Shown piece by piece: positions 1 through 64,000 of a DNA stretch of 64,000 bases. Positions within the stretch are counted from its first letter, which is position 1, and each line of letters opens with the position of its first letter. The translations under genes and the position numbers were made by a program. The stretch is from contig CAZQUL010000001.1 of assembly GCA_964596525.1 (NCBI GenBank), forward strand, positions 76,830-140,829. The letters run 5' to 3'. This DNA is from an uncultured Gammaproteobacteria bacterium (lineage in GTDB: Bacteria; Patescibacteriota; Patescibacteriia; Magasanikbacterales; GWA2-37-8). The notes beneath the pieces are model-generated. The model worked only from the letters and a program-made list of their open reading frames with translations, searched no databases and had not been told where the DNA came from.

Positions 1-27
1 GTGCCCTTTTATACAGGAGGCAGACTC

Positions 28-501
28 ATGAAACGGACGCGTCTCGCACGAGGAATTTTCGCTCTGCTTGGTCTTTCTATCAGCGCCGGGGCGAACGGTT
101 GCGCACTGACAGCACACATCCCGCAACGGCACTATTCGTTCTCGAGCGTTCACGAAGAGATTGTGGAGGCTGGGACGAACAAACGCAGCAGGCACTGCAA
201 GAGCGTAATCGAGACCGAACCGACCGGATATCGGGGGTGGGTCATCGATTGTGATTTCTATCTGAAGGAGAACGGCACCCTTGAGCTTCCTCTTGGTGCC
301 AAGCGTGCCTGGAAGTACTCTATCGGGTCATCCTATGAGGACTTTGTCGTGCCTGCCGACAGCCAGTACTACGGTGTCCAAGTGGCAATCACCCTGCACT
401 GTCCGGAAAACCACCTGCCGAGTCATGACGAAAAAACCCACGTCGCCACCTGCCTGCATAGCGCACCGCCCCTGCCGTATGCCGACGCACCAACGCCGTA
501 A
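28..501 (+). CDS. small secreted Cys-containing lipoprotein, paralog 1 of tandem family
   Basis: ATG at 28 after an AGGAGG RBS. Signal peptide with lipobox ISAGANGC. First of five tandem paralogs of similar size and architecture. Confidence 0.6.
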   Translation: MKRTRLARGIFALLGLSISAGANGCALTAHIPQRHYSFSSVHEEIVEAGTNKRSRHCKSVIETEPTGYRGWVIDCDFYLKENGTLELPLGAKRAWKYSIGSSYEDFVVPADSQYYGVQVAITLHCPENHLPSHDEKTHVATCLHSAPPLPYADAPTP

Positions 502-603
502 AGACCATCCCTAACTCGTCGTCGGACCCCGGCGACGTTTGCATTTAGGCTTGACAAAAACGCTATTTTCGGGCTTTGTAGGGTGCACAGGGGAGGATAA
601 CCG

Positions 604-990
604 ATGAACCGAAGAGTCTTTGCTACCACTGCTTTTACGCTCAACTTGCTAGTAAGCGGCTGTGCGACGGTTTCATACCAGACCTTAGAGAAACAGGCGG
701 CTCTGGCCAACGGTAATGCGGACAAGGACAATCCATGCCGTACTTCGCGTCAGGGGCACACAATCTGCACCCTACGGCTCAAAGCCGGCGAGAGCGCTGA
801 GGTAGCCGATGCCGAAATCAACTTGCGCCGCTCGGCGGATCTACAAAAAATGGTGCTCGAGCGCTCGGGCACGCCGCCGACGTTTTTCAACATCGTGTGC
901 CCAGCAGACCATGGTGCACGTCTCTGGAGTGAGCGCTGGGCAAAGAAGGTGAGCATCAAGACGATCCGCTGTCTGAAAGAGCCGTTGTAG
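604..990 (+). CDS. small secreted Cys-containing lipoprotein, paralog 2
   Basis: Signal peptide with lipobox LVSGC. Upstream segment CTTGACAAAAACGCTATTTTC is duplicated before paralog 3. C-terminal Cys-x(~20)-Cys architecture. Confidence 0.6.
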   Translation: MNRRVFATTAFTLNLLVSGCATVSYQTLEKQAALANGNADKDNPCRTSRQGHTICTLRLKAGESAEVADAEINLRRSADLQKMVLERSGTPPTFFNIVCPADHGARLWSERWAKKVSIKTIRCLKEPL

Positions 991-1124
991 GCGATGGGCG
1001 AATCATCCAGGTATTACGCCGCCGCATGAGGCGGCTTTTAGTTTTGAGCTCAGTAGGACTTGACGAAAACGCTATTTTTAGGCACATCTATCGGCGACCC
1101 AGGCTTGGGTTTTGGAGGTTAACC

Positions 1125-1571
1125 GTGCGTTATCTACTCATTGCGGGATTCGGGGTGCTCAGCCACATCTTTCTTGGTGCCGGCTGCGCACCTGCCACGC
1201 TTACACCCCGGGAGTGGACCGAAGAACTCCTTGAACATCAGCTCGAAACCATGGCGACGAGATCAGACATGGACAAAGCCTGCCGCGTCGAAACCGGCGC
1301 GCGGTACGCGGAATCATTCACCTGCCATATCACGTTGCGCTCCGACAGCGTTTTCATCTTGCAAACGTATCGCGTTCTTACCGACACGCACATAAAGAAC
1401 CCGGACGGCACGGAGCAAAAAGCGTTTATCTTGCGACGTCAGCAGCCTTTTTGGCATGATTTCTTTGGCAAAAAAGAGGTTGACGTAATCGCAACCTGTC
1501 CCCGCGGACTTTCTCCAGCCGAAGGATCGCTCGGCGGCACGATTCCCATTATCGAATGCGAAAAGCACTAG
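1125..1571 (+). CDS. small secreted Cys-containing lipoprotein, paralog 3 (GTG start)
   Basis: GGAGG RBS then GTG at 1125. Signal peptide with lipobox FLGAGC. C-terminus contains CPRG...GGTIPIIEC, a motif shared with paralogs 4 and 5. Confidence 0.55.
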   Translation: MRYLLIAGFGVLSHIFLGAGCAPATLTPREWTEELLEHQLETMATRSDMDKACRVETGARYAESFTCHITLRSDSVFILQTYRVLTDTHIKNPDGTEQKAFILRRQQPFWHDFFGKKEVDVIATCPRGLSPAEGSLGGTIPIIECEKH

Positions 1572-1602
1572 TCCAGCCGAACTCAAAATAGCTATCACCT
1601 AA

Positions 1603-1622
1603 CCGCCCCTCGGCGGTTTTTA
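1603..1622 (+). terminator. intrinsic terminator after paralog 3
   Basis: CCGCC-CCTC-GGCGG hairpin followed by TTTTT. A near-identical element follows paralog 5. Confidence 0.55.
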
Positions 1623-1715
1623 TAGTAATCGTGGTTTTCCGCAGTAACTATTGACAAAACTCCTACTTTAGGGCCCAATGAGGGCGGCCTGACGGCCAGA
1701 AAAGAGGAAACGACC

Positions 1716-2165
1716 ATGAAGAAGCTGCTGGTGGGACTGAGCCTTTGGGGAATTGGGGCATGCGCGCACGCACCGACCTCGACGATCACATGGACGGTGC
1801 GGAACTGGACCGATGCCGAGATCCGGCACGAGGTGGCGACAGCGACGCGCGAGTATGGCACGCCGTGCCAGCTCATCACCAAGATCGAGAACGACGTGCC
1901 GTTCGACTACGTGAGCTGCTTCGTACGGATCCCGCAGGGGTACTCGCTCCCCCTGGATGCCCGAACGTGGAGGCACGCCACCCTCCACCAAGAGAGTGTC
2001 AACTATATAGCGATGAGGGCGACGATCATGCGGCAGGGCAAGCCGGTCGCCGTCGAGCTCGGCGTACGTTGCATGGGCGATGACCGCAGAGAAGACAGCC
2101 ACCTGGCGCCCAGGACCTCCGCGGACGGCGAGGAGCACCAGCTCGTCTGCAAGAAGCTCGAGTAA
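1716..2165 (+). CDS. small secreted lipoprotein, paralog 4, truncated by an in-frame TAA
   Basis: AGAGGA RBS. Signal peptide with lipobox GIGAC. The same reading frame after the TAA at 2163 continues through ...LTGGTIPTGEC..., the conserved family C-terminus. Confidence 0.55.
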   Translation: MKKLLVGLSLWGIGACAHAPTSTITWTVRNWTDAEIRHEVATATREYGTPCQLITKIENDVPFDYVSCFVRIPQGYSLPLDARTWRHATLHQESVNYIAMRATIMRQGKPVAVELGVRCMGDDRREDSHLAPRTSADGEEHQLVCKKLE

Positions 2166-2318
2166 ACGACGAGCGCGGCGCCGATCGCAGACCTGACCGG
2201 TGGAACGATTCCCACCGGTGAATGCCATGGAAATCATACAAAGATACCGCTCTGAGCCGCCATCTGGCGGCTTTTCTCATAGCGAAATATCTGCTCACCC
2301 CAGCCTACACCTCTATAG

Positions 2319-2347
2319 TTGACAAAACGGCAGGTATCTTGTGTAAT
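2319..2347 (+). promoter_or_regulatory. sigma70-like promoter TTGACA-N17-TGTAAT for paralog 5
   Basis: TTGACAAAACGGCAGGTATCTTGTGTAAT, 34 nt upstream of the ATG at 2381. Confidence 0.45.
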
Positions 2348-2380
2348 GAGCTCGCCTTTCACAGGAAAGCGAGGTTATTC

Positions 2381-2845
2381 ATGAACAGGTCACATCACGG
2401 TCTTGTAGCGGGATTGGCAGTAATGATGCTGGCAGGGTGCGCAGGAATTCAGCGCAAACCCCTAAACTGGACACCGGCAGATGTTGAAGACCACCTGCAG
2501 CGGGCGACGGCGCAAGACGTTAAGGAGAACGCCTGCCATTTTCGGACGCTCCCGGTAGCGCCTGCGGATGCAGGGCGGGAGAAAACCATCGATTGCCGGA
2601 TTACGCTTACGGAAAAGACCACCTTCGCGGCTACAGATTACCAGCTCGGCGCTTCGCTGTGGATTTTGGGTGATGTGCGCGAGCGGCGCGAGATAGTGCT
2701 GCAGCGTAGAGAGCCCTACTTTCACCCGCAGTTTGGCCTAGCCAAGGTTTTTACCACGGTAGAGTGCCCGAAGGGCCACGCATCTGCCTGGCTCGAACCG
2801 CAATATGGCGGCCCCGCCGTCGTGTGCGACCCCGGTACTCCGTAA
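2381..2845 (+). CDS. small secreted Cys-containing lipoprotein, paralog 5
   Basis: Signal peptide with lipobox MLAGC. C-terminus ECPKG...GGPAVVCDPG aligns with paralog 3. Confidence 0.6.
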   Translation: MNRSHHGLVAGLAVMMLAGCAGIQRKPLNWTPADVEDHLQRATAQDVKENACHFRTLPVAPADAGREKTIDCRITLTEKTTFAATDYQLGASLWILGDVRERREIVLQRREPYFHPQFGLAKVFTTVECPKGHASAWLEPQYGGPAVVCDPGTP

Positions 2846-2860
2846 CAAAGAAACGCTCAA

Positions 2861-2883
2861 CCGCCTTCTCTAGGCGGTTTTAT
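2861..2883 (+). terminator. intrinsic terminator after paralog 5
   Basis: CCGCC-TTCTCTA-GGCGG hairpin followed by TTTTAT. Confidence 0.5.
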
Positions 2884-2942
2884 AGTTAAAAGGCTGCTTG
2901 CGACGAGGTGTTTGGTATGGTAGGATGGCCATGAAATTTATT

Positions 2943-3025
2943 GCCCAGATGGTGGAATTGGTAGACACTCAGGACTTAAAATCCTGCGCCCAAAAGGCAT
3001 GCGGGTTCGACTCCCGCTCTGGGCA
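2943..3025 (+). tRNA. tRNA-Leu (anticodon TAA), type II with long variable arm
   Basis: GCCCAGATGGTGGAATTGGTAGACAC...GGACTTAAAATCC...GCGGGTTCGACTCCCGCTCTGGGCA. Acceptor GCCCAGA/TCTGGGC with discriminator A. Close match to canonical bacterial tRNA-Leu. Confidence 0.9.
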
Positions 3026-3163
3026 CACCTATCGTTTCGATATGTTTTAAACCGCTTTCCCGTGCGGAATTTTTTAATAGATTAACACGGTCTAAAAATT
3101 TTTAATTTTAAAAGGCCTGTGCAATGGTGACGCAGAGGCCTTGGGTATTTCTGGAATTACGGA

Positions 3164-3946
3164 CTAGAAGAGATCGGCGGCCGCGCGCTCTTCCCACGTG
3201 GCAGCTATGACTTTCTGTCCGTCCCACGCGTAATAGTGAGATTTGGGCTCTCCGTAGAGCCGACCCGTGTACGCGGTGCGGAAGACGGTGTTACGCGGAA
3301 TGAGCGCGATAAACTGTTCTCCACTCCCCATACGGCCCGCATCTCCTTGGGCGATGATGCCGCGCGCGAGCACCTCTGCTGGAAACGGTGCAAAGACGGT
3401 CTCGAAGGTGGACTCGCCACATTTCGGACATGTAGCGGGCGCATACATCCCAGCGCCTTCGGTACTGCAGGCCCTGCATTTCCAACCGACCCGGTCGCCG
3501 GTATGGGCATTACTGCCCCGGAAGCCGATCTTGGTAACCATGACCGCGATAATGAAGTCGGGACTGGAGGCTTCGCGCGCGCTAATAAGCTTATTCTTGC
3601 CTGCTCGGGTCTTGCCAATCTGAGCGAACATAAGCCGATCACACACCTTTCCATCGTCAGGATGATTGGAGGCATGACCGACTTCTTTCGCCGCGACAAG
3701 CTGGCATCCACACGTGTCGCACGCACTACCACTCGACGACCAGACCGCTCGCCCCCGATCGGGGCACGCCACGAGCGGCGGATTATCGACCGGCAGCACA
3801 CCACGCTCACGTCCCCGGCCTTCTTCACCGATGATTATGGCGGGGATATCAACGGCGGCACCCTTGAGATGCAGTGTCTTGACGGCCGCACCCGGCGTAA
3901 CCGAACCGTTTGAAATGGTAACAACACTCAACGACTGCTGATTCAT
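3164..3946 (-). CDS. hypothetical protein with CxxC...CxxC zinc-ribbon motifs
   Basis: Start MNQQ at 3946 after a GGAGGA RBS. CDTCGC and CRAC...CPKCG cysteine clusters. The longer 479-aa ORF call upstream of this start is read-through. Confidence 0.55.
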   Translation of the reverse strand: MNQQSLSVVTISNGSVTPGAAVKTLHLKGAAVDIPAIIIGEEGRGRERGVLPVDNPPLVACPDRGRAVWSSSGSACDTCGCQLVAAKEVGHASNHPDDGKVCDRLMFAQIGKTRAGKNKLISAREASSPDFIIAVMVTKIGFRGSNAHTGDRVGWKCRACSTEGAGMYAPATCPKCGESTFETVFAPFPAEVLARGIIAQGDAGRMGSGEQFIALIPRNTVFRTAYTGRLYGEPKSHYYAWDGQKVIAATWEERAAADLF

Positions 3947-4194
3947 GGCGTTCCTCCGTTTCGGGCCCGGTGGGCAGCTGCCCGTGGGCGTGAAAGTCGC
4001 TGGAGCGACACAGTGCTCTTGTACGAAGAGCGGGAAATTACCTCGCGAGATAACTTCCTTACTCTGCGCAACAGTAGAACAGACAATAGTATCGTTCTTT
4101 TCAGGCAATGTCAATGAAAACAAACTCGTTCTTAGCACTTTAAAACAGAAAGGCGGAGCGCGCGAGGCGTCCGCCATGAAGGCTAGAAGGGTCA

Positions 4195-5265
4195 TCAGTT
4201 GCTGACGACTGGAAGCTCGAAGTCGCCGATCCAGTTGGTGAAAACTTGGCCTGCGGCCGGCGTCACCTTGACCCAGATGCGTGCAACCACGAGCTCGCCG
4301 ACTTTGAGCAGCGACAGGTTGGCCGGCGGGATCCAGAAGGTAAAGTAGACCTTTTGGGTGCCGTCGCTCCTCTGGCTGAAGGTGGCGGCCGGACCCGTGG
4401 TGTTGACCGGGTAAGATACGCCGTTGTAGAACACCTCGTTGTACACCTGTATCGTCACCTGCTGACTCATCGCCACCTGGTCGAGGCGCACACCAGCCCA
4501 GAGTCCGCGCGTGGGCGAGATGGAACGATCGCCCGGCGTAGGGCAGTCGTAGCCATCGAGGGCGCCGCCGCTCGTGTAGCGCGGAACGAAAGCCACCGCA
4601 CACACGCTCGACGCTCCAGGGAAGCTATAGAGACCGTAGTGATCGATCTGCGTCGGGGGCACCGGCGGCCGGCGGGGCATGCCCGTGGTGGACGGCGGCG
4701 GGTTGGTAGTGCCACCGTCGGTCACACCGCCATCCGCTACGGAGGAGCCTACGACCGTGAAGGTCACGCGTCCGACTGGCTGCGGCGAATAACGGGAATC
4801 GGCGCGGCGGCGGATGTAGAACTCCACCGTGTGAGGACCCGTAAGATCCGGCGTGTAGGTGAGCCAGATGGCGCGGGGCGTGGCGCTCACGCCTTTAGTG
4901 CAGTACTCCCCGCTCTCGGTGTGCGGGTAGGTATCCGAGCCGTAGCGGGTGTAGAAGCACACGAGATCGTCGACGCGCAGGAAGGTGAAATACGCCGTGA
5001 CCGGCGTACCGACAGTGGGGACGGCCTTGGTAGGGCACACCACCGCACCGGACGCGTCGCTCGGCGCCGTAGCGCAGAGGGCCGGATTGCCATCCGAAGA
5101 GTAGCTGTAAGGTGAGGCGGCTCCGGTCGTTGTAACTACGCCTGGAGTCTCAGGGATGCCCGAAGCGACGGTGCCCACCGGGGGCTCTACATTCATACCT
5201 GCCTCATCGCCGCACGCGGCAATAAAGCCCGCAAACACGAGGGAAAGAACAATGAGCTTCTTCAT
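4195..5265 (-). CDS. secreted lipoprotein, 356 aa, unknown function
   Basis: AAGGAGG RBS. MKKLIVLSLVFAGFIAAC signal peptide with lipobox. Gly/Thr/Pro-rich mature region with 6+ Cys. Confidence 0.7.
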   Translation of the reverse strand: MKKLIVLSLVFAGFIAACGDEAGMNVEPPVGTVASGIPETPGVVTTTGAASPYSYSSDGNPALCATAPSDASGAVVCPTKAVPTVGTPVTAYFTFLRVDDLVCFYTRYGSDTYPHTESGEYCTKGVSATPRAIWLTYTPDLTGPHTVEFYIRRRADSRYSPQPVGRVTFTVVGSSVADGGVTDGGTTNPPPSTTGMPRRPPVPPTQIDHYGLYSFPGASSVCAVAFVPRYTSGGALDGYDCPTPGDRSISPTRGLWAGVRLDQVAMSQQVTIQVYNEVFYNGVSYPVNTTGPAATFSQRSDGTQKVYFTFWIPPANLSLLKVGELVVARIWVKVTPAAGQVFTNWIGDFELPVVSN

Positions 5266-5424
5266 GACGATTTCCTCCTTTTGTACTGTTTGGGAGATTT
5301 TGCGCAGAGCAGAGCCTAAAAAGGCGTCTGTTACGACAGGTAATGCTACCACAAAAACAACTAAAAGTCAAGCTACGAGGAGAACTGTGCAGAACCAAGT
5401 TGAAGCCATTTTTCCCGCTCTAAC

Positions 5425-5453
5425 TTGACAAAAAGCCGCCCACCGCCTATCGT
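5425..5453 (+). promoter_or_regulatory. sigma70-like promoter TTGACA-N17-TATCGT
   Basis: TTGACAAAAAGCCGCCCACCGCCTATCGT, upstream of the ATG at 5503. Confidence 0.4.
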
Positions 5454-5502
5454 GGATGGTCTCTCAACCTATGGCTCAGTGCCACCTATCAAGGAGGGTG
5501 AG

Positions 5503-5934
5503 ATGCGTTCAGTAAAGAGGATTTTGGGAATTCTGATGGCAGTGATTGCGCTCAACGGCGGGTGCGCAGCCCCGGAGCATGTTTCGGATACGCCCGTGAA
5601 AAGCGCGCCTGAGAGACAGCTCTTTTACTACGAAGTCCAGCTCAACTGCTGCGTCGACTTGTCCCGCGGCACGCCAGCCAAGGTGCCGGTATGCGAGAAG
5701 TCGATAGCTGAGGCCGACGCTTGGCTGAAGCGTGCCCTACCCGGTCATCACATTGTGCGAACCGGAAATTTCTGGACACCGCCGCAACGAGCCGGCCAGG
5801 TCGTTTTTTACCATGACGTCGAGGCGTGCCGACCGATCACCAACATCGACGACGTAGCCTATTACACCAACCTTTTCATCAGTCGTCAGGATTGTCCTCA
5901 GTCGCTTCTGCGGACGCCGATCATCATCGACTGA
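5503..5934 (+). CDS. small secreted Cys-containing lipoprotein
   Basis: AAGGAGGG RBS. Signal peptide with lipobox ALNGGC. 144 aa with several Cys. Confidence 0.6.
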   Translation: MRSVKRILGILMAVIALNGGCAAPEHVSDTPVKSAPERQLFYYEVQLNCCVDLSRGTPAKVPVCEKSIAEADAWLKRALPGHHIVRTGNFWTPPQRAGQVVFYHDVEACRPITNIDDVAYYTNLFISRQDCPQSLLRTPIIID

Positions 5935-5953
5935 AGTTCGAAACAACAACCAA

Positions 5954-5986
5954 ATCCCCGCCGGAAGTTTCCGACGGGGATTTTTA
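5954..5986. terminator. hairpin terminator between convergent genes
   Basis: ATCCCCG...CGGGGAT stem with nested CCGGAA/TTCCG, followed by TTTTT. Lies between the lipoprotein gene (+) and asnS (-). Confidence 0.45.
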
Positions 5987-5999
5987 ATTGCTGGAATAC

Positions 6000-7292
6000 T
6001 TACGGTTTGAGGCGGCCAATGGTGCGCGGGAACGGGATGCATTCGCGGATATGTTCCGTGCCCGAGATCCAGCGCACAAGGCGCTCGAGACCGAAGCCGA
6101 AGCCGGCATGCGGTACGGAGCCAAAGCGGCGCGTGTCGAGGTACCATTGGTACTCTGCTTCAGACAATCCTTCGCTTCGCATGCGCTCGAGGATGATGTC
6201 GATGTTTTCTTCGCGCTGTGAACCGCCGGCGATTTCGCCCGCGCCTTCGGTGGCGATAAGATCAGCGTTGAGGACGCGACTGTCATTGGCTGGGTCGCGC
6301 TTCATGTAGAATGGCTTGATTTCTTTGGGCCATTTTTCGATGAAGATCGGTACGGCGGATTCTTTGGTGAGAATGGCTTCGTCGTCGTTGCCAAGGTCTT
6401 CGCCGTGTTTGATGTCCGAGCCGAGACGGTTAAGCTCGACAATCGCTTCATCATAGGTGAGGCGCGTGAATGGCGCGTCGATCGCTTGGAGTTTTTGGAT
6501 ATCGCGCTCGAGGATGACAAGTTCTTCTTGGCAACTAGAAAGACACGCGCGAACGACATGACGGACAAGGCCTTCTTGGATACGCAGGTTTTCATCGTGC
6601 TCAACAAAAGCAGCTTCGGCATCCATCATCCAAAATTCGGTGAGATGGCGTTTAGTCTTGCTTTTTTCGGCACGGAAAACTGGGCCGAAATCATAGCAGC
6701 GTCCGACAGAACCGATCGCGGCTTCAAGGTAGAGCTGACCGGACTGCGATAGATATGCCGTGCCTTCGTCGAAGTACGGTACGGGGAAAAGCGTAGTCGT
6801 TCCTTCGCACGCGTTGGGAGTGAAGACCGGTGAGTCGACACGGACGAACTGCTCTTGGTGTAGATACTCTTGCATGGCCATCATGATGCGATCACGTAAC
6901 CGAAGGATCGCCCACTGGCGTTTACTCCGGAGCCAGAGGTGGCGGTTCTCAAGAAGGAAATCCGGACCGTGGTCTTTTTTGGCGATCGGGTAATCCACGG
7001 CGAGCTGGATGATGTTGAAAGACTGGAGCTGGATTTCAAAAACATTCTCTTTCTTGGGATGCTTGGTGACGATGCCGGTGAGCGTAACCGAAGATTCTTG
7101 GGTGACTTGTTCGATAGCGGCCCAAACCTCGGCAGGAAGAGAATCTTTAGCTGCCACGACGGAACGCCAAGCAGCACCATCGCGCACCTCGAGAAAGGCA
7201 ATGGAACCGGAGGAGCGTTTATTATAGAGCCAACCTTGGATAGTGATGGTTTGACCAACTAAGGAAGCTAGCGAAGAGGGCACGAGGGGCAT
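6000..7292 (-). CDS. asnS: asparaginyl-tRNA synthetase (class II aaRS)
   Basis: N-terminal OB fold, FRAEKSKTKRHLTEFWMMDAEAAF (AsnRS-type motif 2) and GFGFGLERL motif 3. 430 aa. Confidence 0.85.
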   Translation of the reverse strand: MPLVPSSLASLVGQTITIQGWLYNKRSSGSIAFLEVRDGAAWRSVVAAKDSLPAEVWAAIEQVTQESSVTLTGIVTKHPKKENVFEIQLQSFNIIQLAVDYPIAKKDHGPDFLLENRHLWLRSKRQWAILRLRDRIMMAMQEYLHQEQFVRVDSPVFTPNACEGTTTLFPVPYFDEGTAYLSQSGQLYLEAAIGSVGRCYDFGPVFRAEKSKTKRHLTEFWMMDAEAAFVEHDENLRIQEGLVRHVVRACLSSCQEELVILERDIQKLQAIDAPFTRLTYDEAIVELNRLGSDIKHGEDLGNDDEAILTKESAVPIFIEKWPKEIKPFYMKRDPANDSRVLNADLIATEGAGEIAGGSQREENIDIILERMRSEGLSEAEYQWYLDTRRFGSVPHAGFGFGLERLVRWISGTEHIRECIPFPRTIGRLKP

Positions 7293-7410
7293 ACAATAGT
7301 AAGTTAAGGTACGATGTACAGTACCTTAAAGCCCGCTAAAACCGCAAGTCGTATTGACAAAACCGCCATTTGGTCTAGTGTACGTGCACCACTGAAGAAT
7401 GAGGTGAACG

Positions 7411-8157
7411 ATGCTTGAAAATCTAAGACGACACGGCTACGCGTTTATACCGCGGCCAAAGGACATGCAGGATATCGAACTTGCTCTAGCGCTGTTTGAA
7501 GACATTATTACTGTACCACCACCCACGCCGTATCGGTTCGTGCATGCGGGATGGCCGCCAGACACGGGTTTGTCGGAGCGGAGCCCTGAGATACATCCTG
7601 CGAGCGACCATAAAAAGGTGTTCCACTGGCGACCGTACTATAATCGGCTTCTCTTTGAGAATAATCTGCTCGCGTTCTGCCACCGGCCGTTCGTGCGCCT
7701 GCTCCAATGGTCGGACCATCTCTATAAAGCATCCAAAAGAACGGTGCTTGAATGCCTGCACGAGCTTAGCCGCGCGTTTCCGGAAGTAGAACTGCGGAGC
7801 TGGCGGATAGAAGAGCATCCCGACTCGGTACTGCGGTTTGTCCGCTATACCGCCGCGACAAGCCGCGAGGGCGGATATGCCACGCTCGGGCGCGAGCACC
7901 ACGACTTTTCCTTCCTGACACTCATTATAGGCGAAGACTGCCCCGGGCTTGAGATACACACTGAGGGAGACTGGCAGACCATCTCTCCCACCCGTGAAAA
8001 AGTGATTCTGATCGCTGGAGAGAAACTGAGCCAGTACACGAACGGAAAAATTCCGGCAGCGCGGCATAGAGTCCGGCAGAAAATTACGGATCCGCAGCAA
8101 ACAGTCGGTCGACGCTCGCTCCTGTTTTTCTTGAATAGTGATCACGACCAAACTTAA
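7411..8157 (+). CDS. 2-oxoglutarate/Fe(II)-dependent oxygenase superfamily protein
   Basis: HHDFSFLTL (HxD) ... ARHRV arrangement typical of the 2OG-Fe(II) dioxygenase fold. Confidence 0.5.
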   Translation: MLENLRRHGYAFIPRPKDMQDIELALALFEDIITVPPPTPYRFVHAGWPPDTGLSERSPEIHPASDHKKVFHWRPYYNRLLFENNLLAFCHRPFVRLLQWSDHLYKASKRTVLECLHELSRAFPEVELRSWRIEEHPDSVLRFVRYTAATSREGGYATLGREHHDFSFLTLIIGEDCPGLEIHTEGDWQTISPTREKVILIAGEKLSQYTNGKIPAARHRVRQKITDPQQTVGRRSLLFFLNSDHDQT

Positions 8158-8169
8158 AAAGGAGGTCTC

Positions 8170-8787
8170 ATGAGTACGAGAGTGCGGCAACAGGCCTTAC
8201 TGATAACCCAAGCCGGTGTTATAACGCTCGCGATTATTTCGGGCTGCGGATACGCCCATCAAGCATACAAGATCTTCAGCAAAAAAAGCGCGCAAAGTTT
8301 ATCCGGCTATCTCTTTATTGCCGTAACCTTCGTTTTTATAGCAGGCGCGCTTTACGGAGCGCAGCTGGGCAAAAAAGTGATGCTCCTTAGCAACGGATTG
8401 CGTGCACCACTTGCTGCGGCCGTAGTTGGGGGTATTGCCTATTACGGCGGGCTTTCCCCCGGCGAATGGATTGCAGTCGCCAGTGTAGTCGGCGCTGGTA
8501 TACTTGCGTATACCAAACCGGCTTGGAGCGGATGGATGTGCGTTGGGAGTGCAGTCATCGGCCTGGCTGGCGTGACGCGCCAGATTTATGAAATGATCGC
8601 CCAAGGCCACCCCGGCGTCATATCGTTACCACTCCTCGGCACCCAGCTTGTCAACGCGATATTCTGGACTACATATCTTGCTCTGTACCTCGAAAAACCC
8701 TGTTTCGCCGATCGCGTTCTGACCTGGTGCTGCGGCACGAACATTATCCTGACCGGTATCTTGATGGTGCTATGGGCGCGGTTCTGA
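8170..8787 (+). CDS. polytopic membrane protein, unknown function
   Basis: AAAGGAGG RBS. Six or more hydrophobic helices. Confidence 0.6.
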   Translation: MSTRVRQQALLITQAGVITLAIISGCGYAHQAYKIFSKKSAQSLSGYLFIAVTFVFIAGALYGAQLGKKVMLLSNGLRAPLAAAVVGGIAYYGGLSPGEWIAVASVVGAGILAYTKPAWSGWMCVGSAVIGLAGVTRQIYEMIAQGHPGVISLPLLGTQLVNAIFWTTYLALYLEKPCFADRVLTWCCGTNIILTGILMVLWARF

Positions 8788-8801
8788 CACAATCTTTTAG
8801 G

Positions 8802-8825
8802 CACCCAGAACTCCTGGGTGTTTTA
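8802..8825 (+). terminator. intrinsic terminator
   Basis: CACCCAG-AACTC-CTGGGTG followed by TTTT. Confidence 0.55.
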
Positions 8826-8845
8826 CATTGTTGCGCGCTTTACCA

Positions 8846-8874
8846 TTGACACTTGAAGCATTTATTGATACTAT
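8846..8874 (+). promoter_or_regulatory. sigma70-like promoter TTGACA-N17-TACTAT
   Basis: TTGACACTTGAAGCATTTATTGATACTAT, upstream of the gene at 8971. Confidence 0.45.
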
Positions 8875-8970
8875 TTGCCGTTCTGACTACGACTGATCTT
8901 TGACGTCATCGCGATACGTTCAGCGAACTACCAACCCTCCATCGATCCATGAAATGAAGGAGACACCCCC

Positions 8971-10026
8971 ATGCGAAACACGCTGCCGAAGAATGCCTTG
9001 GAGCAGCAAATGACCGCCTATCTCACCACGCTCTGCTCAATAGCCGAAGGAGACACATTTCTCGCCTTGCGAATCGCAGAACTCATCGAGGAGTTCCTCC
9101 GCAACGAGTTCGCACCGATTCTGAAGACGCGGGCGGCGGACGACTTCACTGCGGCGGCAGAAGACCGCGCGCTGATTGGGAAGCTCGAGCAAGCAGGGAA
9201 GAACGTGACTCTGAACGAGGTCATCCCCAACATGCCAGACACGTTTCATGACATTGATTGGGGCGCTTTGATTCTCATTGGCCACACGCTGAGGAGCCGC
9301 CCCCCCGAAGGAATTGCGGATGCGAAGCTCAACCCGGTTCTCTTGTCGAGCATGGCCGGGGCATTCTTCACCGAATGCTTTGTGCAGGCTGCTCCTGCCC
9401 GCTACAAGACGTCGTGCGAAGGCTTTGTCCACTGGATAGCAAACATGTTTTTCCGAGCAGACAAGAAGAGCACCCTTGCGATATGGGAAGCGGCGGGTCG
9501 GCGACCGAGCAGTGCCGAGAAGCAACGGCAGGATTTGCGCGATATGCTGCGTATTAAGTCCTGCATCCGGCGCGCACACCTGAGCAGCGCTCGCTTCGAT
9601 CAGGTCGTACTCATACCCGACCGGTGGCCGACCTGGTGGTACATCGAACAGCCCAAGCTCTGGGGAGAAACCCTCGCCTGCCGACGGCACGGTGAATGGC
9701 TCATCAAGGAAATCTTTTCCACGGTGACCGGTGAGCGCGTGCAGATCCAGTCCGTCGACCGTACCCACACCGCATTCGATCTGGTCGGCAGCATGCAATT
9801 CCTGCCCGAATACGAGACGTTCGAGCTCGTGAAGACAGGCAGGTGCAAGGAAACCCACTTCGTCTCTGTAACGCGCGATAACATGATCGTACTCAAGCTT
9901 TCCGACCAGGAGGGCAGAGCCACTCTTTCCTATGACGAGTATCTACAACAGATCCTCGAGCTTATCCGTGTCGGCCGCCTCGACCCGAACACGTACGATC
10001 AGATCCTCGCTGAATATCCTACCTAA
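8971..10026 (+). CDS. hypothetical protein, 351 aa
   Basis: AAGGAGA RBS. No recognisable motif. Own promoter and terminator. Confidence 0.6.
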   Translation: MRNTLPKNALEQQMTAYLTTLCSIAEGDTFLALRIAELIEEFLRNEFAPILKTRAADDFTAAAEDRALIGKLEQAGKNVTLNEVIPNMPDTFHDIDWGALILIGHTLRSRPPEGIADAKLNPVLLSSMAGAFFTECFVQAAPARYKTSCEGFVHWIANMFFRADKKSTLAIWEAAGRRPSSAEKQRQDLRDMLRIKSCIRRAHLSSARFDQVVLIPDRWPTWWYIEQPKLWGETLACRRHGEWLIKEIFSTVTGERVQIQSVDRTHTAFDLVGSMQFLPEYETFELVKTGRCKETHFVSVTRDNMIVLKLSDQEGRATLSYDEYLQQILELIRVGRLDPNTYDQILAEYPT

Positions 10027-10291
10027 AGCGTACCGACCCGGACGCTCCTACCACTACAAGCCAAGCCTGCGGGCTTGGCTCTTCCATAGAATTTCTCACC
10101 ACGAGATTCTTCGAAGATACCTATTACACCCCGTCTACTTTATCTTCCCCAGCAAGTCTTGACCTTTATTACTTAGTGTGATATATACAATATATTAAAC
10201 AGTCGGATTGGCATCCGTGGAAACCGATCGTTTCCAGGGCTGCCAACGCAGCCAAAATCAACGCAATCACACCAGAATACAGGAGGGACCT

Positions 10292-11641
10292 ATGGACCAG
10301 CTCCACGACCTTTTCATGAACGCAAACCGCCAGTACAACGATCTCCTTAAGCAGGTACGGATCGCGGCCAAGGGGCTGCAGCAGGCAGCAATCCTGGCGT
10401 GCGTTTCGCATACCGGACTCGGCTTCTTGTTTCCGCTCACGCTTTGGGGCGACAACAGCGGCGGCAGCTCGGCCATCTTGGGGAGCGGCCGTCAGCTCTA
10501 CCCTGAGTCTGACACGCGCCGTCTGGTCGGCTGGGAGGTAAAAGCTTTTGCTGCGCCGTTTACGGCCGCGGGCATGAGCAGCGCCACGTGGTTTGAACAG
10601 GCCGGAACGTATACCAAGGCCGGCAAGATCGATCTCTTGCCGCGTCTCACGAGCATGGGCCTCGCCGGCTACATCCAGAAAGAAAACCAGCGTCCGGCAC
10701 GACCGACCATTTCGATCGTCTGCCACCGGCTCGAGGAGCACGTGCTCAAGGGCTACGTGGTCACGGTAACCGCCCACAAGGAGCAGAGCCGGCTCGATCA
10801 AGAGATGATTGCCACCCTGGTGGCACTCAACTTCTTCTTGGCCCTGACCGGGCGCGAACAGGTACCGATCCCCCGCGCGCTCATGGGCCAGGCATATGCC
10901 GAGCAGGGACTCACCGCCCAAGGTGATTATTACTATGTCACGCCCCAGGCAATTGCCATCCCCTTCCCCGGCGAGAAGTTCATCAAGAACGGGAGTGTGT
11001 TCATCACCGAGAGCGGCGCAACCGAAGGCGCGAACGCGCGGTTCAACCCCGCGACCGACGCACTCATGTGCGGGAGTTTCTTTCCGGCCCAGGCCGCGCA
11101 CGATGAAACCGCCACACGCCTCGCCGAGCAGATCGGTAAGCGCGTGGTGATAGAGCTCGTTGCCGAAAATGCGGATCCGCGTAAAGGCACGGTCGCAACC
11201 GACGAGCTCATCCGGCGCGCACTCCAGTTCTACGGTCATCGTCCGGTTCTGATCCGGCAGAAGTGCGGTACATTCCTCGATAAGGCCGAGCTTGCGCACG
11301 CCGAAGCCCGTGCCGCCGGCATCGACTTTGCGACGCAGGACTTCGCGATCGGTATGGATACGGCCACCCGCCTCTTTCTTGAAGCGCACTGCGCGCGCTA
11401 CGGCGGTGTCTCGGCCGTACTCGAGCGGCTCTACGCGGCCAAGGCTCGCTTTCACATCGTGGAACGCGCCACGCATCCCGCCGAACCCCGCCTGCCGAGC
11501 TTCCGTGAATTCGTCCGGCCGTTCATCGGCACGCCGTATGAGGAGATGTTCGAGCCGCTCCAGACCAGCTTCCGCCGCTGCCCGCTGAGCTCAAGCGACG
11601 TTCGCGCCATCTGCAACCAGAACCCGCGCCAGGCCGCTTAG
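10292..11641 (+). CDS. hypothetical protein, 449 aa
   Basis: AGGAGGG RBS then ATG at 10292. AT-rich promoter upstream. No recognised family. Confidence 0.6.
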   Translation: MDQLHDLFMNANRQYNDLLKQVRIAAKGLQQAAILACVSHTGLGFLFPLTLWGDNSGGSSAILGSGRQLYPESDTRRLVGWEVKAFAAPFTAAGMSSATWFEQAGTYTKAGKIDLLPRLTSMGLAGYIQKENQRPARPTISIVCHRLEEHVLKGYVVTVTAHKEQSRLDQEMIATLVALNFFLALTGREQVPIPRALMGQAYAEQGLTAQGDYYYVTPQAIAIPFPGEKFIKNGSVFITESGATEGANARFNPATDALMCGSFFPAQAAHDETATRLAEQIGKRVVIELVAENADPRKGTVATDELIRRALQFYGHRPVLIRQKCGTFLDKAELAHAEARAAGIDFATQDFAIGMDTATRLFLEAHCARYGGVSAVLERLYAAKARFHIVERATHPAEPRLPSFREFVRPFIGTPYEEMFEPLQTSFRRCPLSSSDVRAICNQNPRQAA

Positions 11642-11666
11642 AAGCCCTTTGTTCTTTAGCCTTCAA

Positions 11667-11699
11667 CCCCGACCGAGGAAAACTCGGATCGGGGTTTTT
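11667..11699 (+). terminator. intrinsic terminator
   Basis: CCCCGACCGAG-GAAAA-CTCGGATCGGGG followed by TTTTT. Confidence 0.6.
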
Positions 11700-11714
11700 G
11701 AATATAAAACTATA

Positions 11715-11743
11715 TTGACAGGGAGTCGGGAAACGGTTATCAT
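11715..11743 (+). promoter_or_regulatory. sigma70-like promoter TTGACA-N17-TATCAT driving the tRNA locus
   Basis: TTGACAGGGAGTCGGGAAACGGTTATCAT, about 20 nt upstream of the first tRNA-like sequence. Confidence 0.45.
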
Positions 11744-11764
11744 GGGCAAGAATTCACTCAATCA

Positions 11765-11846
11765 GGCAGGGTGGCGATGGTGGTAAGAGCACGGGATTCA
11801 TAACCCGCACCCACAGGACGAGAAGTTCGATTCTCTCCCGAGAGGA
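11765..11846 (+). pseudogene. degenerate tRNA-Met(CAT)-like copy, probable tRNA pseudogene
   Basis: Shares GGCAGGGT..GGTAAGAGCACGGGATTCATAACCC and GTTCGATTCTCTCCC with the downstream tRNA-Met. Acceptor, D and anticodon stems do not pair, and there is an 8-nt insertion in the variable region. Confidence 0.4.
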
Positions 11847-11862
11847 ATTTCATACAATACTA

Positions 11863-11936
11863 GGCAGGGTAGCTCAGTTGGTAAGAGCACGGGATTCATA
11901 ACCCCGAGGTCGAGAGTTCGATTCTCTCCCCTGTCA
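11863..11936 (+). tRNA. tRNA-Met (anticodon CAT; could also be tRNA-Ile2/lysidine type)
   Basis: GGCAGGGTAGCTCAGTTGGTAAGAGCACGGGATTCATAACCCCGAGGTCGAGAGTTCGATTCTCTCCCCTGTCA. Cloverleaf folds cleanly with a TTCGATT T-loop. 74 nt. Confidence 0.85.
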
Positions 11937-11967
11937 CAAAAATTCACCACATCCGAACCCGTTTCGT

Positions 11968-12732
11968 ATGAACCTCATCACCCTCAATACCTGGGGCGGA
12001 CGCGCTGGAAAAACCAACTTACTGTCATTCTTTGAACGATATCGGGAAACCGCTATTTTTTGTTTACAGGAGATTTGGGCCGCGCCATACGAACATCTAA
12101 ACGGTCACGCGGCCGGCGGTTTGGCGATTGATCACAGCAACATCCTTGTCCATGGACGGCAAAAAATCGCGGATATTTTGGATAACCACACCTCGTATTT
12201 CCGTCCGCACTTTATGGATAATTACGGCCTCCTGTCGTTAGTGAGAAAAGATATCCCGTTAGTAACCGAAGGTGACGTATTCGTACATAAAGAAAAAGGC
12301 TTTATGCCGGCAGGAGACATTGGCATGCATGCGCGCAACATGCAGTTCGTAACGATCGAGACACCGCACGGACAACGCTCGATCCTTAATTTTCATGGGT
12401 TGTGGAATGGACAGGGTAAAGGCGACAGCGCAGAACGCTTGACGCAATCGGATAGGATTATCGCTTTTCTAAAAACTCTCAATCATCCGTACGTGCTTGC
12501 CGGTGATTTTAATCTCACGCCAGCTACCGAAAGCATCAAAAAACTGGAACGCTCCGGTATGCGCAATCTGATTACGGAGTATGGCATTGCATCGACCCGG
12601 ACGAGCTTTTACACCAAGCCAGAGAAATTCGCGGATTACGTTTTTGTAAGCGAGGGTATTACGATTAATGATTTTAGAGTGTTACCCGACGAAGTTTCAG
12701 ATCATAACGCCCTGTATCTAGATTTTACCTGA
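11968..12732 (+). CDS. endonuclease/exonuclease/phosphatase (EEP) family protein
   Basis: QEIW, LAGDFN and SDHNALYLDF motifs typical of the EEP fold. Confidence 0.65.
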   Translation: MNLITLNTWGGRAGKTNLLSFFERYRETAIFCLQEIWAAPYEHLNGHAAGGLAIDHSNILVHGRQKIADILDNHTSYFRPHFMDNYGLLSLVRKDIPLVTEGDVFVHKEKGFMPAGDIGMHARNMQFVTIETPHGQRSILNFHGLWNGQGKGDSAERLTQSDRIIAFLKTLNHPYVLAGDFNLTPATESIKKLERSGMRNLITEYGIASTRTSFYTKPEKFADYVFVSEGITINDFRVLPDEVSDHNALYLDFT

Positions 12733-12782
12733 GTCGATTTTCAGAGATACTAATCCGTGATACAAAATAAAGATATTACGCG

Positions 12783-12924
12783 TCATTGTAAGGAGGGACG
12801 ACGAAGCAATCTCCTTGATAGTAGAGTGGCCTCTGAATTACGGAGGGATTGCCCGCCCGGCACGCCTTTGCTGCCGTGGCGGACGGGCTCTTCGTCAGTC
12901 ATGTAACTCCTTCCTCGCAATGAC
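12783..12924. mobile_element. MITE-like repeat, copy A (142 bp)
   Basis: Terminal inverted repeats GTCATTGTAAGG / CCTCGCAATGAC. Internal segments shared with the copies at 41036 and 51289. Intergenic between the EEP gene and tsaD. Confidence 0.6.
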
Positions 12925-12953
12925 GGTATAAATATGTTTTCTAAATCTCTCCT

Positions 12954-14060
12954 ATGCTCGTCCTCGGCATTGAAACCTCCTGCGACGATACATCCGTCGC
13001 GCTTGTCGACTGTTCAAAGAGCGGTTGTTTTGTCGTGGCCGAGCGCACTGCTTCGCAGATCGATCTGCATAAAATTTACGGTGGCGTCGTACCCGAGCTC
13101 GCCGGCCGCCAGCATGCCGAAGCCATCGTTCCGCTCATCGAAACGGTGTTGGAAGGACACGGACATCCAGACCTCATCTCCGTCACTGCTGGGCCAGGCC
13201 TCGTCACCGGTCTCATTGTCGGCGTGGAAGCCGCGCGGACGTTGTCGTGCGCCTGGAATATCCCGGTTGTGGCAACCAACCATATTGACGGCCACATTCA
13301 CTCGGTCGAGATCCAAAAACAAGGTACGATTTTTGAATCGGCGCCGCGTATTTCGTTTCCCGCGCTGGCACTCGTTGTTTCCGGCGGGCATACCGAACTT
13401 GTTCTTTTGAACGATCATGATGACTACCAGATTATCGGCCGCACGCACGATGATGCTGCTGGCGAATGTTTTGACAAAGTTGCAAAACTTTTAGAGCTCC
13501 CCTACCCTGGCGGACCGAAAATTTCCAAACTCGCAGTAAATGGCCGCACCGATGCCATCACGTTCCCTCGGCCAATGCTCCACGAAAAAAATTACGATTT
13601 CAGTTTTTCGGGCCTTAAGACGTCGGCGCTCTACTGGCTGCGCGACAACAAACTGAGCGCGATGAATGTTAATCCGCTTGCCGGTGTGCCGAGCGGCATT
13701 TTCGGCACCGTATCCGAACCACCGACCATCGAGGATTTTTGCGCCAGCTTTGAGCAAGCGATCGTCGATACGCTGGTCGGCAAAACCCTCAAAGCCGCGC
13801 TAGAATTTAAACCTAAAAGCATCCTCCTTGTAGGCGGCGTGAGTGCCAACCGCAAACTGCGCGAGACGCTTGAGGCAGCGACCCGGAGCGAGTTACCTGA
13901 CACGGCGTGTTTACTTTCGGCACCGGGATATTCCATGGATAACGGCGCGATGATCGCGGTAGCGGGGTATTATAAATTTCTTAAACAGGGTCCGACTGAG
14001 TGGAAGGAATTGGATGTTGATCCGAATTGGCGGGTGGATGCCAACTTCCAAAAAAACTAA
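12954..14060 (+). CDS. tsaD: tRNA N6-threonylcarbamoyladenosine synthase TsaD (Kae1/YgjD family)
   Basis: MLVLGIETSCDDTSVALV N-terminus and conserved His/Asp metal motifs. Confidence 0.85.
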   Translation: MLVLGIETSCDDTSVALVDCSKSGCFVVAERTASQIDLHKIYGGVVPELAGRQHAEAIVPLIETVLEGHGHPDLISVTAGPGLVTGLIVGVEAARTLSCAWNIPVVATNHIDGHIHSVEIQKQGTIFESAPRISFPALALVVSGGHTELVLLNDHDDYQIIGRTHDDAAGECFDKVAKLLELPYPGGPKISKLAVNGRTDAITFPRPMLHEKNYDFSFSGLKTSALYWLRDNKLSAMNVNPLAGVPSGIFGTVSEPPTIEDFCASFEQAIVDTLVGKTLKAALEFKPKSILLVGGVSANRKLRETLEAATRSELPDTACLLSAPGYSMDNGAMIAVAGYYKFLKQGPTEWKELDVDPNWRVDANFQKN

Positions 14061-14068
14061 CTAGATCT

Positions 14069-14746
14069 ATGCAGGTAAACACGCGGCGCATTATTCGCTA
14101 CTCCCTTATTGGTATTACCGCAGCGCTTCTTTTCTTTTTATATATCAATCTCCACATCCTCGTTTCCGGTTCACGCAGAATCGTAAGCCAAGGCAACAAC
14201 CCCCGTTCGCAAGCTATTTTGGTGCTTGGCGCAGCGGTATACAGGAATGGTCGCTTGAGCGATATGTACCAAGATCGTGCACAGACCGCGCTTGACCTCT
14301 ATAACGCTGGTGCAGCGCCCTATATTATTGTAAGCGGTGACAATAGCACGGTTGACTACGATGAAGTGACCCCGGTCAAAAAATTCCTCATCGCGAACGG
14401 CGTACCGTCGACGAGCGTGTTTTTGGATTATGCCGGGTTCGATACGTACGATAGCTTGTACCGGACGCGAGATATTTTTGGCGTAACGTCGACCATTGTA
14501 GTAACGCAGCGTTTTCATCTGCCACGTGCTTTATATATTGGAAAAAAACTCGGCCTGCACGTACAGGGTGTTGTCGCGGACCGGCATCACTACCGGGGCA
14601 TACGATATTCGTATCTGCGCGAAAACGCCGCACGGCTCAAGGCCTGGTGGAACGTAATGGTCGAGTCGAAACCCAAATTCTTGGGCGATAAAATTGAACT
14701 GAATAGTGATAAAGGCACGGCGGGACAGACGGTGACGAAACAATAA
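14069..14746 (+). CDS. DUF218 / SanA-YdcF-like membrane-anchored protein
   Basis: N-terminal TM helix, then ILVLGAAV...IIVSGDN...GVPS pattern typical of DUF218. Confidence 0.6.
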   Translation: MQVNTRRIIRYSLIGITAALLFFLYINLHILVSGSRRIVSQGNNPRSQAILVLGAAVYRNGRLSDMYQDRAQTALDLYNAGAAPYIIVSGDNSTVDYDEVTPVKKFLIANGVPSTSVFLDYAGFDTYDSLYRTRDIFGVTSTIVVTQRFHLPRALYIGKKLGLHVQGVVADRHHYRGIRYSYLRENAARLKAWWNVMVESKPKFLGDKIELNSDKGTAGQTVTKQ

Positions 14747-14767
14747 ACAAGTAACGATCTCACACGC

Positions 14768-15463
14768 TCAACGCCACGACGGAACAGCGATTTCAAAACA
14801 CTCAGTGGCATAACGACGGATGAATACTTCTGCCTCCGGAGAGGTAGAAAGAGAAGCAACTGCCTCAACTGAAGCTTGCGCGAGGGTGATAAGCAAGCGA
14901 CGCAATGCTGGGCTGATTTCAAAAAATGATGCACGCTGAGGGAGCGCAACATGCTCTTGGCACAGCGCTCTTTTTTCAAAGAAGCTGAAAAATATTTTTT
15001 CGTCTTTAGAAAACGCATGCTCTTCCAAGCACTGATCGATATTCAAACCAAAACCGAGAATCGCCAAGGTGTTCAAAATAAACGAAGCGGTAACCACATC
15101 GGGATTACGCGGCAGGTGTTCGAGAGCTGCAAAAAGCAGATCGAATAACCGCGGCTCCGGGGCAGAGCTTAACGTAAGACGGGCAGTCATATTTACCACC
15201 CACTGCCGCGCCGTAAGCGCAGGTCGATCAAGGGTAAACGAAACCGGCTCGAGCGAGCGAGCGCGGATAAGCACCGGACGCTCTTTGCCGCTGATAATAT
15301 CCGCTTCGATGGCCGTGCCCGGTTCCAAAAACGGACTGTTTTTACTGAGGATTTTTTTGGTGCCTTTGATGAGAGTTTCGAGTTTGCCGCGCTCGCGCGT
15401 AAAAAGGGTGACGACTTCGTCGTACTCGCGCCAGGCACTGCGGTTCAGGACGATCGCTTCCAT
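14768..15463 (-). CDS. recO: DNA repair protein RecO
   Basis: N-terminal OB-fold pattern AIVLNRSAWREYDEVVTLFTRERGKL. Sits beside ruvX. Confidence 0.6.
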   Translation of the reverse strand: MEAIVLNRSAWREYDEVVTLFTRERGKLETLIKGTKKILSKNSPFLEPGTAIEADIISGKERPVLIRARSLEPVSFTLDRPALTARQWVVNMTARLTLSSAPEPRLFDLLFAALEHLPRNPDVVTASFILNTLAILGFGLNIDQCLEEHAFSKDEKIFFSFFEKRALCQEHVALPQRASFFEISPALRRLLITLAQASVEAVASLSTSPEAEVFIRRYATECFEIAVPSWR

Positions 15464-15473
15464 ATACGACAGG

Positions 15474-15857
15474 TTACTTCGTCGCAGTCAGATAATCTTC
15501 AAGGATAGTCATGGCAGCGCGTTCATCGCGCGAAACGGTACCGCCGTGGGCAATTGCCAGACGGGTCGTAAATCGTTCATCTACCCATTCGCACGGGATG
15601 CCAATATTTTCGACAAGCGGCATGACGCGTTCTTTAATGCGCGCCGCTTCCGTACTTTCAACTCCATTGAGCGTGCGAGGCAAACCGATGATAATTTTTT
15701 CGGGATGATATTCGTTACTCAAAACGCGCAACGCTTCGGCTGCTGGAGCCGGTTCTTCCATAGGAATAATACCGATCGGCAAAACCACGCCGATCGTCGT
15801 GTCGACAAAAGCCACTCCCATTCTCTTGGTTCCCGCGTCCAACGCCATCATTTTCAT
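15474..15857 (-). CDS. ruvX: Holliday-junction resolvase-like YqgF/RuvX
   Basis: ALDAGTKRMGVAFVD and IIIGLP motifs. Confidence 0.85.
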   Translation of the reverse strand: MKMMALDAGTKRMGVAFVDTTIGVVLPIGIIPMEEPAPAAEALRVLSNEYHPEKIIIGLPRTLNGVESTEAARIKERVMPLVENIGIPCEWVDERFTTRLAIAHGGTVSRDERAAMTILEDYLTATK

Positions 15858-15872
15858 AGAGCGGAGAGAAAA

Positions 15873-16688
15873 TTATGCGCCGAGTTCGCCCGGGCGACGC
15901 GTCACGACCGTATTGCCACGGCGGTTGATGATGAGCGTATGTTCAAAATGCGCGCACGGTGATTTGTCGGCAACGACAATGGTCCACCCATCACGCAGAG
16001 TTTTGACGCGCGTTTCACCCGAAAGAGAAATCATCGGTTCAAGGGCAAGCACCATGCCCGGTTTGAGGATAATATTTTCGAGCGCCGGATCATAATAGTT
16101 GGGTACGGCCGGATCTTCGTGCACAGCATGACCAACACCATGACCCACCAAATCGCGGACAATGCCGTAGGAACCTTCCGAGCGCACGAACGCTTCGATG
16201 GCGCGGCCAATAGACGCGACAGATTTACCAGGGAGCGCAGCCTTGATACCCACTTCGAGTGCTTGCTGGGTGACGCGCAGCAGGCGCTCGATTTCTTTGT
16301 CGACCGTACCGATCATGATGGTAACGGCCGTGTCGGTAAAATAACCACGCTTTTTATCGCCCGGGCGGCGTGGCCACTCCATACCGATATCGATGCTGAA
16401 AATATCCCCTTCTTTAAGGATAACGTCGGCGCGCGGAATACCATGGACCAATTCTTCATTCACCGAAGCGCAGATGGTACCCGGAAACGGCGGGTCATCG
16501 CGGCGTGTAGTGTAACCTTTGAAGGCTGGTACGCCGCCGACTTTGAGAATGAGCTCTTCGGCCTTATCGTCGATATCTTTGAGACTCATGCCCGGACGAG
16601 TAAACAAAACCAACTCATTGAGGATGGCACCCATAAGTTCACCGCCTTGTTTAATGGCCCGTTGTTCGGAAGGAGTTTTTAGTAACAT
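15873..16688 (-). CDS. map: methionine aminopeptidase type I
   Basis: Pita-bread fold metal ligands (D..D..H..E..E) and HGIP motif. Confidence 0.85.
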   Translation of the reverse strand: MLLKTPSEQRAIKQGGELMGAILNELVLFTRPGMSLKDIDDKAEELILKVGGVPAFKGYTTRRDDPPFPGTICASVNEELVHGIPRADVILKEGDIFSIDIGMEWPRRPGDKKRGYFTDTAVTIMIGTVDKEIERLLRVTQQALEVGIKAALPGKSVASIGRAIEAFVRSEGSYGIVRDLVGHGVGHAVHEDPAVPNYYDPALENIILKPGMVLALEPMISLSGETRVKTLRDGWTIVVADKSPCAHFEHTLIINRRGNTVVTRRPGELGA

Positions 16689-16721
16689 AGTATACAGGAC
16701 ACCTGAGCGCCGAGGTCTAAA

Positions 16722-17705
16722 CTAGCGCAGAATATCATATAATACCGGACTAAGCAAGGCTGGGCCAAATCCGCCTTCCGGGAGCTCAAAGTCGCGCGGG
16801 CAGATGTGGCGAGGCGCAAGTCCAGAAGTGTGTTTGTCGAGCACTTCCCAGCCGCGCTCGAGATACGCTTGGGTGAGCGCAGGCGTCATGAACGGAAAGT
16901 TATAGAGCACCGTGTCGATATGCCGTTCGGTATAATATTCGAGTTCGAAAACGGTTTCTTGCACCGAACGCGGCGACGGTTCACCGCGGATACGCCGGCC
17001 GTTGGCAACGACATGGATAAGGCGGGCCGGAGAATTGGCCAACGCTTCACGCACGCCTTCCGGAAGAAGTGTAGCGACAATGCTCGTATACAAATCACCT
17101 GGGCCAAAAATAATGTAATCCGCCGAACGGATGGCCGTAAGCGCATCGGGGTGAGCCGCGCGCGCCGGCGTAAGCCACAGCCGTTCGATAGTAAGATGCG
17201 GCGCAAAGTAGGGTTTGTCGAGCGCGTGTTCGGTGGAAGTTATGGTACCATCGCTCAACTCAGCGCACAAATGCGCGTGTTCGGTCGTAATAGGCACAAC
17301 GTTGCCAACGGTTTTAAGCGCGGTTTTAAGCATGTCGAGCGCATGCAGGATCCCACCTTCCTTCTGTAAAAACGTCAACAGCAAGTTACCGAGATTAGGG
17401 GCTTCGGCGGGAGAGGGGGCAAAATGGCGGCTTTCTGGAAAGCGGGTGTGGTACAAAATCGACCGGAGCATTTCGGATTCATGCTCGGACAAGGCAAGGA
17501 GGGCGCGCAGCAAATCACCAGGCGGCAGAACGCCGTATTTTTGGCGCAAAAAACCCGACGAACCGCCGGAATCGCTCATAGCAACGATACCGGTAATGTT
17601 GAACTGGTCGGCATAAGGCTTAAGCGCCTCCAAAACCGCGGAAGCACCACTACCACCGCCCAATACTACCACGTTTTTCTTGACAAATTGTGGAATTTCA
17701 GGCAT
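16722..17705 (-). CDS. YvcK/CofD-like (UPF0052) gluconeogenesis factor family protein
   Basis: VVLGGGSGASAVLEAL and SDSGGSSG motifs. Confidence 0.75.
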   Translation of the reverse strand: MPEIPQFVKKNVVVLGGGSGASAVLEALKPYADQFNITGIVAMSDSGGSSGFLRQKYGVLPPGDLLRALLALSEHESEMLRSILYHTRFPESRHFAPSPAEAPNLGNLLLTFLQKEGGILHALDMLKTALKTVGNVVPITTEHAHLCAELSDGTITSTEHALDKPYFAPHLTIERLWLTPARAAHPDALTAIRSADYIIFGPGDLYTSIVATLLPEGVREALANSPARLIHVVANGRRIRGEPSPRSVQETVFELEYYTERHIDTVLYNFPFMTPALTQAYLERGWEVLDKHTSGLAPRHICPRDFELPEGGFGPALLSPVLYDILR

Positions 17706-18003
17706 AATTGTTTGTTCAGATATCAGTGCTGTTTATATCAAAAATTCGATTTTCGCTCTTCGATCACGGCGGTTGAAATACCCAACCGTCGAAACCGGAA
17801 AGCGAGCCTGACGCAGATTCGAATCCTGCATGGTAAACGGCCCGTGCGTTTGCCGTTCGTCTAAATGGTTAAGATGCGCTATCCACGCTAGTACGACACA
17901 GCCACTCTCCTTCTCTACTGAGAAGGGAGTAGCGTTGAACTCTCCGCGAGCCTGGCTCGCGTATCGATACTAACAACCGTAACGGAAGAAGGAGGTGCAA
18001 GCC

Positions 18004-18450
18004 ATGCTAAGAACTCCGACCTTGTACGACATCACCGGCCTCACCACCGAGAGCGTGCTCGCCGCGCTCTACAACGCCGCGGTACAGATCTGCAATGATC
18101 CGAACGCGCCGAGCGTCATGACGGCCGAGCAGGCCTTCCAGGTACTCGGCGAGTGGCCGATCACCGCCAACTGGTCATTCGACTACCTGTACGGGAGGGC
18201 ACTCAAGGTCGGGCTGGGCCTCGAACCGCGTCAGAAGCTCGACCTGAGCGCCTACGACTCGCGCAACGGCACCGGCACCGGAGCCACCGCCCTCGCCATC
18301 CTGCGCGAGACCAAGAATCCGCAGCACCCGCACATCATCAACCTGCACCAGTACCACACGGATATGTTCAGGATGAAGTCCGCCGCCGTGCAGCTCCTCT
18401 ACGCAATGACCGACGATGAGCTCGCCGCCTCCCTGCGCATCAGGCCCTAG
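18004..18450 (+). CDS. hypothetical protein
   Basis: AAGGAGG RBS. ATG at 18004 preferred over GTG at 17995. Terminator hairpin follows at about 18455-18495. Confidence 0.5.
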   Translation: MLRTPTLYDITGLTTESVLAALYNAAVQICNDPNAPSVMTAEQAFQVLGEWPITANWSFDYLYGRALKVGLGLEPRQKLDLSAYDSRNGTGTGATALAILRETKNPQHPHIINLHQYHTDMFRMKSAAVQLLYAMTDDELAASLRIRP

Positions 18451-18722
18451 TTCATTCCCCAACCCCTCCCCGATTCGCTCGGCGAGGGGTTTATGTTTTA
18501 CCAGGCGCAATAAAGTACTATCACCTTACCATATACAATAACCGCGTCCATACGTTTGTTCGCGAATTTGACCGACCATTATTGAACGGACACATTTTCC
18601 TCACATCCACGCTCGCTGCGATTTTCGCGCTACAAAAATACGGGTAACCATGTTTTAACAGAACGCATTGACAAAGGACGAAAAAGGCTCTTCACTATGC
18701 TGGCCATTCAAGGAGGCTCTAC

Positions 18723-19307
18723 ATGGACATGCGAACAGCGGGCGCTCTCATGCTTTTCGGACTCATGGGCTGCGGCGGAGTTGAAGTTTTCTCTCTCACG
18801 GATACTCCGGTCCCTAACCGGATGTTCGTTACTGCCCGGACTTTTGCACCGTACGAGCTCGACTATACCGGCGAAAAACCTTGCCAGGCAGCGGCCGATG
18901 AAGCTAAGCTCGGTGGTCATTGGCAGGCCTGGCTTTCAAGTCACGAAATTTTCCCGATTCACGCCAAGGATACCATTGTCCGCCACGGACCGTGGTACGA
19001 CCTCGCGGGAGCACAGATCTTTTCTTCGCGGGCTGCACTCATAAGCGGACGGCCCGAAACCGGCATTGCGGTAAACGAGAGGGGCGAAAGGCTGCCAGAC
19101 GGGGAACCGATCTGGACCGGTACAAAGAGCGACGGAACCGCCAGCGTCGACCGCTGCTTCTCACAGCTGCCGTACCGAATTTGGTATGCAGATACGGGTG
19201 CCGTACAGGGCCTCGTGGGTGAAACCGGTGCGCTAGATGCGCGCTGGACCGAAGCCTACCCACTCCTGTGCAACCAGCGGGCGCACCTCATCTGCTTCGA
19301 GCGCTAA
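18723..19307 (+). CDS. secreted lipoprotein, unknown function
   Basis: AAGGAGG RBS. Signal peptide with lipobox LMGCGG. Trp-rich mature domain ending CNQRAHLICFER. Confidence 0.65.
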   Translation: MDMRTAGALMLFGLMGCGGVEVFSLTDTPVPNRMFVTARTFAPYELDYTGEKPCQAAADEAKLGGHWQAWLSSHEIFPIHAKDTIVRHGPWYDLAGAQIFSSRAALISGRPETGIAVNERGERLPDGEPIWTGTKSDGTASVDRCFSQLPYRIWYADTGAVQGLVGETGALDARWTEAYPLLCNQRAHLICFER

Positions 19308-19981
19308 ATCAAACCAAGCCAGTCTTGCAAGCGCTCGTCCGTAAGCGATTCGACCACGAGGTCAGCATAGGAAAAGTTTCCTATGCTTTTTTTATACGGC
19401 ACTGCTATGCAGCGCATGCCCGCTGCCTTGGCTGCTCTTACTCCGTTTTCGGAATCTTCAATCACCACGCACTGTGATGGATGCACGTCGATTTTTTGTG
19501 CGGCATAGAGAAAAACCGCTGGATCAGGTTTTCCTTTGTTGCCCACCTCTTCACACGAAGCCAGATAGTCAAAGTGCGGTTGCCACCGTAATCGGTCGAC
19601 AACGGTAGTAACACGCCTCGCGCTCGAACCAGAAGCGATAGCCTGGGAACCGATTTGCTGCCTTGTGGCGCGGATGAGCTCTTCTGCTCCAGCAATGGGT
19701 TGTGCTAAAGCTCGATAGATTTCTTCGGTCATAGACAAAAGCTCGGCACGGAGATCTTCAGGCGTTTCGCTCCACCCAAACGTAACCTTAAAACGCTGCA
19801 TCGTTTCGAGAATACTCCCGCCAGCGACCTGGCGATGCAGCTCGGGAGTGAATTCCATGCCGCGTTTTGCAAAAAAATGTTGATTGACCGGCTGCCAATG
19901 ATCTTCGCTGTCGATGAGTGTCCCGTCGAGATCGTAGATGATGGCTTCGATTTTTAATGTAGGCATAACAGCTATTGACAA
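19304..19981 (-). CDS. HAD-IA hydrolase (beta-phosphoglucomutase-like)
   Basis: IYDLDGTLIDS motif I and conserved C-terminal motifs. Confidence 0.8.
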   Translation of the reverse strand: MSIAVMPTLKIEAIIYDLDGTLIDSEDHWQPVNQHFFAKRGMEFTPELHRQVAGGSILETMQRFKVTFGWSETPEDLRAELLSMTEEIYRALAQPIAGAEELIRATRQQIGSQAIASGSSARRVTTVVDRLRWQPHFDYLASCEEVGNKGKPDPAVFLYAAQKIDVHPSQCVVIEDSENGVRAAKAAGMRCIAVPYKKSIGNFSYADLVVESLTDERLQDWLGLI

Positions 19982-20003
19982 AAAATAATTACTCCGATAT
20001 AAT
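19975..20003 (+). promoter_or_regulatory. consensus sigma70-like promoter TTGACA-N17-TATAAT
   Basis: TTGACAAAAAATAATTACTCCGATATAAT, a perfect match to consensus. Drives the structured RNA or leader to the right. Confidence 0.55.
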
Positions 20004-20009
20004 CTAATG

Positions 20010-20420
20010 TCATCGATAGATACTTGCTTGGCACGCGGTGATTAGCAAGGACCTGTTCGAGGACGTGGCACCGTAAGTAGCTGCCTGAGGTGGGGTTGGA
20101 AAGGATTCGTTGTAAGCTACTTATACAACGAAGTAACGGGCAGTGGGCATGACGCAGAGATGTTTTTTTTGGAGGCTTAGCTTAAGTAAAGCGACTTGAC
20201 GGAGCTCACGGTCAAGGAGATGCGGGTGCAAATCCCGCGGCCCCGACAGTGGCGACAACCAGCCACTTACTACAACATCTCATACGTCACTGGAAAACTG
20301 ACTGAACGGGCACTAGCCGCAGCTTATTCCTTTTTAGGAAAGGCAGCGGCAGCTGAAAATTCACCGTCACACGACGGTTCCCATAACCCCTGGTTCGCCA
20401 GGGGTCGCTTTTTTAAAGAG
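20010..20420 (+). ncRNA. candidate structured RNA or long structured 5' leader (unclassified)
   Basis: About 410 nt between a consensus promoter and a CCCCTGG-TTCG-CCAGGGG-U-run terminator. Contains at least four strong hairpins and a possible closing helix AAAGCGAC/GTCGCTTT. No credible ORF with an RBS. Confidence 0.3.
20393..20420 (+). terminator. intrinsic terminator
   Basis: CCCCTGG-TTCG-CCAGGGG followed by TCGCTTTTTT. Confidence 0.65.
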
Positions 20421-20474
20421 CAGTTGACAGGAAACGCGGAGAGTTCTAGTCTACCCACAAGAAAGGAGTCATTC

Positions 20475-20702
20475 ATGCTTCGCCTCCTCGGTTATATTAT
20501 GGTCCTGTACGCCATTTCGGTCGTGGTGCGGGCCTGCGAGGATGTGGAGAAATGGCTCCGCCCCCCGCCGCCGCACATCATGGTCTGCAACCCGCCTCCG
20601 GCAGATCCGAACATTCGACTGCCGATCCCCGGATTCCCCTCGTTCTACCCGCTTCAAGCCAAGGTTGCGTCCGCGTCTCACGCAATCGGGCAGTGCCCTT
20701 AA
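20475..20702 (+). CDS. small secreted/membrane protein, 75 aa
   Basis: AAAGGAG RBS. Hydrophobic N-terminus MLRLLGYIMVLYAISVVVRA, Pro-rich tail. Lies 55 nt after the terminator. Confidence 0.45.
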   Translation: MLRLLGYIMVLYAISVVVRACEDVEKWLRPPPPHIMVCNPPPADPNIRLPIPGFPSFYPLQAKVASASHAIGQCP

Positions 20703-20777
20703 ACCTCCGCGTCATTATCCGACGCGGTTTTGTTTCTTCAACGCCAATAGAATGCATCCAAACCATGGGTGCATTTT

Positions 20778-22601
20778 TTATTCAACCGTCACGCTCTTGG
20801 CCAGATTGCGCGGCCGGTCGACATCACGCCCCAAGATAACTGCCGTGTGATATGCAAAGAGTTGGCAAACGATATTCGTGACGAGCGGTTCGAGGAGTTC
20901 CATCGTAGGAGGAACGTAGATGATATCATCAGCTAACTGCGCGGCTTCGGTATCACCCTCGGTGGCAATAAGAAGAACTGGTGCTTTGCGTGCACGCACT
21001 TCTTCAATGTTGCTCCGCATTTTTTCGTAGAGTTGATTCTTGGGCATAAGGGCGATGACCGGAAAATCCTTGGAGAGGAGTGCGACGGGGCCGTGCTTCA
21101 TTTCGCCGGCCGCGAATGCTTCGGCGTGGACATACGAAATTTCCTTGAGTTTGAGCGCGCCTTCGAGCGCGATGGGGAATTGGACACCACGACCCAGATA
21201 CAAACAATTTTTGTACACCGAATATTTCTCCGCGAGTACACGGATAGCGTCGTTCTGCGCGAGCACCTGCTTCATTTTTTCTGGCAGCTCAACGAGTGCC
21301 TGAATGAGTCGTTGACCGGTTGCAAGGCTCGTGCGGCGCTGGCGGCCGAACTGGAGGGCGTACAGTAGTAAAATCGTTGCGGTATTGGTGAACGCTTTGG
21401 TAGATGCCACCGCGAGTTCGGGGCCGGCGTGCATGTAGGTACCACCGTCGGTTTCGCGCGCGATGGTGGAACCGACCACGTTGACAATACCGCGCACAAA
21501 CGCACCTTTACGTTTCGCCTCGCGCAATGCTGCGAGCGTATCGGCCGTTTCGCCCGATTGCGAGAGCGCAAAGACGAGGGTGTTCTCGTCGAGGATCGTA
21601 TCACGGTAACGGAACTCGCTCGCGATTTCTACATCTGTTGGAAGGCCGGCAAGACGCTCAAAGGCATATTTACCGATGAGTCCTGCATACGACGACGTGC
21701 CGCAGGCGATGAGCACCACACGGTTCACGCGACGCATTTCTTCAACCGTCATGTTGAGTCCGCCGAGTTTGGCCGCACCGAACTCAGGATCAATGCGACC
21801 GCGAAATGCATCTTGAATAACGGAGGGTTGGTCAAAAATTTCCTTGAGCATGAAGTGGGGAAAACCGTTCTTCTGCGCTACGGCCTCATCCCAATGGATT
21901 TCTTCGGTAGTTTTATCGACAGCCTTGTTGTCGATCGTAAAAATATCCATGCCGCTGCGGTTGATTTCTGCCACCTCACCATCGTCAAGAAAGACAACCT
22001 GTTTGGTGTACGGAAGAAGCGGTGATGTATCTGAAGCGATGAAATATTCACCCTCCCCCACCCCAATTGCGAGCGGACTCCCGAGCCGTGCAGCAACGAA
22101 CGTGCCTGGATGATTCTTGTGCATTACGACGAGCCCGTAGGTGCCGCGCACATGCTTGAGAGCTTCGAGGACTGCTGTGCGCAGATTACCTTTAAAAAAA
22201 TGCCCAATGAGATGCGCCAACACTTCGGTGTCGGTTTCGGATTTAAACTCGTGGTCAGATAAAAATTCGTTTTTAAGCTCGCGATAGTTTTCGATGATGC
22301 CATTATGCACGATGACGATGTTGCCAGAAGCGTCGGTGTGCGGATGCGCGTTCGGTTCTGTTACGCCGCCATGTGTAGCCCAGCGCGTATGCGCAAGACC
22401 AAACGTTCCATCGATTGTTTCCGCGCCCGTTCGTTCGGCCAGATTGTCGATTTTACCCACGGCTTTGATGATCTTGAACGCATCTTTGTCGAAAATCGCC
22501 ACCCCAGCGCTGTCGTAACCGCGATATTCGAGACGACGTAGACCCTTAACGAGAATGGGTAATGCCGGCTTGGCACCTACGTACGCAATAATGCCGCACA
22601 T
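20778..22601 (-). CDS. glmS: glutamine--fructose-6-phosphate aminotransferase
   Basis: MCGIIAY N-terminal nucleophile, two SIS domains. 607 aa. Confidence 0.92.
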   Translation of the reverse strand: MCGIIAYVGAKPALPILVKGLRRLEYRGYDSAGVAIFDKDAFKIIKAVGKIDNLAERTGAETIDGTFGLAHTRWATHGGVTEPNAHPHTDASGNIVIVHNGIIENYRELKNEFLSDHEFKSETDTEVLAHLIGHFFKGNLRTAVLEALKHVRGTYGLVVMHKNHPGTFVAARLGSPLAIGVGEGEYFIASDTSPLLPYTKQVVFLDDGEVAEINRSGMDIFTIDNKAVDKTTEEIHWDEAVAQKNGFPHFMLKEIFDQPSVIQDAFRGRIDPEFGAAKLGGLNMTVEEMRRVNRVVLIACGTSSYAGLIGKYAFERLAGLPTDVEIASEFRYRDTILDENTLVFALSQSGETADTLAALREAKRKGAFVRGIVNVVGSTIARETDGGTYMHAGPELAVASTKAFTNTATILLLYALQFGRQRRTSLATGQRLIQALVELPEKMKQVLAQNDAIRVLAEKYSVYKNCLYLGRGVQFPIALEGALKLKEISYVHAEAFAAGEMKHGPVALLSKDFPVIALMPKNQLYEKMRSNIEEVRARKAPVLLIATEGDTEAAQLADDIIYVPPTMELLEPLVTNIVCQLFAYHTAVILGRDVDRPRNLAKSVTVE

Positions 22602-22650
22602 AGAAAAAAATTAAAAAATAAAATCTCGCAAAAAAGACGATGTAATAGTT

Positions 22651-23418
22651 TTAATTTTGAGCTGCCAACTTCCGCTTTCTCGCTTCCTCCAATTCTTCGG
22701 GCGTGTTCACGCCAAACCATTCCTTAGGATCACCAAGCTTTACCACGTCGTGCGGCAAACCAGAACTGCGCACCAAAGTGAACGCGGTCGGCAATCCGTA
22801 TTCGCCGAGTTTTTCCATCTTCGGCATGGTCGGAAAAATACGCTGATACCATTCGCGATGCAACATAAACGTGCCCGTGCTGATTTCTTTGATGTTTTTC
22901 TGTTCGTCAGTAAGCAGTTCTTTCTCGATGATTTCTATCCGCCCATCTGCATGGCGCACCACGCGGCCAAGTGAACGGGGATCATCAAGTTCTGATGTGA
23001 GGAGTGTCAGATGACGGACAGCTTCAACGTGGTCCGCGATGAATTTTTTGAGCGTTTCAGGCGCATAGAAGGCGCTATCATCGCCGCCCATCACGATGAC
23101 ATGTTCGATGTGTTCTGGCAGTGCTTGCATACCCGTATATGCGGCATGGCCGGTACCGAGCTGTTCGGTTTGGTGCGCGAATGTTACGCGACTCCCGAAA
23201 TAATCCATTACTTTTTCCTTCTGAAAACCTACGACTAGCACAATCCGCTCGGGTGTAAAGCCAATTTTTTCGAGCGTCTCGACGGTGTAATCAACCATTG
23301 GGCGGCCATTCAATTCCATCATTACCTTAGGCCGATCGGTACAACCCAGACGCGTACCTTTTCCGGCCGCAAGAATCACGGCGCCGATATGTTTAGGAAG
23401 TTCAGATAACGATGACAT
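22651..23418 (-). CDS. sugar-1-phosphate nucleotidyltransferase (GlmU N-terminal-like, no acetyltransferase domain)
   Basis: AVILAAGKGTRLG...PKVMMELNGRPMV motif. Confidence 0.7.
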   Translation of the reverse strand: MSSLSELPKHIGAVILAAGKGTRLGCTDRPKVMMELNGRPMVDYTVETLEKIGFTPERIVLVVGFQKEKVMDYFGSRVTFAHQTEQLGTGHAAYTGMQALPEHIEHVIVMGGDDSAFYAPETLKKFIADHVEAVRHLTLLTSELDDPRSLGRVVRHADGRIEIIEKELLTDEQKNIKEISTGTFMLHREWYQRIFPTMPKMEKLGEYGLPTAFTLVRSSGLPHDVVKLGDPKEWFGVNTPEELEEARKRKLAAQN

Positions 23419-23459
23419 ACATTTTCAGTTGATATTAGTGGGTATACTTTTAATGATAA

Positions 23460-24119
23460 TTATCTTCCTGCCTCAATCCACTTTTTGATATCTGCCAAAC
23501 TTTCAAAAACCGGGATTCCGCTTTTTTCGTACTCATCGAGCGCGAATTTGACGGTATTCTTTTTTGAAATCACGGTTACCCCCGGCACCATGCTCTGCAC
23601 CCGCCGATTTTCTTCCAGATTATCGTTCACAAAGAGCGTCGGTTTCGTTCCCTGCACACTAACGCGATCGACGACGGCTTCTTTGCGATCATGCACAATA
23701 ATGATTTGGTCGAATAAAGAAGCGAGTCCGGTAGCTTCGATCTTAGCCATCTGAAATCCGTGATTGCCAGAGCTGAGCAGAAGCATTTTTTCCGTTACGC
23801 AACGCATAGCATCCAAAAAATCGAACGCATCGGCAAATACGAACGCCCGACTGCGCACAACGACAGCGGAAAGTTCAGCAATGGCTTTATCTGGTACATC
23901 GTACCCTTTGGCGCGCAGTTTAGCGATGTGCTTGTCAAACGTATAATCGTAGTATGTCGCACTATGATTCTGATTTTCAGCCACCGCTATCGTCGTCCAA
24001 AAATCTTCGGCCGTAACGCCGTACGGCTGAACCACCGCAAAAAAAGATTTCTTCAACTCCTCAGTACGAAAGAGCGTCTCGTCGAAATCGATAAATGTAT
24101 AAGCGAATTTCTTATTCAT
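23460..24119 (-). CDS. HAD-superfamily hydrolase
   Basis: FIDFDETLF (DxDxT) motif I. Confidence 0.55.
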   Translation of the reverse strand: MNKKFAYTFIDFDETLFRTEELKKSFFAVVQPYGVTAEDFWTTIAVAENQNHSATYYDYTFDKHIAKLRAKGYDVPDKAIAELSAVVVRSRAFVFADAFDFLDAMRCVTEKMLLLSSGNHGFQMAKIEATGLASLFDQIIIVHDRKEAVVDRVSVQGTKPTLFVNDNLEENRRVQSMVPGVTVISKKNTVKFALDEYEKSGIPVFESLADIKKWIEAGR

Positions 24120-24152
24120 AGGGCTGTGCCAGTAGGAACACCTGTGACCAAC

Positions 24153-24890
24153 TTATTTTAAGCGCGCCCAGACTTCCTCAAAAACGGTTTTCTGCAGCTC
24201 GAACACTCCTTCGTTCTCAACCACCACCCCCATCGGCTCACCTTTGGCATCGAGCGAAATGGAGGCAACCTTGCCCGGATAAATGATCGTATAGGACGGC
24301 GTAGCAAGATTGCAGCGGAGTGGCCGACGCTCATCGAGACCGCGGAGTTCTCCACCCGCCCCGAGCGCGATAACCCTAACCGCGATGCCTTTGGCCACGC
24401 GCACGTCGCTGAAGGTTGGAAACTGATCATAGAGGTATTCGCGGATACCGGCGGCGGAATAAATTCGGTACATCAGTTCACCGCGCGCTTCGCAGGCGGC
24501 GAGCACGTCTTCGAGAACCAAATGCAGCTCGTCGCGCTCAAAGTACCGCGCCACGGGCCGTTCCCCGCCTTTGTGGTAGAGAGATTTGAGTTCCGGCAAC
24601 GCAGTTTTAAGCGTCCGTTCGGCTTCGCGCATCTCATTCAAACGATCGTCGAGAACGTCCTGCAGACGCTCCGGATTCTCGGCCACGAAGTACTGCTTAG
24701 TTTCTTTTTCGTAGAATGAAACCAGGCGGCGCTCCTCAAACCATTTAAGCGCATCATAGACCGTGCCGCGGTTAATACCCGAGGTCTCAGCCAACCCGCG
24801 CACCGAGGAAGGCCCGAGACGCAGGAGCGTCACGTACACCTGGGAATATTTGTCAGATATCCCTAACTTTTTAAGTATATCAATGATCAT
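24153..24890 (-). CDS. TrmB-family transcriptional regulator
   Basis: N-terminal wHTH (ILKKLGISDKYSQVYVTLLRLGPSSVRGLAETSGINRGTVYDALKWFEERRLV). Start MIIDIL at 24890. Confidence 0.7.
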   Translation of the reverse strand: MIIDILKKLGISDKYSQVYVTLLRLGPSSVRGLAETSGINRGTVYDALKWFEERRLVSFYEKETKQYFVAENPERLQDVLDDRLNEMREAERTLKTALPELKSLYHKGGERPVARYFERDELHLVLEDVLAACEARGELMYRIYSAAGIREYLYDQFPTFSDVRVAKGIAVRVIALGAGGELRGLDERRPLRCNLATPSYTIIYPGKVASISLDAKGEPMGVVVENEGVFELQKTVFEEVWARLK

Positions 24891-24908
24891 ATTTTGGCTT
24901 ATAACAAA

Positions 24909-24927
24909 AATAGTATAGCATACTATT
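24909..24927. promoter_or_regulatory. perfect palindrome, candidate TrmB operator
   Basis: AATAGTAT-AGC-ATACTATT, 8-bp arms with a 3-nt spacer. Lies in the divergent region between the TrmB gene and the gene at 25033. Confidence 0.45.
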
Positions 24928-25032
24928 CTGTCAATTTTTTTCCTGCAACTGTGGATATCACCCATTACTTATCTTGACATTTTTTTAAAAAATGGCTATG
25001 GATACAGCTGGTTTTACCCATGGAGGCACCGC

Positions 25033-25614
25033 GTGTCCAACGCGTACATTCCGCTCGAACTCATTCCGTTCGTCAACGTTATCGAAGAACAGCTCGCCTG
25101 CATCCTGGGGTTTGAAATCACGAGCCCAACCACTACCGTCATCAACATGCCGCTTCTCAACTTTGCGGCCCACATACATCGTATCAACATCGAAGATGAT
25201 GATGTTGACGATGGAGATGACGAAGACGACTGCGAAGATGAAGATAAGAAGATTTCCGAAGCAGAGTTCATCGAACAGAACCAGCACTGGAAACCCGACC
25301 TACTCCTTCTCCACCGCGGTCTCCACTACGGCACCGACACCTTCACCGCCGAAGAACTTGCACGGTTCAAACCGCTCAAGGAAAAAGCGCTCGGGGACTT
25401 CAGAAAATTCATAGAAGAAGGCAGCCAACCGCTTTCACCCGAGCACCAGGCCGCCATCGAAGCTGAAATCACCGAGATTTTCAGCGCCGATGACTTTGAG
25501 CTCACCCAAGATCATTTCGAAGCGCTCAGCGCACTCTTTGGCATGACGGTCACCGGCGAAACGTACCTCTATACCATCGCCCGCTTTCTCCAGCAGCGCA
25601 AGCTCGCCAACTAA
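25033..25614 (+). CDS. acidic hypothetical protein (paralog A; YGTDTFTAEE motif)
   Basis: GGAGG RBS then GTG start. Asp/Glu-rich stretch. Paralogous to the next gene. Confidence 0.55.
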   Translation: MSNAYIPLELIPFVNVIEEQLACILGFEITSPTTTVINMPLLNFAAHIHRINIEDDDVDDGDDEDDCEDEDKKISEAEFIEQNQHWKPDLLLLHRGLHYGTDTFTAEELARFKPLKEKALGDFRKFIEEGSQPLSPEHQAAIEAEITEIFSADDFELTQDHFEALSALFGMTVTGETYLYTIARFLQQRKLAN

Positions 25615-25715
25615 GCCGCCCCTTTCCCGGCGGCTTTCTGTTTTAAACTACGCGTATTGACTTTTCAGGTAACTAATGCTAGAAAAAAGGAAACTTCCGC
25701 CCACAGGAGGCCGTC

Positions 25716-26258
25716 ATGCCCGAACTCACGCACGGAAATTTTGACCCGACTCCCTATCTCCGCCGTATCGAAGAAGCGGTCTCGCGAGCCCTCGGCTCCA
25801 CGCTGCGCTATCGTTCCAACCACGTACCCGAGATGAACTTGAGCATTTTCGCCGGGTACATGCTTGCGGCCAGCATACCGCCGATCGAGCTCGAGCCGGA
25901 AGAGGTGTTCATTGCCCGCATGAAAGATCAGCTGACCCCAGAGGAACTCCTCAACAGCCGCGCTCTCGCGTACGGAACGGACACCTTTACCGCGGAGGAG
26001 CGAGAGATTTTCGAGCGCGGTATTGCCAAATACGAGGCAGGTTTCGACGCCGCACGAGAGGAAGAGCTCAGTGCCGACGAAATCGCCGCCGTCAAAGAGA
26101 TGGAAAACGATGATCTCTACGGCACCGGTCATCCGTTCACGCCGCAGGAAGAGCAGGCGGTGAGCGCCGAGCTTGGCTTCCCGGTGTATGGGGCCACGCT
26201 GATTGGGGATATCATTCGCCAGCTCCATGCACGCGAGCATGCCTCCTCGGCGGCATAA
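25716..26258 (+). CDS. acidic hypothetical protein (paralog B; YGTDTFTAEE motif)
   Basis: AGGAGG RBS. Collinear similarity to the gene at 25033 over several blocks. Confidence 0.55.
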   Translation: MPELTHGNFDPTPYLRRIEEAVSRALGSTLRYRSNHVPEMNLSIFAGYMLAASIPPIELEPEEVFIARMKDQLTPEELLNSRALAYGTDTFTAEEREIFERGIAKYEAGFDAAREEELSADEIAAVKEMENDDLYGTGHPFTPQEEQAVSAELGFPVYGATLIGDIIRQLHAREHASSAA

Positions 26259-26508
26259 AACCGCGTAAAAAAGCACAAAATCGCCCGGCATGCGCTATGC
26301 CCGGCGATTTTTAAATACGTATTATACTCACTTGACATTTTACCTAAAATAGGATACAGTTATTCGTTACGTGCTGCACAAGCCGTACCTTTCGCACCTT
26401 TCATGTTCTAGGGGCATTTAGGGCCACAGTCTGGCTCTAAACGCCCCCAGAACACCCAGACACCGGATGGGCTACAACCCGTCCATCACCAGAGAAAGAG
26501 GACGCCAG

Positions 26509-27465
26509 ATGTCGAACAAGACGAACTCCGCCGAGACCAAGACCCCTTCGACCGGCACTTCGGCCATCGCCGCTGCGATCTCACAGCTCCACCCGACGAA
26601 GCGCCCCACCGCCAGGATCGAAGATCCAAACGAGATGCTCCGCCTGGAAGCTCTGCGCGAGGCGAGCCGCGATGATGCGGAGCGAACCGACACCACAGGC
26701 ACGCCCGAGAGCGGACAGACGCTGCGCGACCAGCCGTCGGCCCCGACGCAGTACGTGACCGACGACGAGCACGAGCAGCGCATCGGTGAGTACATCGCGG
26801 CCCACAAAGAGGAGGCGCAGCAGGCTGTGACCAAGCAGAACGAGGCACGCCGGGCCACGATCCGCAAGGCTACCGTGTGGATGGGCATCATCGCCTTCGC
26901 GGCGATCGCCATCTACATGACCCGCTCCTTCCTGCACCTGCAGGAGGAGAACGCCATGCTCCACGCCAAACTCGACGCGGGCACCAAGAAGGAGATCGAG
27001 AACCAGGCCGCGCCGGTCGACATGGGGACCCACCACATCCCGTCGAGCGACGACGATGACTGGGACCAGCGGAAGGCCGCAACCCAGAAGTCGGACACTG
27101 CCTCCGCGGTCACCACTCCGGCGCCGACCAAGCTCCCGACCACCCCGGTCGTGGACAAGGCGGCAGAGGAGAAGGCTGGCGACGATCTTGTCATGGTGGG
27201 TGATGGCACGGGGAAAGACGGGATCAAGTACAAGAAGTACACGATCACGGCCGAGGACATCGAGCTCGGGACGACGCTCCTCGGGATCACCAAGCGGCAC
27301 CGCTTCGGCAAGAGTGAAGGCAAGCGCCTCACCGCGCTGCACAAGCTCAACGACGGCCGTACGGTGACCGCCGCCAACGGCAAGAGCCGCACGATCAGCG
27401 CCGAGGACCCCAAGGGCCTCGATCTGATCCGCGTCGGGGAGACCTGGTTCATCCCGGTCCCCTAG
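26509..27465 (+). CDS. single-pass membrane protein with disordered N-terminus and LysM-like C-terminal domain
   Basis: AAGAGGA RBS. TM helix VWMGIIAFAAIAIYMT. C-terminal YTITAEDIELGTTLLGITKRH...IRVGETWFIPVP resembles LysM. Confidence 0.5.
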   Translation: MSNKTNSAETKTPSTGTSAIAAAISQLHPTKRPTARIEDPNEMLRLEALREASRDDAERTDTTGTPESGQTLRDQPSAPTQYVTDDEHEQRIGEYIAAHKEEAQQAVTKQNEARRATIRKATVWMGIIAFAAIAIYMTRSFLHLQEENAMLHAKLDAGTKKEIENQAAPVDMGTHHIPSSDDDDWDQRKAATQKSDTASAVTTPAPTKLPTTPVVDKAAEEKAGDDLVMVGDGTGKDGIKYKKYTITAEDIELGTTLLGITKRHRFGKSEGKRLTALHKLNDGRTVTAANGKSRTISAEDPKGLDLIRVGETWFIPVP

Positions 27466-27669
27466 GGAAGGCTCGCGACGGCGCGCGAGTAGCCCCACAA
27501 CCCCTGTACCAAGCGCACAGAGTGCGTACGGTACAGGGGTTTTTGATATAGTAAAAAACTTTTTTGATGAATACTTCTTGTAGCATTCCATTATACACTT
27601 GACAGCAGTTAAGAAGATTAGTATTATTACTAGTCGTCGTCATACCCCGCTAGGGGTGAGGAGGAGCAC

Positions 27670-27771
27670 ATGCGCGCAGGACCGATCCGTAATATGGCTT
27701 TCTTCTACGTCTTCTCCAAGCCGATCGCAGCCGCCGTGGCCGCGATCAGCTGGATCATCAGACACACCTAG
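27670..27771 (+). CDS. possible small hydrophobic peptide (33 aa)
   Basis: Strong GAGGAGGA RBS and upstream TTGACA...TATTAT. Peptide MRAGPIRNMAFFYVFSKPIAAAVAAISWIIRHT. Confidence 0.3.
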   Translation: MRAGPIRNMAFFYVFSKPIAAAVAAISWIIRHT

Positions 27772-27878
27772 CCAAGGGAGACCGACACAGGAGGATCCGC
27801 CGAGCGTCTCGACGCTCGGCCCCATCAAAAAAACGACCTTCAGAGAAGATCGCTTTTTTGTTTTTAGACGATTAGTTC

Positions 27879-29156
27879 TTATACCGCATCGTATTCGTGC
27901 ATCGTAATCTGCGCATCGATCTGCTTGGCAGTTTCGATAGCTACCGCGACCGCGATAAGCATGCTCGTACCACCGATGCTCAAGCTCTGCGTTCCGGTAA
28001 CGATCTGGAGGATAAGCGGGAGGATAGCGATAACGCCAAGGAACAGCGCACCGCCCAAGTTCAATCGGTTCATGGTAGAGCTCAGGTATTCTTCGGTTTC
28101 CTTACCCGGACGAATCCCCGGGATAAAACCACCTTGCTTCTGGAGATTTTCGGCGATTTTCTGTGGATGGAAAATAACGCTCGTATAGAAGAATGTGAAG
28201 CCAAAGACCAGGATGAAGTACGCGATGGTGTATACGACACCCGTGTTCTGGAAGGCCTGCGTCACGCGGAATGCAAGTTCGGCAAGCCACGGCGTTGAAG
28301 AGTTGACGAGAAACTGCGCGATGAGCGCGGGCAAAGTAAGAAGCGACAAAGCGAAGATGATCGGCACGACGCCGGCCATGTTGACCCGGAAAGGAAGATG
28401 GGTGGACGAACCGCCCATCATGCGCATACCGCGCACCTGCTTGGCATAGGTTACCGGAATATTGCGCTGCGCTTCGTTGACGAATACTACGGCAATGATC
28501 GTACCCACAGCCATCGCCGCATAGAGGATGAAGGTGGTTGTATCATTCGAGGTATAGTTGAGGAACGCGTTACGCACTACCTGCGGGAGAGAGGCAACGA
28601 TACCCGCGAAGATAAGAAGCGACGTGCCATTGCCCACTTTCTGTTCGGTAATGAGTTCACCGAGCCAGACCAAGAACATGGTGCCGGCGGTGACGGTAAG
28701 GATGATGGAAATAACACCAAGCGGCGCAACATCCCCCAAAATACCCTGGCCCGACGTGCGCAGATACTGAAGCGTGGCATAACCCTGCATAAGGGCGAAT
28801 GGCACGGTGAGGTACCGCGTATAACGGTTGAGTGTATTCTGACCCTGCTCCCCTTCTTTGGATAATTCTTCAAACTTGGGCAGGATAATCGTGAGGAGCT
28901 GAATGATGATGGACGCAGTAATGTAGGGACCCACACCAAGCATGATCACCGAGAAATTTTGGATACTACCACCCGAGAACAAGTTAAGAAGGCCGAGGAT
29001 CTGGTTGCCTTCAAGCACTTGGCGGACGCTATTAACATCCACACCCGGAATCGGTACGTGCGCCGTAAGGCGAAACACCACCAAAAGACCGAGCACGAAC
29101 AAAATCTTGTTGCGCACTTCTTTCAGCGTCCAGAGGGAAGAAAGTTTTTCCCACAT
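27879..29156 (-). CDS. secY: preprotein translocase subunit SecY
   Basis: 10-TM SecY signature. 425 aa. Last gene of the ribosomal cluster. Confidence 0.93.
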   Translation of the reverse strand: MWEKLSSLWTLKEVRNKILFVLGLLVVFRLTAHVPIPGVDVNSVRQVLEGNQILGLLNLFSGGSIQNFSVIMLGVGPYITASIIIQLLTIILPKFEELSKEGEQGQNTLNRYTRYLTVPFALMQGYATLQYLRTSGQGILGDVAPLGVISIILTVTAGTMFLVWLGELITEQKVGNGTSLLIFAGIVASLPQVVRNAFLNYTSNDTTTFILYAAMAVGTIIAVVFVNEAQRNIPVTYAKQVRGMRMMGGSSTHLPFRVNMAGVVPIIFALSLLTLPALIAQFLVNSSTPWLAELAFRVTQAFQNTGVVYTIAYFILVFGFTFFYTSVIFHPQKIAENLQKQGGFIPGIRPGKETEEYLSSTMNRLNLGGALFLGVIAILPLILQIVTGTQSLSIGGTSMLIAVAVAIETAKQIDAQITMHEYDAV

Positions 29157-29168
29157 ATTGAAGAGAAG

Positions 29169-29609
29169 TTATTTGATCTCACCGCCCAGCGCTTTGATTT
29201 TTTCGGCTACCTGTTTGGTGGTTTTAAGACCGACCAGGGAGAGTTTTTTGGTGAGCTCGCCGGTACCGATCACCTTAGCGGTGCGGACCGTCGAATTAAC
29301 GAGATTTTTTTCTTTGAGCGCGGCGAGTGTGACTTCGCTGCCCGAAGCGAAATGCTTTTCAAGATCGGACAAATACACCTCGGAAGGCTTGGCCTTGAGG
29401 GAATTGAAACCGCGCAGTTTGGGCGTGGATTGCATCATGAACTTGAACGCCTTGATAGCAAGACCGCGTTGGCCGCCGGAGCGAGCCGTTTGGCCTTTAC
29501 CACCGCGCGTGGCGGAGGTGCCATGACCCGAGGCATTACCGCGACCGATCTGTTTGGGCGCTTTTTTGGCACCGCGCGCGGGTTTGATATTGCCAGGATG
29601 TAACATCAT
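29169..29609 (-). CDS. rplO: 50S ribosomal protein L15
   Basis: GRGNASGHGTSATRGGKGQ motif. Confidence 0.9.
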   Translation of the reverse strand: MMLHPGNIKPARGAKKAPKQIGRGNASGHGTSATRGGKGQTARSGGQRGLAIKAFKFMMQSTPKLRGFNSLKAKPSEVYLSDLEKHFASGSEVTLAALKEKNLVNSTVRTAKVIGTGELTKKLSLVGLKTTKQVAEKIKALGGEIK

Positions 29610-29634
29610 ACCGTAAAAAGTGAATACCTAAGAA

Positions 29635-30234
29635 CTAAGCCTGAGCAGCCGTTTCGGCGGCTTTGGTCGGACGCTTTTTGATTTTGACCTTTTCGTCGAC
29701 TTCAACTTCTTTGGCTGCGACTGGAGCATCGATCTTTACCACCTTAGCGCCTTTGAAGCGTTTCAACGCTTCAAACGTTGCTTTAACGGTAACGATCTTG
29801 TTTTTGGTCTTACCCAAAATCTTGGACGACACATTCGGAATGCCGGCCATGTCGAGCACGGTGCGCACAGCACCGCCGGCGATGATACCGGAACCGCGCG
29901 GAGCAGGCTTAAGCATGACAGTCGAGGATTTGAATTTTTTGATAACGCGGTGTGGAATGGTTTCGTTGACGATCGGGACGAGAATGATGTTCTTCTTGGC
30001 CTGGTGCACGGCTTTTTCTACGCCGAGCTGCACGTCTTTGCCTTTAGCGACGCCGAAACCAACGCGTCCTTTGCGGTCGCCGAGAATGATACAGATGCGG
30101 AAACTCATGTGTTTACCACCCTGGGTGACACGGGTGACACGGGCAATATCCAAGATAAACTGATCGAATTCAGATTTTTCGGCGTGCGGACGGCCCTGGC
30201 CCGGATTTTTTTTGAAGGCTCCTTTGGTGTTCAT
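29635..30234 (-). CDS. rpsE: 30S ribosomal protein S5 (with C-terminal K/A/E-rich extension)
   Basis: S5 dsRBD and C-terminal domains. Only 25 nt to rplO, so no room for L30. Confidence 0.9.
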   Translation of the reverse strand: MNTKGAFKKNPGQGRPHAEKSEFDQFILDIARVTRVTQGGKHMSFRICIILGDRKGRVGFGVAKGKDVQLGVEKAVHQAKKNIILVPIVNETIPHRVIKKFKSSTVMLKPAPRGSGIIAGGAVRTVLDMAGIPNVSSKILGKTKNKIVTVKATFEALKRFKGAKVVKIDAPVAAKEVEVDEKVKIKKRPTKAAETAAQA

Positions 30235-30254
30235 AAATAAAGTGGCTTAGAGCA

Positions 30255-30626
30255 TTAAAAGGAGAGACCGCCTGCACGGGCGCCTTCGGCCACGGCTTTG
30301 ACGCGGCCATGATAGCGGTAACCACCGCGATCGAAAACCGCGCGGGTGATGCCTTTTTCTTTAGCACGACTGGCGAGAAGCTCGCCAGCGGCGTGAGCCG
30401 CGGCGACTTTGGCGGTTTTTCCTTCCACCTTGACATCTTTAAGTTCAGCGGTACGAGCCGAAGCGAGAGTAACTCCTTTTTCATCATCGACAAGTTGCAC
30501 TTCCATGCCCTTGAGGCTACGGAAGACCGACAGGCGCGGGCACGACGATGTGCCGGACACTCGCGCGCGCACACGGCCGTGACGGATCTGGCGAAGTTGG
30601 TTGTGACTTTGGGTAAGTCGTTGCAT
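30255..30626 (-). CDS. rplR: 50S ribosomal protein L18
   Basis: L18 signature RLSVFRS...GYRYHGRV. Confidence 0.9.
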   Translation of the reverse strand: MQRLTQSHNQLRQIRHGRVRARVSGTSSCPRLSVFRSLKGMEVQLVDDEKGVTLASARTAELKDVKVEGKTAKVAAAHAAGELLASRAKEKGITRAVFDRGGYRYHGRVKAVAEGARAGGLSF

Positions 30627-30653
30627 ACGGGTGAGACACTAACGAGTAATGGC

Positions 30654-31202
30654 TTACGCGGCCTTCGAAGCGGCTTTGCCAGCTTTGCGGCGAACCACTT
30701 CGTCGGTATAGCGGATACCTTTGCCTTTGTAGGGCTCCGGTTTCTTGATGGAACGGATACGAGCGGCCATCTCGCCGACCTGTTGCTTGCTGATGCCCTC
30801 GACCGTAATAATATTTTTTTCAACCGACAATTTAACACCCGGGAGCGTTTCGATTTCGACCGGATGAGAATAGCCAGCTTCGACCACGAGCGCGTTCGCA
30901 CCTTTCATAGCTGCCTTATAGCCAACGCCGTTGATTTCGAGCTGTTTCTTATAACCTTCGGTAACACCCTTAATCATATTCTTGATGATGCTGCCCCAGG
31001 TGCCCCAGAGCGCACGATCGAGTTTGTCCGAAGTCGTCGGGACACTTACCATAAGCCCTTCCGGAGACTGGGCAACAGCAACGCGCGGATGAAGCTTTTC
31101 TTTGAGCTCTCCTTTGGGCCCCTTGACGGAAATCGTGCCTTTGCCGATTTCGACGTTCACGCCACTCGGGAGGGTGATTGGTTTTTTACCTATACGGGAC
31201 AT
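30654..31202 (-). CDS. rplF: 50S ribosomal protein L6
   Basis: MSRIGKKPI start chosen over the longer ORF. Two L6 repeats. Confidence 0.9.
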   Translation of the reverse strand: MSRIGKKPITLPSGVNVEIGKGTISVKGPKGELKEKLHPRVAVAQSPEGLMVSVPTTSDKLDRALWGTWGSIIKNMIKGVTEGYKKQLEINGVGYKAAMKGANALVVEAGYSHPVEIETLPGVKLSVEKNIITVEGISKQQVGEMAARIRSIKKPEPYKGKGIRYTDEVVRRKAGKAASKAA

Positions 31203-31213
31203 AGGAGAGAGAA

Positions 31214-31603
31214 TTAAAAGACTTCGCACAGAAGCTCGCCGCCGAGTTTGGCCGCACGGGCTTCTTTGTCGGTCATGATGCCTTGCGGAGTGGAAAGAAC
31301 CGCAACGCCGTAACCGTTGAAAACGGATTTGATCTCACCGTGCTTGACGTAGATGCGCGAACCCGGCTTACTGACGCGCTTAACGTGCGAGATGGCCGGC
31401 TCGCGATTAACGTACTTGAGCACGATGCGGATGGAGGGGTGAACATCCTTGAATTCTTCCGCGCTCACAAGGTAGCCTTCGCGCACAAGAAGAAGGGCGA
31501 TGGCCATCTTGAGTTTGGAAAACGGAACGAGCACCTCTTGTTTGTGCACGAGTGAAGCATTGCGAATGCGGGTGAGCATGTCAGCAATAGGATCAGTCAA
31601 CAT
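31214..31603 (-). CDS. rpsH: 30S ribosomal protein S8
   Basis: MLTDPIADMLTRIRNA N-terminus. Confidence 0.93.
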   Translation of the reverse strand: MLTDPIADMLTRIRNASLVHKQEVLVPFSKLKMAIALLLVREGYLVSAEEFKDVHPSIRIVLKYVNREPAISHVKRVSKPGSRIYVKHGEIKSVFNGYGVAVLSTPQGIMTDKEARAAKLGGELLCEVF

Positions 31604-31636
31604 AAGAAGACTTATTAGGAAACTTAGATAACAAAC

Positions 31637-31822
31637 TTACCAACTCGACTTGCTCACACCCGGAATCTGCGTGGCATTGGCCATCTCGCGGAAGCAAATA
31701 CGGCACACACCGAAACGGCGCATGAAACCGCGGCGGCGGCCGCAATTCCAGCAGCGGCGCACGATGCGGGTCGAGAATTTGGGCTTCTTGAGCGATTTGG
31801 CGATTTGAGCTTGAGTAGCCAT
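31637..31822 (-). CDS. rpsN: 30S ribosomal protein S14, zinc-binding type Z (61 aa)
   Basis: CWNCGRRRGFMRRFGVCRIC motif. Confidence 0.9.
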   Translation of the reverse strand: MATQAQIAKSLKKPKFSTRIVRRCWNCGRRRGFMRRFGVCRICFREMANATQIPGVSKSSW

Positions 31823-31825
31823 AGA

Positions 31826-32368
31826 CTATTGCGCAAAAGGAAAACCTAAATGACGAAGGAGAGCCTTGCCGAGGGTCTTGTTACCCGCAGTCGTCACGAT
31901 AATAACCTGCAAACCATGGACTTTATCGATTTCCTCGAGTTTAACTTCGGGGAAAGCAATGTTTTCTTTGAAACCTAAGGTGTAGTTACCCTGGCGATCG
32001 AAGCCTTTGTCGGAAATGCCATGGAAGTCGCGGACACGCGGCAAGGTGATCTTAAGCATCTTTTCGAGGAAGTCGTACATGCGCTCGCCACGCAAGGTGA
32101 CCGTCACGCCGATTTCCATACCTTCACGGATTTTGAAGTTGGAAATGGATTTCTTGGCCTTGGTGCGCATCGGTTTTTGGCCGGTGATGCGGGTAACAAC
32201 CTTTTCCACGTTTTCGACGAAGTGCGGTTCTTTGACGAAGCGGCCGACACCAACGTTAACCACCACTTTGGTGATTTTCGGGACCTGCATGCGGTTCGTG
32301 AGGTTCATTTCCTTCATGAGGGCAGGCACGACGTCGGTTTGGTAGAAGCGATACAAAGTATTGGACAT
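31826..32368 (-). CDS. rplE: 50S ribosomal protein L5
   Basis: L5 signature. 180 aa. Confidence 0.92.
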   Translation of the reverse strand: MSNTLYRFYQTDVVPALMKEMNLTNRMQVPKITKVVVNVGVGRFVKEPHFVENVEKVVTRITGQKPMRTKAKKSISNFKIREGMEIGVTVTLRGERMYDFLEKMLKITLPRVRDFHGISDKGFDRQGNYTLGFKENIAFPEVKLEEIDKVHGLQVIIVTTAGNKTLGKALLRHLGFPFAQ

Positions 32369-32388
32369 AGGAATCTCGGTAAGCGGGG

Positions 32389-32697
32389 CTAGCTAATAAA
32401 GGTGCCGCACTTCCGGCAAAACCGTTTTTTTACATCGCCGTCCATCTTATAGCCGACGCGGACGGTTTTGGAGCATGACGGGCACACCACCATAACGTTA
32501 GCAGCCGAAAGCGGAGCCGACAATTCGATGATCTGGCCTTTCTCACCGGCCTTGCGCGAGCGGAGGTGTTTCTTCATAATGTTCAACCCTTCGACAACGA
32601 CCTTGTTTTCTTCGTTGAACACCTGGATGACCTTGCCCGATTTGCCACTGTCTTTGCCGGTCATGATTTTTACGGTATCGTTACGTTTAATCTTCAT
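32389..32697 (-). CDS. rplX: 50S ribosomal protein L24
   Basis: KOW motif MKIKRNDTVKIMTGKDSGKSGKV. Confidence 0.9.
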   Translation of the reverse strand: MKIKRNDTVKIMTGKDSGKSGKVIQVFNEENKVVVEGLNIMKKHLRSRKAGEKGQIIELSAPLSAANVMVVCPSCSKTVRVGYKMDGDVKKRFCRKCGTFIS

Positions 32698-32709
32698 ATA
32701 AAGCGCGAG

Positions 32710-33081
32710 TTACAATACCTCCGGGGCAAGAGATATAATTTTTTGAAAACCCTTGGCGCGCAGCTCGCGAGCGACCGGTCCGAAAATACGCGAGCCTTTA
32801 GGTTCCTTGGTGTCACGGTCGATAATCACACCAGCGTTTTCGTCGAAACGGATGTAGGTTCCGTCAGTGCGACGCACTTCTTTATGCTGGCGGACAATGA
32901 CGACGTGCACAACGTCGCTTTTCTTTACCAAACCGCGCGGAGCGGCTTCTTTGACGACGCAGGTGACGACATCACCGAGCTCGGCATAGCGCTTTTTGTA
33001 ACCACCGAGTACGCGGATGCACTGCAGGCGTTTGGCACCGGTGTTGTCGGCGACGACGAGCATGCTACGATGTTGAATCAT
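32710..33081 (-). CDS. rplN: 50S ribosomal protein L14
   Basis: [18 protein letters not shown]-terminus. Confidence 0.93.
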
Positions 33082-33090
33082 ACACTTCGA

Positions 33091-33432
33091 TTACGCTTGA
33101 GTAACTACCCCGGTAAAGCGCCAGCGTTTGGTCTTGGAGATCGGGCGGCATTCCACGAATGAAACCTTTTCGCCGACTTTTGCTTTGCCTTCTTCGTCAT
33201 GTACGTGGTACTTGACGCTCGAGCGGTAGGTTTTGTGGTATTTGGGGTTGGATTTCATGGTATCGACCTTCACCACGATCGTTTTGTGCATAGCGGTCGA
33301 AACGACCGTTCCCACGAAACGACGCATTTTTTTGGCCGGTTCCTGGGCGGTTTTGGTTTCTACCGAAGTAGAAGCCTTGGGCGCGCGGGCCTTGGCCGGT
33401 TTTTTGGTTTTAGTAGCGGGAGACATACACAA
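33091..33432 (-). CDS. rpsQ: 30S ribosomal protein S17 (start uncertain; possible Lys/Ala-rich N-terminal extension)
   Basis: Core MRRFVGTVVSTAMHKTIVV. The longer ORF adds about 35 K/A-rich residues. Confidence 0.85.
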   Translation of the reverse strand: MCMSPATKTKKPAKARAPKASTSVETKTAQEPAKKMRRFVGTVVSTAMHKTIVVKVDTMKSNPKYHKTYRSSVKYHVHDEEGKAKVGEKVSFVECRPISKTKRWRFTGVVTQA

Positions 33433-33440
33433 AACAGTGA

Positions 33441-33632
33441 CTAAGTAGACGAACGGGAATGAAGAGCGGTCTTGAGGCGGGCGAGGAGCTGGCGAGTCGA
33501 GCGGATGAGATGCACCTGCTTCAAGGTGTGAGTCGAAGCCTGGAACGAGAATTCAGATAAGCGGCGTTCTTCGGCAGCGATGAGCTCCTTGAGCTCGGCG
33601 ATGGATTTGTCTTTGAGTTCAGCGAATTTCAT
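33441..33632 (-). CDS. rpmC: 50S ribosomal protein L29
   Basis: 63 aa, ELKDKSIAELKELIAAEERRL. Confidence 0.88.
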   Translation of the reverse strand: MKFAELKDKSIAELKELIAAEERRLSEFSFQASTHTLKQVHLIRSTRQLLARLKTALHSRSST

Positions 33633-33641
33633 AGGACGGCG

Positions 33642-34055
33642 TTAGACTTTTTCGACAAACTTGGTTTTGACACCCAGCTTGTACCCGGCCAACTTCATAG
33701 CTTCTTGAGCTTCGGGCTTGGCGACACCGACCATTTCAAAGAGAACTGTACCGGGTTTTACGACCGCGACATAGTGGTCAGGGCTGCCCTTACCACCACC
33801 CATCGGAGTTTCGTTGCCTTTTTTGGTAACCGGTTTGTCGGGGAAGATACGGATCCAGACCTTGCCACCGCGACGTACGTAGCGGGTAAGGATGCGGCGG
33901 ACCGCTTCGATCTGGCGGCTCGTGATCCAGCCGTGATCCTCGGATTTGATGCCGAAATCGCCGAAGGCAACCGTGTTGATGCGGGTGGCGACACCCTTGG
34001 CGCGACGGCGGCCCTTGTGCCATTTGCGGTGTTGTACTTTTTTAGGTAACAGCAT
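33642..34055 (-). CDS. rplP: 50S ribosomal protein L16
   Basis: [22 protein letters not shown]-terminus. Confidence 0.93.
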
Positions 34056-34060
34056 ACGAG

Positions 34061-34792
34061 TTAGGAGCGGTGCTCTTTAGGCTTGTGAGCATGAGCAGGT
34101 TTGCGATGTGCCGAGGCGCCAGTTTCCTGGGCTTCCTTCGTGAACTTGTCGTTCAGGCCAAAGCTTTCGCCGTGGTAGATCCAGATCTTGATACCGATTT
34201 TTCCGTACACGGTGTGGGCTTCGGCGAGCGCATAATCAACGTTGCTGCGGAGCGTAATGAGGGACATTTTGCCTTCACCGAGCTTTTCGGTGCGGGCGAT
34301 TTCAGCGCCGTTCAAGCGGCCACTCATGGTGACTTTTACCCCGCGCGCACCGGCTGCCATGACTTTTTGCATCAACTGTTTCATAACGCGGCGGAACGGG
34401 ATGCGGCGTTCGATTTCGCGGGCAGCATTGCCGGCGACGATGGTGGCCGAGAGGGCCGGATTTTTGACGGCCTGCACGTGCAAGCGGACCTTGGTTTTAA
34501 ACTGGAGGAAGGTGCGTTCAATTTCTTTGCGGATCACCTCAAGGCCCTGGCCGCTACGACCAATAACGACGCCCGGCTTGCCGGCCAAGATGGTGATGTT
34601 AACTTCTTTGGGCGAGCGTTCGATACTGATAGCATCAAGCTCAGCATCGCGGAGTTTCTTATTGAGATATTCGCGAATAGCCATTTCTTGACGCAAGAAT
34701 GTCGGCAAAAGTTCTTTGCGGGCGAACCAGCGCGAGTCCCACGGAAAGATGAGTGGGGTGCGATGAATTTTAGGGTGTACTTTGTGTCCCAT
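34061..34792 (-). CDS. rpsC: 30S ribosomal protein S3
   Basis: KH and S3-C domains, GHKVHP N-terminus. Confidence 0.92.
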
Positions 34793-34801
34793 AAAAAAAG
34801 G

Positions 34802-35284
34802 CTAGGTGGACGAGGTAGACGCGCCCTTCTTCGCGGTTTTAGCGCGCGGAGCACGAGCTTTAGTGGCTTTCTTAGTCGGGGCTTTCGGTTCGACCGAAGC
34901 TTCCTCTTTAGGAGTTCCTTCGGCAGCCTGGCCAGAGAGCACAATGTGGATATGCGAGGTGCGTTCGCGAACCGGAGTGGCGCGACCATGAGCCTTCGGC
35001 ATCCAGCGTTTCAAAGCCGGACCACCGTCGACGGTAATGGATTGCACGCGGAGATTATTCTCGGAGAGAGAATAATTGTGGCGTGCGTTAGCGACGGCCG
35101 AGAGAAGAAGCTTGAGAAGGGGTTTGGCCGGACGCTTGTTCGTGAGCGTCAAAATCGATACCGAACGGTTGACCGAACGGCCGCGGATAAGATCGGCGAC
35201 GAGGCGCACTTTGCGCGGACTCATGCGCAGGAAGCGCAGGTGAGCGGTAACGTGTTGTTGCATACGAGAATAAAAGTGAGCCAA
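34802..35284 (-). CDS. rplV: 50S ribosomal protein L22 (with C-terminal K/A-rich extension)
   Basis: MSPRKVRLVADLIRG signature. Confidence 0.9.
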   Translation of the reverse strand: MAHFYSRMQQHVTAHLRFLRMSPRKVRLVADLIRGRSVNRSVSILTLTNKRPAKPLLKLLLSAVANARHNYSLSENNLRVQSITVDGGPALKRWMPKAHGRATPVRERTSHIHIVLSGQAAEGTPKEEASVEPKAPTKKATKARAPRAKTAKKGASTSST

Positions 35285-35286
35285 GC

Positions 35287-35619
35287 TTATTTCTTAGCAG
35301 CCGGTTTCGCGGCGGCCGGAGCCGGAGCGGCGGTCTTAGCGGCTTCTTGATCCTTGGCCATCTTACCACCATGACGCACGAATTTACGCGTCGGAGCAAA
35401 TTCACCCAAGCGGTGGCCAACCATGTTTTCTTCTACCAAGACGGTCAAGAAATCCTTGCCATTGTGGACCAAGAACGTAGTGCCGACCATTTCCGGAGAA
35501 ATGACGCAGGCACGGGACCAGGTTTTGATCGGGGCCCGTTTGCCGCTTTTTTTGAGCGCCTCAACTTTCTTGAGGATACGCGGATCGATATACGGACCTT
35601 TCTTTAAACTGCGGGACAT
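35287..35619 (-). CDS. rpsS: 30S ribosomal protein S19 (with C-terminal A/K-rich tail)
   Basis: [20 protein letters not shown]-terminus. Confidence 0.92.
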
Positions 35620-35658
35620 AAGATATGGGTAATCAGTAATGAGTTACTGCTACGTTCT

Positions 35659-36507
35659 TTAAAGGCTGGATTTGCCTTTGCGCGGCTGGATGATGAACTT
35701 GTCACTCCACTTGTTGCGCTCACGGGTTTTGACACCACGTGCTTTCTTGCCATAGACCGTCATCGGACCGCGACGCTGACCGATCGGGCTGTGACCTTCA
35801 CCACCACCGTGCGGGTGGTCAGCCGGGTTCATATTCTTACCTTTGACCGTGGGTTTAATGCCGCGGTGGCGCATACGACCAGCTTTGCCCCAGCGGATAA
35901 GACGGCGGTCCGGGTTGCTGACAGTACCGATGGTAGCGCGGCAGTCTTTGCGGATAAGGCGCATTTCGCCCGACGGCATGCGGAGCGTGACATAGTCGCC
36001 TTCGAGGGCGACGAGCTGGGCCGATACGCCAGCGCCGCGGACAATTTGACCGCCTTTTCCCGGAGTAAGTTCTACATTGTGGACGAAAAGACCAACCGGA
36101 ATGGATTCAAGCGGCATACGGTTACCGGTTTTAGCCTCGATAGCGTTCTTAGACGAAAGGATGGTTTCGCCGACGGTCAAGCCATCCGGTGCCATGACGT
36201 ACGCTTTAGTGGCATCGGTGTATTCGATAAGGGCGATGCGGGCACCGCGGTTCGGATCGTATTCAATAGCGATAACTTTGGCCGGCATGTCGAATTTTTC
36301 CTGGCGGAAGTCGACGATGCGGTAGTACTTCTTGGCGCCGCCAGCACGGTGGCGAACCGTAATCACACCCTGGTTGTTGCGGCCTGATTTGGCCTTGAGG
36401 ATGGTGATGAGACTTTTCTCCGGCTTGAATTTGGTGATGTCCTTAAAAGCATCAACGCTTGAAAGGCGGCGGCCCGGACTGGTTGGTTTGTGTTGCAAAA
36501 TAGGCAT
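35659..36507 (-). CDS. rplB: 50S ribosomal protein L2
   Basis: L2 signature. 282 aa. Confidence 0.93.
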   Translation of the reverse strand: MPILQHKPTSPGRRLSSVDAFKDITKFKPEKSLITILKAKSGRNNQGVITVRHRAGGAKKYYRIVDFRQEKFDMPAKVIAIEYDPNRGARIALIEYTDATKAYVMAPDGLTVGETILSSKNAIEAKTGNRMPLESIPVGLFVHNVELTPGKGGQIVRGAGVSAQLVALEGDYVTLRMPSGEMRLIRKDCRATIGTVSNPDRRLIRWGKAGRMRHRGIKPTVKGKNMNPADHPHGGGEGHSPIGQRRGPMTVYGKKARGVKTRERNKWSDKFIIQPRKGKSSL

Positions 36508-36512
36508 AGACT

Positions 36513-36971
36513 CTAGACACCTTCATGGAGAGTAAGGGCCGAACCGGATGGCAAGGTGACGATGGCTTTCTTGCAATCCGAGCGGCGACCAAAGGCGCGG
36601 CCCGAGCGGACCTTCTTGCCTTCGTTCGTGATGAAGTGCACGGCGGTCGGTTTGACACCATAACGCTCTTCGACGGCCAAAGCGACGGTTTTCTTTTTGG
36701 CATCTACAGCGACTTCGAAAGCGTACTTATTCATGGCTTTGAGGGCCAAGATCTTTTCGCTCAGAAGTGGCGCAAGGAGTACCTTTTCGTGGACACCGCC
36801 TTTGCCGAGAGCAACCGGAGCAGCCGGAGCTTTGGTGCGGGTTTTTTTGGCAGCACCTTCTTTTTTGGCAGTGGTTTTCTTTTCAGTCGGAGCGGCTTTT
36901 TCCGTGGCCGGGGCGGCGGCTTCGGTACCGGCATCCTGTTTCTTTTTAGCCCAGCGTTCAAGTAATCCCAT
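36513..36971 (-). CDS. rplW: 50S ribosomal protein L23 with about 60-aa Lys/Ala/Glu-rich N-terminal extension
   Basis: L23 core EKVLLAPLLSEK...AVHFI. No internal start codon, and the ATG is coupled to the rplD stop. Confidence 0.85.
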   Translation of the reverse strand: MGLLERWAKKKQDAGTEAAAPATEKAAPTEKKTTAKKEGAAKKTRTKAPAAPVALGKGGVHEKVLLAPLLSEKILALKAMNKYAFEVAVDAKKKTVALAVEERYGVKPTAVHFITNEGKKVRSGRAFGRRSDCKKAIVTLPSGSALTLHEGV

Positions 36972-36976
36972 ACAAA

Positions 36977-37612
36977 CTAGTTAGAGGAGGAAAAACGCTC
37001 CTTGAGCTCGGCGAGAGCAGCGGAACTGACAACGAGAGCTTGCGATGAAAGAAGGTCGATAACGCTCACGTCTTTAGCCTGCTTGGTTTCTACCTGCGGC
37101 AAGTTGCGCGTCATGCGGAAGAGAGAACCATGCTCTTTATCAGCAAGCACCAAGAATGAGTTAAAACCTTTCGGCAGCTTGGTGATGAGGGTGTTGAAGA
37201 GCTTGGTTTTCGGTTCGGCAAACGAGTAATTATCGATAACGAAAACCGCTTTATGCTCGGCTTTGTCGGAGAGGCACATGAGGGTCGCAACGCGGCGAGC
37301 TTCTTTGTTGATCTTGGTCTTGTAGGTGCGTTCCGAGAGCGGACCAAAAGCTACACCACCACCTTTCCAGATGGGCGAGCGGATAGAGCCGTGGCGAGCG
37401 CGGCCAGTACCTTTTTGTTTCCAAGGTTTCTTACCACCACCGCTTACTTCACCACGTTTCTTGGCGTTGGCCCATGGTTCGCGCTGGTTGTTGGTCTGGG
37501 CGACGAATACTTCATGGACGAGAGCAGGCTTGACTTTGACTCCAAAAAGCTCAGGCTGAAGTTCGACTTCGCCAACCGACTGACCGCTGATATTATAGAC
37601 AGTTGTTTTCAT
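36977..37612 (-). CDS. rplD: 50S ribosomal protein L4
   Basis: L4 signature. 211 aa. Confidence 0.92.
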   Translation of the reverse strand: MKTTVYNISGQSVGEVELQPELFGVKVKPALVHEVFVAQTNNQREPWANAKKRGEVSGGGKKPWKQKGTGRARHGSIRSPIWKGGGVAFGPLSERTYKTKINKEARRVATLMCLSDKAEHKAVFVIDNYSFAEPKTKLFNTLITKLPKGFNSFLVLADKEHGSLFRMTRNLPQVETKQAKDVSVIDLLSSQALVVSSAALAELKERFSSSN

Positions 37613-37632
37613 ACAAATAGAGGGGCTCTTCG

Positions 37633-38328
37633 TTAGGCGGCAGCCGGAGTTTCGGCAGCCGGGGCAGCGGCGGTAGACGATGGGTTCGACGCTTTGGTAA
37701 CCGTGAGGGTACCTTCACCCATGATCATGACGAGGCCGTTGCGACCACCAGGGATCGCGCCCTTAATGAAGAGTTCGTTGGTTTCGGGATTAACACGGAT
37801 GACTTCAAGATTTTTTACCGTGACACGGTCACCACCCATGCGACCGGCCATGCGCATACCTTTAAAAACGCGCTGTACACCACCAGCGCCGCTTGAACCG
37901 CGGGCGCGGAGGTTGTCTTTATGACCGTGGGAAGCCGGACCACCACCGAAGTGATAGCGTTTGACGACACCGGCAAAACCTTTACCTTTGGAAGTGCCGA
38001 TGACTTCGACAGTATCTCCGGGAGCGAAGGTATTGACCAAAACCATGTCGCCACGCGCAACATCAACTGGTTTCTCGTTGACGAATTCGCGGAGCGCTTC
38101 GGACGGCTTGAGGTCCTTGAGGTGGCCCTGCAGGGGCTGTGAGAGGCGCCACTCTTTCTTTTCGCCGACGCCAAGCTGGATAGCCTGCACGTTCTGCCCG
38201 TCTTTGACGAGCGCGCGGACCTGGACTACCTGACACGGACCAGCAACAACACGCGTGACCGGAACAACGTCGCCGTTTTCCTGGAACACCTGTGTCATAC
38301 CGATTTTCTTTCCCAAAATGCATTTCAT
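37633..38328 (-). CDS. rplC: 50S ribosomal protein L3
   Basis: MKCILGKKIGMTQVF N-terminus. Confidence 0.93.
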   Translation of the reverse strand: MKCILGKKIGMTQVFQENGDVVPVTRVVAGPCQVVQVRALVKDGQNVQAIQLGVGEKKEWRLSQPLQGHLKDLKPSEALREFVNEKPVDVARGDMVLVNTFAPGDTVEVIGTSKGKGFAGVVKRYHFGGGPASHGHKDNLRARGSSGAGGVQRVFKGMRMAGRMGGDRVTVKNLEVIRVNPETNELFIKGAIPGGRNGLVMIMGEGTLTVTKASNPSSTAAAPAAETPAAA

Positions 38329-38376
38329 ACCTTTGGTATGCTTACCAGTGCTTGCCGTGGGGCAAGATGGTGTTTG

Positions 38377-38429
38377 TATAAAAAAACTAGAAGCGTCAAC
38401 GGTGGAGTTTCACCAGCTCGCGCTTCTAG
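38377..38429 (-). terminator. intrinsic terminator/attenuator hairpin in the rplC leader
   Basis: Minus-strand CTAGAAGCG-[25-nt structured loop]-CGCTTCTAG followed by TTTTTTT, about 50 nt upstream of the rplC ATG. Confidence 0.55.
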
Positions 38430-38602
38430 CCTTTCTAACAACTACCCTAAAAACCCTTCTGTTACCGTTAGAATGGCAGTCAAAATTCTCAAAATAACTC
38501 CTTTTTCCGCTCTTTAGATATCTCCTCATGTTTTCTGAGCACACAGATCTTATGAGTCTCTACGTAAAAAGCGTCATGTATTAATTAACCTAACTCCGCG
38601 TG

Positions 38603-38631
38603 ATTATAACAGGCAAAGACGGCTTTGTCAA
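38603..38631 (-). promoter_or_regulatory. consensus sigma70-like promoter TTGACA-N17-TATAAT (minus strand) between rpsJ and rplC
   Basis: Minus-strand TTGACAAAGCCGTCTTTGCCTGTTATAAT, perfect -35 and -10 with 17-nt spacing. Confidence 0.6.
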
Positions 38632-38713
38632 GCCAAGTCTTGAGCGCGGCGGATAGGGCATCGACGGTCGATAACCTACCCCCTGGCTCAAGAACACGTA
38701 ACCAGGGTAGATG

Positions 38714-39064
38714 CTACATTTTAATCTCAACATCAACGCCCGAAGGGAGGTTGAGGCTCATAAGCGCATCGATGCACTTAGGCGAAGCGTTGATGATGTC
38801 GAGAAGGCGCTTGTGGGTGCGCATCTCAAACTGTTCGCGCGCGTCTTTGTGCACGAACGTGGAACGGTTCACCGTGAAGCGGTGCTTTTCGGTGGGCAAG
38901 GGTACCGGACCGATGACTTTGGCCTCATAACGACCGGCGGTCTCGACGATCGTCTTGGTGGCCAAGTCGATGATGCGGTTGTCGTACGCGCGGATTTTGA
39001 TGCGGATACGCGAAACAGCATCCTCCTTTTTGACCTGCTGCGTTGTCGGTTTAACGTTAGACAT
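38714..39064 (-). CDS. rpsJ: 30S ribosomal protein S10
   Basis: S10 signature [14 protein letters not shown]. Confidence 0.93.
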
Positions 39065-39157
39065 GTGATTAAAAAACTAAAGAACTTAACAGAATATTTT
39101 GAGAAATATCACATCCCAAACTCAAGAGGCGCAGAAATGCTGCGCCTCAAGCGTTTG

Positions 39158-40351
39158 TTATTTGATGATCTTGGCAACGACACCGGCGCCGACGGTTTTA
39201 CCGCCTTCGCGGATGGCGAATTTCATTTTCTCTTCGAGAGCAACCGGAACGATGAGTTTAACTTTGATGCTGACAGTATCACCCGGCATGACCATTTCCG
39301 TACCGGCCGGAAGCTCGACTTCACCAGTTACGTCGGTCGTGCGGATGTAGAACTGCGGTTTGTAGCCTTTGAAGAACGGCTTGTGGCGACCGCCTTCGTC
39401 TTTGCTCAAGACGTAGACTTCACCCTCAAACTCGGTGTGCGGCTTAACCGAACCGGTTTTGGCCAAAACCATACCGCGTTCGACTTCTTCTTTTTTGGTA
39501 CCGCGCAAGAGGAGACCGGCGTTGTCACCAGCCAAACCTTCTTTGAGCTGTTTGTTGAACATTTCAACACCCGTAATGGTGGTTTTCATGGATTCTTCGC
39601 GCAAACCAACGATTTCGACTTCTTCACCGACTTTAATGACACCGCGCTCAATACGACCAGTAACGACGGTACCACGGCCTTCGATGGAGAAGACGTCTTC
39701 AACCGGCATGAGGAACGCCTGGTCGGTGACGCGGACCGGTTCCGGGATGTATTCATCAACGGCCTTGAGGAGTTCAAGGACGGATTTGGCAGCCGTATCA
39801 TCGCCCGGGTTCTGGAGGGCAGAGAGGGCGGAACCGCGGATGATCGGGGTTTTGTCGCCTGGGTAGCCGTATTTAGTGAGAAGGTCGCGAACTTCGGCCT
39901 CGACGAGGTCGACAAGTTCGGTGTCCGGCACCAAGTCAACTTTGTTAAGGAAGACGACGATGTATTTGACGCCGACCTGGCTGGCGAGGAGGATGTGCTC
40001 GCGGGTCTGCGGCATGGGACCATCGGCGGCGGAAACGACGAGGATGGCACCGTCCATCTGGGCAGCACCGGTGATCATGTTTTTAACGTAGTCGGCGTGG
40101 CCAGGGCAGTCGACGTGCGCGTAGTGGCGGTTGACGGTCTCGTATTCAACGTGCGACGTGGCGATGGTAACGATTTTGGAAGCATCACGCACCGTGCCAC
40201 CTTTGGCGATGTCGGCGTATTCTTTCTTGTTACCCAAACCGCGGGCAGCGGAAACGGCGGTAAGCGCGGCGGTAAGCGTGGTTTTACCGTGGTCGACGTG
40301 ACCGATGGTACCGATATTAACGTGTGGCTTGGAGCGTACAAACTCAGCCAT
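39158..40351 (-). CDS. tuf: elongation factor Tu
   Basis: [10 protein letters not shown] and DCPGHADY G-domain motifs. 397 aa. Confidence 0.97.
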
Positions 40352-40508
40352 AAACGATTGAACTTGGCGGCACTGCAGCGAGTGGTCGTGCAGTTTTATA
40401 CCCAGCCGCGATAAAATAAAGACTAAAAATAGTGTTCACACCTTAGCACAGGAATTTATCCTTGACAAGTGCAAAATTGTGGACAACGAGCGGAGGTGAG
40501 AACGAAAT

Positions 40509-40940
40509 TTACTCAACGGGTTCGAGGTAGAAGCGCTCCTCTTCGGCATCTTCATCCGCCTCTTCATCCGCCTCTTCAAAGAGGGTGGAATCCCAAGCTT
40601 CTTCGGTAGGGCGTTTCGGTGGGGCAGGAGGTTCGGGGCGGCGAGGCGCTACCGGCTTGCGCGGCGGAGCGAACATCTCTTGTCCGTCCCAGGACAATTC
40701 GCTGTCGACATCATCGTCTGAAGACTCCTCGTTTTCTTCGGCATCTTCGTCGGCGCATTCTTCTTTACCATCGCACGGGCAGGAAGCGCATTTCCCGCCG
40801 GACGAACCAGCAGCGAGGCGTTCGTAATCATCGATCTTCATGAGCACAAAGAGCGTATCGGAGTCGGTATCGGGGATAATGATACGATCATTAGTGCGTT
40901 TGACCAACTCCAGAAGGCGCGCGAGATGGGAAAAATTCAT
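40509..40940 (-). CDS. acidic hypothetical protein with CxSCPCDGKEEC motif
   Basis: 143 aa, Asp/Glu-rich C-terminal half with a short GAGGCGGATGAA tandem repeat. Immediately upstream of tuf. Confidence 0.5.
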   Translation of the reverse strand: MNFSHLARLLELVKRTNDRIIIPDTDSDTLFVLMKIDDYERLAAGSSGGKCASCPCDGKEECADEDAEENEESSDDDVDSELSWDGQEMFAPPRKPVAPRRPEPPAPPKRPTEEAWDSTLFEEADEEADEDAEEERFYLEPVE

Positions 40941-41035
40941 ACTCGGACGAATTTAAGATGAGTATGGCGGTACCGTACGGAGTTTGAGGGCGTTTGTCAA
41001 TATGGTGGAACGGCGGAAAAACCATTCACCCTTCT

Positions 41036-41143
41036 GTCATTGCGAGGAAGGAGTTAGACGAGTGACGAAGCAATCCCCCAGTAATTTCAGAGCTCGCTCT
41101 GTTATCAAGGGGATTGCTTCGTCGGGTGCCTCCTCGCAATGAC
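41036..41143. mobile_element. MITE-like repeat, copy B (108 bp)
   Basis: Perfect 12-bp terminal inverted repeats GTCATTGCGAGG / CCTCGCAATGAC plus a nested 15-bp inverted repeat GACGAAGCAATCCCC / GGGGATTGCTTCGTC. Directly abuts the stop of the Nudix gene. Confidence 0.65.
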
Positions 41144-41154
41144 GCGATTTAATC

Positions 41155-41859
41155 TTAAAGGATATTGATGACTTTGAGTGTCCGGTCGGCGAAGCGGTAG
41201 AGTTCGGCCGGGCGGCTGGGGAGTCCGCCGCGTTCTCGGCCGGTGGGTACGACAAGTTTGATGGCGAGAATTTTTTTGCGGAAGTTGCGCTTGTCGAGGG
41301 CATGACCGAGAATGACTTCGTAAAGGGTTTGGAGTTCGGTGAGGGTGAATTCGGGCGGCAGTAGGTTGGCGGCGATGTTGGTGTAGCCGAGTTTGGCGCG
41401 CAAACGTTCAACTGCAACCTGGACCATGTCGGCGTGGTCGTAGGCCAAGGACGGTAACTTGCGGACCGGAAACCAGCAGACTTTGGCCTGGTCGGTGACG
41501 AAATAGCGCTCGCGTGCCTCAAACTCCGGGGCAACGAGGGCAGCGTAGGCAGTGGAGACGACCCGACCGAACGGATCGCGGTCGAGTGCGCTGAATGTAT
41601 AAAGTTGTTCCAGATAGACCCGTGAAAGTCCCGTGCGCTCGAAAAGGTGACGCTTGGCCGCGTCGTCGAGAGTTTCGTCGCCTTTAAGAAGCCCGCCCGG
41701 CAGGGCCCAAGAATCTTCGTAGGGGCGTTTGGACATTTTCATGAGGAGCACTTCGAGGCGGTTATCGCGGACGCTCAAGACAGCGACATCGACAGCCACG
41801 ACTACGTGGCGGTATTTTTGCTTGACAACAGAAGGCATAGGAGAAGGATATAACAGCAC
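41155..41859 (-). CDS. Nudix hydrolase with C-terminal winged-helix domain (NrtR-like)
   Basis: Nudix box GGLLKGDETLDDAAKRHLFERTG. C-terminal FTLTELQTLYEVILG...KRNFRKKI resembles the NrtR wHTH. Confidence 0.6.
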   Translation of the reverse strand: MLLYPSPMPSVVKQKYRHVVVAVDVAVLSVRDNRLEVLLMKMSKRPYEDSWALPGGLLKGDETLDDAAKRHLFERTGLSRVYLEQLYTFSALDRDPFGRVVSTAYAALVAPEFEARERYFVTDQAKVCWFPVRKLPSLAYDHADMVQVAVERLRAKLGYTNIAANLLPPEFTLTELQTLYEVILGHALDKRNFRKKILAIKLVVPTGRERGGLPSRPAELYRFADRTLKVINIL

Positions 41860-41943
41860 TCTGTAGCATAGGCCATCCGGAGCGTTAAGTAAACTAGAAA
41901 TGTTATACTATAAGAATAAAGCGATATACTTTTATCTTTTTTT

Positions 41944-42915
41944 ATGGAAAGAGGCCATCCGGGTTACGCCGAATATATCGTCGAAAAAAAACGCTTCGAC
42001 GAAAAAAATAACGAATACGTTACTGTGGTTGAAGACGAAGCGTACCGCGAACGCCTGCGAGAACTACGGGAACGCAGTGCTACGCTCAACAAAGACGTGC
42101 AAGCAGAGCTTGAGAAAGCAGGCGTACGATCCATTGCGAGCGCGGCGCGCCAGCATAAAGGTGATTTTAACTATCCGCCCATACTTCAGCTTAAGTTTCT
42201 CTTACGGCCGGAATTTTATCCTTCGATCGGCGGCGAAGAAAAATCGGAGAAGACCCGCTACAACGCTTCGGATGATACTATAACGTTCTTTCTGCATCTG
42301 ACCGCGCGTGGTGATGTACAGGAAGTTCGACAGCACCGCGGTTTTAATACCGGACCTGAGATATATGCCACATCAGACGAAATCATTCCTTTTGACGACG
42401 AAACGTCTAATAAGGCAGTGCAGGCGCGGGGTACAATTGGAAAATTTGTGCATAGTGGAGATTATAAAGGGCTCGCTACGTATGTAGCTAACCAGATTAA
42501 TCCGCGCACAATTCCCGAAAAAAGCCTCCGCCATCATATAGTACATTTTTTTGAAAGCGTCTATCGTATTAATTCGCCAGAAGAAGCAGCGGAACTATTT
42601 AAAAACGATCGGATATTCAGCATCCCTGGTTCGCTTATACGCAATATGGTTAAAGCCGCACTCGTTCGTGTCGTGGAGCAAGAAACACGGCGATTCAAGA
42701 GAAATAACACCCCGCTTAAAGAGCAGGAGCACATACTGCGCGGACGGCTGGAACAGGCGACTGAAAAAATTGCCGGTATACCGATAGGAGATAGTTTTAG
42801 CACAAAATCGGCTCACGAATTCGTACCGGATTTTGTGGATTATGCGGGGCGAGCAGTGGCCCAAGGAATCGATCATTTTCGGCGTAGAACGCATGACAGG
42901 AAGGTACTTTCATAA
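41944..42915 (+). CDS. hypothetical protein, 323 aa, in a lower-GC segment
   Basis: Long ORF with A+T-rich codon usage distinct from its neighbours. No recognised motif. Confidence 0.5.
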   Translation: MERGHPGYAEYIVEKKRFDEKNNEYVTVVEDEAYRERLRELRERSATLNKDVQAELEKAGVRSIASAARQHKGDFNYPPILQLKFLLRPEFYPSIGGEEKSEKTRYNASDDTITFFLHLTARGDVQEVRQHRGFNTGPEIYATSDEIIPFDDETSNKAVQARGTIGKFVHSGDYKGLATYVANQINPRTIPEKSLRHHIVHFFESVYRINSPEEAAELFKNDRIFSIPGSLIRNMVKAALVRVVEQETRRFKRNNTPLKEQEHILRGRLEQATEKIAGIPIGDSFSTKSAHEFVPDFVDYAGRAVAQGIDHFRRRTHDRKVLS

Positions 42916-42963
42916 ATGTTTAATCAAAAAACCTGCCGCTCGGCAGGTTTTTTGATTCTCACA

Positions 42964-43734
42964 TTATTTTTTCACTGCGCCTTCGCTGTCCATGAACAGC
43001 TTGATGTCGGAGATGGTGGACATGAATTGGGCCGGGAAAATGATGGTGGAATTTTTCTCGACGCTGATTTCGGACATGGTCTGGAGATTGCGCAGTTGGA
43101 GCGCGATGGGGTGGGCGGCCATGACATCGGCAGTGTCGGCGAGCTTTTGGGCGGAGAGGAATTCGCCTTCGGCCGAGATGATTTTGGCGCGCTTCTCGCG
43201 TTCGGCTTCGGCTTGTTTGGCCATGGCGCGCTGCATGCCTTCGGGGAGTTCGATGTCTTTCATTTCAACGACCGAGACGACGACACCCCAAGATTCGGTG
43301 TGCGCATCGAGGACTTTGGTGATTTCTTGGTTGATGGTTTCGCGTTCGCTTAAAATTTCGTCGAGCTGGAATTTGCCGACGATGTTACGCACCGAGGTCT
43401 GGGCGATCTGGTTGATGGCAGCCATGACGTTTTCGATGGCGACGATGCTTTTGATAGCATCGGTAACGCGGTAATAGGCAACGGCGGATACATCAACCGA
43501 AACGTTATCTTTGGTGATGATCTTTTGGCTCGGTACCGGGAGCGTGATGGTGCGGAAATCGACTTTGCGCATCTGGTCGATGAAGGGGATGATCCAGTTG
43601 AGGCCCGGTTCTTTGACGCCGACGATTTTACCGAGGCGAAAGATGACTCCCTTTTCGTACTGCTGGACGATGCGGATGCCCAAGATGAGAATAGCAAGGG
43701 CAAGGAAAACGATAATAAGAAGAAAGCCGGGCAT
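42964..43734 (-). CDS. SPFH/band-7 (stomatin/prohibitin-like) membrane protein
   Basis: N-terminal TM helix, then [10 protein letters not shown]...[29 protein letters not shown] core. Confidence 0.8.
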
Positions 43735-43775
43735 ACGGAAAGCTTAGAAGATTGAATGAAAAAATTGAATTACGA

Positions 43776-44354
43776 TTACTTACTGAGCATGCGGAGCGCC
43801 TCGCGGAGTAATTCTTCGCTGGTTTTTCCTTCTATGTCGAGTTCTTCGAATACTGCGCGGATGGTAGCCGCCGGGTAGCCGAGGGCTTCAAGACCATCGA
43901 TAACGTCTTGGGCGGCAGACGATGGTGCGGCGAGGGCAGGACCAGCGGCGGCAGCGGAGAATTTGCCCTGGAGTTCGAGCACCAGGCGTTCGGCGGTTTT
44001 TTTACCAATACCGCTTACGCGCGTCAAGTAAGCGACATTACCTTGGGCGATGGCCTGCATGGTGGAGGCAGCGCTCCCGAGCGCAAGAATGTTGAGCGCG
44101 GTTTTGGGGCCAACGCCGCTGACCGTAATAAGGAGTTCGAAAAGCTGTTTTTCGACGAGACTTGCGAAACCGTAGAGATCAAGAGCGTCTTCTTTGACGA
44201 CAAGATGGGTGGTCAGCGCGAGTTCGTGACCTGGTTTGGCAAGCTCGAGCGCGGCAGGAGTAGCAAAGATACGGTAACCGACGCCGCCCGGAGTGAGGAG
44301 GACGATGGTGTTATGCTCGACAGAATGGACTTGGCCGCTGAGGTGGGCGATCAT
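43776..44354 (-). CDS. ruvA: Holliday junction DNA helicase subunit RuvA
   Basis: MIAHLSGQV...GGVGYRI N-terminal OB domain, HhH motifs (VSGVGPKTA / VSGIGKKTA). Confidence 0.8.
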   Translation of the reverse strand: MIAHLSGQVHSVEHNTIVLLTPGGVGYRIFATPAALELAKPGHELALTTHLVVKEDALDLYGFASLVEKQLFELLITVSGVGPKTALNILALGSAASTMQAIAQGNVAYLTRVSGIGKKTAERLVLELQGKFSAAAAGPALAAPSSAAQDVIDGLEALGYPAATIRAVFEELDIEGKTSEELLREALRMLSK

Positions 44355-44358
44355 ACGA

Positions 44359-45348
44359 TTATTTTTTGGCACGGACTTTGGCCGGACGTTTAGGCAAAGC
44401 GACACGGCTCACGCGAATAAGACCGCCGCAAGCTACGATCTCGATGCCGTTCTTTTCGAGCTCGTCGAGGAAGAGGTTCATACCGAGCGAATCGGAGGCC
44501 ATATGACCGGTAATGATGACGTTCATGCTCGATTCGTTGGCTTTGGTGACACCATCTTCTTTCATATGCATGCCGATAACCGTGGAAAAACCGGCCCGGG
44601 AAAATTCCGGATAGACCTTGGCCGAAGGGTTGGTACCACCGGTCATTTCGACGACGAATTTACCAAGGCGGTGCCGCGGCGAACCGGCAATGATTTTGGG
44701 ACCGGCGCCATGGCGTTTGGCATGCTGATACTCGGGAATTTCCATGAGGATTTTAAGCACGTCGCCGAGCGTTTCGGGCGATTTTTCCTTGATGAGGTCG
44801 GTGAGGAATTTGTCGACCAGATTGTCAGTGATGGTGTGCGTATCAATGAAACTTATAGCGAGGAGCCGGGCAACATCAACGACGCGGTCATAATTGGCCG
44901 GGTGAGTGCTCCGCCCCACTTCGCGCACGCGTTCTTCGATAATTTTTTCGGCGATGTGAATGGGCAGGCCATAGCTTTCATAGACGCCGACGGAGAGCTC
45001 CATGACTTCTTGCAGGTTGGTAAGGCTTTTGCCGTTGGGGTGGTGCGCAATGACAAGATCGATTGGCTTGCCGCGCTCACCGAGCTGTGAAGCAAGGAGG
45101 ATTTCGGTGCCGGAAATATCGATGCCAGCAAGGACACGGCGGACTTCTTTACCCGTATCAACGTGGATGGAACTGTCGGGGTACGGATTAGCAAGCAGCG
45201 CGGTGTCGAAAAATTCCTGATCCGCCGGTTTGAGATCGTCGTATTCTTTGCGCAGGCGATCAAGATATTTTTTGACACCAGAACGGCCGCGCGGGTCAGC
45301 GAGGATAGCGAGTTCAACGGCGCGGCTGAAGATGGCGGAAGTATTCAT
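44359..45348 (-). CDS. NIF3-like dinuclear-metal-centre protein (GTP cyclohydrolase 1 type 2 homolog)
   Basis: DLVIAHHP N-terminal His motif and ITGHMASDSLG C-terminal motif. Confidence 0.6.
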   Translation of the reverse strand: MNTSAIFSRAVELAILADPRGRSGVKKYLDRLRKEYDDLKPADQEFFDTALLANPYPDSSIHVDTGKEVRRVLAGIDISGTEILLASQLGERGKPIDLVIAHHPNGKSLTNLQEVMELSVGVYESYGLPIHIAEKIIEERVREVGRSTHPANYDRVVDVARLLAISFIDTHTITDNLVDKFLTDLIKEKSPETLGDVLKILMEIPEYQHAKRHGAGPKIIAGSPRHRLGKFVVEMTGGTNPSAKVYPEFSRAGFSTVIGMHMKEDGVTKANESSMNVIITGHMASDSLGMNLFLDELEKNGIEIVACGGLIRVSRVALPKRPAKVRAKK

Positions 45349-45490
45349 AAGAAGATGATGGTTTAACTATACCAAAAACAAAAGGAACAACAAGTGAAAA
45401 CAGAACTTGCACACTACTATCCTCCCCTATCTTGACTGAAAGGCGCGACACGGCTAAGCTACCGACGCTTCTCTCAAAAAGCGAGGAACC

Positions 45491-45931
45491 ATGCGTCTCA
45501 ACGCACATGATGCTACAAAAAAATTCAACGAAAGTTACCGTCAAAGCCTCGTTGTTCTGGTGTGCGAACCGATGCCCGGGGTGTGGCGCGGATCGCTGAC
45601 ACTTAGAACAATGCGTACTCATGACGTGCACGGCCTTCCCGTGGCTGACCCGCGATACGAGGTGAAGATCGACCTGAACGGACCGATTGAACGTCTCGGA
45701 CTAAACTACCGCGGCTCCGGACTGATTCGTGATGAAAGCGGCGCCGTGCCGGTGGAATTTCTGATCAGTCTGCACCCCGCAAAGGGATGGATACAAAAGG
45801 GCACTGTTTACCCGGTTGGCGATTTTACCCCCTCCGCACCAGACACTGCCCACCCCTCAATGTGGCAACGAATCCGCGGTTACCTGAGAAGCCCGGAGCG
45901 CTCAAACAACGGATACGACAACCAGCTGTAA
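45491..45931 (+). CDS. hypothetical protein
   Basis: AGCGAGGAAC RBS-like sequence then ATG. Followed by two tandem hairpin terminators. Confidence 0.5.
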   Translation: MRLNAHDATKKFNESYRQSLVVLVCEPMPGVWRGSLTLRTMRTHDVHGLPVADPRYEVKIDLNGPIERLGLNYRGSGLIRDESGAVPVEFLISLHPAKGWIQKGTVYPVGDFTPSAPDTAHPSMWQRIRGYLRSPERSNNGYDNQL

Positions 45932-46005
45932 TCAGCGCACCATGATCCTCCACGCCAGATGTCTGGCTGGAGTCTTTTTTGTTAAGGGAGTTTTTTAATT
46001 ATAGA

Positions 46006-46041
46006 ACACCGCCAGACATGTTGTCTGGCGGTGATATTTTT
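46006..46041 (+). terminator. strong intrinsic terminator
   Basis: CACCGCCAGACA-TGT-TGTCTGGCGGTG (12-bp stem) followed by ATATTTTTT. A weaker related hairpin plus T-run sits at about 45951-45980. Confidence 0.6.
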
Positions 46042-46442
46042 TAACGGGTCGAACGGGTTGGCGTAGGATACATGCGGTCTTGAGCTGGATAGGTACCCTG
46101 GTTCATACCCTGCTCGGGATCTCCGACCATCCCTTTCATCATCGGCTTGCCGTACATCATGGCACGCGGCGCTTCGCACCTACCACCCCAGCCACCCGTG
46201 AAACGACCATCGATCTCACCGATCTTATAGCCGCCGCAGAAAATAACAAAGATAAGCACACCCCAGAAAACCGCCCGGCTGAGCGGGGCACGGATCGATG
46301 TGCCACAGCACCACGTAGTGGGGCCGCACATCTTATCACCATGATGCTGATGCTGGTCAGGCATGCCGGTTTTTTTGTCTTCCATCATAGATACGATGGT
46401 TAAAGATAAAGTGCTAATAAATAGTTTAATAGTATACACCAT
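46041..46442 (-). CDS. small Met/His/Cys-rich membrane protein, hypothetical
   Basis: One TM helix AVFWGVLIFVIFCGGY. HQHHGDKMCG and WCCG motifs suggest metal binding. Start uncertain. Confidence 0.4.
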   Translation of the reverse strand: MVYTIKLFISTLSLTIVSMMEDKKTGMPDQHQHHGDKMCGPTTWCCGTSIRAPLSRAVFWGVLIFVIFCGGYKIGEIDGRFTGGWGGRCEAPRAMMYGKPMMKGMVGDPEQGMNQGTYPAQDRMYPTPTRSTR

Positions 46443-46601
46443 GAAGGCCTTGGTTCACAATCAAAAAGAGAGCAACGTGTCCCGAAAAATATGATTGCAC
46501 CATCTTATCCCCTGGACCGCTTGGAGGTAGCGCTATACCCTCGCTACCGTATCTTAGAGAGGTCGCGACCCTTTCTCCGTTAAATCATTAAGCAAACTCC
46601 T

Positions 46602-47915
46602 ATGGGCACACCAAAAAAATTCGTGGCAGTAGGAGGAACTCTCCTTGCCTTAGTAGGTCTGGCAGTAGCTTCTCCTTCTTACGCCGCACCGTTTGATACA
46701 ACCGACACAGCACTTCCTCCCGCAGCAGCAGCTTCAGCTGTTAGCGCGGGCGGAGGAAACTCTTTCCTTCCTTACGAGTTTCCTGAGCGCGGTCGGACAA
46801 CATTTTTGGGTATTGTAAGCCAAGTCAACGGCACGGATATAACACTTCAAGCGCAAGATAATAAGCGCTACACCGTTGACGTTTCCTGGGCGCGCATTCT
46901 CGCTGGTAACGGCACCAATGAGGCTGTGAGTTTGGTTAAAGGCGACACGCTTCTTGTGCGCGGATTCCGCTTTGACCGATGGATTTTCGCCGAGCTCGTA
47001 GTGCAGCTTAAACGCGCTCCTGCACCGGTGGTCGAACAATACTCAGGCGCGGTGCGCGGCATCGGTTCAAACAGCTTCATTGTAGAACTGCAGAATCCAA
47101 CTGCGCAACTTCCTCGCCTCCTCTTTGTTCAACTCGGAACTGGCGCGACTGTAACGCTTAACGGACAAAGCAGTACGTTTAACGAACTGCGCTACGGCGA
47201 CACGGTCACGATCGGCGGGACGTATGACCGGGATATGGTCATGATTACAGCAAATAACGTAGCGATTATCCGCAACGTAACCCCGAGTCCAACGCCAACT
47301 ACGACACCACCGGTAGTAGTACCAACCACCACTCCCGGACCCACCCCAACACCAGGTCCCACGACTACTCCGACTTCTACCCCTGAACCAACGCCGACCC
47401 CCACCCCGACCTCGACACCTGGCCCGACTCCCACGACTACTCCCACCGAACCACCGGTAACACCGACGCCGACATCCACTCCGGTGCCAACCCCGACTCC
47501 GACTGGCACTCCGTCCCCTACTCCGACACCGAGCCCTCTGCCGACAAGTACTGATCCAGGACCAGCGCCGGCCCCTGGAACGTCCACTCCAACTCCGCCG
47601 GTGACACCACCGACAACAACGCCGGAACCCACACCTGTCCCCACAAGTACCGACCCAGGTCCGACACCCCTACCAACTCCGACACCGACTACCACCCCGG
47701 AACCGACTCCAACACCGGCTCCTCCCGTACCTACGCCAGGGCCTCAACCCACCACACCAACCGCGACTGATCCTGGCACGCCAGGAACCCCTACCCCTGG
47801 TCCGACTCCGCCGGTAACCAATCCGACTGAGCCGCCGACAGGTGGTTCTGGGCCTACACCGAGTACTCCCGCGCCGTGTCCTGCAACACCGCCTGCGGGT
47901 ACTACGTGTCCGTAA
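46602..47915 (+). CDS. secreted protein with about 200-aa Pro/Thr-rich low-complexity C-terminal region
   Basis: Signal peptide [30 protein letters not shown]. Long (T/P)n tract ending [12 protein letters not shown]. Confidence 0.7.
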
Positions 47916-47979
47916 GCTCTTCCTCATAAAAAAACAACACCACCACAGCAGGTGGTGTTGTTGTATAACGCGCTACGTA

Positions 47980-50592
47980 CTACGTGGACGAAGGACGAAT
48001 ATGGAAAAACCATTTGCCGAGTTCGACCACGGCGCCAAGAGCGATGCCAACGCCAAAAACCGCACCAAGCCATGGTAGAGGTAGTGCAACGGTGCCAAGC
48101 AGTTTCTGCAAAGGCGGCAGGTAAACTGCTGCAAACATAAGCGTGATGCCAATAGCCGCGCCACCGACTAAGTACTGGTTTGAAAACAAAGGATATGAAC
48201 CGATACTTTTTTCGAAGCTACGCACGGGAAACGCGAGGAGGAGACTATAAGCGCCGAAACACATAAAAATAAAGGTATGCACCAGGGTTTGATCAAAACC
48301 ACGCCCCATGAGAAACCAATACAGGGCAAAAAGCGCAGCGCTTGTCGTGCCTGTAACGAACGCCAAAAGACGCACGGTTGGGGGCTCCAAGAGTCCACGA
48401 CTAAGGCGCCGCGGACGATGCGATAAGCCATCGATATCTTGCTCGAAAGCAAAAGCGATGGCCGGAAAACTGTCCGAGAAAAAATTAATCCACAAAATCT
48501 GGAGCGCGGAAAGAGGTAGCGGCAATCCAAAAACAAGCGCGCCGCCGATAAGGACAAGCTCATTAAGAACGCTTGAAAAAAGATAGACGATGACTTTACG
48601 AATGTTGTTCACGATACGGCGACCTTCTTCGACCGCATGCGCGATAGTGGTGTAATTATCATCGAGCAGCACAAGATCTGCAACACTTCTCGCCACCTCG
48701 GTACCCGAACCCATAGCAATACCGACATCAGCCTGCTTGATACTCGGCGCATCGTTGACACCGTCGCCGGTCATAGCTACAGTCTCGCCGAGCTCTTGAA
48801 ACGCGCGGACGATACGCATCTTATCGAGCGGCGCTACCCGAGCAATGAGACGCACGTTTGACAAACGCGTGCGCAGCTCAAGAGGCGAAAGCGCTGCAAG
48901 ATCCCGCGCGTTAACAGCACTCCCCTGCGGCACGTCGAAACCAACCTCGCGAGCGATGGCAAGAGCTGTGCCTTGGTGATCGCCGGTAAGAATGACGGTT
49001 TTGATACCAGAGCGCTCAAGGGCTTGCATGGCCGCGCCAACGCCCGGGCGAACCGGATCGCGAAAACCCAACAGACCATGCCATACAAGATCGGTAACAC
49101 CCTCATCGAGCGGCATATCCGGATCCGTGGCAGAGGGCATTTCTTTGGTAGCGATACCAAGTACGAGTTCGCCCGTGGCAGCCCGTGCTTCGATATCGGC
49201 AAGGGCGGCACGTTTGCGCTCCGGGTCGAGCGCGGTATGCTGCAGCAATACGTCGGGCGCGCCGACAAAGGTGCGGATATACGGGCCATTTTGCACGCGG
49301 CTGAGGGAAACGGAAAATTTATTGGCAGCATTAAACGGAAGAAGGTGTACCGGACGAGCGTCGCGTTTGAGACCGACAACATCAATACCGCGCATCGCTG
49401 CTCCACGCACGAGCGCGGTTTCTACCATGCGGCCGTTGATGCGCCATTCATGGGGCGGATCAAGCGGATTTTCAATAAGAACATCGGCATTGCCGATCGC
49501 GCGGACCACTAGATCGCGCTCTTCTACCGAACCGTAGGGAATAACGGTATGGAGCTGCAAGGCCGCCATGGTAAGCGTGCCGGTTTTGTCGGTAAGAATA
49601 ACGGTGGTACTCCCTAACGCTTCGGCCGCGAGCAGTTTGCGGATAACGCCCTTGCGCCGCGCCATGCGCTGTACACCGATAGCTAAAATAACGGTAAGCG
49701 CGACCGGCAAGCCTTCGGGAATAGCCGAAACCGCGATGGCGACTGCCGTAAGAAACATATCGGAGAGCGGGTATCCCGAAGAAAGACCGACGGCGAACAC
49801 CGCGGCGGTAAGCACGACGAGTATGACACTCGTCTTGAGACTGAAGCGCTTAATCGCCGTTTGAAGCGGCGTGGGCTCGGGAGCCGTATTCGCCACCATG
49901 AGCGCAATCGAACCGAGCTCGGTCATGAAACCGGTACGGGCAACCAAGGCGGTCGCGACGCCTTGGGTGACGAGCGTACCGGCGTGCACCATGCCACTGC
50001 GATCCCCAAGCGCCGCATCGCGCACTGACGGTCCGACGGTTTTGGTAACAGGCAACGATTCGCCGGTCAATACCGATTCATCGATCTGTAGGTCGTTTGC
50101 GAATATAAGGATAGCATCGGCCGGCACCCGATCGCCTTGCGCCAGGCGGATAAGATCACCGGGCACGAGATGCTCGGCGTCGATTTCCTGCTCGTACTCG
50201 TCGCGGATGACGCGGGTGCGCTGCTTAAGATATGTTTTAAGCTCGGCAAGGGCTTGTTCAGCTTTGTTTTCTTGGTAAAACCCCAATGCAGCGTTAATGA
50301 TGACCGAAGCAAAAATAAACAGTGCATCGCGGATATGTGCGGTAAACAGAGTCACAGCGCCTGCCACGACCAAGATAAGGATGAGCGGATTGGTAAATTG
50401 CCGCGCGAAAAGGATAAGTGGTGAAACGCGTGTCGAGCGCTCAAGAATATTGGGACCAAAGAGGCGCAAACGCTCGGCAGCAACTTCAGACGCAAGACCG
50501 CGATGCGGATCGGAGACCAAAAGGCGGGTCGCAGCCGTGAGATCATACGCCCAAAACGGCGTGCGGGCGACGGCAATAGGATCGAGACGCAT
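47980..50592 (-). CDS. P-type cation-transporting ATPase (type II, Ca2+/Mg2+-like)
   Basis: DKTGTLT phosphorylation site, TGDHQGTALAIA and GDGVNDAPS motifs, about 10 TM helices. 870 aa. Confidence 0.92.
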   Translation of the reverse strand: MRLDPIAVARTPFWAYDLTAATRLLVSDPHRGLASEVAAERLRLFGPNILERSTRVSPLILFARQFTNPLILILVVAGAVTLFTAHIRDALFIFASVIINAALGFYQENKAEQALAELKTYLKQRTRVIRDEYEQEIDAEHLVPGDLIRLAQGDRVPADAILIFANDLQIDESVLTGESLPVTKTVGPSVRDAALGDRSGMVHAGTLVTQGVATALVARTGFMTELGSIALMVANTAPEPTPLQTAIKRFSLKTSVILVVLTAAVFAVGLSSGYPLSDMFLTAVAIAVSAIPEGLPVALTVILAIGVQRMARRKGVIRKLLAAEALGSTTVILTDKTGTLTMAALQLHTVIPYGSVEERDLVVRAIGNADVLIENPLDPPHEWRINGRMVETALVRGAAMRGIDVVGLKRDARPVHLLPFNAANKFSVSLSRVQNGPYIRTFVGAPDVLLQHTALDPERKRAALADIEARAATGELVLGIATKEMPSATDPDMPLDEGVTDLVWHGLLGFRDPVRPGVGAAMQALERSGIKTVILTGDHQGTALAIAREVGFDVPQGSAVNARDLAALSPLELRTRLSNVRLIARVAPLDKMRIVRAFQELGETVAMTGDGVNDAPSIKQADVGIAMGSGTEVARSVADLVLLDDNYTTIAHAVEEGRRIVNNIRKVIVYLFSSVLNELVLIGGALVFGLPLPLSALQILWINFFSDSFPAIAFAFEQDIDGLSHRPRRLSRGLLEPPTVRLLAFVTGTTSAALFALYWFLMGRGFDQTLVHTFIFMCFGAYSLLLAFPVRSFEKSIGSYPLFSNQYLVGGAAIGITLMFAAVYLPPLQKLLGTVALPLPWLGAVFGVGIALGAVVELGKWFFHIRPSST

Positions 50593-50604
50593 AAAGTCGG
50601 AAGT

Positions 50605-51162
50605 TTATACCATCCGCGCGACGTACCCGATGCCGATAATACCAATGAAATTGAAGACAAACGACAGCGGCACGAACCAGGACGGTTGTAATTTGGAAAA
50701 TCCTAAAAGCGCAACTCCAAGTTCGTCAGGCAGAGGCGAGGCAATGATAAGCCCGCCAATAAAAAACGTGAGATAACGGAACATGCGGTGCTTAAAAAGA
50801 GCGCGCCTTCGTTTTTTGTTAGTGCGATGACTTACAAGAAGAGAGATGTGGTCGGATAATCGATCGCGGACGAAGCGGAAGATGAGCATGTCGCCGACCA
50901 CGGCTCCAGCCGCACCCAATAGCGCGGTTGTAACCGGAGAGTTCACAGTCGCAATTTCACCGAGCGCAGCAATGGCCGGAGCAGTAGTGAAGACCGTGGT
51001 AAAGAACATGCCTGCGATAAAACTGCCCAGATACCCAAGACCCTGCGCGGATGCCAAAAGGCGATCCAGCGTATTGCTGTACACCAAAAGCACAGCGACG
51101 ATAATACTGAGCACAATGAGCGCCCCATCACGCACCAGGGAATCGACTGCTTTTTTATTCAT
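50605..51162 (-). CDS. DedA/TVP38-family membrane protein
   Basis: Polytopic. GEIATVNSPVTTALLGAAGAVVGDMLIF pattern. Confidence 0.55.
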   Translation of the reverse strand: MNKKAVDSLVRDGALIVLSIIVAVLLVYSNTLDRLLASAQGLGYLGSFIAGMFFTTVFTTAPAIAALGEIATVNSPVTTALLGAAGAVVGDMLIFRFVRDRLSDHISLLVSHRTNKKRRRALFKHRMFRYLTFFIGGLIIASPLPDELGVALLGFSKLQPSWFVPLSFVFNFIGIIGIGYVARMV

Positions 51163-51288
51163 AGGAAGAGAGCGATACAGAACGTTTATCTATAACTATA
51201 CACAAGAAGGAGCGATTCGGATACAGACCACAACGGCATGACTGTGGAAAGGCTGAGGGCTTTTGCTTTCCAGCACAGACATGCAACC

Positions 51289-51419
51289 GTCATTGCGAGC
51301 GATAGCGAAGCAATCCCTTAGCAACTCGGAATTTGCTCTGTTATCAAGGGGATTGCCCGCCCGGCACGCCTTCTGCTGCCATGGCGGACGGGCTTCGTTG
51401 CTACGCACCTCGCAATGAC
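51289..51419. mobile_element. MITE-like repeat, copy C (131 bp)
   Basis: TIRs GTCATTGCGAGC / CCTCGCAATGAC. Shares GCTCTGTTATCAAGGGGATTGC with copy B and GCCCGCCCGGCACGCC..GGCGGACGGGC with copy A. Confidence 0.6.
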
Positions 51420-51424
51420 AAAAC

Positions 51425-52129
51425 TTACACAGGAACTTCTATCGCCAACACATCACTTAACTCACGTGCACGCAACACCCATTCACCGCCTCCCGACACA
51501 CCCAGGCCATCACGCCGATGTAGTTCTTGATTATCGAACTCAACACCACCTTCGATAAGGAAAAAATATACACCATGGCGCGCATCACGGAGCGTATAGG
51601 CAAGATCCGCACCCGACGCGATGCGAGCACGGCTTATATACGCCTCTTGATGGATCCAGAGTTTACCCGCTACCGGGCCAGGCACAACAAGTTCTTGCCA
51701 GGCATTTGAAACGTCGGAAGAAAATGTTTTCTGATCGTAGCGCGGTGCAACGCCTGCACGGGCGGTTTCTATCCAAAGTTGCAGAAGCTCAACCGGCTCT
51801 CGCGCATCGGAATTTTCTTCGCTATGGCGCACGCCGGTGCCCGCGCTCATCACCTGCACATCACCGGCGGTAAGGAGCCCGGTGTTGCCCATACTATCTT
51901 TATGCTGGAGCGCTCCCTGGAGCATGACGGTCACGATTTCCATGTTTTCATGCCGATGCATCCCGAAACCGCTTTCGGGTGCGATCGTATCGTCGTTTAA
52001 GACGCGTAATACCCCGAAGTTCATACGTTCGGGGTTGAAGTAATCGGCGAAGCTGAAGGTGTGATACGTGGAGAGCCAGCCATGATCGGCATGGCCGCGC
52101 GTTTTTGCACGATGAATAAGGATAGGCAT
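51425..52129 (-). CDS. pirin-family cupin protein
   Basis: HRHENMEIVTVMLQGAL and GTGVRHSEEN motifs. Confidence 0.85.
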   Translation of the reverse strand: MPILIHRAKTRGHADHGWLSTYHTFSFADYFNPERMNFGVLRVLNDDTIAPESGFGMHRHENMEIVTVMLQGALQHKDSMGNTGLLTAGDVQVMSAGTGVRHSEENSDAREPVELLQLWIETARAGVAPRYDQKTFSSDVSNAWQELVVPGPVAGKLWIHQEAYISRARIASGADLAYTLRDARHGVYFFLIEGGVEFDNQELHRRDGLGVSGGGEWVLRARELSDVLAIEVPV

Positions 52130-52155
52130 GCGAATTGTTCGATTAAACGTTAAGG

Positions 52156-52575
52156 TCACGCGGGGATCGAATTAAAAAATCGTTCGAATATCTCTTTCAG
52201 ATCTTCAAGCGCACGGTACTGCTCGACCACCAAGTTCTTGTTCCCGGCAACCATGGCCGAGAGGCGCTTTCCTTCTTGCTCCCGGTAGAGGCAGAGCACC
52301 GGTTTTACTCCTTCGGCCCGACCGAGTTCGTAGCCTACGCCGAGACTCGGTTGCGTCACTTCAGCCACGACGACGTCCGCGCTCATAAGCCATTCCATGT
52401 CACGTGCATAAATTGATTGGTCGGATGGTCCGTCTTCACCGCGGATAGATAACGCCTTGTCGCCAATGTGTTCGGTAAAGACGGTACCGTACGTTTTGAG
52501 AAGTTCGATGATAGACAGGTAGAGCCCCTGGTCAGAGCGGCCGCCGCGAATGGAACCGGCGAAGTAGATCTGCAT
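52156..52575 (-). CDS. 2'-deoxynucleoside 5'-phosphate N-hydrolase (DNPH1/Rcl-like)
   Basis: MQIYFAGSIRGGRSDQGLY N-terminal motif and a conserved Glu-containing C-terminus. Confidence 0.75.
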   Translation of the reverse strand: MQIYFAGSIRGGRSDQGLYLSIIELLKTYGTVFTEHIGDKALSIRGEDGPSDQSIYARDMEWLMSADVVVAEVTQPSLGVGYELGRAEGVKPVLCLYREQEGKRLSAMVAGNKNLVVEQYRALEDLKEIFERFFNSIPA

Positions 52576-52576
52576 A

Positions 52577-53173
52577 TTATAAAGCCGTAAATAAAGCCTT
52601 AGCCCGCTCGTAATCGGTGCGGGTTTCTTCGCGAATGTCATCAAAAAGAATTTTGTCGTTAAAATCACGTTCGATTTTGGGTAAACCCCATTTTTTGATT
52701 TCCTCGACGGTTTTTTCCTTCTTCATCATGTGGATACCGAATGAGTAAAAATCAGTTTTAAGATGGCCGAGTGCATCGCCGGTAGCCATCGCCTTACCCT
52801 CGAGAGTTGCGGGGATGTTACCTGAGGAACAAGCGTGGAATTGTATGGCATCATCCACAATGACAGCGATTTCATCCGGACCGTAACCAGTTTGAAGAAG
52901 CAATTCACGGGCAATTCGATCACTTTCTTCTTTATGCTTCGAATCAAAACGGCTCATCACCGCATCGGCTATGTCGTGCAGCATGCCGGCCGCCATAGCA
53001 AGCTCTTTATTGGCACCAATACGCTCGGCTATCATACCGGCAAAGTCCGCGACGACAAATACATGGTGATCATGCAGCCAATCAGCCCAGGCAGCGCGCT
53101 TCTCACGACGGGCCAGATACAAACCACTAACCGCCTGCCTAAGGTTTTCCAAACGAGAAGACATAGTATACAA
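52577..53173 (-). CDS. HD-domain phosphohydrolase
   Basis: H...HD...D metal ligands (LHDHHVF, LHDIADAV). Confidence 0.7.
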   Translation of the reverse strand: MYTMSSRLENLRQAVSGLYLARREKRAAWADWLHDHHVFVVADFAGMIAERIGANKELAMAAGMLHDIADAVMSRFDSKHKEESDRIARELLLQTGYGPDEIAVIVDDAIQFHACSSGNIPATLEGKAMATGDALGHLKTDFYSFGIHMMKKEKTVEEIKKWGLPKIERDFNDKILFDDIREETRTDYERAKALFTAL

Positions 53174-53179
53174 CAGCCT

Positions 53180-53881
53180 CTATTTCTCAATAAACACCTC
53201 GGTCTGCTTTACTGCGCCGATTTTGTCGAGCTGCGACTGGATGCGATCGACCACCCAGGCGCCGTTCTCACGGATGAGGGTCCAAAGCTGATAAAACTCG
53301 CCGGCTTTTTGGATGTTGCCGCGGATGACCGCTTTGGTGGTTTCATCGATAGTGTAATCGACCATCGTACCTTCGATGTAGACTTTCACGGAATCTTTGG
53401 CGTTGTCGCGGTAATCAGCGAGGCCGAGGATGGTGACATGGTCGACGGTAATATTTTTCATGATGTTTTTTTCTTTATCTTTCTTCATGCGGTCGGTTTC
53501 GCTTTTGTGTTTAGCGAAGAGCGCTGCGCTCATGCAGTCTTTAGCCAAGGTCTGATTGCGTTCCATCCAGGCTTCCTGCACCTTAAAAAACATTTTCTCT
53601 ACATCACGCTTGAGCGCGTCAGCGTTCCAGGTAGAATCGGTCTGCTCGCTCCGGCGCAGACCACGCTCAGCCTGAAAACGGCGGAGTGAAAACCGGATGG
53701 CGACGTAAACGGCCCAGACGAGCAAAAACGGCGCGAGGATAATAACGATGATGACACCGAGAATACCCAAGCCATAATCGAGGTCACCGCCGCCCGCGAT
53801 GGCAAACGTCGGTTCGGCAAAAGCCAAAAGTGCCACGGCGATCAAAGCAGCGCCAGCCGGAAGGCGTGAGATGGTTTTCAT
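53180..53881 (-). CDS. membrane-anchored Tim44-like/NTF2-like domain protein
   Basis: Signal/TM segments, then a linker and a C-terminal NTF2-like segment. Confidence 0.4.
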   Translation of the reverse strand: MKTISRLPAGAALIAVALLAFAEPTFAIAGGGDLDYGLGILGVIIVIILAPFLLVWAVYVAIRFSLRRFQAERGLRRSEQTDSTWNADALKRDVEKMFFKVQEAWMERNQTLAKDCMSAALFAKHKSETDRMKKDKEKNIMKNITVDHVTILGLADYRDNAKDSVKVYIEGTMVDYTIDETTKAVIRGNIQKAGEFYQLWTLIRENGAWVVDRIQSQLDKIGAVKQTEVFIEK

Positions 53882-53986
53882 AGAAAAAGATAAGAACGAT
53901 AGCTTTATAATACACCAAAATACTAATTTTGATGATGCACCCAGCGTGCTTGATTTTAAAAAATCCCCTGCGTAAAGCAGAAGGAT

Positions 53987-54616
53987 TCAGGCGACAGGCG
54001 CCACGTTTACGGAAACGACATGCGTAAAGCAGACCGAGAAATAATAAGGTCCGTACCCGTAGTCGAAAAAGTTCTTGTGGCCGATGATGATAGTGCCTTT
54101 GCGACACTTAAGAACGAGGGGGTGGCCGGCCACGCACGTAGTGCTCAGGCATACCGTCCACAGACCCAAAGGATCGGAAATGCCAGCGGCGAGCATCGCG
54201 CGCACCAGCGCTTCAACATCATCACGGCCTGCGATGTCGAGCGCGGTATCGGGAAGAAAATTGCCGATCCGCCGCATTTCTTCAAGCTGTTCCGGGCGCG
54301 GTTTTTCATCGGTATGAATGAGCCGCATATGGGTCGCCTTGGAAATAAGGCGCAGCGTTGACCCAACCCGCCCGAGCACATGGCGCGGCTCGTCAGGTTT
54401 GGATTCATGGCGTGCCAACCGGCGACACCCCTCCACCAGATTGCGCGCTCGATCCGGTATCATGCCAGCTGTCCCAACCAACCATTCGAGCGTCTGCTCG
54501 TCTGATAAAAAAGTAAAAACAGGAGGCGGAGTAGGTACCAGCTCAACACTTTCAGGATGTTCCACGGCACTCTTCCTTTCGGCGAATGAACTAAAAGGCC
54601 GCGGCAAGCGTACCAC
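53987..54616 (-). CDS. hypothetical protein
   Basis: ORF only. Start uncertain. Confidence 0.4.
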   Translation of the reverse strand: MVRLPRPFSSFAERKSAVEHPESVELVPTPPPVFTFLSDEQTLEWLVGTAGMIPDRARNLVEGCRRLARHESKPDEPRHVLGRVGSTLRLISKATHMRLIHTDEKPRPEQLEEMRRIGNFLPDTALDIAGRDDVEALVRAMLAAGISDPLGLWTVCLSTTCVAGHPLVLKCRKGTIIIGHKNFFDYGYGPYYFSVCFTHVVSVNVAPVA

Positions 54617-54675
54617 GGCCCTGAGCAGCGATCAAGATTTTTTTCAAGATATTCTTGGCTACCACTAATCCAACT

Positions 54676-55155
54676 CTATGTATTGTTTTTAATATTCTTA
54701 AGGACCGCTACCATTTCAACCGCGCTCAAACCCGCCTCCCAACCTTTTTTCTTGCCGCCGAGCGCACGGGCTTCGGCCTGCGCTTTGTCTTCGGTGGTTA
54801 AAACGCCAAAAATGACCGGCAAACGATGGTCAATCGCGATACGCGTAAGACCGTTCGCCACGGCATCGGCGATGTAGTGATCATGGCGCGTTTCGCCTTT
54901 GATGATGACACCCAAGCAGATGATGGCGTCGTAGTTTTTCTCGGCTGCGAGCGCGGCGGCAAGAACCGGCAACTCGAACGAACCTGGTACGCGCAGACTA
55001 GTGATGTCGCCAGCTGCGACACCGACGGAACGGAGCGCCTCAATGCAATCGTCGAGAAGTGCGTCGGTAAGCTCGGCGTTGAAGCGGGCCGCGACCACGG
55101 CGCAACGCACGCCGATACCGGCGTTGGCAGGCAAGATGAATGAATTGGATTTCAT
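54676..55155 (-). CDS. ribH: 6,7-dimethyl-8-ribityllumazine synthase
   Basis: RFNAELTDALLDDC...GSFELP...ICLGVIIKGETRHDHYIA signature. Confidence 0.92.
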   Translation of the reverse strand: MKSNSFILPANAGIGVRCAVVAARFNAELTDALLDDCIEALRSVGVAAGDITSLRVPGSFELPVLAAALAAEKNYDAIICLGVIIKGETRHDHYIADAVANGLTRIAIDHRLPVIFGVLTTEDKAQAEARALGGKKKGWEAGLSAVEMVAVLKNIKNNT

Positions 55156-55295
55156 AGATAGTAAAGATTATCGATCGGTCTAGTCTAAACACAGCAGCCT
55201 TATCGGTCAAGAATCTGCTCTCAAAAACAGTTTGGAACTGTGCTATACGAAGAAATATCCGTTCTGATTTTTAAAAAAATAGTTCGTAAAAAAAC

Positions 55296-55324
55296 TTGAC
55301 AAAAGCGCTAAAATATGCTATAAT
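55296..55324 (+). promoter_or_regulatory. consensus sigma70-like promoter TTGACA-N17-TATAAT
   Basis: TTGACAAAAGCGCTAAAATATGCTATAAT, a perfect match. Confidence 0.55.
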
Positions 55325-55379
55325 ATATCCGAGTCGCTAAACAGAATCCATCAGTTTTATAGCCAAAAAGGAGCCCTTC

Positions 55380-55556
55380 ATGAGGATCTTGCGCACCATC
55401 TTCGTTCTCACCTGCATACTCGCCGCGATCGGTTGCCGCACCCAGCCTAAGCGCGGCCCTACGGGCGGTGCAGAACTCATCGATGCAGCTAAGGGTCCTC
55501 CGCCCGCCAGACCGCCCGCCTACGTTGAGACGTTCAAGGTGGAAGAGCTCGACTAA
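55380..55556 (+). CDS. small lipoprotein-like peptide (58 aa)
   Basis: AAAGGAG RBS. Signal peptide with lipobox LAAIGC. Pro-rich tail. Confidence 0.5.
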   Translation: MRILRTIFVLTCILAAIGCRTQPKRGPTGGAELIDAAKGPPPARPPAYVETFKVEELD

Positions 55557-55620
55557 GCTCCTGGACCGCCTAATACCCCGAACCATCGGGGGTTGTTTTT
55601 TATTAAAAGGATGCGAGGGC

Positions 55621-56223
55621 TTACATAGTAATTTTCATTTTCTTCACGGTGTCCACTACAGCACGCGTCATCGCATCGATTTCGAGATTCGCTTTACCCC
55701 CCACTCGTTTGGCGCCAAATGTGGTGATGCGGAGCGTTTCGGGAATAAGGTGCACGGTAAACCAGTCGTTACCCACGTCAACGATGGTGAGGCTGCACCC
55801 GTCGAGCGCGATAAAACCCTTGGGCAGAATATAAGGCATCCATTCGGCGGAACACGAGAATGTAACGATCCAATTATTGGTCGGTGTTTCGATGTTTTTA
55901 ATTGTTACTGCACCAGTCACATGGCCCGAGACGTGGTGACCGCCGATTTCATCACCGACTTTAAGCGAACGTTCGATATTGACCCGATCACCGACGTTAA
56001 GATCGCCGAGCGTTGTTTTGGTCAGCGTTTCGGCCATCATGTCAAAAGAAGCAATCGAGCCTGAGACGTTCGTGACCGTAAGGCAGACGCCAGCCACCGC
56101 GACGCTCGCGCCGATTGTAAGATCATGCGAAAGGGTACCAAGATCGATCCCTATAGTAACGAGGCCGGGCTTGCGCGCGATGTTTATAATAGGTGAGGTT
56201 TGTTGGACAATACCGGAGAACAT
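55621..56223 (-). CDS. ribE: riboflavin synthase alpha subunit
   Basis: MFSGIVQ start and two lumazine-binding repeats. The longer ORF upstream of this start is read-through. Confidence 0.85.
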   Translation of the reverse strand: MFSGIVQQTSPIINIARKPGLVTIGIDLGTLSHDLTIGASVAVAGVCLTVTNVSGSIASFDMMAETLTKTTLGDLNVGDRVNIERSLKVGDEIGGHHVSGHVTGAVTIKNIETPTNNWIVTFSCSAEWMPYILPKGFIALDGCSLTIVDVGNDWFTVHLIPETLRITTFGAKRVGGKANLEIDAMTRAVVDTVKKMKITM

Positions 56224-56296
56224 ATATATTCTGCTAATATATTGGCAAACGGAAAAAATTCTCAAGATGCCGTAAAAAACCGAAAGGAGAACACCG

Positions 56297-56746
56297 ATGG
56301 CGGCTCGAGAGATCACCATACAACGCCATGAGCTGGCTTTCAACTTCGATCCGGAAAAGCTCCTGGCACGCCAACTCGGCGTTACGAATGACCCGGAACT
56401 CGACCGCGTGAGATACCACGAACAGATGGCCACAGCTGTCAAAGATGGCCTGGTCGTGAGCGTGGACTCGGTCGATGTGCGCGTGTTCGGCACTGAATTC
56501 TTCCGGCTAACGCGCTTCTGCTACGGGGCAAGCAGCAAGCTCCGTATTCGTATCGTCGGTGATGACGCCCGTTTGGCAGCCGAACATCTTGCCGAGCAGT
56601 TCCTACGTCAGCAAGGCATGAAGAATGCCGAACGGCTAGTAGCTACGTTCGAGAAACAAGGATTCCTCGAACTTCCACCGGGACAGAGCTTGCACCCGAA
56701 CGAACTTGCGCCTGCCCTGACCGCTCCTCGAGGAGAAAAACTGTAA
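56297..56746 (+). CDS. hypothetical protein
   Basis: AAAGGAGAACACCG RBS then ATG. Confidence 0.5.
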   Translation: MAAREITIQRHELAFNFDPEKLLARQLGVTNDPELDRVRYHEQMATAVKDGLVVSVDSVDVRVFGTEFFRLTRFCYGASSKLRIRIVGDDARLAAEHLAEQFLRQQGMKNAERLVATFEKQGFLELPPGQSLHPNELAPALTAPRGEKL

Positions 56747-56968
56747 CGCGCATCTGCGGCGGAGTGCTTGCACTCGTGCAGCCGGTGCGCTTTTTTACAC
56801 CGACATCCTTTGTCTTTTCCGAAACTCTCAAAATCTTTTCAACAGGTACCTCAAAATACCCGGACGGGCATGGTATGGTTCCAAGAGGTCTCCAAAGAAA
56901 CGGATGCGGTGTTGCACTGCACCATCCACCATACCGAACCGAAGTTGTTTTCAAGCGAGGAGGGTTCC

Positions 56969-57280
56969 ATGAAACGCCCGAATCGACCCGCACGTTCTCG
57001 CACTGGAATTACAGGCTTCCTTATTGCTCTCTCCCTAACCGCAGTTATGTTCTGGGGGTGGTATGCCTGCAACCAAGAGAAGAGCAAATTCCGTGACTGC
57101 CAAGCTCCGCTTGAGAGTAGAAATCGCTTTGCCGACCCGATTACCGGCACGTGTGGAGTGAGACAGGGGCGCAAACTCTTTCCCGGTACACGCGAGGCTT
57201 GTGCCAATATCCTACAAGAATTGTACTTCCGACCAATCCGTCATTGTTGGGATGGCAAGCTGCCGGATCTTGGAAAGTAA
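56969..57280 (+). CDS. small Cys-rich membrane-anchored protein
   Basis: GAGGAGGG RBS. TM helix ITGFLIALSLTAVMFWGWY. 6 Cys. Confidence 0.45.
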   Translation: MKRPNRPARSRTGITGFLIALSLTAVMFWGWYACNQEKSKFRDCQAPLESRNRFADPITGTCGVRQGRKLFPGTREACANILQELYFRPIRHCWDGKLPDLGK

Positions 57281-57362
57281 CGAAGTGCCGCTTCAAAAAA
57301 ACTTGAACTATCACAGCGCTCCCGTGACCGAGCCGCCAGCTCCCATCATCGGGCGCGCTTTT

Positions 57363-57746
57363 TTAAATCTGATTTTTCTTTTCAAGCTCAGCAAATTCTT
57401 GTCTAGCACACACTATGTCTTCTTTAATGCGGGCCATTAAATTTTCGATCGTCGTAAACTGTTCGAGATCACGCAGCTTGGTAAGCAACGCAACATTCAT
57501 ACTGCTACCGTACACATCGCGATCGAAATCTAGGATATGCACCTCGACGCTCGGGAGGCCATTCGGCAGCTTCCACATATCGATGACGGCAAGACCTTTA
57601 AACCACTCTCCATCGTACTCGACAAAGCATATCCAGATGCCAGACTCGGGTGAAACGGAGGACTCGTAGGCGATGTTTGCAGTCGGGTAGCCGATCTGCC
57701 GTGCTTCGCCTTTGCCACGCACGACAACTCCTTGAAGGTAAGCCAT
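57363..57746 (-). CDS. monofunctional riboflavin kinase
   Basis: GVVVRGKGEARQIGYPTANI motif, typical of a RibF C-terminal-like kinase domain. Confidence 0.8.
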   Translation of the reverse strand: MAYLQGVVVRGKGEARQIGYPTANIAYESSVSPESGIWICFVEYDGEWFKGLAVIDMWKLPNGLPSVEVHILDFDRDVYGSSMNVALLTKLRDLEQFTTIENLMARIKEDIVCARQEFAELEKKNQI

Positions 57747-57902
57747 AAGAAATGACGTAAAAACTAGCCATGGTCAATAATAACAGGCACGAACTTAATC
57801 GTATACACCTACCACTAAACAAGTGCAGAATACTTGACGAAAAGCTCTTTTTAAGGTAGTATATCGAGTTCCGTAAAAACCCGACCATTGAAAGGAGAAC
57901 GC

Positions 57903-58319
57903 ATGCGCACGCTATTTGTTTCGTACACCGGGATCGCCCTGGCCATCAACCAAGGCACTTTAGCGCCGCTGGATGTGACGGATCCGAACGCCCTCTTCTA
58001 CCTCGGCTGCGCCCGGGAACCGCTCATGAACGACCTGGACGTACTCACGAGAACCGTCTACCCCAACGATCCAGCACGCGCGCGCGAAGTTCGCGCGCTC
58101 GTGGTGGGCGCCGTTCTCAAGGCCGAGCAGGAGGGGCGTGTGGCCTGGCGCAAGGAGAGAACCATGGGCCACTACGAAGACGTGCACAAGCTGCTCATCG
58201 CGAATGGGCTGCCTGGCATCGATCAGAGCCGACTCAGTATAACGCTCGGCACATACCACCCTGCCCTCATGAGCCGGATCGTCGAGGAGCTCGGGATTCC
58301 CGTACGGGTCGTGTACTAG
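57903..58319 (+). CDS. hypothetical protein
   Basis: AAAGGAGA RBS then ATG at 57903. Confidence 0.5.
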   Translation: MRTLFVSYTGIALAINQGTLAPLDVTDPNALFYLGCAREPLMNDLDVLTRTVYPNDPARAREVRALVVGAVLKAEQEGRVAWRKERTMGHYEDVHKLLIANGLPGIDQSRLSITLGTYHPALMSRIVEELGIPVRVVY

Positions 58320-58432
58320 CAAAGCGCCGCCCAGGAAGGCCATAAGCCTTCGGGGCGGCGCGTTTTTGTTTGCACGCTTAACATAAATTACAAAAGAAGC
58401 GTTAGAGCGCTTCTTTTGTTTTTTAACTGATA

Positions 58433-59725
58433 TTAAGCAGCTTTGCGCAATCCAGCATTTGCAGCATTCTGTTGGGGCGGCGACGCTTTTTTAGCGGGCA
58501 TAGAAGCAGGTTCAGCGACTTTTCTGGAATTCTTAATAGCTTCGTGTTCTTTTTTGACCGTATCGACATCGCGGCTGTAGGCGCGAGCTAAATTTTTAGC
58601 TTCTTCTTTAAGACCCTTTAGACCTTCACGATATGTAGCAGCCAAAACCGGAAAATCTTTTACGCGCTCAAGAACGTCCGTGATAGCACTAATTTTATTT
58701 TCCAATTTAAGCGCTTGTTTCTCAAACGTAATCGTCAAATCAAATAATTCCAGATCAAGAGCCGTGGGCGTAATGGCTTTTTCGTAGTCACCGCGCGCTT
58801 TAGCAAATTTAGCATCGCGTTCACGCGGCAATTTTACATCCATTTCATGGCGCAATTCCACCAGACGCGAGCGCTCCGGATACACCTTGGGAAAACCAGC
58901 GGCACGGAACTTTTCGTACATATCAGCCCATTCTTTGTACGCAGCGTCCATTTTTTTGTTGAACTCTGTGTTTATGTTTCCTTGTTGTGATTCAAAATCC
59001 TCCAAAGCTTGTTTGAGCGCTTCAGGATCAAGTTCAAAGGTATCGCTGCGGCGCATGATATTTTTTTCAAAACGCACCCGGGCGCGCTCAATGTCGGCCG
59101 AGCGCTTCTTTTCAGCGCGCGCGATTTCAACGTTGACTTCCCGCACCTCAGCCTCGAGCGCGCGTTCTTGCTCGGCGTTAGCAACGGCTTTACCAAGCAA
59201 TTCTTGGCGCTTGTTTTCTAAAGAAGAAATGCTCTTGTCCGATTCAACAAGAATCTTCTCGACCTGAGCATCGTATGCCACAGCATCACGCTTGTCGGCT
59301 TTTTCGTCGGGAGTGTCTTCGTCGTCGATGACTTCTAGCAAGTCCGAAGAGAGTTCCGGAAGATCTTCGTACTCGTCGACTTCTTGCTGGAATTTTTGGT
59401 CAACCATGACTTTGTCAGCGCGCGAATCGACGGTAAGCTGATAATCCCTATCAACGACTACCTTATCGCCATGTGGCGGAAGTGACAAAGTATACTCTTT
59501 GTCAATTATAACTTTAGCATCTCCGGCAGCATCCTTGGCAGGTTTTTTATCCTCGATAGTTCCACTCACAATCTCAAAAGAATCATAATCCAAATCCTCG
59601 TTTTCACTCTCAAACGCAGCCGCTTTCTGCGGCGCTTTCTCTTTTTTTGCCTGCGCGCGCTCCGCGGCCATATCCGCATCCGGCTCGCTAAAATCAAACT
59701 TGTTATCAATGGATTCCCCCGCCAT
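58433..59725 (-). CDS. Lys/Glu/Asp-rich coiled-coil protein, unknown function
   Basis: 430 aa with heptad-like charged repeats. No enzymatic motif. Confidence 0.55.
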   Translation of the reverse strand: MAGESIDNKFDFSEPDADMAAERAQAKKEKAPQKAAAFESENEDLDYDSFEIVSGTIEDKKPAKDAAGDAKVIIDKEYTLSLPPHGDKVVVDRDYQLTVDSRADKVMVDQKFQQEVDEYEDLPELSSDLLEVIDDEDTPDEKADKRDAVAYDAQVEKILVESDKSISSLENKRQELLGKAVANAEQERALEAEVREVNVEIARAEKKRSADIERARVRFEKNIMRRSDTFELDPEALKQALEDFESQQGNINTEFNKKMDAAYKEWADMYEKFRAAGFPKVYPERSRLVELRHEMDVKLPRERDAKFAKARGDYEKAITPTALDLELFDLTITFEKQALKLENKISAITDVLERVKDFPVLAATYREGLKGLKEEAKNLARAYSRDVDTVKKEHEAIKNSRKVAEPASMPAKKASPPQQNAANAGLRKAA

Positions 59726-59853
59726 ATGATTATGATTAATAATAGTAAGATTAGTTTAGCATATTCAGCCGCAGTTTGGCACCGCTAAAAATATACTAAA
59801 CTGCTCAGATTACTACGCTTACGAACAAAAATCAAGACCTCAGGTGATTAGTT

Positions 59854-60276
59854 TTACCCTAAAAAATGAGCCATCTTTGTCATATCCCCGTCTAAAATTC
59901 GCGGCTGCATCGCCTGCAATTCATCGGCATATCCCATAGCAGGGAGCGGGTAGAGCGCAAAGATAGGCTTGTCGAGCACATGCGCAAAGCCCATTTCAAG
60001 AAACGTATTACCCCCGATGTAACCGGGAATGCCTTTGCGTTCGTTATTGATGACGAGAATAGCATCACCTGCTTTGATTTTTTCGTAATGCGCGCGAATA
60101 AGATCGTGCGTCACTTTTTCCTGGGCGGATTCAACATGTTTTTTCTCGGCACCTTCTGTAATATAATCTTCCACAAAAAGCGGTAGAACAGGCTCGTGTC
60201 CGAGTTTTTTGATCGTTTCGCTTGCCACGAGCATGTCTTTGGCAGCGGTCATGCTGCCGCAGATGATGATACGCAT
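59854..60276 (-). CDS. nucleoside 2-deoxyribosyltransferase-like (flavodoxin-like fold) protein
   Basis: MRIIICGSM...ILVINN...GYIGGNTFLEMGFAHVLDKPI pattern. Confidence 0.4.
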   Translation of the reverse strand: MRIIICGSMTAAKDMLVASETIKKLGHEPVLPLFVEDYITEGAEKKHVESAQEKVTHDLIRAHYEKIKAGDAILVINNERKGIPGYIGGNTFLEMGFAHVLDKPIFALYPLPAMGYADELQAMQPRILDGDMTKMAHFLG

Positions 60277-60286
60277 ACGTTAAAAA

Positions 60287-60610
60287 TTATTCCGCCGATT
60301 CCAAAAACACTTTCTTCACAAAACTTCCACGCGCTTTTTTCCGCTCTTCATTGACACGCGCGATTTCCGCCGCATCGAGACCGAATGCGGCAATAATACA
60401 TTCAAGAACTTCTTGTACGTCACCAACTTCTTTTACCATCTCTTCGTGCCCACCACGACTGTCGCGGAGTTCCGCTGCTTCCTCGACGATTTTTTTGAGA
60501 AGCGCGATTTTATAGTCGTCATCATTTAAAATCCGTGATACGCACTTTTTACCTTCGCTCTCAAAGATGGCGGGGATGTTGTCGCGGACGAGTTTGTTGT
60601 AAATAGTCAT
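60287..60610 (-). CDS. MazG/HisE-like nucleotide pyrophosphohydrolase (small all-alpha NTP-PPase)
   Basis: KLVRDNIPAIF...EEAAEL...EVGDVQEVL motifs. Confidence 0.65.
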   Translation of the reverse strand: MTIYNKLVRDNIPAIFESEGKKCVSRILNDDDYKIALLKKIVEEAAELRDSRGGHEEMVKEVGDVQEVLECIIAAFGLDAAEIARVNEERKKARGSFVKKVFLESAE

Positions 60611-60619
60611 ATGAAAAAA

Positions 60620-61867
60620 TTAATCAATGGAATTTCCCGCCACGTAGCCAGTTGTCCAACACAGCTGCAGTGAATATCCACCGGATGGACGGTTGATATG
60701 CAGAAGATCGCCCGTGACGTAGAGGTTAGAAATAATTTTCGAGCGCATGGTTTTGTTGTCGATTTCTTTGAGGACCACTCCCCCGTCGGCAACTACCGCG
60801 CGTTCATAGCCCATGAGCCCTTGCACGGTGAGTGGAAGTTTTTTGAACAGTTCGGCGAGCATCTTACGCTGCTCTTTTTTTACGCTATGGACTTTGGTTT
60901 CGGGGTCGATGAACGTGACGAGCCGTGCCAACGAACGCGCCGTGCCAGGCGGCACGAGAAACGGGAGTACGTTCGCGAATGTTTTATTTTTATGTTCGTC
61001 GAACACCGCGGTGATATGCCGATCGAGCGCGCCAACGTCGAGCGTTGGGTGGAGGTCGATCGCGGCCGTAACCGGACCTTCGTGCAAAAGATCTGCTACG
61101 CGGCGGGCAGCGTTCAGAATGAGCGGGCCGGAGATGCCGAAATGCGTACAGAGGATTTTTCCTTTGAGGAAAAATTTCTTTGTTTGGTCGACGAAAAACG
61201 TTATTTTTACATTGTCGAGCGCAACGCCCGAAAGATCTTTTATCCACGTTTCGGCAATTGCGAGTGGCACGAGATTGGGGGTCGGGGTCTCGACCGTGTG
61301 GCCGAGATTTTTAAGCCAGGCAAACCCATCGCCGGTCGAGCCGGTTTCGGGGTGCGAGGCGCCACCGGTCGCGAAAATAAAGGAACGCGCTGACCATTCC
61401 TTATTCTGCGCGATCACGTTTCTGATGATTCCGTCCGTAAAATTAATTTTGGTGACCGGCGCATTCGTTATGACCTCAACGCGACCGTGCTTGAGATAGT
61501 CAACCAGGATTTTTACAACATCCGGCGCGCGTTCGGTGACAGGGAACGCGCGCTTGTTGTCTTCGATTTTGAGCTTAAGGCCGTGCGATTCGAAAAACTC
61601 GAACGTATCTTTGACGCCGAACTGTATGAACGGGGCATGCAAAAAACCTTTCGCGGTTCCGTAGTGGGCGAGGAGAAGATGGATAGATTCTTCGGCGTTG
61701 GTGATATTGCACCGTCCACCGCCGGTGATAGCGAGCTTTTGTCCGAGCGCGGGATTTTTTTCGAGGATAAGGACTTTTTTTCCGCGCTCGGCCGCACGTC
61801 CCGCAGCCATCATGCCCGAAGCTCCACCGCCAATGACAATGACGTCGTACATAGGAGAATAAATCAC
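60620..61867 (-). CDS. HI0933/BaiN-family FAD-dependent flavoprotein
   Basis: DVIVIGGGASGMMAAGRAAERG FAD fingerprint and the family C-terminus. Confidence 0.85.
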   Translation of the reverse strand: MIYSPMYDVIVIGGGASGMMAAGRAAERGKKVLILEKNPALGQKLAITGGGRCNITNAEESIHLLLAHYGTAKGFLHAPFIQFGVKDTFEFFESHGLKLKIEDNKRAFPVTERAPDVVKILVDYLKHGRVEVITNAPVTKINFTDGIIRNVIAQNKEWSARSFIFATGGASHPETGSTGDGFAWLKNLGHTVETPTPNLVPLAIAETWIKDLSGVALDNVKITFFVDQTKKFFLKGKILCTHFGISGPLILNAARRVADLLHEGPVTAAIDLHPTLDVGALDRHITAVFDEHKNKTFANVLPFLVPPGTARSLARLVTFIDPETKVHSVKKEQRKMLAELFKKLPLTVQGLMGYERAVVADGGVVLKEIDNKTMRSKIISNLYVTGDLLHINRPSGGYSLQLCWTTGYVAGNSID

Positions 61868-62029
61868 TTACCGGGTAACTATAACGGATTTCTACTGATC
61901 ATTCTAGTTTGAACGGCTAATTTGCATGTTTCCCCAAACGCATTGCTATCCCGAACCATTGACTTTTATCCTGTTTTACTGTCTACTATTACCCATCCAG
62001 CACTGCGCTGCGATATACGGAGAAGAACC

Positions 62030-63039
62030 ATGACCAACCATCTGGCCACGCTCGGGTTTATCGGTTTGTTGCTTGGCGGTTGTAACGCTACCGATTCTAC
62101 CCGTGGGCCTGCCAGAATGATATTGCGTCCGGCACGCGCGTTGACGATTTGACCCCGTTTGCATCTACCTGCGCCTACTTCGAACAGTGCGCGCAGCGGG
62201 ATTGGCAAATCGATATTTCCGACGCTGCCTGCGCACAACCACTCCCCCTTCCTGCCGGAATGACAATCATCGGCAATGGGTGCCGGGGTGCCGACGGGGC
62301 CATCCACGTGTTCACACCGGCCGGATCTTCGTTCACAAGCAACACCTGCGTTGCCAGTCAATCGGCGAACATCCGCGAACAAAACTACCTACCCGCCATC
62401 GGCATAGATGGACTAGCCGGTATGGATCCTAAGAGCTTTAGGGATTCATTGTGGTTTAGAGATCTTATTGAGGCTTCGCTTCTCGTGAAGCGCGCAGGTG
62501 CCTACAGCGCATCTGTTGGCCTCACCCTCTTCCTGCCGATCGATTGCAACGGCGATGGTAAATTCTCGCAGAGCGATGATGACATTGCCGTGAGCTCCAT
62601 GACACTCGTTTCTTGGTCAAATGACGGTTGCGGTATGATCCGCGCTAGCAGTTACGACACCAGACCAAAAGGTCGCAACACCTGCGGCTGGGATCAGTTT
62701 TACGGCTACCTTGCCCGTGCCGGAATGCTCTCCGGCACGCAAATCACGAAGTGCGCGTTAAGCGCCCGCACAGACGACTACACAAGCTGCGAGTATGGCG
62801 CCTATCGGACCGGACTTGAAGACCTACCGTCTGAGGCGCGGATTTTTTCTGGAGCACAGCTTGAGGGTATTACATGCGGGCTTCCGGTAGGCATGGCACT
62901 CCCGAGCGCACTTGTGCACCTAGGAAGCGAATCGGACGTTGGGATGACAAGGGAGCAACATCTCGTCATCGAAAAATTTGGGCTTGCTACTACGCCCCAC
63001 CGGTCAACCTTCCTTTTCGATAAAAGATCTTTGCGCTAG
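62030..63039 (+). pseudogene. Cys-rich lipoprotein gene interrupted by a frameshift (or two-ORF arrangement)
   Basis: Signal-peptide/lipobox ORF (62030-62152) ends 4 nt after a 296-aa Cys-rich ORF in the +1 frame opens at 62122. The second ORF has no signal peptide or ATG. Confidence 0.45.
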
Positions 63040-63150
63040 ACTTACAGCACCCCATCTCAAGGGGTGTTTTTTATCCTTGACTTTTCGACTGTTTAAGTGT
63101 TTACTATGGCGCGTCTGGCTTTAAGGTGGGAAAACCCAAGGAGAAGCACT

Positions 63151-63861
63151 ATGCGGAGATACTTTGCGATGTTGTTTCTTTCCGGATTTCTGCTGACCAG
63201 CTGCGGACACGACGGATCACCGTCCACGTCCAATTACGACGCGGATAGAGACGGGGTGCGGCTGTTTACCGATCTATGCCCCGATCTGCCGGGTGTGGCG
63301 GGCAATGCCGGCTGTCCGCACGATCTCAAAGATTTGCCCTGCACCCTTTTTGATGTGGGGAAATTCAGCGACGCGCATATTCCCCGGTCAGCGCGGCGAT
63401 TCTGCGATCCTCATCTGAAAGGAAAAGATCCCCGCGCTTTCAAACCGACGATCGACAACTGGGGTCACTTCGATGGACCGGGTACCTGGGTGGTACAGGA
63501 AGATATAAAATTTCCCGGCTTTGCGACTCTTGTATTCCCGGTCGCTGCACCCGTCCGGGTCTACGGTCGACTCGTGTGGAAGCTCACCGACGGAACGAGC
63601 GGCGCAACGGACTGGGTCTCGAAAAGCACGAGTTATGTGTTACCCGAGGACATTGAAAGCGTCCGCGCCGAAAGCAAAAACGGTGCGGCGTGGGGAATGT
63701 GGGGGGTGGAGCTCAGTCACTGGCGACCCGTCTCCCTTGAGAATCAAAACCAAATTAAGCGGCTCGTAGAGTATTCTGGTTACGTGCCGTTCGCGGAATG
63801 GCACGACGGATACTACAAAAAGAACTGCTCTGTGATTACCACGGGACCGAACTGCCTGTAG
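63151..63861 (+). CDS. Cys-rich secreted lipoprotein with Asp-rich Ca-binding-like motif
   Basis: AAGGAGAAGC RBS. Signal peptide with lipobox LLTSCG. DADRDGVRLFTDLCPD (thrombospondin-type-3-like). Confidence 0.6.
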   Translation: MRRYFAMLFLSGFLLTSCGHDGSPSTSNYDADRDGVRLFTDLCPDLPGVAGNAGCPHDLKDLPCTLFDVGKFSDAHIPRSARRFCDPHLKGKDPRAFKPTIDNWGHFDGPGTWVVQEDIKFPGFATLVFPVAAPVRVYGRLVWKLTDGTSGATDWVSKSTSYVLPEDIESVRAESKNGAAWGMWGVELSHWRPVSLENQNQIKRLVEYSGYVPFAEWHDGYYKKNCSVITTGPNCL

Positions 63862-63989
63862 TGCACCGCGCGACGTGCTACCAAAACAAGCACCTTCACC
63901 AGGTGCTTTTGTAATATGACGGACGTTCTTATTTGACATGGTTGTGGCTATCATTTAAGGTCAAGGTGCTCTAACCAGGAGGAAGGATA

Positions 63990-64000
63990 ATGCGCGCACT
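63990..64000 (+). CDS. 5' end of an ORF running off the window
   Basis: GGAGGAAGG RBS then ATG at 63990. Confidence 0.3.

Follow-up and report, generated by a model that had tools for sequence, protein, structure and literature searches.

Tandem families of paralogous lipoproteins are known to lose members to nonsense pseudogenisation in host-associated bacteria, Borrelia and Mycoplasma among them. A reading frame that continues past a stop codon can also be put to use, as in phage Qbeta, where programmed readthrough at UGA yields the C-terminally extended isoform known as the A1 protein; UAA is the least leaky of the bacterial stops. In surface-protein loci a resident gene can furthermore be displaced in situ by a divergent homologue, xenologous or allelic, and on the scale of a few nucleotides quasipalindrome mutation corrects an imperfect inverted repeat to a perfect one through a template switch, in a single event.

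Here I compare with these systems a locus at the start of a 64,000-nt stretch of DNA (the window), where the reading frame of the fourth of five tandem lipoprotein genes runs on past its TAA into a tail that resembles the C-terminus of the preceding paralog. I read this tail as an ordinary scar of gene-family turnover, left most likely by replacement of an older gene and possibly by a nonsense mutation, and not as a recoding site.

An array of five small lipoprotein genes

The array consists of five small genes on the plus strand, each encoding a protein with a signal peptide and a lipobox cysteine: p1 (28-501, +, 157 aa, public protein P0003), p2 (604-990, +, 128 aa, P0004), p3 (1125-1571, +, 148 aa with a GTG start, P0002), p4 (1716-2165, +, 149 aa) and p5 (2381-2845, +, 154 aa, P0001). 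The first two were taken from the ORF list and a MAFFT alignment as well as from the public proteins. A regular-expression scan for the lipobox ([LVI][ASTVIG][GAS]C) picked up p2, p4 and p5, and the lipobox-like sites of p1 (GANGC) and p3 (GAGC) were read by eye. The mechanical ORFs of p3 (1026-1571, 181 aa) and p5 (2222-2845, 207 aa) run in frame through the preceding terminator and upstream motif; the true starts, which match the public proteins, are GTG 1125 and ATG 2381. The array is bordered by a tRNA-Leu gene (2943-3026, +; tRNA scan and Rfam), whose UAA anticodon reads UUA and which is not a suppressor.

All units share the same architecture, with a TTGACAAAA-type motif 53-65 nt 5' of the start codon, a GAGG ribosome binding site, and a GC-rich hairpin with a T-run 3' of the gene. 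The upstream motif of p4, ATTGACAAAACTCCTACTTTAGGGC (1650-1674, +), was found by repeat search and flank alignments; it is promoter-like, with a TTGACA of the -35 type, and motifs of this kind are common to the p2, p3 and p5 units as well (repeat family D1), the copies lying at 550-574, 1059-1083, 1650-1674 and 2318-2340. The -35-like hexamer is a good one, and a -10 hexamer at 17 nt is weak or absent, the best being TGTAAT of p5. I infer a promoter function from these elements, which makes the motif a putative promoter; its conserved A-rich/GCTATTTT part could instead be the binding site of an array-wide regulator. The only AT-rich patch within p4, TGTCAACTATATAG (1997-2010), is complementary at 13 of 14 positions to CTCTATAGTTGACA (2311-2324), around the TTGACA upstream of p5, and so forms an inverted copy of the promoter-like motif within the gene, which may be chance. 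The array is best described as a set of individually transcribed genes in a variable region adjoining the tRNA-Leu.

Among the paralogs, p3 and p5, with 28% identity (E 1e-12), are the only pair that BLAST detects. Judging from its sequences, the family is best described as orphan, lineage-specific small extracytoplasmic lipoproteins of approximately 105-130 mature residues, each protein probably with two disulfides; that they act at the surface or in host interaction is a guess from CPR biology. Pfam-A and NCBIfam gave no significant match for the array family. In the public protein collection, p1, p2, p3 and p5 form singleton clusters, their members coming from the NCBI contig (1,343,778 bp) and the Logan assembly, and a search with p3 returned only itself, as did a search with the ORF antisense to p4 that is discussed below. 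A profile of the five paralogs, run against 1.84 billion representatives, recovered p1, p2, p3 and p5 themselves together with two large proteins, of the UCH-repeat and the He_PIG/Ig kind, which I rejected as spurious.

Together with its extension, p4 had no match at E≤10 in a word-index protein search, and exact look-ups gave no record for p4 or for the asparaginyl-tRNA synthetase encoded nearby. The JGI metagenome contigs matched neither p4 peptides nor the DNA pattern AAGAAGCTCGAGNNNACGACGAGCGCG, built for a variant with a sense codon at the stop; tblastn found no p4 homologue in IMG/VR, the INPHARED phages or the PLSDB plasmids, and no match in 80 loci around the asparaginyl-tRNA synthetase (AsnRS) gene of Magasanikbacteria and Patescibacteria.

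A relative of the family was found by way of gene neighbourhood. The AsnRS of the window (6000-7292, -) assigns the window to Candidatus Magasanikbacteria (Patescibacteria/CPR) and has 85% protein identity with that of the nearest species representative, L001. Beside the tRNA-Leu of L001 (L001 5393-5479), in a position equivalent to that of the array, lies a gene for a single 150-aa lipoprotein (L001 5613-6065, -), which, among 5076 ORF segments, is a weak hit of the family HMM (13.5 bits, E 0.023). This protein keeps the helix and the first cysteine pair; in place of C3 and C4 it has other residues (SAPGH...), and it contains no further Cys. As L001 has this single weak homologue, the family appears to be restricted to the lineage and expanded in the genome of the window, where, by this comparison, it seems to have grown from one copy to five. 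With no homologue among approximately 15 billion proteins save this divergent copy in the nearest relative, and with the models of p3 and p4 unmatched by any PDB fold in Foldseek (best E 0.08, TM<0.3), the family is a small addition to the uncharacterised surface proteins of the CPR.

In L001 the tRNA-Leu directly follows AsnRS, whereas in the window approximately 3 kb (3027-5999), absent in L001, separate the two. This interval looks like a tRNA-adjacent variable region. It contains ORFs of 260 aa (3167-3946, -), with a weak rubredoxin-like match, of 356 aa (4198-5265, -), GC-rich and encoding a lipoprotein that matches no family, and of 143 aa (5503-5934, +), lipoprotein-like.

The fourth gene and its stop codon

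The gene p4 starts 8 nt downstream of a GAGGA ribosome binding site. Its protein begins with MKKLLVGLSLWGIGAC, in which a positive n-region and a hydrophobic h-region precede the lipobox IGAC, and the product is predicted to be a bacterial lipoprotein of the Lgt/LspA substrate type. In the public annotation (NCBI and Logan) the locus is instead occupied by an antisense ORF (1668-2237, -) of 189 aa, Arg-rich, listed as P0007. I rejected it as a real gene: it has a GC1 of 0.80 and no family features, whereas p4 has a ribosome binding site, a lipobox, the family motif and a terminator. The antisense ORF is a by-product of the high GC3 of p4, and the public gene call is probably wrong. Because the gene callers took the antisense ORF, the collection of 15 billion proteins does not contain p4; the protein databases thereby lack a real lipoprotein gene, which is why homology searches for p4 fail.

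The first-pass annotation had p4 end at a TAA (2163-2165, +, followed by A) and its frame continue for 29 codons, TTSAAPIADLTGGTIPTGECHGNHTKIPL, to a TGA (2253-2255), and the sequence bears this out exactly. An independent Logan assembly (run SRR11567520), 100% identical over positions 845-2985 of the window, has the TAA as well. The same annotation took the codon for the interruption of an ancestrally continuous reading frame. That a genuine p3-like C-terminus has left a remnant here, and that the gene in this slot once ended at the TGA, holds up; a single continuous ancestral ORF does not find support, since p4 has the four family cysteines, the size and the predicted fold before the TAA.

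The cysteines of p4 are C16, C51, C68, C119 and C145. When the extension is left out, MAFFT pairs p4 over its whole length with p1, p2, p3 and p5, the lipobox Cys and four later Cys forming invariant columns, with spacings of 35/17/51/26 in p4 vs 25-32/10-20/43-58/17-25 in the family, and the TAA then stands at the usual stop position of the family. From the lipobox Cys it is 103 residues to C3 (78-109 in the family; the extended form offers no such value) and 129 residues to C4 (family 103-129), vs 154 if the extension is included. Four Cys follow the lipobox, as in the family, vs five with the extension, and the TAA comes 4 codons after the last family Cys, the tail KKLE lying within the family range of 3-15 residues, vs 9 residues in the extended form. 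The end of p4, CKKLE, is comparable to the ends CEKH and CLKEPL of other members.

In the AlphaFold models, p3 (pLDDT 79.9, pTM 0.71) carries C4 in a beta-hairpin (129-135/139-145), and truncated p4 (pLDDT 74.9, pTM 0.63, last block 85) has its terminal hairpin at 128-134/140-147. The order of elements is equal in both, one helix, six main strands up to C3 and a terminal beta-hairpin with C4, a likeness that is not fully independent of the alignment, as both models were built from the same shallow input of 5 sequences in which C119 and C145 were already paired with C3 and C4 of the family. The TAA lies beyond every family cysteine and every predicted secondary-structure element, and truncation at this codon removes none of the conserved domain. 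On the grounds of the four family Cys at family spacing, the family-typical tail and the modelled order of elements shared with p3, p4 would be a complete member of the array with TAA 2163-2165 as its own stop, and it is probably functional.

Not all comparisons fall into line with the alignment made without the extension. MAFFT alignments of the C-terminal segment of p4 are unstable: when the extension is forced in, the TAA lies inside a p4-specific insertion and GGTIPTGEC comes to stand under the C-terminus of p3. The segment from C119 to the TAA shows no similarity to the C3-to-end modules of the paralogs beyond the cysteines (z<0.6), whereas the segment from C145 to the TGA matches that of p3, and of p3 only, with z=3.7. 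With HMMs built without p4, only its N-terminal (R)xWT..E helix region scores, at 8.5-9 bits with an HMM of p3 and p5 and at -2 to 4 bits with broader ones.

Programmed readthrough, in which some ribosomes would pass the TAA-A and produce a 179-aa isoform ending in the family C-terminus, had been offered as one explanation of the extension, together with the idea that TAA-A is a weakly leaky context. I consider it very unlikely. All that speaks for it is an open in-frame extension with a family motif and, perhaps, the hairpin around the stop, formed by an inverted repeat (GCTCGTC / GACGAGC, 7 bp, 2141-2174, +) that encloses the TAA and has a CTCGAG palindrome in its loop (RNA fold of 2140-2290). 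However, TAA is the stop of 35 of the 54 genes of the window and TAA-A the commonest stop context there (15/54); the tRNAs in the window, Leu (UAA anticodon) and Met, include no suppressor, and Rfam detected only tRNA and no recoding element. The longer protein would moreover gain an unpaired fifth Cys beyond an already complete domain, 154 aa from the lipobox Cys vs at most 129 in the paralogs, and the strand residues of the motif are degraded.

Sequence and composition past the TAA

The extension falls into two parts, a GC-rich linker (2166-2195, +; GC 0.73), which has the composition of the p4 body and no similarity to the paralogs, and a stretch of native composition (2196-2255, +; GC 0.47, GC3 approximately 0.4), here called the relic, which reads TGGTIPTGEC HGNHTKIPL before the TGA. 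Its counterpart is the C-terminus of p3, SLGGTIPIIECEKH (SLGGTIPIIEC; DNA 1532-1559). The Smith-Waterman score of the extension against this C-terminus (BLOSUM62, local) is 39, vs 22.4±4.1 for shuffled peptides, of which 6 in 2000 reach 39. Dinucleotide shuffling of the 87 nt yielded no sequence among 5000 that equals the score against the last 30 aa of p1, p2, p3 and p5. The controls, which were the two remaining frames and the frames continued past the stops of the other four genes, score 15-22.

The match to p3 claimed for the GGTIP..EC block, supported also by colinear flanks, is thus confirmed, but the supposed likeness to p5 is not significant (24 vs 21.8±3.9), and the distance from the preceding Cys (C145), said to match that in p3 at about 15 residues, is similar without being the same (17 residues to GG and 25 from Cys to Cys, vs 12 and 20). 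A stop-free frame of 29 codons is unremarkable on its own, as it occurs in 39% of shuffles. I also considered, and rejected, a tandem duplication within p4 of its C-terminal module as the source of the tail, the extension having no similarity to p4.

At the DNA level, positions 2198-2225 and 1532-1559 agree in 21 of 28 nt (75%; repeat pair D3). Five of the seven mismatches form one cluster (TTATC to CCGGT), by which the strand-forming Ile-Ile of p3 has become Thr-Gly in the relic, and the other two are synonymous. The cluster creates a perfect 8-bp hairpin in the relic, ACCGGTGG-AACGATTC-CCACCGGT (2195-2218, +). In addition, ACCGGTG forms a 7-nt direct repeat. The cluster suggests change without constraint at the protein level, and the hairpin possibly stems from a template-switch event. 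Beyond the motif, the 3' flanks of p3 and p4 remain colinear through the terminator, TTGACAAAAC, AATGAG and the ribosome binding site, with 68% identity over 164 aligned nt, the best alignment among all unit pairs (z=5.0).

The TGA abuts a hairpin of the intrinsic-terminator type, GCCGCC-ATCT-GGCGGC followed by TTTTCTC (2256-2280, +; hairpin 2256-2275), which starts 1 nt later and is similar to the terminator of p2 (repeat pair D9). It is clearly visible in the RNA fold; the terminator scan missed it, probably through greedy stem extension that used the T-run. Measured from the p4 TAA, the distance from stop to terminator is 91 nt, vs 13-29 nt in the other four units.

In composition p4 stands apart from its surroundings. 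Its GC1/2/3 values are 0.60/0.47/0.85, and the GC3 of 0.85 compares with 0.60±0.07 for 70 ORFs of the window and 0.61-0.66 for the four sister genes. High expression was considered as the reason and rejected, as the genes of ribosomal proteins L15, S5, L23 and L4 reach a GC3 of only 0.58-0.61. The high GC3 begins at the p4 start codon, crosses the TAA and continues for 10 more codons (approximately 30 nt, to about 2195), in which GC3 is 0.9 in the frame of p4 vs 0.6 and 0.7 in the other frames; from about 2196, where the p3-like sequence begins, it drops to approximately 0.4. At the other end, p4 has a native 5' UTR and a native upstream motif, and in the flank alignment both are homologous to those of p5. 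Further high-GC3 ORFs without a Pfam match lie at 17995-18450 (+, 0.89), 57888-58319 (+, 0.77) and 8971-10026 (+, 0.72), and, with p4 counted among them, they point to a class of orphan genes of foreign composition that are scattered over this genome of 53.6% GC.

Origin of the tail and comparison with known systems

The reading that I favour, and to which I give about an even chance, is that an older p3-like gene was displaced by a compositionally foreign gene body that carried its own stop; of the older gene, the last approximately 60 nt would remain as an untranslated relic. A divergent, GC3-rich homologue would have come in as a block of about 1716-2195, from the start codon to some 30 nt past the TAA. 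This block lies between two native and mutually homologous segments of approximately 185 nt (about 1532-1715 and 2198-2380), each with a family 3' coding end, a terminator, an upstream motif and a ribosome binding site. Positions 2196-2255 would then be what survives of the displaced gene, now presumably part of an unusually long 3' UTR that is transcribed to the old terminator (2256-2280) and not translated past the TAA. An incoming body with its own stop fits the extent of the GC3-rich block, which ends approximately 30 nt beyond the TAA, at the beginning of the p3-like sequence. A single event of this kind would account for a four-Cys domain that is complete by the TAA, for the break in composition, for the good preservation of the relic and for the odd fifth Cys of a readthrough product. 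It is the composition of the block that points to a foreign origin, and the searches found no donor or ortholog. Some observations sit less easily with replacement: the relic is in frame with p4, which under this model is a 1-in-3 coincidence, the 10 codons that follow the TAA have a GC3 of 0.9, a weak hint that they were once coding, and it is the segment ending at the TGA, not the one ending at the TAA, that resembles a paralog module.

The same observations are what a nonsense mutation would explain, and I regard it as a tentative second possibility. Here the ORF would once have run from 1716 to the TGA at 2253-2255, until a point mutation (e.g. TAC to TAA) truncated it; the ancestor may have been an in-frame chimera of the incoming body and the native 3' end, and p4 would now be either a decaying pseudogene or the gene of a shortened protein that still functions. 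The stop-free continuation up to the terminator, the p4-like GC3 of the first 10 codons, the z=3.7 alignment of C145..TGA with the p3 module and the position that GGTIPTGEC takes under the p3 C-terminus when the extension is included all fit this history. However, it requires an ancestor with five Cys and approximately 25 aa longer than any paralog, and a mutation that by chance fell 4 codons past a Cys and so recreated the four-Cys pattern, size and tail of the family. The truncated protein is predicted to fold as the full domain, open frames of 29 codons are common in shuffled sequence, and the relic has lost its hydrophobic strand residues (II to TG).

A short gene-conversion patch, by which 30-60 nt of the 3' end of p3 would have been copied into the 3' UTR of p4 through the similar flanks of the units, so that p4 itself never had a tail, is improbable. 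The motif identity of 21/23 outside the 5-nt cluster, above the 68% of the surrounding flank, could be taken as its trace, but the flanks on either side are already colinear homologues, so that ordinary descent explains the match, and past coding constraint, with both remaining differences synonymous, explains the higher identity; nor is there a sharp tract boundary on the 3' side. Hardly credible is the idea that the motif is similar by chance or that the GC-rich block is a chimeric misassembly. A DNA match of 21/28 within 3.1 kb is by itself not extraordinary (approximately 0.2 expected, an estimate), yet the shuffles and controls fall short of the peptide score, the position is concordant and the flanks are colinear; the independent assembly is identical over both junctions, and the GC-rich block itself encodes a family member. 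A more far-reaching extension of the replacement reading, in which an episymbiotic CPR bacterium would vary its surface lipoproteins by recombination at the array, I regard as a long shot. The unit flanks of approximately 185 nt would then serve as arms by which gene bodies are swapped, and p4 would be a fresh cassette whose in-frame relic could now and then be re-fused or read through into an extended isoform.

Read as a replacement, the locus is a clean, small example of turnover in a tandem surface-protein family of a reduced CPR genome, and its weight is modest. The fourth gene combines a body of foreign composition with old native flanks and has kept a datable scar of the former occupant. 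For the annotation of similar loci it cautions that a conserved in-frame tail past a stop need not imply readthrough or decay.

Among the described systems, programmed readthrough of the Qbeta A1 type shares with p4 the in-frame ORF that runs on past the stop, but the TAA of p4 stands in the commonest stop context, has neither suppressor tRNA nor stimulatory element in the window and is followed by an extension that looks degraded. With the pseudogenes of Borrelia and Mycoplasma p4 has in common that tandem small surface lipoproteins include a member with a stop before a conserved C-terminal motif; in contrast to a typical truncated pseudogene, however, the sequence of p4 before the stop has the full Cys pattern, size and predicted fold, and nothing essential is missing. 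Quasipalindrome mutation offers a parallel for the relic itself, where the one cluster that makes up five of the seven differences from p3 completes the perfect 8-bp inverted repeat; in this case the pattern is the whole of the match, and selection for a hairpin in the 3' UTR would look alike. As for in-situ displacement by a divergent homologue, the replacement is here deduced from composition and anatomy, with neither donor nor alternative allele found, and the remnant happens to be in frame, but the anatomy is that of such loci: a distinct gene body between native flanks, a short 3' leftover of the displaced gene past the new stop, and an old terminator that is still used.

Follow-up and report, generated by a model that had tools for sequence, protein, structure and literature searches.

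The window analysed here, i.e., a 64-kb stretch of DNA taken as a whole, stems from a Candidatus Magasanikbacteria (CPR) bacterium with a genome of 1.34 Mb and harbors, as neighbors of the locus under study, HAD, glmS, CofD, and NTP-transferase genes. A promoter-to-terminator unit of ~400 nt located at this locus is non-coding, highly structured, and of no known class; it is followed by a small open reading frame (ORF) encoding 75 amino acids (Table 1). The perfect promoter at the head of the unit, already noted in a sequence-only reading of this DNA, is borne out by a complete match to the sigma-70 consensus, and the transcript is predicted to start at about 20009-20012. Three perfect consensus promoters, this one included, occur in the window, compared to an expectation of 0.03, with the rplC-rplD-rplW-rplB operon under the control of one of the others and a small lipoprotein gene under that of the third. 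In this genome, perfect consensus promoters appear to mark genuinely expressed units. On the same strand, the unit ends at an intrinsic terminator with the stem ACCCCUGG-UUCG-CCAGGGGU (20386-20405), followed by CGC and by six uridines at 20409-14. The existence of this terminator had been recognized before; the interval then given (20393-20420) begins about 6 nt too late, and its description as canonical does not hold, the 3-nt spacer rendering it slightly non-canonical.

Between the terminator and the small ORF resides a second promoter-like site, which would start transcription just 5′ of the ribosome-binding site (RBS) of the ORF. The relaxed pattern to which it conforms, TTGACN-N16-18-TANNNT, is matched 22 times in the window versus 3.6 expected matches, a six-fold enrichment. 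The start codon previously assigned to the ORF, ATG 20475, was confirmed, with AAAGGAG at 20462-68 serving as RBS. Its 75-aa product has a hydrophobic segment at the N-terminus, ends in a Pro-rich tail, matches itself only among 5.8 billion proteins, and falls into no Pfam family. Of the two terminator-like hairpins 3′ of the ORF, the second adjoins the convergent glmS stop. Elsewhere in the window, a perfect promoter also directly drives a small Pro-rich secreted ORF (55380-55556) in a very similar RBS context; no paralogy with this cassette (55296) is seen beyond the RBS context. Judged by sequence signals only, the ~400-nt unit has the makings of a free-standing sRNA gene: it has a promoter and a terminator of its own, contains no ORF, and is followed by a gene that carries its own signals.

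Table 1. Features of the locus in window coordinates, with the basis on which each was assigned
Feature	Position	Strand	Basis and details
Sigma-70-type promoter, TTGACA-17 nt-TATAAT	19975..20003	+	12/12 match
5′ domain, extended interrupted hairpin	20009..20064	+	MFE, pair probabilities 0.85-0.99; helices 20009-11/62-64, 20013-16/57-60, 20017-19/53-55, 20023-28/44-49, 20032-34/38-40
Hairpin A, weak stem (P ~0.4)	20067..20085	+	Fold, loop complementarity; complementary loop segment 20074-82
GGGGUUGGAAAGGAUUCG, word resembling tmRNA 5′ end	20092..20109	+	Sequence
Hairpin P, UUCGUUGUA/UACAACGAA, perfect 9-bp stem	20106..20132	+	MFE, pair probabilities; stem 20106-14/20124-32, loop 20115-23
Long leader-trailer helix, 5′ strand	20137..20164	+	Pairs with 20274-20308
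tRNA-like cloverleaf	20171..20246	+	Rfam tRNA RF00005, 26.5 bits; MFE; acceptor strands 20169-77/20239-46, D-arm 20180-83/20189-92
CUUGAC/GUCAAG hairpin (anticodon-like arm)	20195-200/20211-16	+	MFE, pair probabilities
GCGGG-UGCAAAU-CCCGC hairpin (T-arm)	20222-38	+	MFE, pair probabilities; stem 20222-26/20234-38
AGUGGC/GCCACU hairpin, inside junction closed by the long helix	20248..20267	+	P 0.98; stem 20248-53/20262-67
Long leader-trailer helix, 3′ strand	20274..20308	+	MFE, core folded alone
Two 3′ hairpins: 20316-50 (GCCGC/GCGGC, GCUU/AGGC, UUCCU/AGGAA) and 20363-78 (ACCGUC/GACGGU)	20311..20378	+	P 0.8-0.96
Intrinsic terminator: 8-bp stem, UUCG loop, 3-nt spacer CGC, U6	20386..20414	+	Sequence, fold
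Second promoter-like site, TTGACA-17 nt-TAGTCT	20424..20452	+	Relaxed pattern
RBS and 75-aa ORF (20475-20702)	20462..20702	+	RBS, codon score 0.23
Two terminator-like hairpins 3′ of the small ORF: 20707-27 with U-run; ~20748-75 with U6	20707..20780	+	Fold

The earlier statement that the unit belongs to no known class agrees with Rfam, which returned no match at the gathering threshold and no riboswitch, leader, or tmRNA match at E≤10. A search of 19850-20800 with Rfam 15 at E≤10 yielded a sub-threshold tRNA match plus noise only; in gathering mode, two tRNAs were the sole hits in the whole window, and a whole-window search by E-value added nothing. By these comparisons, the ~400-nt RNA is not a tmRNA, RNase P RNA, YrlA, T-box, or a member of any other Rfam family. 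Readings as RNase P RNA, T-box, retron, or DGR were dropped, as no covariance model matched and no RT was present among the ORFs scanned.

All four hairpins listed in the sequence-only reading exist in the MFE fold with high pair probabilities. In the 5′ part of the transcript, the loop of hairpin A holds UAAGUAGC(U) and is complementary over 8-9 nt (9/9) to the 9-nt loop of hairpin P, AGCUACUUA; judged by this complementarity, the two hairpins are candidates for a kissing-loop interaction. In a test devised post hoc, 1/2000 shuffles produced a hairpin whose loop had a complement of at least 8 nt. The central element, which the sequence-only reading did not contain, is a long leader-trailer helix composed of six segments with a total of ~23 bp (P 0.88-0.99), which recurs when the core is folded alone and clamps a tRNA-like cloverleaf. 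The fold stability corresponds to z = -4.4 relative to 100 dinucleotide shuffles, and among 234 segments of this genome, the one at 20001 occupies third place. Since the minus strand folds about equally well (z -5.7), stability alone is no proof of RNA-level selection; strand asymmetry of folding, considered as a sign of such selection, was likewise uninformative, both strands folding alike. The helices could be inverted repeats at the DNA level.

Three of the previously listed hairpins together form a complete tRNA-like cloverleaf, which had gone unrecognized. It covers the full RF00005 model (1-71) at a score of 26.5 bits, with a cut-off of 29, and at an E-value of 0.0043 in a 951-nt search; the match is not listed in the whole-window Rfam searches in either gathering or E-value mode. 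The MFE yields the same cloverleaf as the Rfam tRNA alignment, also for the core folded alone. Many tRNA core nucleotides are in place, namely U8, A14, A15-U48, G53-C61, U54-A58, and C56, the variable region comprises five nucleotides (GAGAU), and the T-loop reads UGCAAAU. Position 55 is a G, the 5-nt D-loop (AAGUA) contains a single G and lacks GG18/19, and the anticodon-like arm consists of a 6-bp stem and a 10-nt loop, GGAGCUCACG, in place of the 5-bp stem and 7-nt loop of a canonical tRNA. In the Rfam alignment, the acceptor strands GGAGGCU/GGCCCCG pair at 5/7 positions with two mismatches; in the MFE, the acceptor comprises 8 bp with one bulged A, and the would-be discriminator A20246 is paired with U20169. 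These mismatches or the bulge, together with the paired A20246, would disfavor cleavage by RNase P. An alternative upstream acceptor strand, UGGGGUU (20091-97), could pair 7/7 with GGCCCCG (20239-45). No 3′ CCA is encoded at the cloverleaf, the 3′ side reading GACA. ARAGORN at default settings called no tRNA there; a "tRNA-Val with 77-nt intron" obtained at a relaxed threshold (85%) was rejected, as an equally scoring false tRNA appeared on the opposite strand. Elsewhere in the window, at 11766-11845, lies an obviously decayed copy of tRNA-Met that did not score at E≤10 in an Rfam search of equal size; by this sequence-based measure, the cloverleaf is far better preserved. In a comparison aimed at its parent tRNA, the best identity (68%, to tRNA-Lys(CUU) of relatives) was uninformative.

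The RNA and the small ORF are not conserved and are absent from all relatives, a finding that the sequence-only reading had itself named as counting against its proposal. In nhmmer searches, none of 77 Magasanikbacteria glmS loci contained the region, nor did the most closely related metagenomic contigs. As glmS directly adjoins the HAD gene in every relative recovered, the RNA and the ORF constitute a lineage-specific insertion of ~800 bp. No homologue was found by motif scans of genome contigs and metagenome contigs, by a covariance model of the core run against ~1 Mb, by blastn against phages and plasmids, or by six-frame translations used as protein queries, which would reveal homologous RNAs mistakenly annotated as ORFs; a motif scan of viral contigs returned six matches, all of them chance or unrelated tRNAs. 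The only other copy found resides on a Logan contig from SRR11567520 and is 100% identical. Without a homologue, neither covariation nor conservation can lend support to the structure. Signatures of a mobile element were likewise not found: the flanks carry no direct repeats or TIRs beyond chance, and the window contains no second copy.

We tentatively favor the interpretation that the locus gives rise to a lineage-specific, independently transcribed RNA of ~400 nt that is free-standing, structured, probably processed, and equipped with a tRNA-mimic domain. Transcription would start at the consensus sigma-70 promoter and stop at the intrinsic terminator. In its predicted fold, a 5′ domain whose two hairpin loops may kiss is followed by a central helix of ~23 bp and, on the 3′ side, by two hairpins and the terminator. 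The central leader-trailer helix would be capped by the complete cloverleaf and one extra hairpin. The cloverleaf probably derives from a tRNA, much of whose core it has kept. Owing to its 10-nt "anticodon" loop and the lack of an encoded 3′ CCA it cannot decode, and it most likely provides a handle for tRNA-recognizing proteins. Cleavage of the transcript by RNase P or by a 3′ tRNA-processing nuclease would then release the tRNA-like piece along with flanking RNAs of ~160 nt (5′) and ~165 nt (3′); in place of cleavage, the cloverleaf may serve to recruit or titrate a tRNA-binding factor. The small ORF would constitute a separate gene with its own promoter, and its expression may be raised further by transcripts that pass the slightly imperfect terminator. 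The perfect promoter, the terminator on the same strand, the lack of a coding signal, the similarity to tRNA, the helix with pair probabilities of 0.9-0.99, the loop complementarity, and the z-score of -4.4 all point to this interpretation, as does the separate promoter-like site of the ORF, and the Mycobacterium smegmatis YrlA RNA offers a precedent by analogy (PMC4201824). Against it stand the lack of any homologue, the equal folding of the minus strand, the sub-cut-off tRNA score, and the fact that ARAGORN reports a finding at noise-level settings only.

It is possible, if on the unlikely side, that the region is functionless evolutionary debris, i.e., a tRNA-derived fragment, left by a decayed duplicate tRNA or an inserted element, that came to lie behind a promoter by chance. 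Such an origin would agree with the abutting glmS and HAD genes in all 77 Magasanikbacteria loci and the closest metagenomic relatives, with the orphan nature of both RNA and ORF, and with the presence of a second partly duplicated and decayed tRNA, the tRNA-Met-like copy, in the same genome. The enlarged anticodon loop, the mismatched acceptor, the lack of GG18/19, and the G at position 55 are what decay might leave behind, and the equal folding of both strands fits as well. However, a perfect consensus promoter and an intact terminator have been kept in a streamlined genome of 1.34 Mb, the cloverleaf is far better kept than the known decayed copy, and structure extends far beyond the tRNA-like part, as seen in the 23-bp clamp, the loop-loop complementarity, and the z-score.

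The riboswitch or attenuator preferred in the sequence-only reading is distinctly unlikely. According to such a cis-acting leader model, the gene for the small secreted protein would be transcribed mainly from the 19975 promoter, and the leader would choose between termination and read-through, with pairing of AAAGCGAC to GUCGCUUU, or of GGGGUUG (20092-98) to UAACCCC (20384-90), competing with the tRNA-like fold and the terminator. The long-range complementarity proposed earlier between AAAGCGAC (20188-95) and GUCGCUUU (20404-11) does exist; it spans 8 nt, is not part of the MFE fold, and has a chance expectation of ~1 within ~400 nt by our own estimate. About 60 nt separate the terminator from a start codon that has a good RBS, the terminator may leak because of its 3-nt spacer, complementary segments are present, and the frame is open from 20196 into the small ORF. 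The same order of perfect promoter, structured leader, terminator, and gene is found upstream of rplC in this genome, and the perfect promoter driving the secreted ORF at 55380-55556 in a similar RBS context can also be quoted in favor of a leader. Nevertheless, no known aptamer class and no Rfam riboswitch, T-box, or leader matches even at E≤10; the antiterminator candidates, 7-8 nt in length and 200-290 nt away from the terminator, stay at chance level and are absent from both MFE and centroid folds; a promoter-like site intervenes between terminator and RBS; an ornate 400-nt leader for an orphan 75-aa protein is without precedent; and nothing is conserved, nor is any association with the downstream gene seen in relatives.

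That the locus encodes a longer protein of 160-168 aa (20196/20220-20702) is very improbable. The absence of a credible ORF from the unit, as stated earlier, is upheld: the sole long ORF, 20196-20702, prolongs the small gene in the upstream direction in the same frame. No stop codon interrupts this frame over the 93 codons before ATG 20475, for which we estimate a chance of ~2-3%, and a 160-aa product (P0002) was predicted by an automatic gene caller on the Logan contig. Yet nothing usable as an RBS precedes its TTG start at 20196, AAGGAG abuts ATG 20220 without a spacer, and the intrinsic terminator lies within the ORF. The codon-usage score of the long ORF is -0.07, compared to 0.46 ± 0.20 for in-frame coding chunks and -0.63 ± 0.27 for out-of-frame chunks. 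The 75-aa version, in contrast, is present in both NCBI and Logan and has a strong RBS; for the longer product, neither homologues nor a Pfam or PHROG family were found.

The tmRNA-like word pointed out earlier, GGGGUUGGAAAGGAUUCG, is present and resembles the 5′ ends of E. coli and B. subtilis ssrA tmRNAs. ARAGORN uses it as an acceptor strand solely at the 85% threshold and with the 77-nt "intron"; the resemblance is a coincidence, or the word is at most an alternative acceptor strand. The observation that a tag ORF and a CCA-type 3′ end are lacking was reproduced, as reading of all three frames uncovered no tag-like ORF. A divergent or miniature tmRNA, with GGGGUUG/CGGCCCC as acceptor, GGAUUCG as D-loop analogue, and GCGGG-UGCAAAU-CCCGC as T-arm, could invoke the likeness of its 5′ word to ssrA, the possible 7-bp acceptor pairing, and the frequency of aberrant RNAs in CPR, but is exceedingly improbable, given that ARAGORN finds none at default or lowered thresholds, that no standard or permuted Rfam tmRNA family matches at E≤10, that the halves of the tRNA-like domain are only ~115 nt apart, that position 3-70 would be G-C instead of G3-U70 in either acceptor register using 20091-98, that GACA replaces an encoded CCA and neither a resume codon nor a tag ending has a convincing counterpart here, and that the intervening sequence folds into hairpin P and the D- and anticodon-like arms, which tmRNA does not have. 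No SmpB was found among the ORFs scanned in the 64-kb window of the 1.34-Mb genome.

To our knowledge, the RNA biology of CPR/Patescibacteria is almost unknown. If real and functional, the free-standing RNA would count among the very few regulatory RNA candidates in this group and would represent a second topology of tRNA mimicry in bacterial ncRNAs, after tmRNA and YrlA. A more speculative and rather doubtful proposal is that it exemplifies an undescribed class of "ornate" CPR RNAs of ~400 nt, in which a leader-trailer helix presents a tRNA mimic next to a kissing-loop 5′ domain, and the mimic either hijacks tRNA-processing enzymes to release two small RNAs or binds or titrates a tRNA-recognizing protein. 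Candidate targets of such a mimic in a minimal-genome symbiont are a synthetase, a cell-wall aminoacyl-transferase, or a toxin. As the region is confined to a single genome and absent from all relatives, its importance is local unless homologues appear. It may equally illustrate how a streamlined genome comes to acquire, within its operons, fragments derived from tRNAs and cassettes for small secreted proteins.

Among known systems, attenuation leaders and riboswitches share with the locus the order of promoter, structured RNA, intrinsic terminator, RBS, and gene, and differ from it in that no family matches, no significant antiterminator is present, an extra promoter-like site follows the terminator, and the downstream gene is an orphan lacking conservation. 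With tmRNA, the RNA has in common a 5′ GGGG...GGAUUCG word, a T-arm followed by a C-rich strand able to pair, and a transcript length of ~400 nt; in tmRNA, the tRNA-like part is formed by the two ends, whereas here it lies in the middle of the transcript. tRNAs (RF00005) and tRNA pseudogenes resemble the central domain in the full cloverleaf with D-, anticodon-, and T-arms, the 5-nt variable region, and the core nucleotides. The domain departs from them in its score below the 29-bit cut-off, in its anticodon loop, its D-loop devoid of GG, its G55, and its missing CCA, and in an imperfect acceptor whose ends run into the 23-bp leader-trailer helix, with a leader of ~160 nt and a trailer of ~165 nt.

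MALAT1/mascRNA constitutes a eukaryotic tRNA-like processing module, and bacterial spacer sRNAs such as, e.g., 3′ETS-leuZ flank genuine tRNAs. By analogy with MALAT1/mascRNA, tRNA-processing enzymes would set the ends of the flanking RNAs in the present transcript. With mascRNA and the tRNA-spacer sRNAs it shares a tRNA-like element embedded in a longer transcript and a leader-trailer interaction. [quoted passage not shown] No Y-RNA or YrlA match was obtained in Rfam, and no Ro60/Rsr (TROVE) protein occurs among the 40 window ORFs scanned, so the RNA is not encoded next to rsr as YrlA is. Both are bacterial ncRNAs in which a long helix is joined to a tRNA-like module, YrlA measuring ~100-150 nt compared to ~400 nt here. 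Their topologies differ: in YrlA, a loop closes the analogue of the acceptor stem, and the Ro-binding helix is formed by the termini, which exit on the other side (PMC4201824), whereas the termini of the present RNA exit via the acceptor stem.

The promoter heading the RNA unit agrees with the sigma-70 consensus at all the positions claimed by the sequence-only reading, and is one of 3 perfect matches in the window of 64 kb, where 0.03 would be expected; for the relaxed pattern TTGACN-N16-18-TANNNT the count is 22, with 3.6 expected. This CPR genome is strongly enriched in the E. coli-type sigma-70 consensus, which allows promoters to be identified straight from the sequence; several of the relaxed matches are intergenic among the positions checked. 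The terminator reported for the other end is present, although its stem begins ~6 nt earlier than had been stated and a 3-nt spacer renders it slightly non-canonical. Promoter and U-tract assign the strand of the unit. The four hairpins previously named were all recovered, with pair probabilities of 0.9-1.0, and the good ribosome-binding site (RBS) described for the small gene is likewise found.

Features of the RNA unit and of related loci (window positions unless a relative's contig is named)
Feature	Position	Strand	Remarks
Promoter-like site	11715-11743		common to both tRNA-Met copies
Decayed tRNA-Met copy	11766-11845	+	directly 5′ of intact gene
tRNA-Met(CAU)	11863-11936	+	intact
Orphan ORF	17995-18450	+	local GC up to 0.64
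Orphan ORF	18723-19307	+	lipoprotein-like N-terminus (LMGCGG)
RNA unit promoter	19975-20003		TTGACA-17-TATAAT, 12/12
5′ loops	20074-82; hairpin 20106-32		candidate kissing pair
Clamp	20137-64 with 20274-308		~23 bp, interrupted
Cloverleaf	20171-20246		tRNA-like
Hairpin	20248-67		next after cloverleaf
Terminator	20386-20405 (stem); 20409-14 (U6)	+	ACCCCUGG-UUCG-CCAGGGGU, then CGC, then U6; from sequence
Second promoter	20424-52		TTGACA-17-TAGTCT, relaxed-pattern match between terminator and RBS
Small ORF	20475-20702	+	AAAGGAG 6 nt 5′ of ATG
Extended ORF	20196-20702		upstream extension of small ORF
glmS	20778-22601	-	
Peptide region	27599-27860	+	promoter-like 27599-27627; RBS GAGGAGGAG; 33-aa hydrophobic peptide ORF 27670-27771; terminator
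Ribosomal-protein leader candidate	38329-38631	-	perfect sigma-70 promoter 38603-38631, upstream of rplC-rplD-rplW-rplB
Lipoprotein cassette	55296-55600	+	perfect promoter 55296-55324 directly ahead of 58-aa Pro-rich lipoprotein ORF 55380-55556
Junction ORFs of relatives	L085 ~3800-4000; L086 1-279 (-); L089 1-153 (-)		divergent from HAD

The RNA region is predicted to be more stable than shuffled sequence (z -4.4, 0/100 shuffles) and takes third place among 234 windows of equal size from the same DNA. Folding of the reverse strand is equally good (z -5.7) and the helices consist almost entirely of Watson-Crick pairs, so that stability alone is no proof of selection at the RNA level. In both the MFE and the ensemble, a long leader-trailer helix, the clamp (P 0.88-0.99), encloses the cloverleaf and the next hairpin. 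Further 5′, the 9-nt loop AGCUACUUA is complementary at 9/9 positions to the loop of the hairpin before it; in a post hoc test, 1 of 2000 shuffles gave a comparable perfect hairpin whose loop had a complement of at least 8 nt. The candidate kissing interaction would comprise 6-8 bp, since full simultaneous pairing is sterically impossible. Clamp, loop complementarity, and cloverleaf had all escaped the sequence-only reading. The tRNA model aligns to the cloverleaf over its full length (positions 1-71) in Rfam's permissive mode, scoring 26.5 bits, below the curated cut-off of 29 (E 0.0043). The 'anticodon' arm and T-arm correspond to the CUUGAC and GCGGG hairpins already named, and a GCUU/AAGC D-arm and a 5-nt variable region complete the fold. 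Core positions U8, A14, A15/U48, G53-C61, U54-A58, and C56 are kept; in contrast to tRNA, the 'anticodon' loop measures 10 nt, the D-loop lacks GG, position 55 is G, and the acceptor stem contains two mismatches.

The interpretation tentatively favored, with confidence somewhat short of even, is that of an independently transcribed, lineage-specific structured RNA whose tRNA-derived domain, held on the clamp, would act as a handle for tRNA-recognising proteins. Most likely, RNase P and a 3′ nuclease would cut the RNA into 5′ and 3′ fragments, for which tRNA-spacer sRNAs provide an analogy. Such processing would resemble that of M. smegmatis YrlA (PMC4201824).

Alternatively, the cloverleaf might be non-functional tRNA-derived debris inside an insertion, a possible if somewhat unlikely origin. 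It is well preserved, unlike the decayed partial duplicate of tRNA-Met, which keeps the 5′ acceptor strand, anticodon arm, and T-arm, carries an ~8-nt insertion, lacks the 3′ acceptor strand, and obtains no tRNA-model score at E<=10. As to an insertion, GlmS assigns the window, which comes from a 1.34-Mb contig, to Candidatus Magasanikbacteria (CPR/Patescibacteria; best match 79% identity), and relatives place the HAD phosphatase gene or directly cofD after glmS on the same strand, the gap from glmS to the next gene ranging from tens of bases up to ~200 nt. In the window, ~800 bp holding the RNA and the small ORF on the opposite strand part glmS from HAD. The sequence-only reading had named lack of conservation in relatives as grounds for rejecting its proposal, and the RNA proved absent from them. 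Among 5.8 billion proteins, the best HAD homologues reach only 57-59% identity, so the lineage has no close sequenced relative. No RNA homologue was found by nhmmer, by a covariance model built on the core and run across ~1 Mb, by scanning for exact motifs in GTDB genomes and JGI metagenomes (two collections that do not include the source genome) and in IMG/VR, by blastn against phages and plasmids, or with the six-frame translation as query. A Logan contig from SRR11567520 is a 100% identical copy. A second lineage-specific insertion (17706-19303, plus strand, 1.6 kb) separates HAD from cofD, which adjoin each other in relatives; its two orphan ORFs belong to no Pfam or PHROG family. Small secreted-protein genes seem to have been inserted repeatedly at the glmS/HAD junction: in the closest metagenomic relatives it bears other small ORFs for secreted, Cys-rich products with a signal peptide, not homologous to the small ORF of the window. 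Between the NTP-transferase gene and glmS, two contigs of relatives harbor a PF05635 (23S-rRNA-intervening-sequence-protein) gene (L085, 1252-1635; L087, 1235-1618); the window has only a ~50-nt gap.

That the RNA acts in cis as an attenuator of the small ORF, akin to the leader preferred by the sequence-only reading, is unlikely. The arrangement of promoter, structured leader, terminator, and gene does occur in this genome, given the layout ahead of rplC, where a perfect promoter precedes a ~190-nt structured leader with a clean terminator (stem plus U7). This candidate ribosomal-protein leader or attenuator has a fold z of -6.7, called the strongest in the window, and no Rfam match. The small ORF itself, however, probably has its own promoter, overlooked earlier, since the second site fits the enriched relaxed pattern and lies between terminator and RBS; its 75-aa product matches only itself among 5.8 billion proteins. 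The lipoprotein ORF, with an LAAIGC lipobox, an RBS, and a terminator, has an RBS context almost identical to that of the small ORF. It is inserted in antisense orientation, flanked by the riboflavin genes ribE (55621-) and ribH (54676-55155), and its product belongs to no Pfam or PHROG family. Antisense small secreted-protein cassettes are read here as recurrent insertions; the unusual feature of the present locus is the 400-nt RNA separating promoter from small ORF. The peptide region, between two convergent genes, an ORF (26467-27465) and secY (27879-29156), has a fold z of -8.5 and could encode a small membrane peptide or represent a toxin-like gene.

The stretch had been described as free of any credible ORF. 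Its sole sizeable frame, the extended ORF, which continues the small ORF upstream in frame, is indeed read here as non-coding: it lacks a usable RBS, the terminator falls inside it, and it scores -0.07 for codon usage, compared with 0.46 +/- 0.20 for real genes of the window and -0.63 +/- 0.27 for out-of-frame sequence. That a real 160-168-aa protein is made is highly improbable. An aberrant tmRNA is scarcely credible: GGGGUUGGAAAGGAUUCG, the tmRNA-like word, is present and GGGGUUG can pair with CGGCCCC 3′ of the T-arm, but the halves lie only ~115 nt apart, G3-U70, CCA, and a tag frame are missing (the latter two as already reported), the intervening RNA folds into D- and anticodon-like arms, and ARAGORN detected no tmRNA, lowered thresholds included.

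In keeping with the unknown class proposed earlier, Rfam 15 assigned nothing to the region at gathering thresholds, and no tmRNA, RNase P, Y RNA, T-box, riboswitch, or leader at E<=10. YrlA-type Y RNAs also contain a tRNA-like module; they adjoin rsr and a loop closes off their acceptor-stem analogue (PMC4201824), whereas the termini of this RNA would leave via the acceptor stem. No TROVE protein was seen among the 40 window ORFs scanned. That the unit represents a new 'ornate' CPR RNA with a tRNA mimic at its center is rather doubtful. tRNA-mimicking modules are already known in tmRNA, YrlA, and mascRNA, and the present RNA, if functional at all, is of a different topology and matches no family.

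Follow-up and report, generated by a model that had tools for sequence, protein, structure and literature searches.

A covarying leader RNA between rpsJ and rplC as a candidate feedback device for the main ribosomal protein operon of Patescibacteria

[quoted passage not shown] L4 acts there with NusA to raise termination, without any antiterminator (PMC3616713, PMC10931766), and the leader family is restricted to Gammaproteobacteria (PMC3616713). The infC operon of Bacillus subtilis is attenuated by L20, the formation of an intrinsic terminator depending on whether the protein is bound (PMC1865079). Candidate r-leaders have also been described upstream of rplC-rplD-rplW-rplB in Archaeoglobi, where L4 is named as the ligand by precedent only (PMC7247131, Eckert & Weinberg 2020), and with the S10 cluster in Firmicutes/Clostridia (PMC7247131, PMC11109978).

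Here, we analysed a window of 64 kb (by which we mean the whole stretch of DNA under study, 64,000 nucleotides) from a Magasanikbacteria-like lineage of Patescibacteria (CPR). An identical contig is present in the sample of SRR11567520. Patescibacteria account for a large part of the diversity of bacteria, and they have small genomes with few recognisable regulators. We know of nothing on how they balance ribosome synthesis, and in the literature that we searched there was no description of an element in Patescibacteria like the one that lies in the window between rpsJ, coding for S10/NusE, and rplC, coding for L3. Read in the direction of transcription, the locus is composed as follows.

38714..39064, minus strand: rpsJ (S10/NusE), with its stop codon TAG at 38716-38714.
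38674..38712, minus strand: hairpin immediately 3' of the rpsJ stop, -16 kcal/mol, z = -2.3, without a U-tract.
38603..38631, minus strand: sigma-70-type promoter, -35 TTGACA at 38631-38626 and -10 TATAAT at 38608-38603.
38508..38573, minus strand: 5' hairpin domain (P0-P1-P2, module A), with P0 formed by 38573-38561 and 38520-38508.
38556-38552 and 38529-38525, minus strand: P1, CUCAU with AUGAG, from fold and covariation.
38551-38547 and 38534-38530, minus strand: invariant internal loop, AAGAU and AAAAC.
38546-38544 and 38537-38535, minus strand: P2, CUG with CAG, from fold and covariation.
38498..38502, minus strand: purine box AGGAG, SD-like, at 5 nt from the end of P0 and complementary to the 16S 3' tail.
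38429..38477, minus strand: P4 domain, GCCAUUCUAAC at 38477-38467 with GUUAGAAAGGC at 38439-38429.
38380..38429, minus strand: P5, a predicted intrinsic terminator, CUAGAAGCG at 38429-38421 with CGCUUCUAG at 38395-38387.
38329..38379, minus strand: stretch from the terminator to rplC, 51 nt, variable, without promoter or SD.
37633..38328, minus strand: rplC (L3), first gene of the putatively controlled operon.

The original prediction for this locus had described a 385-nt non-coding gap between the two genes, a perfect TTGACA-N17-TATAAT promoter at 38603-38631, a hairpin with a 9-bp stem and U7 at 38377-38429, and distances of ~170 nt from promoter to hairpin and ~50 nt from hairpin to rplC. 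The gap is there, at 38713..38329 on the minus strand, the promoter matches the consensus at 12/12 positions, the hairpin was found within a few bases of the proposed limits, and the distances are 174 nt between the -10 hexamer and the hairpin and 51 nt between the U-tract and the rplC AUG. The layout of promoter, leader, terminator and gene is thus real, and it proved to be conserved in sequence and in structure, with covariation. The entire spacer folds at z = -5.9, and it holds no tRNA or tmRNA. We think that promoter, leader and terminator together very probably make up an undescribed control switch of the main r-protein operon. To the more specific reading, in which the spacer is a new r-protein leader working by transcription attenuation, with an autogenous feedback like that exerted by L4 in E. 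coli, we give a probability of about 60%. The attenuation proposed at the outset is partly supported, its link to L4 being one of precedent.

The start of rplC, MKCILGKKIGMTQVF, agrees with the usual N-terminus of L3, and the operon continues with rplD, rplW and rplB down to rplO and secY (~27.9-38.3 kb, roughly 10 kb), with intergenic gaps of 3-51 nt where these are readable. In relatives rpsJ always lies directly upstream of the leader element, outside the attenuated unit. The hairpin that follows the rpsJ stop is not kept in sequence among the relatives that we call type 1, and those of type 2, a sister lineage, have a longer hairpin at this place. The weaker hairpin with which tuf and rpsJ had been proposed to form a unit of their own does exist, but the unit itself is uncertain because a stronger terminator-like hairpin, in the interval between tuf and rpsJ (39148-39126), separates the two genes. 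Two other features of the window were rejected upon inspection of the spacers of relatives: a hairpin CAUACC-AAA-GGUAUG that could sequester the AUG of rplC is not conserved, and a BoxA-like sequence (NusB/S10) upstream of module A is absent.

The original prediction would have been refuted by the lack of a conserved spacer in relatives or of a stable terminator fold, and neither is the case: relatives keep the spacer, and P5 is stable. The nine patescibacterial loci retrieved by L3 homology, which include the contig-truncated L008 and L009, all show a spacer of ~275-455 nt with the same parts, compared with a median of ~58 nt in 46 loci from other phyla. Among metagenome contigs matching the terminator pattern, 90 out of 120 carry the element between S10 and L3 and on the same strand, counting contigs that retain just one of these genes with the element beside it. 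The other 30 might have been copies elsewhere; the 27 that were inspected are chance matches lacking module A. Naturally, as this set was gathered by means of the terminator motif, the invariance of the motif is an unbiased observation only in the nine genome loci, and all base-pair statistics given below derive from anchored or model-fitted alignments. The family has about 100 members, with four covarying helices and invariant loops, and its hosts are Patescibacteria of the Magasanikbacteria/Uhrbacteria type. One might argue that the spacer is neutral, i.e. no more than a boundary between operons where a promoter and a hairpin happen to lie, since promoter-like and terminator-like sites are frequent in scans. 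But the order, promoter before terminator, is not that of a boundary, and the parts are kept, with covariation in four helices, between genomes whose L3 proteins are merely 46-70% identical. The comparison of genomes thus refutes a chance assembly.

The promoter, with its hexamers 17 nt apart and a TG extension of the -10 at 38611-38610, is the sole 12/12 match in the 10 kb that were scanned (the runner-up has 10/12), and simple arithmetic gives ~0.008 perfect matches at 17-nt spacing expected per 64 kb on both strands. Transcription is predicted to start at ~38597-38595. The pattern TTGAC[AT]-N17-TAnnnT is present in 38 of the 39 complete type-1 spacers, the spacing being 17 nt in every case and the end of the -10 falling at a median of 37 nt ahead of AAGAU. 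Promoters of this kind were found in 0/20 type-2 relatives. The internal promoter is lineage-specific. In the lineage of the window, transcription would begin at the consensus promoter just after rpsJ. As no consensus promoter was found in the type-2 spacers, transcription there probably comes in from rpsJ, and the type-2 element is probably an attenuator lying inside a transcript that includes rpsJ as well.

The end of the U-tract precedes the rplC AUG by 4-136 nt in the family (median 53), with one outlier at 267, and only one of 68 relatives has a promoter-like site of at least 9/12 in between. Since almost no relative has a promoter there, the operon must be transcribed through P5, and with every transcript passing it P5 would set the output of the operon. 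An attenuation leader is the natural reading of a terminator that in 67/68 relatives has no rplC promoter behind it and sometimes stands 4-15 nt from the gene. Yet the compact covarying structure, bracketed by a consensus promoter on one side and a strong terminator on the other, may also suggest a stand-alone gene for a small RNA of ~215 nt acting in trans, with the operon expressed by constitutive leakage through P5. The terminated product would carry a closing helix of A-tract and U-tract that could shield its 3' end. This is at odds with the type-2 relatives, which retain the RNA and lack such a promoter, with a position and an orientation directly before rplC that are invariant in ~90 loci, and with the very short distances from terminator to AUG just mentioned; furthermore, since no other promoter serves rplC, the element must have a role in cis. 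We consider a purely trans-acting gene unlikely, and a trans role besides the cis role compatible with the data.

P5 itself folds stably in the window. It has a 9-bp lower stem, an internal loop, an upper stem GGUG/CACC and then U7 at 38386-38380, with a free energy of -25 kcal/mol compared with -11.9 +/- 2.6 for shuffles (z = -5.0). The stable G+C-containing stem with an adjoining U-tract makes it an intrinsic (Rho-independent) terminator by the usual definition. Its motif occurs a single time in the window, against 0.01 occurrences expected, and this speaks against a repeated genomic element. The base of the stem, CUAGAAG/CUUCUAG, hardly varies between members of the family, and U6-7 is found family-wide; GCUAGAAG...CUUCURG is present in 8/9 of the relatives found independently through L3. 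The inner stem covaries, its first pair being CG in 28 members, UA in 17 and GC in 4. A terminator of 9-11 bp and U6-7 looks strong, and with no antiterminator found for it read-through is hard to explain, which counts against our main reading.

P4 abuts P5 to the point that its final base is the first base of the 5' arm of P5. The helix is interrupted by an A.A mismatch and closes off an insert that varies. The P4 box reads UGCC in the window and AGCC in the family (helix AGCC/GGCU), and the pairing given for the window is predicted from that of the family, as the minimum-energy fold of the window alone pairs this stretch otherwise. In the extension of P4 the cognate arms form 3.80/8 pairs compared with 3.25 +/- 0.14 when arms are permuted, the cognate value being reached by 0/500 permutations, and covarying variants such as CCUCAAA/UUUGAGG and CCUAAAA/UUUUAGG are observed. 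Alternative terminator/antiterminator structures, which the original prediction had proposed to look for, were sought and none was found. RNAduplex searches of both P5 arms against the upstream leader gave only P4 at a consistent position, in a search that could not use covariation because the P5 arms are invariant, and a consensus fold computed for a close subgroup, in which the 3' arm was kept from pairing, likewise produced P4 only and no antiterminator. Two other pairings were discarded: that of the AAAAC loop with GUUUU of the U-tract shows no covariation in the members with GGCUUUU, and that of the A-tract or of the AAAGCC box with the 3' end shows none, by inspection, across 3'-end classes.

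The 5' hairpin domain is a likely candidate for the ligand-binding site. P1 and P2 are paired in 89.6% of cells, compared with 72.5% in shuffled and 37-48% in slid controls, and cells with double changes number 104, against 37 +/- 7, the observed level being matched by 0/500 shuffles; the type-2 base-pair tables agree with this covariation. The cognate P0 duplex has -11.2 kcal/mol, compared with -7.0 +/- 0.29 for permuted arms. The loops AAGAU/AAAAC stay constant while the neighbouring helices vary, and invariant loops between changing flanks usually mark a site of specific binding. This motif is present in ~75 of 91 spacers, and module A is common to all nine patescibacterial loci found via L3. 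Within the internal loop, the U and the first A, both invariant, probably pair with each other (100% and 95% of cells). A model that leaves out the window (R2) has a single match in the 64 kb, at 38522-38559 (24.9 bits, E ~0.01), and model R1, whose hits are confined to the spacers, gave no significant match in ~70 loci of other phyla, where one weak hit stands out (L052, E = 0.43).

Known RNA families and ribosomal RNA offered little resemblance. Rfam 15 (4227 models) gave no relevant match at E <= 10 in 37500-39500, two tRNAs and nothing else at gathering level in the whole window, and no match at E <= 1 in the spacers of the nine relatives; since it lacks a model for the E. coli S10 leader, this negative is silent on that family. 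Neither R1, compared with the 16S, 23S and 5S rRNA of E. coli, nor a search of the same rRNAs for the loop with its flanking helices produced a match. In E. coli rRNA, the only one compared, there are weak resemblances to 23S H43 (GGCUUAGAAGC) and to AGAUAAG..CAUCU in domain VI at ~2736-2756, which we take to be H97. The likeness of GGCUAGAAGC to the former is weakened by the base after AGAAG, which is variable in the family; the latter coincides with the covarying P1 and is not meaningful; and CCAAGGCUAAAUAC at 23S 420 is a mere 7-mer match.

This lack of mimicry, which counts against our main reading, might favour a small molecule, an ion or an alarmone (e.g. a growth-rate signal) as the effector of a riboswitch-like attenuator, as might an invariant internal loop held between covarying helices and followed by a terminator that would be the expression platform. 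But the invariant core is small (a loop of 4x4-5x5), no antiterminator connects the aptamer to the terminator, no Rfam riboswitch matches, and leaders before r-protein operons have almost always proved to bind proteins (PMC7247131, PMC3616713). We regard such a sensor as quite unlikely.

The r-protein attenuation model gives no role to one part of the leader, the SD-like purine box, and this counts against it. The 16S tail of the relatives is GGAUCACCUCCUUUCU, and when each spacer is searched in full for its best anti-SD match, this match falls 18-29 nt after module A in 33 of 68 cases. One might speculate that the leader is a sensor of ribosome capacity: the box would capture free 30S subunits by their 16S 3' tail and thereby shift termination at P5. 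A possible route would be that binding of the 30S to the box frees its alternative partner, the CUUCU 3' arm. The box is indeed fixed in position and complementary to the anti-SD, AGGAG and AGAAAGG, two variants of the box, are shifted along the anti-SD complement like true SDs, and the box stands out because the 14 genes of the cluster that were inspected all lack an SD. In some members its pairing with the P5 3' arm reaches -10 or -11 kcal/mol at best. However, this pairing is weak in most members, the box lies partly within the 3' strand of P0 in some, and the mechanism would be without precedent. The aligned spacers of relatives have no conserved ORF, frame or start codon after the box, another point against it, although the absence of an ORF also fits a capacity sensor. 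We find this explanation very doubtful; if true, the assembled subunit, and not free r-protein, would control r-protein transcription.

The purine box also calls to mind a leader peptide, i.e. a short ORF after the box whose translation would govern the terminator. In the window the box is followed after 7 nt by UUG and an ORF of 16 codons, and some relatives have UUG at a similar distance. But most members lack a start codon, ORF lengths range from 3 to >30 codons, no frame is preferred (medians of 11.5, 14 and 13 codons) and stops show no preference for the UAG that is conserved in the terminator arm (GGCUAGAAG). All this makes a leader peptide highly improbable.

Autogenous attenuation by an r-protein would then operate as follows. 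A structured leader RNA of ~215 nt would serve the operon rplC-rplD-...-rplO/secY, and the nascent RNA would fold into the P0-P1-P2 hairpin, followed by the purine box, the A-rich linker that is a shared part of the family between box and P4, then P4, and P5 with its U-tract abutting P4. Whenever the amount of an r-protein of the operon exceeds that of free rRNA, the protein would bind the AAGAU/AAAAC loop, the invariant P4-P5 junction, or both, and thereby raise termination at P5, through which every operon transcript would read. That termination is regulated, and that the effector is an r-protein, we infer from these features; the effector may be L4, by precedent, or L3, by position. If true, the main r-protein operon of Patescibacteria would have its first candidate feedback device in this leader. 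The family would also be fit for RNA family libraries, S10-L3 spacers being currently unannotated. S10/NusE has a second role in transcription antitermination, and since the leader comes after rpsJ, this protein would escape the control.

How does the patescibacterial leader compare with described ones? As in the class of r-leaders, an RNA structure supported by covariation lies directly before r-protein genes in an invariant position. The leader of the infC-rpmI-rplT operon of B. subtilis resembles it in preceding an r-protein operon by ~200 nt of RNA with an intrinsic terminator. Yet operon and protein differ, and the L20 leader has an explicit antiterminator/terminator pair and mimics the L20 site of 23S rRNA, neither of which was found in the patescibacterial leader. 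The S10 candidates of Firmicutes/Clostridia are set apart, by their description, in being upstream of rpsJ and in another phylum. The Archaeoglobi L4 candidate, also compared by description, has the same position before rplC but is archaeal. The closest parallel is the E. coli S10 leader, likewise a structured leader with an attenuator hairpin, a U-run and preceding hairpins, which in our case are P5 and U7 inside the leader with P4 and the 5' hairpin domain ahead. Both serve the same gene block, from rplC-rplD-rplW-rplB onward, and the working of the E. coli leader without an antiterminator fits the absence of one here. The differences are as clear. The E. coli leader stands upstream of rpsJ, its last hairpin overlapping the S10 start, whereas the patescibacterial one stands between rpsJ and rplC and leaves S10 outside the controlled unit. 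The five hairpins of the former (HD/HE conserved) are without AAGAU/AAAAC and CUAGAAG/CUUCUAG, and R1, the model of module A, has no match at the E. coli leader locus (L204). It had been suggested that the autoregulatory leader had moved or had originated independently in this lineage. With no match of R1, no common motifs and a different position, a move is unsupported, and independent origin is the better wording. If our reading is true, attenuation would have been invented independently on the block of genes that L4 controls in E. coli, one gene further down.

The original prediction, that a promoter, a terminator-like leader hairpin and rplC follow one another behind rpsJ, was borne out. 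The 385-nt gap holds a promoter, a terminator hairpin of -25 kcal/mol (z = -5.0) and 51 nt from the U-tract to the rplC AUG, and as a whole it folds far more stably than shuffled sequence (z = -5.9). The start codon chosen for rplC (MKCILGKKIGMTQVF) also proved right: it gives the conserved L3 N-terminus, and the gene is annotated 10 codons too short on an identical public contig.

Features of the gene cluster and the rpsJ-rplC gap
40351..39158, minus strand: tuf
39064..38714, minus strand: rpsJ
38713..38329, minus strand: rpsJ-rplC gap, 385 nt
38631-38603, minus strand: promoter TTGACA-N17-TATAAT with extended -10 TG; no second 12/12 site across the 10 kb scanned
38573-38561 with 38520-38508, minus strand: helix P0
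38556-38552 with 38529-38525, minus strand: helix P1
38551-38547 and 38534-38530, minus strand: internal-loop strands
38502-38498, minus strand: purine box
38477-38467 with 38439-38429, minus strand: helix P4
38429-38387, minus strand: helix P5
38429-38421 with 38395-38387, minus strand: 9-bp lower stem of the P5 terminator, upper stem inside
38386-38380, minus strand: U7, directly after P5
38328..37633, minus strand: rplC, then rplD, rplW and rplB

The S10/spc cluster extends as far as rplO and secY, near 27.9 kb; its readable intergenic gaps measure only 3-51 nt. Upstream of rpsJ there is no promoter-like site of at least 9/12. The tuf stop codon is followed by a strong, terminator-like hairpin between tuf and rpsJ (GAGGCGCAG..CUGCGCCUC, then UUGAGUUUGG; 39126-39148, minus strand; -23.9 kcal/mol, z = -5.7). 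Elsewhere in the cluster, L23 (152 aa; 36513-36971, minus strand) begins with an extension of about 55 residues rich in Lys and Ala, and the C-terminus of L3 is a tail rich in Ala and Pro, ..NPSSTAAAPAAETPAAA (37633-37700, minus strand). The rpsE-rplO interval is only 25 nt (29609-29635), hence there is no rpmD (L30) gene, the usual state in CPR bacteria.

L3 homology places the window in Patescibacteria. The closest genome-derived loci (L3 identity 50-70%) carry the label Magasanikbacteria, Uhrbacteria or 'Patescibacteria group'. The S10-L3 gap is about 320-455 nt in seven relatives with both genes complete, and about 310 and 275 nt in two contig-truncated loci (L008, L009); its median is about 58 nt in other phyla (46 loci with both genes). 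Side-by-side reading of nine relatives' spacers revealed shared blocks. When metagenomes were scanned with the terminator block (GGCTAGAAG N15-45 CTTCTRGYTTTT), at least 120 contigs matched; among the 120 matches listed, 90 lay on the same strand, in the S10-L3 interval or next to the one gene of the two that the contig kept. Of the other 30, 27 were inspected and all were chance matches. Removal of duplicates left 91 spacers, 79 of them complete (median length 338 nt). Metagenome members were chosen by the terminator motif, whose conservation is unbiased in the nine genome loci only; module A (the AAGAU/AAAAC hairpin), P0 and P4 lie outside this selection criterion.

Two types were distinguished among these spacers, type 1, which includes the window, and the Uhrbacteria-like type 2. 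The promoter TTGAC[AT]-N17-TAnnnT occurs in 38 of 39 complete type-1 spacers, with a spacing of 17 nt every time and a median of 37 nt from the end of the -10 hexamer to the AAGAU motif. All 20 type-2 spacers lack it and have in its stead a long hairpin straight after the rpsJ stop codon, perhaps with a role in processing or stabilisation. This hairpin reads GGGAACUGCGAC...GUCGCAGUUCCC then ACUGCAC (about 2681-2760 in the type-2 locus L032; also L087 and L147).

The core of the 5' domain is an invariant internal loop, 5'-AAGAU-3' opposite 5'-AAAAC-3', whose likewise invariant U and first A probably pair with each other. It is flanked by P1 (xAAAU/AUUUx or CAGAU/AUCUG in type 1, GGAAG-A/CUUCC in type 2) and P2 (at minimum CC-tetraloop-GG). 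The outer helix P0 varies in sequence between lineages, and its cognate duplex energy of -11.2 kcal/mol, against -7.0 +/- 0.29 for permuted partners, was reached by 0/200 permutations. All base-pair statistics derive from alignments that were either anchor-based or fitted to a model. On the model alignment, the paired share of cells is 89.6%, against 72.5% shuffled and 37-48% with slid partners, and 104 cells show double changes, against 37 +/- 7. The covariance model of this module matches S10-L3 spacers only: it found nothing significant when run on some 70 loci from other phyla (L052 alone gave a weak match, E = 0.43), and neither the rRNA of E. coli nor that species' S10 leader was matched. 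A second model, for which the window was left out of model building, matched the 64-kb window just once, at 38522-38559 (score 24.9 bits, E ~0.01). Unusually long S10-L3 intervals also occur in Bacteroidota (470-750 nt in L039, L040 and L045; 1.3-2.3 kb in L011, L044 and L038), and the module A model (R1) matched none of these. In one subgroup (L195, L133, L137, L138, L140), the P0 strands AAAGCCAAU ... AUUUGGCUAGGAG are near-identical to the P4/P5 strands AAAGCCAUCU ... AAGGCUAGAAG. The window itself lacks this internal duplication, which could permit strand swapping.

The purine box, which reads AGGAG, GGAGG or AGAAAGG, is found 18-29 nt downstream of P1' and is the spacer's top anti-SD complement in 33/68 cases, the 16S 3' tail being GGAUCACCUCCUUUCU in three relatives. 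In two loci the 16S rRNA gene itself, with a readable anti-SD tail, lies about 3 kb from the spacer (L163, 7389-8877; L170, 7107-8600). What makes the box conspicuous is that 14 genes of the tuf/S10/spc cluster (29156-40351, minus strand) were inspected and none has an SD at normal spacing: the box is the sole well-placed SD-like sequence near these genes. No ORF follows it. Its possible roles are as a binding site for 30S subunits, as a pairing partner of the CUUCU arm or as part of a protein site.

An A-rich linker ending in AAAGCC leads from the box to P4, where AGCC pairs with a GGCU abutting the terminator, usually with an A.A mismatch, a further helix and variable enclosed hairpins. P4 variants covary (e.g. 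CCUCAAA/UUUGAGG), and cognate extensions form 3.80 of 8 pairs, against 3.25 +/- 0.14 when permuted (reached by 0/500 permutations). The base of P5, CUAGAAG/CUUCUAG, recurs in 8/9 of the genome loci that were found independently. The inner stem shows covariation (CG 28, UA 17 and GC 4 at its first pair), and P5 is followed by U6-7. P5 looks efficient as a terminator, and the near-invariance of its base exceeds a terminator's needs, which suggests that the P4-P5 junction is recognised. An A-tract 5' of the AGCC box (e.g. AAAAAACUA) exactly complements UAGUUUUUU at the P5 3' end (38431-38436 with 38380-38386 in the window; also L195, L133, L085 and others). Once the RNA is released, their pairing could complete a three-way junction together with P4 and P5; the pairs are all A-U and thus beyond the reach of covariation.

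The distance from terminator to rplC AUG is variable (4-136 nt, median 53, one outlier of 267 nt), and a promoter-like site of at least 9/12 lies between them in 1/68 spacers. The order is thus promoter, structured RNA, terminator and gene, with less than 15 nt to the AUG in some members. Without a promoter behind the terminator, all transcription of an essential operon of about 10 kb must cross an intrinsic terminator, and such obligatory passage through a canonical terminator is the defining logic of an attenuator. That type 2 retains the RNA without the promoter indicates that the RNA acts in cis on rplC and is not primarily a separate gene. Invariant loop nucleotides amid freely covarying helices point to a specific ligand. 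Before ribosomal-protein operons the ligand is almost every time a ribosomal protein (PMC7247131, PMC3616713). The favoured reading is that a ribosomal protein binding the leader would raise termination, a protein-enhanced attenuation modelled on the L4 precedent. We put the probability of a regulated attenuator leader at about 0.6; any particular effector is much less certain, the candidates being L4 by precedent and L3 as first gene product. An antiterminator was looked for and none was found, which fits an L4-type mechanism since the latter dispenses with one. No convincing mimicry of E. coli rRNA by the leader was found.

The S10 leader of E. coli is bound by L4, which acts with NusA to boost termination at a leader hairpin and needs a further hairpin upstream (PMC3616713, PMC10931766). 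The two elements would be alike in their way of working, but the patescibacterial one is outside the E. coli family: it lies 3' of rpsJ instead of 5', and the E. coli leader, whose family is limited to Gammaproteobacteria (PMC3616713), lacks both its conserved motifs and a match to the module A model. Hence, of the two origins originally proposed, a leader that had moved or one that arose independently, these differences in position and sequence favour the second. Rfam 15 has nothing matching the window or nine relatives, and full-text literature searches turned up no account of a leader for ribosomal proteins in Patescibacteria. The B. subtilis L20 leader differs in being an attenuation switch that relies on an explicit antiterminator (PMC1865079); in Archaeoglobi a candidate L4 leader lies upstream of rplC (PMC7247131). 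The element forms a new family of an already known kind.

Follow-up and report, generated by a model that had tools for sequence, protein, structure and literature searches.

Three intergenic palindromes of a Patescibacteria-like genome as probable paired units of the CGTC-tagged, Ssn-related repeat superfamily

Three copies of a small palindromic element are found between the genes of the window, that is, the whole 64-kb stretch of DNA analyzed here. They raise the question of whether they are miniature inverted-repeat transposable elements (MITEs), bounded by terminal inverted repeats (TIRs), or a structured repeat of the REP/BIME type, and of which protein, if any, acts on them. A preliminary description, made from the letters of the sequence, had considered both types of element, and had assigned the copies to no recognized family.

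The three elements and their repeat unit

When the flanking Y base is included, copy A occupies positions 12781-12925, copy B, positions 41035-41144, and copy C, positions 51288-51420, each in the form of an intergenic palindrome; without this base, the elements are 108-143 bp long. All three loci were recovered where they had been reported, except that copy A, without the flanking Y, begins at position 12782, and not at 12783. The perfect 12-bp inverted terminus that had been attributed to the family, with copy A as the sole deviation, is found only in copy B, with one substitution being present in the left arm of copy C (GTCATTGCGAGC) and two, rather than the single one reported, in the left arm of copy A (GTCATTGTAAGG). 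Copy A is opposite in orientation to copies B and C, across the loop and both units. The exact 12-mer occurs four times in the 64 kb, against an expectation of approximately 0.008, and the repeat is therefore not the product of chance. The flanks of the three copies are mutually unrelated, which rules out segmental duplication, the alternative that the preliminary description had itself named.

The elements are strictly intergenic, as had been stated, with co-directional genes on both sides, and are located 4-48 nt past a stop codon. For copy A, the distance from the stop codon of an Exo_endo_phos gene is 48 nt, with tsaD beginning 28 nt (or 8 nt) beyond its other end. Copy B is separated by 10 nt from the stop codon of NrtR and is followed by a 143-aa ORF, and copy C, by 4 nt from that of the pirin gene, with a 185-aa ORF after it. 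The three loops have a single orientation relative to transcription, an arrangement with a chance probability of 1 in 4. The folding of the elements as single-stranded DNA (ssDNA) yields z-scores of -4.7 to -8.5 in comparison with shuffled sequences, which agrees with the long hairpin originally proposed. None of the three copies is flanked by a target-site duplication (flanks CGC/GGT, TCT/GCG, and ACC/AAA), also in agreement with the initial reading, and no conserved flank is found beyond position -1 among 461 units of other genomes.

No U-tract or T-run follows the hairpin, and no terminator-like site is found at the elements, which rules out an intrinsic terminator. Rfam, proposed at the outset as a potential source of a family assignment, matched no family to the elements at its gathering thresholds, where only two tRNAs were recovered, and a permissive search of copy B returned only generic hairpin models, far under their thresholds. 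The search for the arm sequences in the full-text literature recovered unrelated primer matches only.

Each element is composed of two inverted copies of a single unit, with the tags outermost and a spacer of 32-34 nt between them. The layout of this unit, which is 29-80 nt long, is YGTC-ATTGCGAG-(variable interior)-GAAGCAAT-C. The YGTC tag, at the 5' end, is unpaired, and is followed by a short ATTGC...GCAAT stem, which closes around a GA-rich sequence that varies in length, and by a C-tail at the 3' end. The clear stem has only 5 bp (ATTGC/GCAAT), and encloses an interior of 7-59 nt. All six units of the window have the YGTC tag (four CGTC and two TGTC) and the ATTGC...GCAAT stem, and in all six, the base after AATC is C or T, the consensus tail of the family being AATC-Y-M-G. 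The head, box, and tail are intact in five of the six, the exception being unit 1 of copy A (A1), which has two substitutions in the box. The interiors are 7-20 nt long, other than those of A2 (59 nt) and C2 (50 nt), which are extended by a nested GC hairpin. What had been taken for the TIR of a MITE corresponds, then, to the 5' portion of this smaller unit, which is conserved, and is present in two inverted copies. A profile built with nhmmer from 464 distinct units of other genomes matches the six half-units in the 64-kb window, and nothing else, which confirms the three copies of one element that had been described initially.

In copy A, unit 1 (12781..12813, forward strand) is degenerate, and reads CGTCATTGTAAGG-AGGGACGAC-GAAGCAATC-TC, with a CGTC head, its two substitutions in the ATTGCGAG box, a C tail, and an nhmmer E-value of 0.001. 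The central spacer, or loop, of 32 nt (12814..12845) corresponds to the B-type loop in reverse complement, with 25/34 positions identical. Unit 2 (80 nt, 12846..12925, reverse strand), also matched by the profile, reads CGTCATTGCGAGG-GAAGGAGTTACATGACTGAC-GAAG-(GC hairpin)-GCAATCC, its interior is 17/20 identical to that of B1, and its nested GC-rich hairpin of 38 nt (12851..12888, GCCCGCCCGGCACGCC...GGCGGACGGGC) is located between GAAG and GCAAT.

Copy B is formed by unit 1 (41035..41076, forward strand; TGTCATTGCGAGG-GAAGGAGTTAGACGAGTGAC-GAAGCAATCC, nhmmer E 2.9e-9), a loop of 34 nt (41077..41110), which holds a small AGAGC-TCG-CTCT hairpin, and unit 2 (41111..41144, reverse strand; CGTCATTGCGAGG-AGGCACCCGAC-GAAGCAATCC, nhmmer E 6.9e-9). 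Unit 1 of copy C (51288..51316, forward strand; CGTCATTGCGAG-CGATAGC-GAAGCAATCC, nhmmer E 9.5e-9) is the shortest of the six and the closest to the modal form of the family, and folds into the ATTGC/GCAAT stem with the head and tail left unpaired. It is followed by a loop of 33 nt (51317..51349), which is 25/34 identical to that of copy B, and by unit 2 (51350..51420, reverse strand; TGTCATTGCGAGG-TGCGTAGCAAC-GAAG-(GC hairpin)-GCAATCC), again matched by the profile, in which the nested GC-rich hairpin of 39 nt (51355..51393) lies at the same point of the unit, and in the same orientation, as that of A2.

The pairwise sharing of internal modules that had been noted previously is borne out by this comparison. 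The GCTCTGTTATCAAGGGGATTGC module is found in copies B and C only, which also have a loop in common, and the nested hairpin of 38-39 nt is found only in copies A and C (A2 and C2, 37/39 identical), but not in the same unit when the loop is used as the reference. Copies A and B have in common the loop, the interior of one unit, and the other unit. This pattern of sharing implies that the copies are related through copying, combined with recombination or the inversion of the loop. None of the approximately 320 loci retrieved from other genomes contains the nested GC hairpin.

Elsewhere, homologous sequences are found both with the element and without it, including inside apparent coding regions. 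In the short-read contigs of the same strain, contig ends fall inside copies A and C, as would be expected of dispersed repeats. In the relatives with TsaD proteins of 77-81% identity, the unit is absent upstream of tsaD, but the gene order differs. No clean empty site was found for the locus of copy B, given that no record of the exact NrtR protein exists, or for that of copy C, where the pirin gene has no relative of more than 57% identity. The closest named relatives of the TsaD protein are Patescibacteria (Magasanikbacteria and others).

Distribution of the unit and its link with a nuclease gene

The scanning of one genome per species with the pattern GTCATTGCGAG-N(3-33)-GAAGCAATC recovered at least 120 loci. 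The taxa among the matches listed include Alpha- and Gammaproteobacteria (with many Bradyrhizobium and sphingomonads), Chloroflexota, Patescibacteria, Bacteroidota, and Cyanobacteria, as well as Planctomycetota, Zixibacteria, Desulfobacterota, Sporomusa, Helicobacter rodentium, and others, and the unit is present in more than a dozen phyla. In these genomes, the units are arranged as pairs with the tags outside (mostly 70-90 bp), pairs with the tags inside, singletons, and direct tandem arrays (locus L009, for example). This diversity of arrangements is the organization of a REP/BIME-type repeat, and not that of a TIR transposon, and it was the second of the two types considered initially that proved to be the appropriate one. 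The unit is also contained in predicted viral contigs, in which in-frame copies are found inside apparent coding regions.

The positions adjacent to the unit are conserved in other genomes. In two sets of 214 and 247 units, a pyrimidine (C or T) occupies position -1 in 91-95% of cases, and position +1, which follows AATC, in 93-98%. The dinucleotides of the stem co-vary across subtypes (GC/GC in 211 units, CC/GG in 16, and AC/GT in two), which correspond to the stems ATTGC...GCAAT, ATTCC...GGAAT, and ATTAC...GTAAT.

The spacer of one dimer, at a locus of the Planctomycetota (L068), contains a 96-aa ORF of the GIY-YIG type (PF01541, E 6e-18). Homologues of this ORF form at least 7,999 clusters, with approximately 95-99 aa and around 70% identity to the query, and are found on contigs named by their sources as Deltaproteobacteria, Chloroflexi, Anaerolineales, and Marinimicrobia, many of which are shorter than 2 kb. 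In a sample of 80 metagenomic loci encoding relatives of the L068 ORF, which represent one tight subfamily, picked for their resemblance to a protein whose own discovery had depended on the repeat, GTCATTGCGAG (with at most one mismatch) lies no more than 250 nt from the nuclease gene in 79, and on both sides of the gene in 63. The gene is bracketed exactly, with a forward unit on one side and a reverse unit on the other, in 42 of these 80 loci, with a median of 56.5 nt from the tag to the ATG, and of 34 nt from the stop codon to the outer end. The density of the motif is 7.9 per kb near the gene, but falls to 0.36 per kb in the more distant parts of these contigs, against 0.016 per kb by chance. 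The sole gene that recurs between the arms is this GIY-YIG nuclease, rather than a DDE transposase, and in place of the autonomous partner for which a search had been suggested, with a transposase and matching TIRs, the longer elements that were found carry the nuclease.

A nuclease of this type is known from Neisseria, in which the NTS repeat is CGTCATTCCCGCGMAVGCGGGAATCYRG (Chenal et al. 2025, Nat Commun 16:2388; PMC11893778). The NTS and related motifs (SRMs) flank ssnA, a 94-aa gene of the GIY-YIG (cd10448) type, in 71% of the homologues (PMC11893778). The SsnA enzyme binds the motif only as ssDNA, on one strand, and cuts it a few nucleotides upstream, with the GTC before the palindrome controlling the cutting, and the C after it, the binding (PMC11893778). 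This activity reduces transformation by DNA bearing NTS, and the NTS-ssnA-NTS layout resembles that of an insertion sequence (IS), although its mobility has only been hypothesized (PMC11893778). The biochemical data refer to the enzymes of three Neisseria species and Wolbachia only (PMC11893778). No later paper on the Ssn/NTS system was recovered from the literature searched, and a broader search on GIY-YIG proteins and repeats yielded papers on mitochondrial genomes.

The tblastn search of PLSDB with the L068 protein matched two mislabelled N. gonorrhoeae chromosomes. The product of the gonococcal locus has 94 aa, including Y6, Y17, and E64, which are the positions that were mutated by Chenal et al. 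(PMC11893778), and NTS copies are found directly downstream from the gene and further upstream. The L068 protein is 44% identical to this gonococcal SsnA over 89 residues, without gaps (E 2e-26). This homology, together with the length of the protein and the matching spacing of the two tyrosines and the glutamate, suggests that the L068-type protein is of the cd10448 type. The searches of PDB and NCBIfam returned no Ssn-specific match, the only results being a weak similarity to the structure of a UPF0213 protein (1zg2) and an intron-endonuclease model that scored under its threshold. A structure-specific nuclease of the Slx1 or YhbQ type acting on cruciforms was considered, and dropped, given that the cutting by Ssn is specific to ssDNA and to the sequence (PMC11893778).

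In the nearest-neighbour model, the single ATTGC units fold weakly (approximately -2.7 kcal/mol, z approximately 0), against -8.9 kcal/mol and a z of -3.9 for the NTS. Given this weak folding, the recognition of the ATTGC units may differ from that of the canonical hairpin.

Proposed mechanism and alternative explanations

The most probable explanation, to which we assign a probability of approximately 0.8, is that each locus is an ORF-less "HH" dimer of the ATTGC subtype of the CGTC-REP/SRM superfamily, the target of the Ssn nucleases. This superfamily, in which the tag is CGTC or one of its variants, TGTC and CCTC, and the tail is CCA or CYRG, also includes the dRS3/NTS of Neisseria and some of the Rickettsia palindromic elements (RPEs). 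The explanation accounts for the anatomy of the units, their distribution over multiple phyla, the link between unit and nuclease, the homology with SsnA, and the presence/absence polymorphism, all of them observed here, although the ATTGC units conform only partly to the hairpin of the CGTC-REP/SRM class. The family considered to be unrecognized in the preliminary description thus fits the CGTC-tagged REPs (PMC3733652) and the Ssn-related motifs (PMC11893778), a known REP family being precisely the outcome that had been set against the MITE reading. The repeat family is, then, already known, and is not a new class, and the set found in the window is poor in copies and somewhat degenerate.

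When the DNA becomes single-stranded, as in incoming transforming or conjugative DNA, or in the intermediates of replication and repair, the unit would fold, and a single-domain GIY-YIG nuclease of approximately 95 aa, of the Ssn family (cd10448), would bind the folded unit in a sequence-specific manner, and would then nick the strand immediately outside the element, at a distance of a few nucleotides from the tag on its 5' side. The ATTGC subtype is presumably cut by its own Ssn. The host would be expected to encode such an enzyme, and the copies may have spread by an Ssn-dependent route. The nested 38-nt hairpin in A2 and C2 might abolish the recognition of these units. The dimers of the window would stand in the same relation to the cassette formed by unit, nuclease, and unit as the REPINs to the RAYT gene, or the MITEs to the IS.

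A bolder reading, which we consider possible, albeit doubtful, is that the cassette formed by a unit, ssn, and an inverted unit is an autonomous mobile element, in which the GIY-YIG nuclease plays the part of the "transposase", and that the dimers of the window are its MITE-like derivatives, which spread horizontally. A number of observations are compatible with a mobile cassette, including the precise bracketing of 42 of the 80 nuclease genes, the existence of both filled and empty homologous sites, the identity of around 70% between nucleases on contigs named by their sources to different phyla, and the location of the predicted cut sites exactly at the outer boundaries of the element. In an inverted pair, only one unit per strand has an orientation that can be cleaved, and a single-strand excision like that of IS200/IS605 is therefore not obviously workable. 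If the reading is correct, a cassette driven by a GIY-YIG nuclease would represent a mechanistically new class of prokaryotic transposon, spread across more than a dozen phyla, including the small-genome Patescibacteria.

Transposase-based explanations share a number of the features of the elements. A classical MITE, that is, a deletion derivative of an IS with TIRs of 11-12 bp, mobilized in trans by a DDE transposase through a cut-and-paste mechanism, would have inverted termini, a length such as the 108-143 bp observed here, an intergenic location, and several copies, but it is highly improbable, given the lack of a target-site duplication at all three copies, and the fact that the supposed TIR belongs to a self-contained unit, which is also found as a singleton, in pairs with inward tags, and in direct tandem arrays. 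In addition, the GIY-YIG nuclease is the only gene that recurs between the arms, and the only one carried by the longer elements found with these termini, and the associations of the CGTC repeats with transposase genes are few and fortuitous (PMC3733652). A REPIN mobilized by a RAYT (REP-associated Y1/HUH transposase) would account for the inverted pairs of a small palindromic unit, for its singletons and clusters, and for its position downstream from genes. This explanation is hardly tenable in the face of a tag that is CGTC, and not GTAG or GTGG, a flanked gene that encodes a GIY-YIG protein, and the published finding that the RAYT genes are never flanked by CGTC repeats (PMC3733652).

Two further explanations dispense with a nuclease that acts in this host. 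The copies may be decaying relics of past activity or horizontal transfer in a host without a working Ssn, which would now matter only as recombination substrates and as repeats that break assemblies. The mutated box of A1, the interruption of A2 and C2 by the nested hairpin, the presence of only three dimers in 64 kb, the absence of an Ssn homologue among the proteins encoded within this window, and the fact that 19% of the genomes with more than 200 SRMs have no SsnA homologue (PMC11893778) are all consistent with decay. We regard it as rather unlikely, however, considering that the head, box, and tail are intact in five of the six units, and that the 37/39 identity of the nested module suggests fairly recent copying. 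A primary role at the RNA level, in which co-transcribed hairpins of the 3'-UTR or between cistrons stabilize, process, or attenuate the mRNAs, with the link to the nuclease being irrelevant in this host, has been proposed for REPs in general, and would be in keeping with the location of all the copies 4-48 nt past a stop codon between co-directional genes, with the very stable hairpins, and with the shared orientation of the three loops relative to transcription (1 in 4 by chance). Such a role is improbable here, given that no Rfam family was matched, that there is no U-tract or terminator-like site, that the Ssn enzymes do not bind RNA (PMC11893778), and that the relatives with TsaD proteins of 77-81% identity lack the element upstream of tsaD. 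Across phyla, furthermore, it is the sequence of the arms that is conserved, rather than their pairing being maintained by covariation, and this points to recognition by a protein. An incidental effect of the co-transcribed hairpins on the neighbouring mRNAs is, even so, quite possible.

The identification of the elements as dimers of the ATTGC subtype has a number of implications. This subtype is apparently very abundant across phyla, and is missed by the published SRM pattern, so that the counts of SRMs published to date are probably too low, and the Ssn system probably reaches further than has been estimated. The units of this subtype bracket one Ssn subfamily almost universally, which predicts a new, ready pair of enzyme and site for the development of ssDNA cleavage tools. 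Patescibacteria are considered to depend on DNA uptake, and, given that the elements are present in a Patescibacteria-like genome, it may be asked whether an Ssn/SRM system modulates the integration of incoming DNA in these bacteria. In practice, the dimers also break short-read assemblies and create spurious small ORFs.

Comparison with known repeat systems

Like the classical MITEs (Correia, Nezha, and similar families), the elements are small and intergenic, have inverted termini, and can form a hairpin, but they differ in having neither a target-site duplication nor a DDE partner, and in a unit that works as a monomer. RPE-4 and RPE-6 belong to the same superfamily, and have in-frame copies in coding regions, as observed here in the viral contigs, although the copies of the window are all intergenic, and both the sequence subtype and the host are different.

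The REPIN-RAYT system (Nunvar 2010; Bertels and Rainey 2011) also involves an inverted pair of small palindromes, forming a long hairpin, with non-autonomous copies that far outnumber the unit-flanked gene, and a presumed recognition of ssDNA. In this system, however, the tag is GTAG or GTGG and the enzyme a Y1 HUH transposase, in contrast with the CGTC tag and the GIY-YIG nuclease observed here, and the two protein families are unrelated.

The CGTC-tagged REPs (Di Nocera, De Gregorio and Rocco 2013, BMC Genomics 14:522) have a CGTC or TGTC tag, a stem that starts with AT, and a C-rich tail, and are organized mainly as HH dimers (with the tags outside), with spacers of 20-100 bp, downstream from ORFs and between unidirectional genes, with occasional copies inside genes (PMC3733652). 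They were described from five phyla, with members that include the dRS3 of Neisseria and the RPE-4 (= CGTC-4) and RPE-6 (= CGTC-1) of Rickettsia; no dedicated enzyme was found, and the repeats "apparently lack a dedicated transposase" (PMC3733652). The units of the window have the same unpaired tag, AT-starting stem, and short C-rich tail, and form three HH dimers, with spacers of 32-34 nt, downstream from ORFs, and the hosts overlap with those of the pattern-scan matches listed (including Bradyrhizobium, sphingomonads, and Micavibrio). One difference is in the stem, which has a clear portion of 5 bp and a GA-rich interior of 7-59 nt, in comparison with the stems of 8-9 bp and loops of 4-5 nt of the families described previously (PMC3733652).

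In comparison with the NTS, the ATTGC units have the same CGTCAT head and AATC-Y-R/M-G tail, but the stem is ATTGC, rather than ATTCCCGC, the interior is expanded, and the published biochemistry refers to the Neisseria and Wolbachia enzymes. These differences in the stem and interior explain why the published SRM search pattern, HGTCWYN(0-2)YYVSBRHN(0-5)WNVSBRGN(0-2)RNCYNB, which is a search heuristic and not a biological definition, matches the canonical NTS, but not the ATTGC-type units, and has no matches in the window. The motifs are inverted around the nuclease gene in 42 of the 80 loci, unlike the gonococcal locus, in which the NTS copies upstream and downstream are direct. As in the NTS/SsnA system, a single-domain GIY-YIG gene encoding approximately 95 aa is bracketed by motifs of the superfamily, and the distribution covers many different phyla.

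Nested hairpin and neighboring genes of the dimers

The palindromic dimers of copies A and C each carry a nested GC hairpin of 38–39 nt (window positions 12851-12888 and 51355-51393, respectively), which is located in opposite units relative to the orientation of the loop, that is, the spacer between the two inverted units. This placement implies either that recombination between the arms inverted the loop, or that a very small palindrome was inserted site-specifically on two independent occasions.

The pirin gene (51425-52159) that adjoins copy C has no relative of more than 57% identity, and its closest named relatives are found in the Bacteroidota; this gene was probably acquired horizontally by the Patescibacteria-like genome. 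Downstream of copy B, within a 143-aa ORF on the minus strand (40509-40940) that has no Pfam match, a short sequence is repeated with a 12-nt period (40540-40580, TCTTCATCCGCC-like), as two overlapping 29-nt copies at 40540 and 40552.

Other repeats in the window

At 550-574, 1059-1083, and 1650-1674, with spacings of 509 and 591 nt, there are three occurrences of a TTGACA-containing box of 25 nt (CTTGACAAAAACGCTATTTTCGGGC-like), which may represent a repeated promoter or operator that precedes a small gene family. A degenerate second copy of the tRNA-Met (11764-11836) lies approximately 100 nt upstream of the real gene (11863-11937), with 88% identity over the first 43 nt, and is not called as a tRNA by ARAGORN.

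GIY-YIG genes and motif subtypes in other genomes

In plasmid pNL2 of Novosphingobium aromaticivorans, an annotated GIY-YIG nuclease gene lies between motif copies at 1400-1450 and 1800-1835 of locus L204. The bracketing sequence here is a different motif of the CGTC type (CGTCGCCCCGTGCTTGACACGGGGC...), which shows that distinct motif subtypes are paired with subfamilies of Ssn, the small single-domain GIY-YIG nucleases.

A relative with a 77% identical TsaD (locus L205) has an 88-aa GIY-YIG ORF of a different subfamily (2426-2692), in the position occupied in the window by the Exo_endo_phos gene and copy A. A tRNA gene immediately precedes this ORF and a duplicated tRNA 3' half comes after it, an arrangement that looks like a tRNA-targeting, homing-type insertion. 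No units of the Ssn-related motif were found around it.

Tandem arrays in a MAG and dimers in viral contigs

In a Chloroflexus MAG (locus L009, 1290-1956), the unit and its downstream spacer recur approximately every 50 nt in direct tandem arrays with a single reverse unit at the end, an unusual head-to-tail amplification.

Dimers with their tags outermost also occur in predicted viral contigs, where they sit within apparent coding regions (L218, 3135-3222; L314, 622-709; L272, 8782-8982), whereas the homologues of L218 and L314 (L305, L220, and L276) and those of L272 (L215, L269, and L250) have a short, unrelated linker in place of the dimer. This presence/absence polymorphism in apparent coding regions is reminiscent of the in-gene palindromic elements of Rickettsia.
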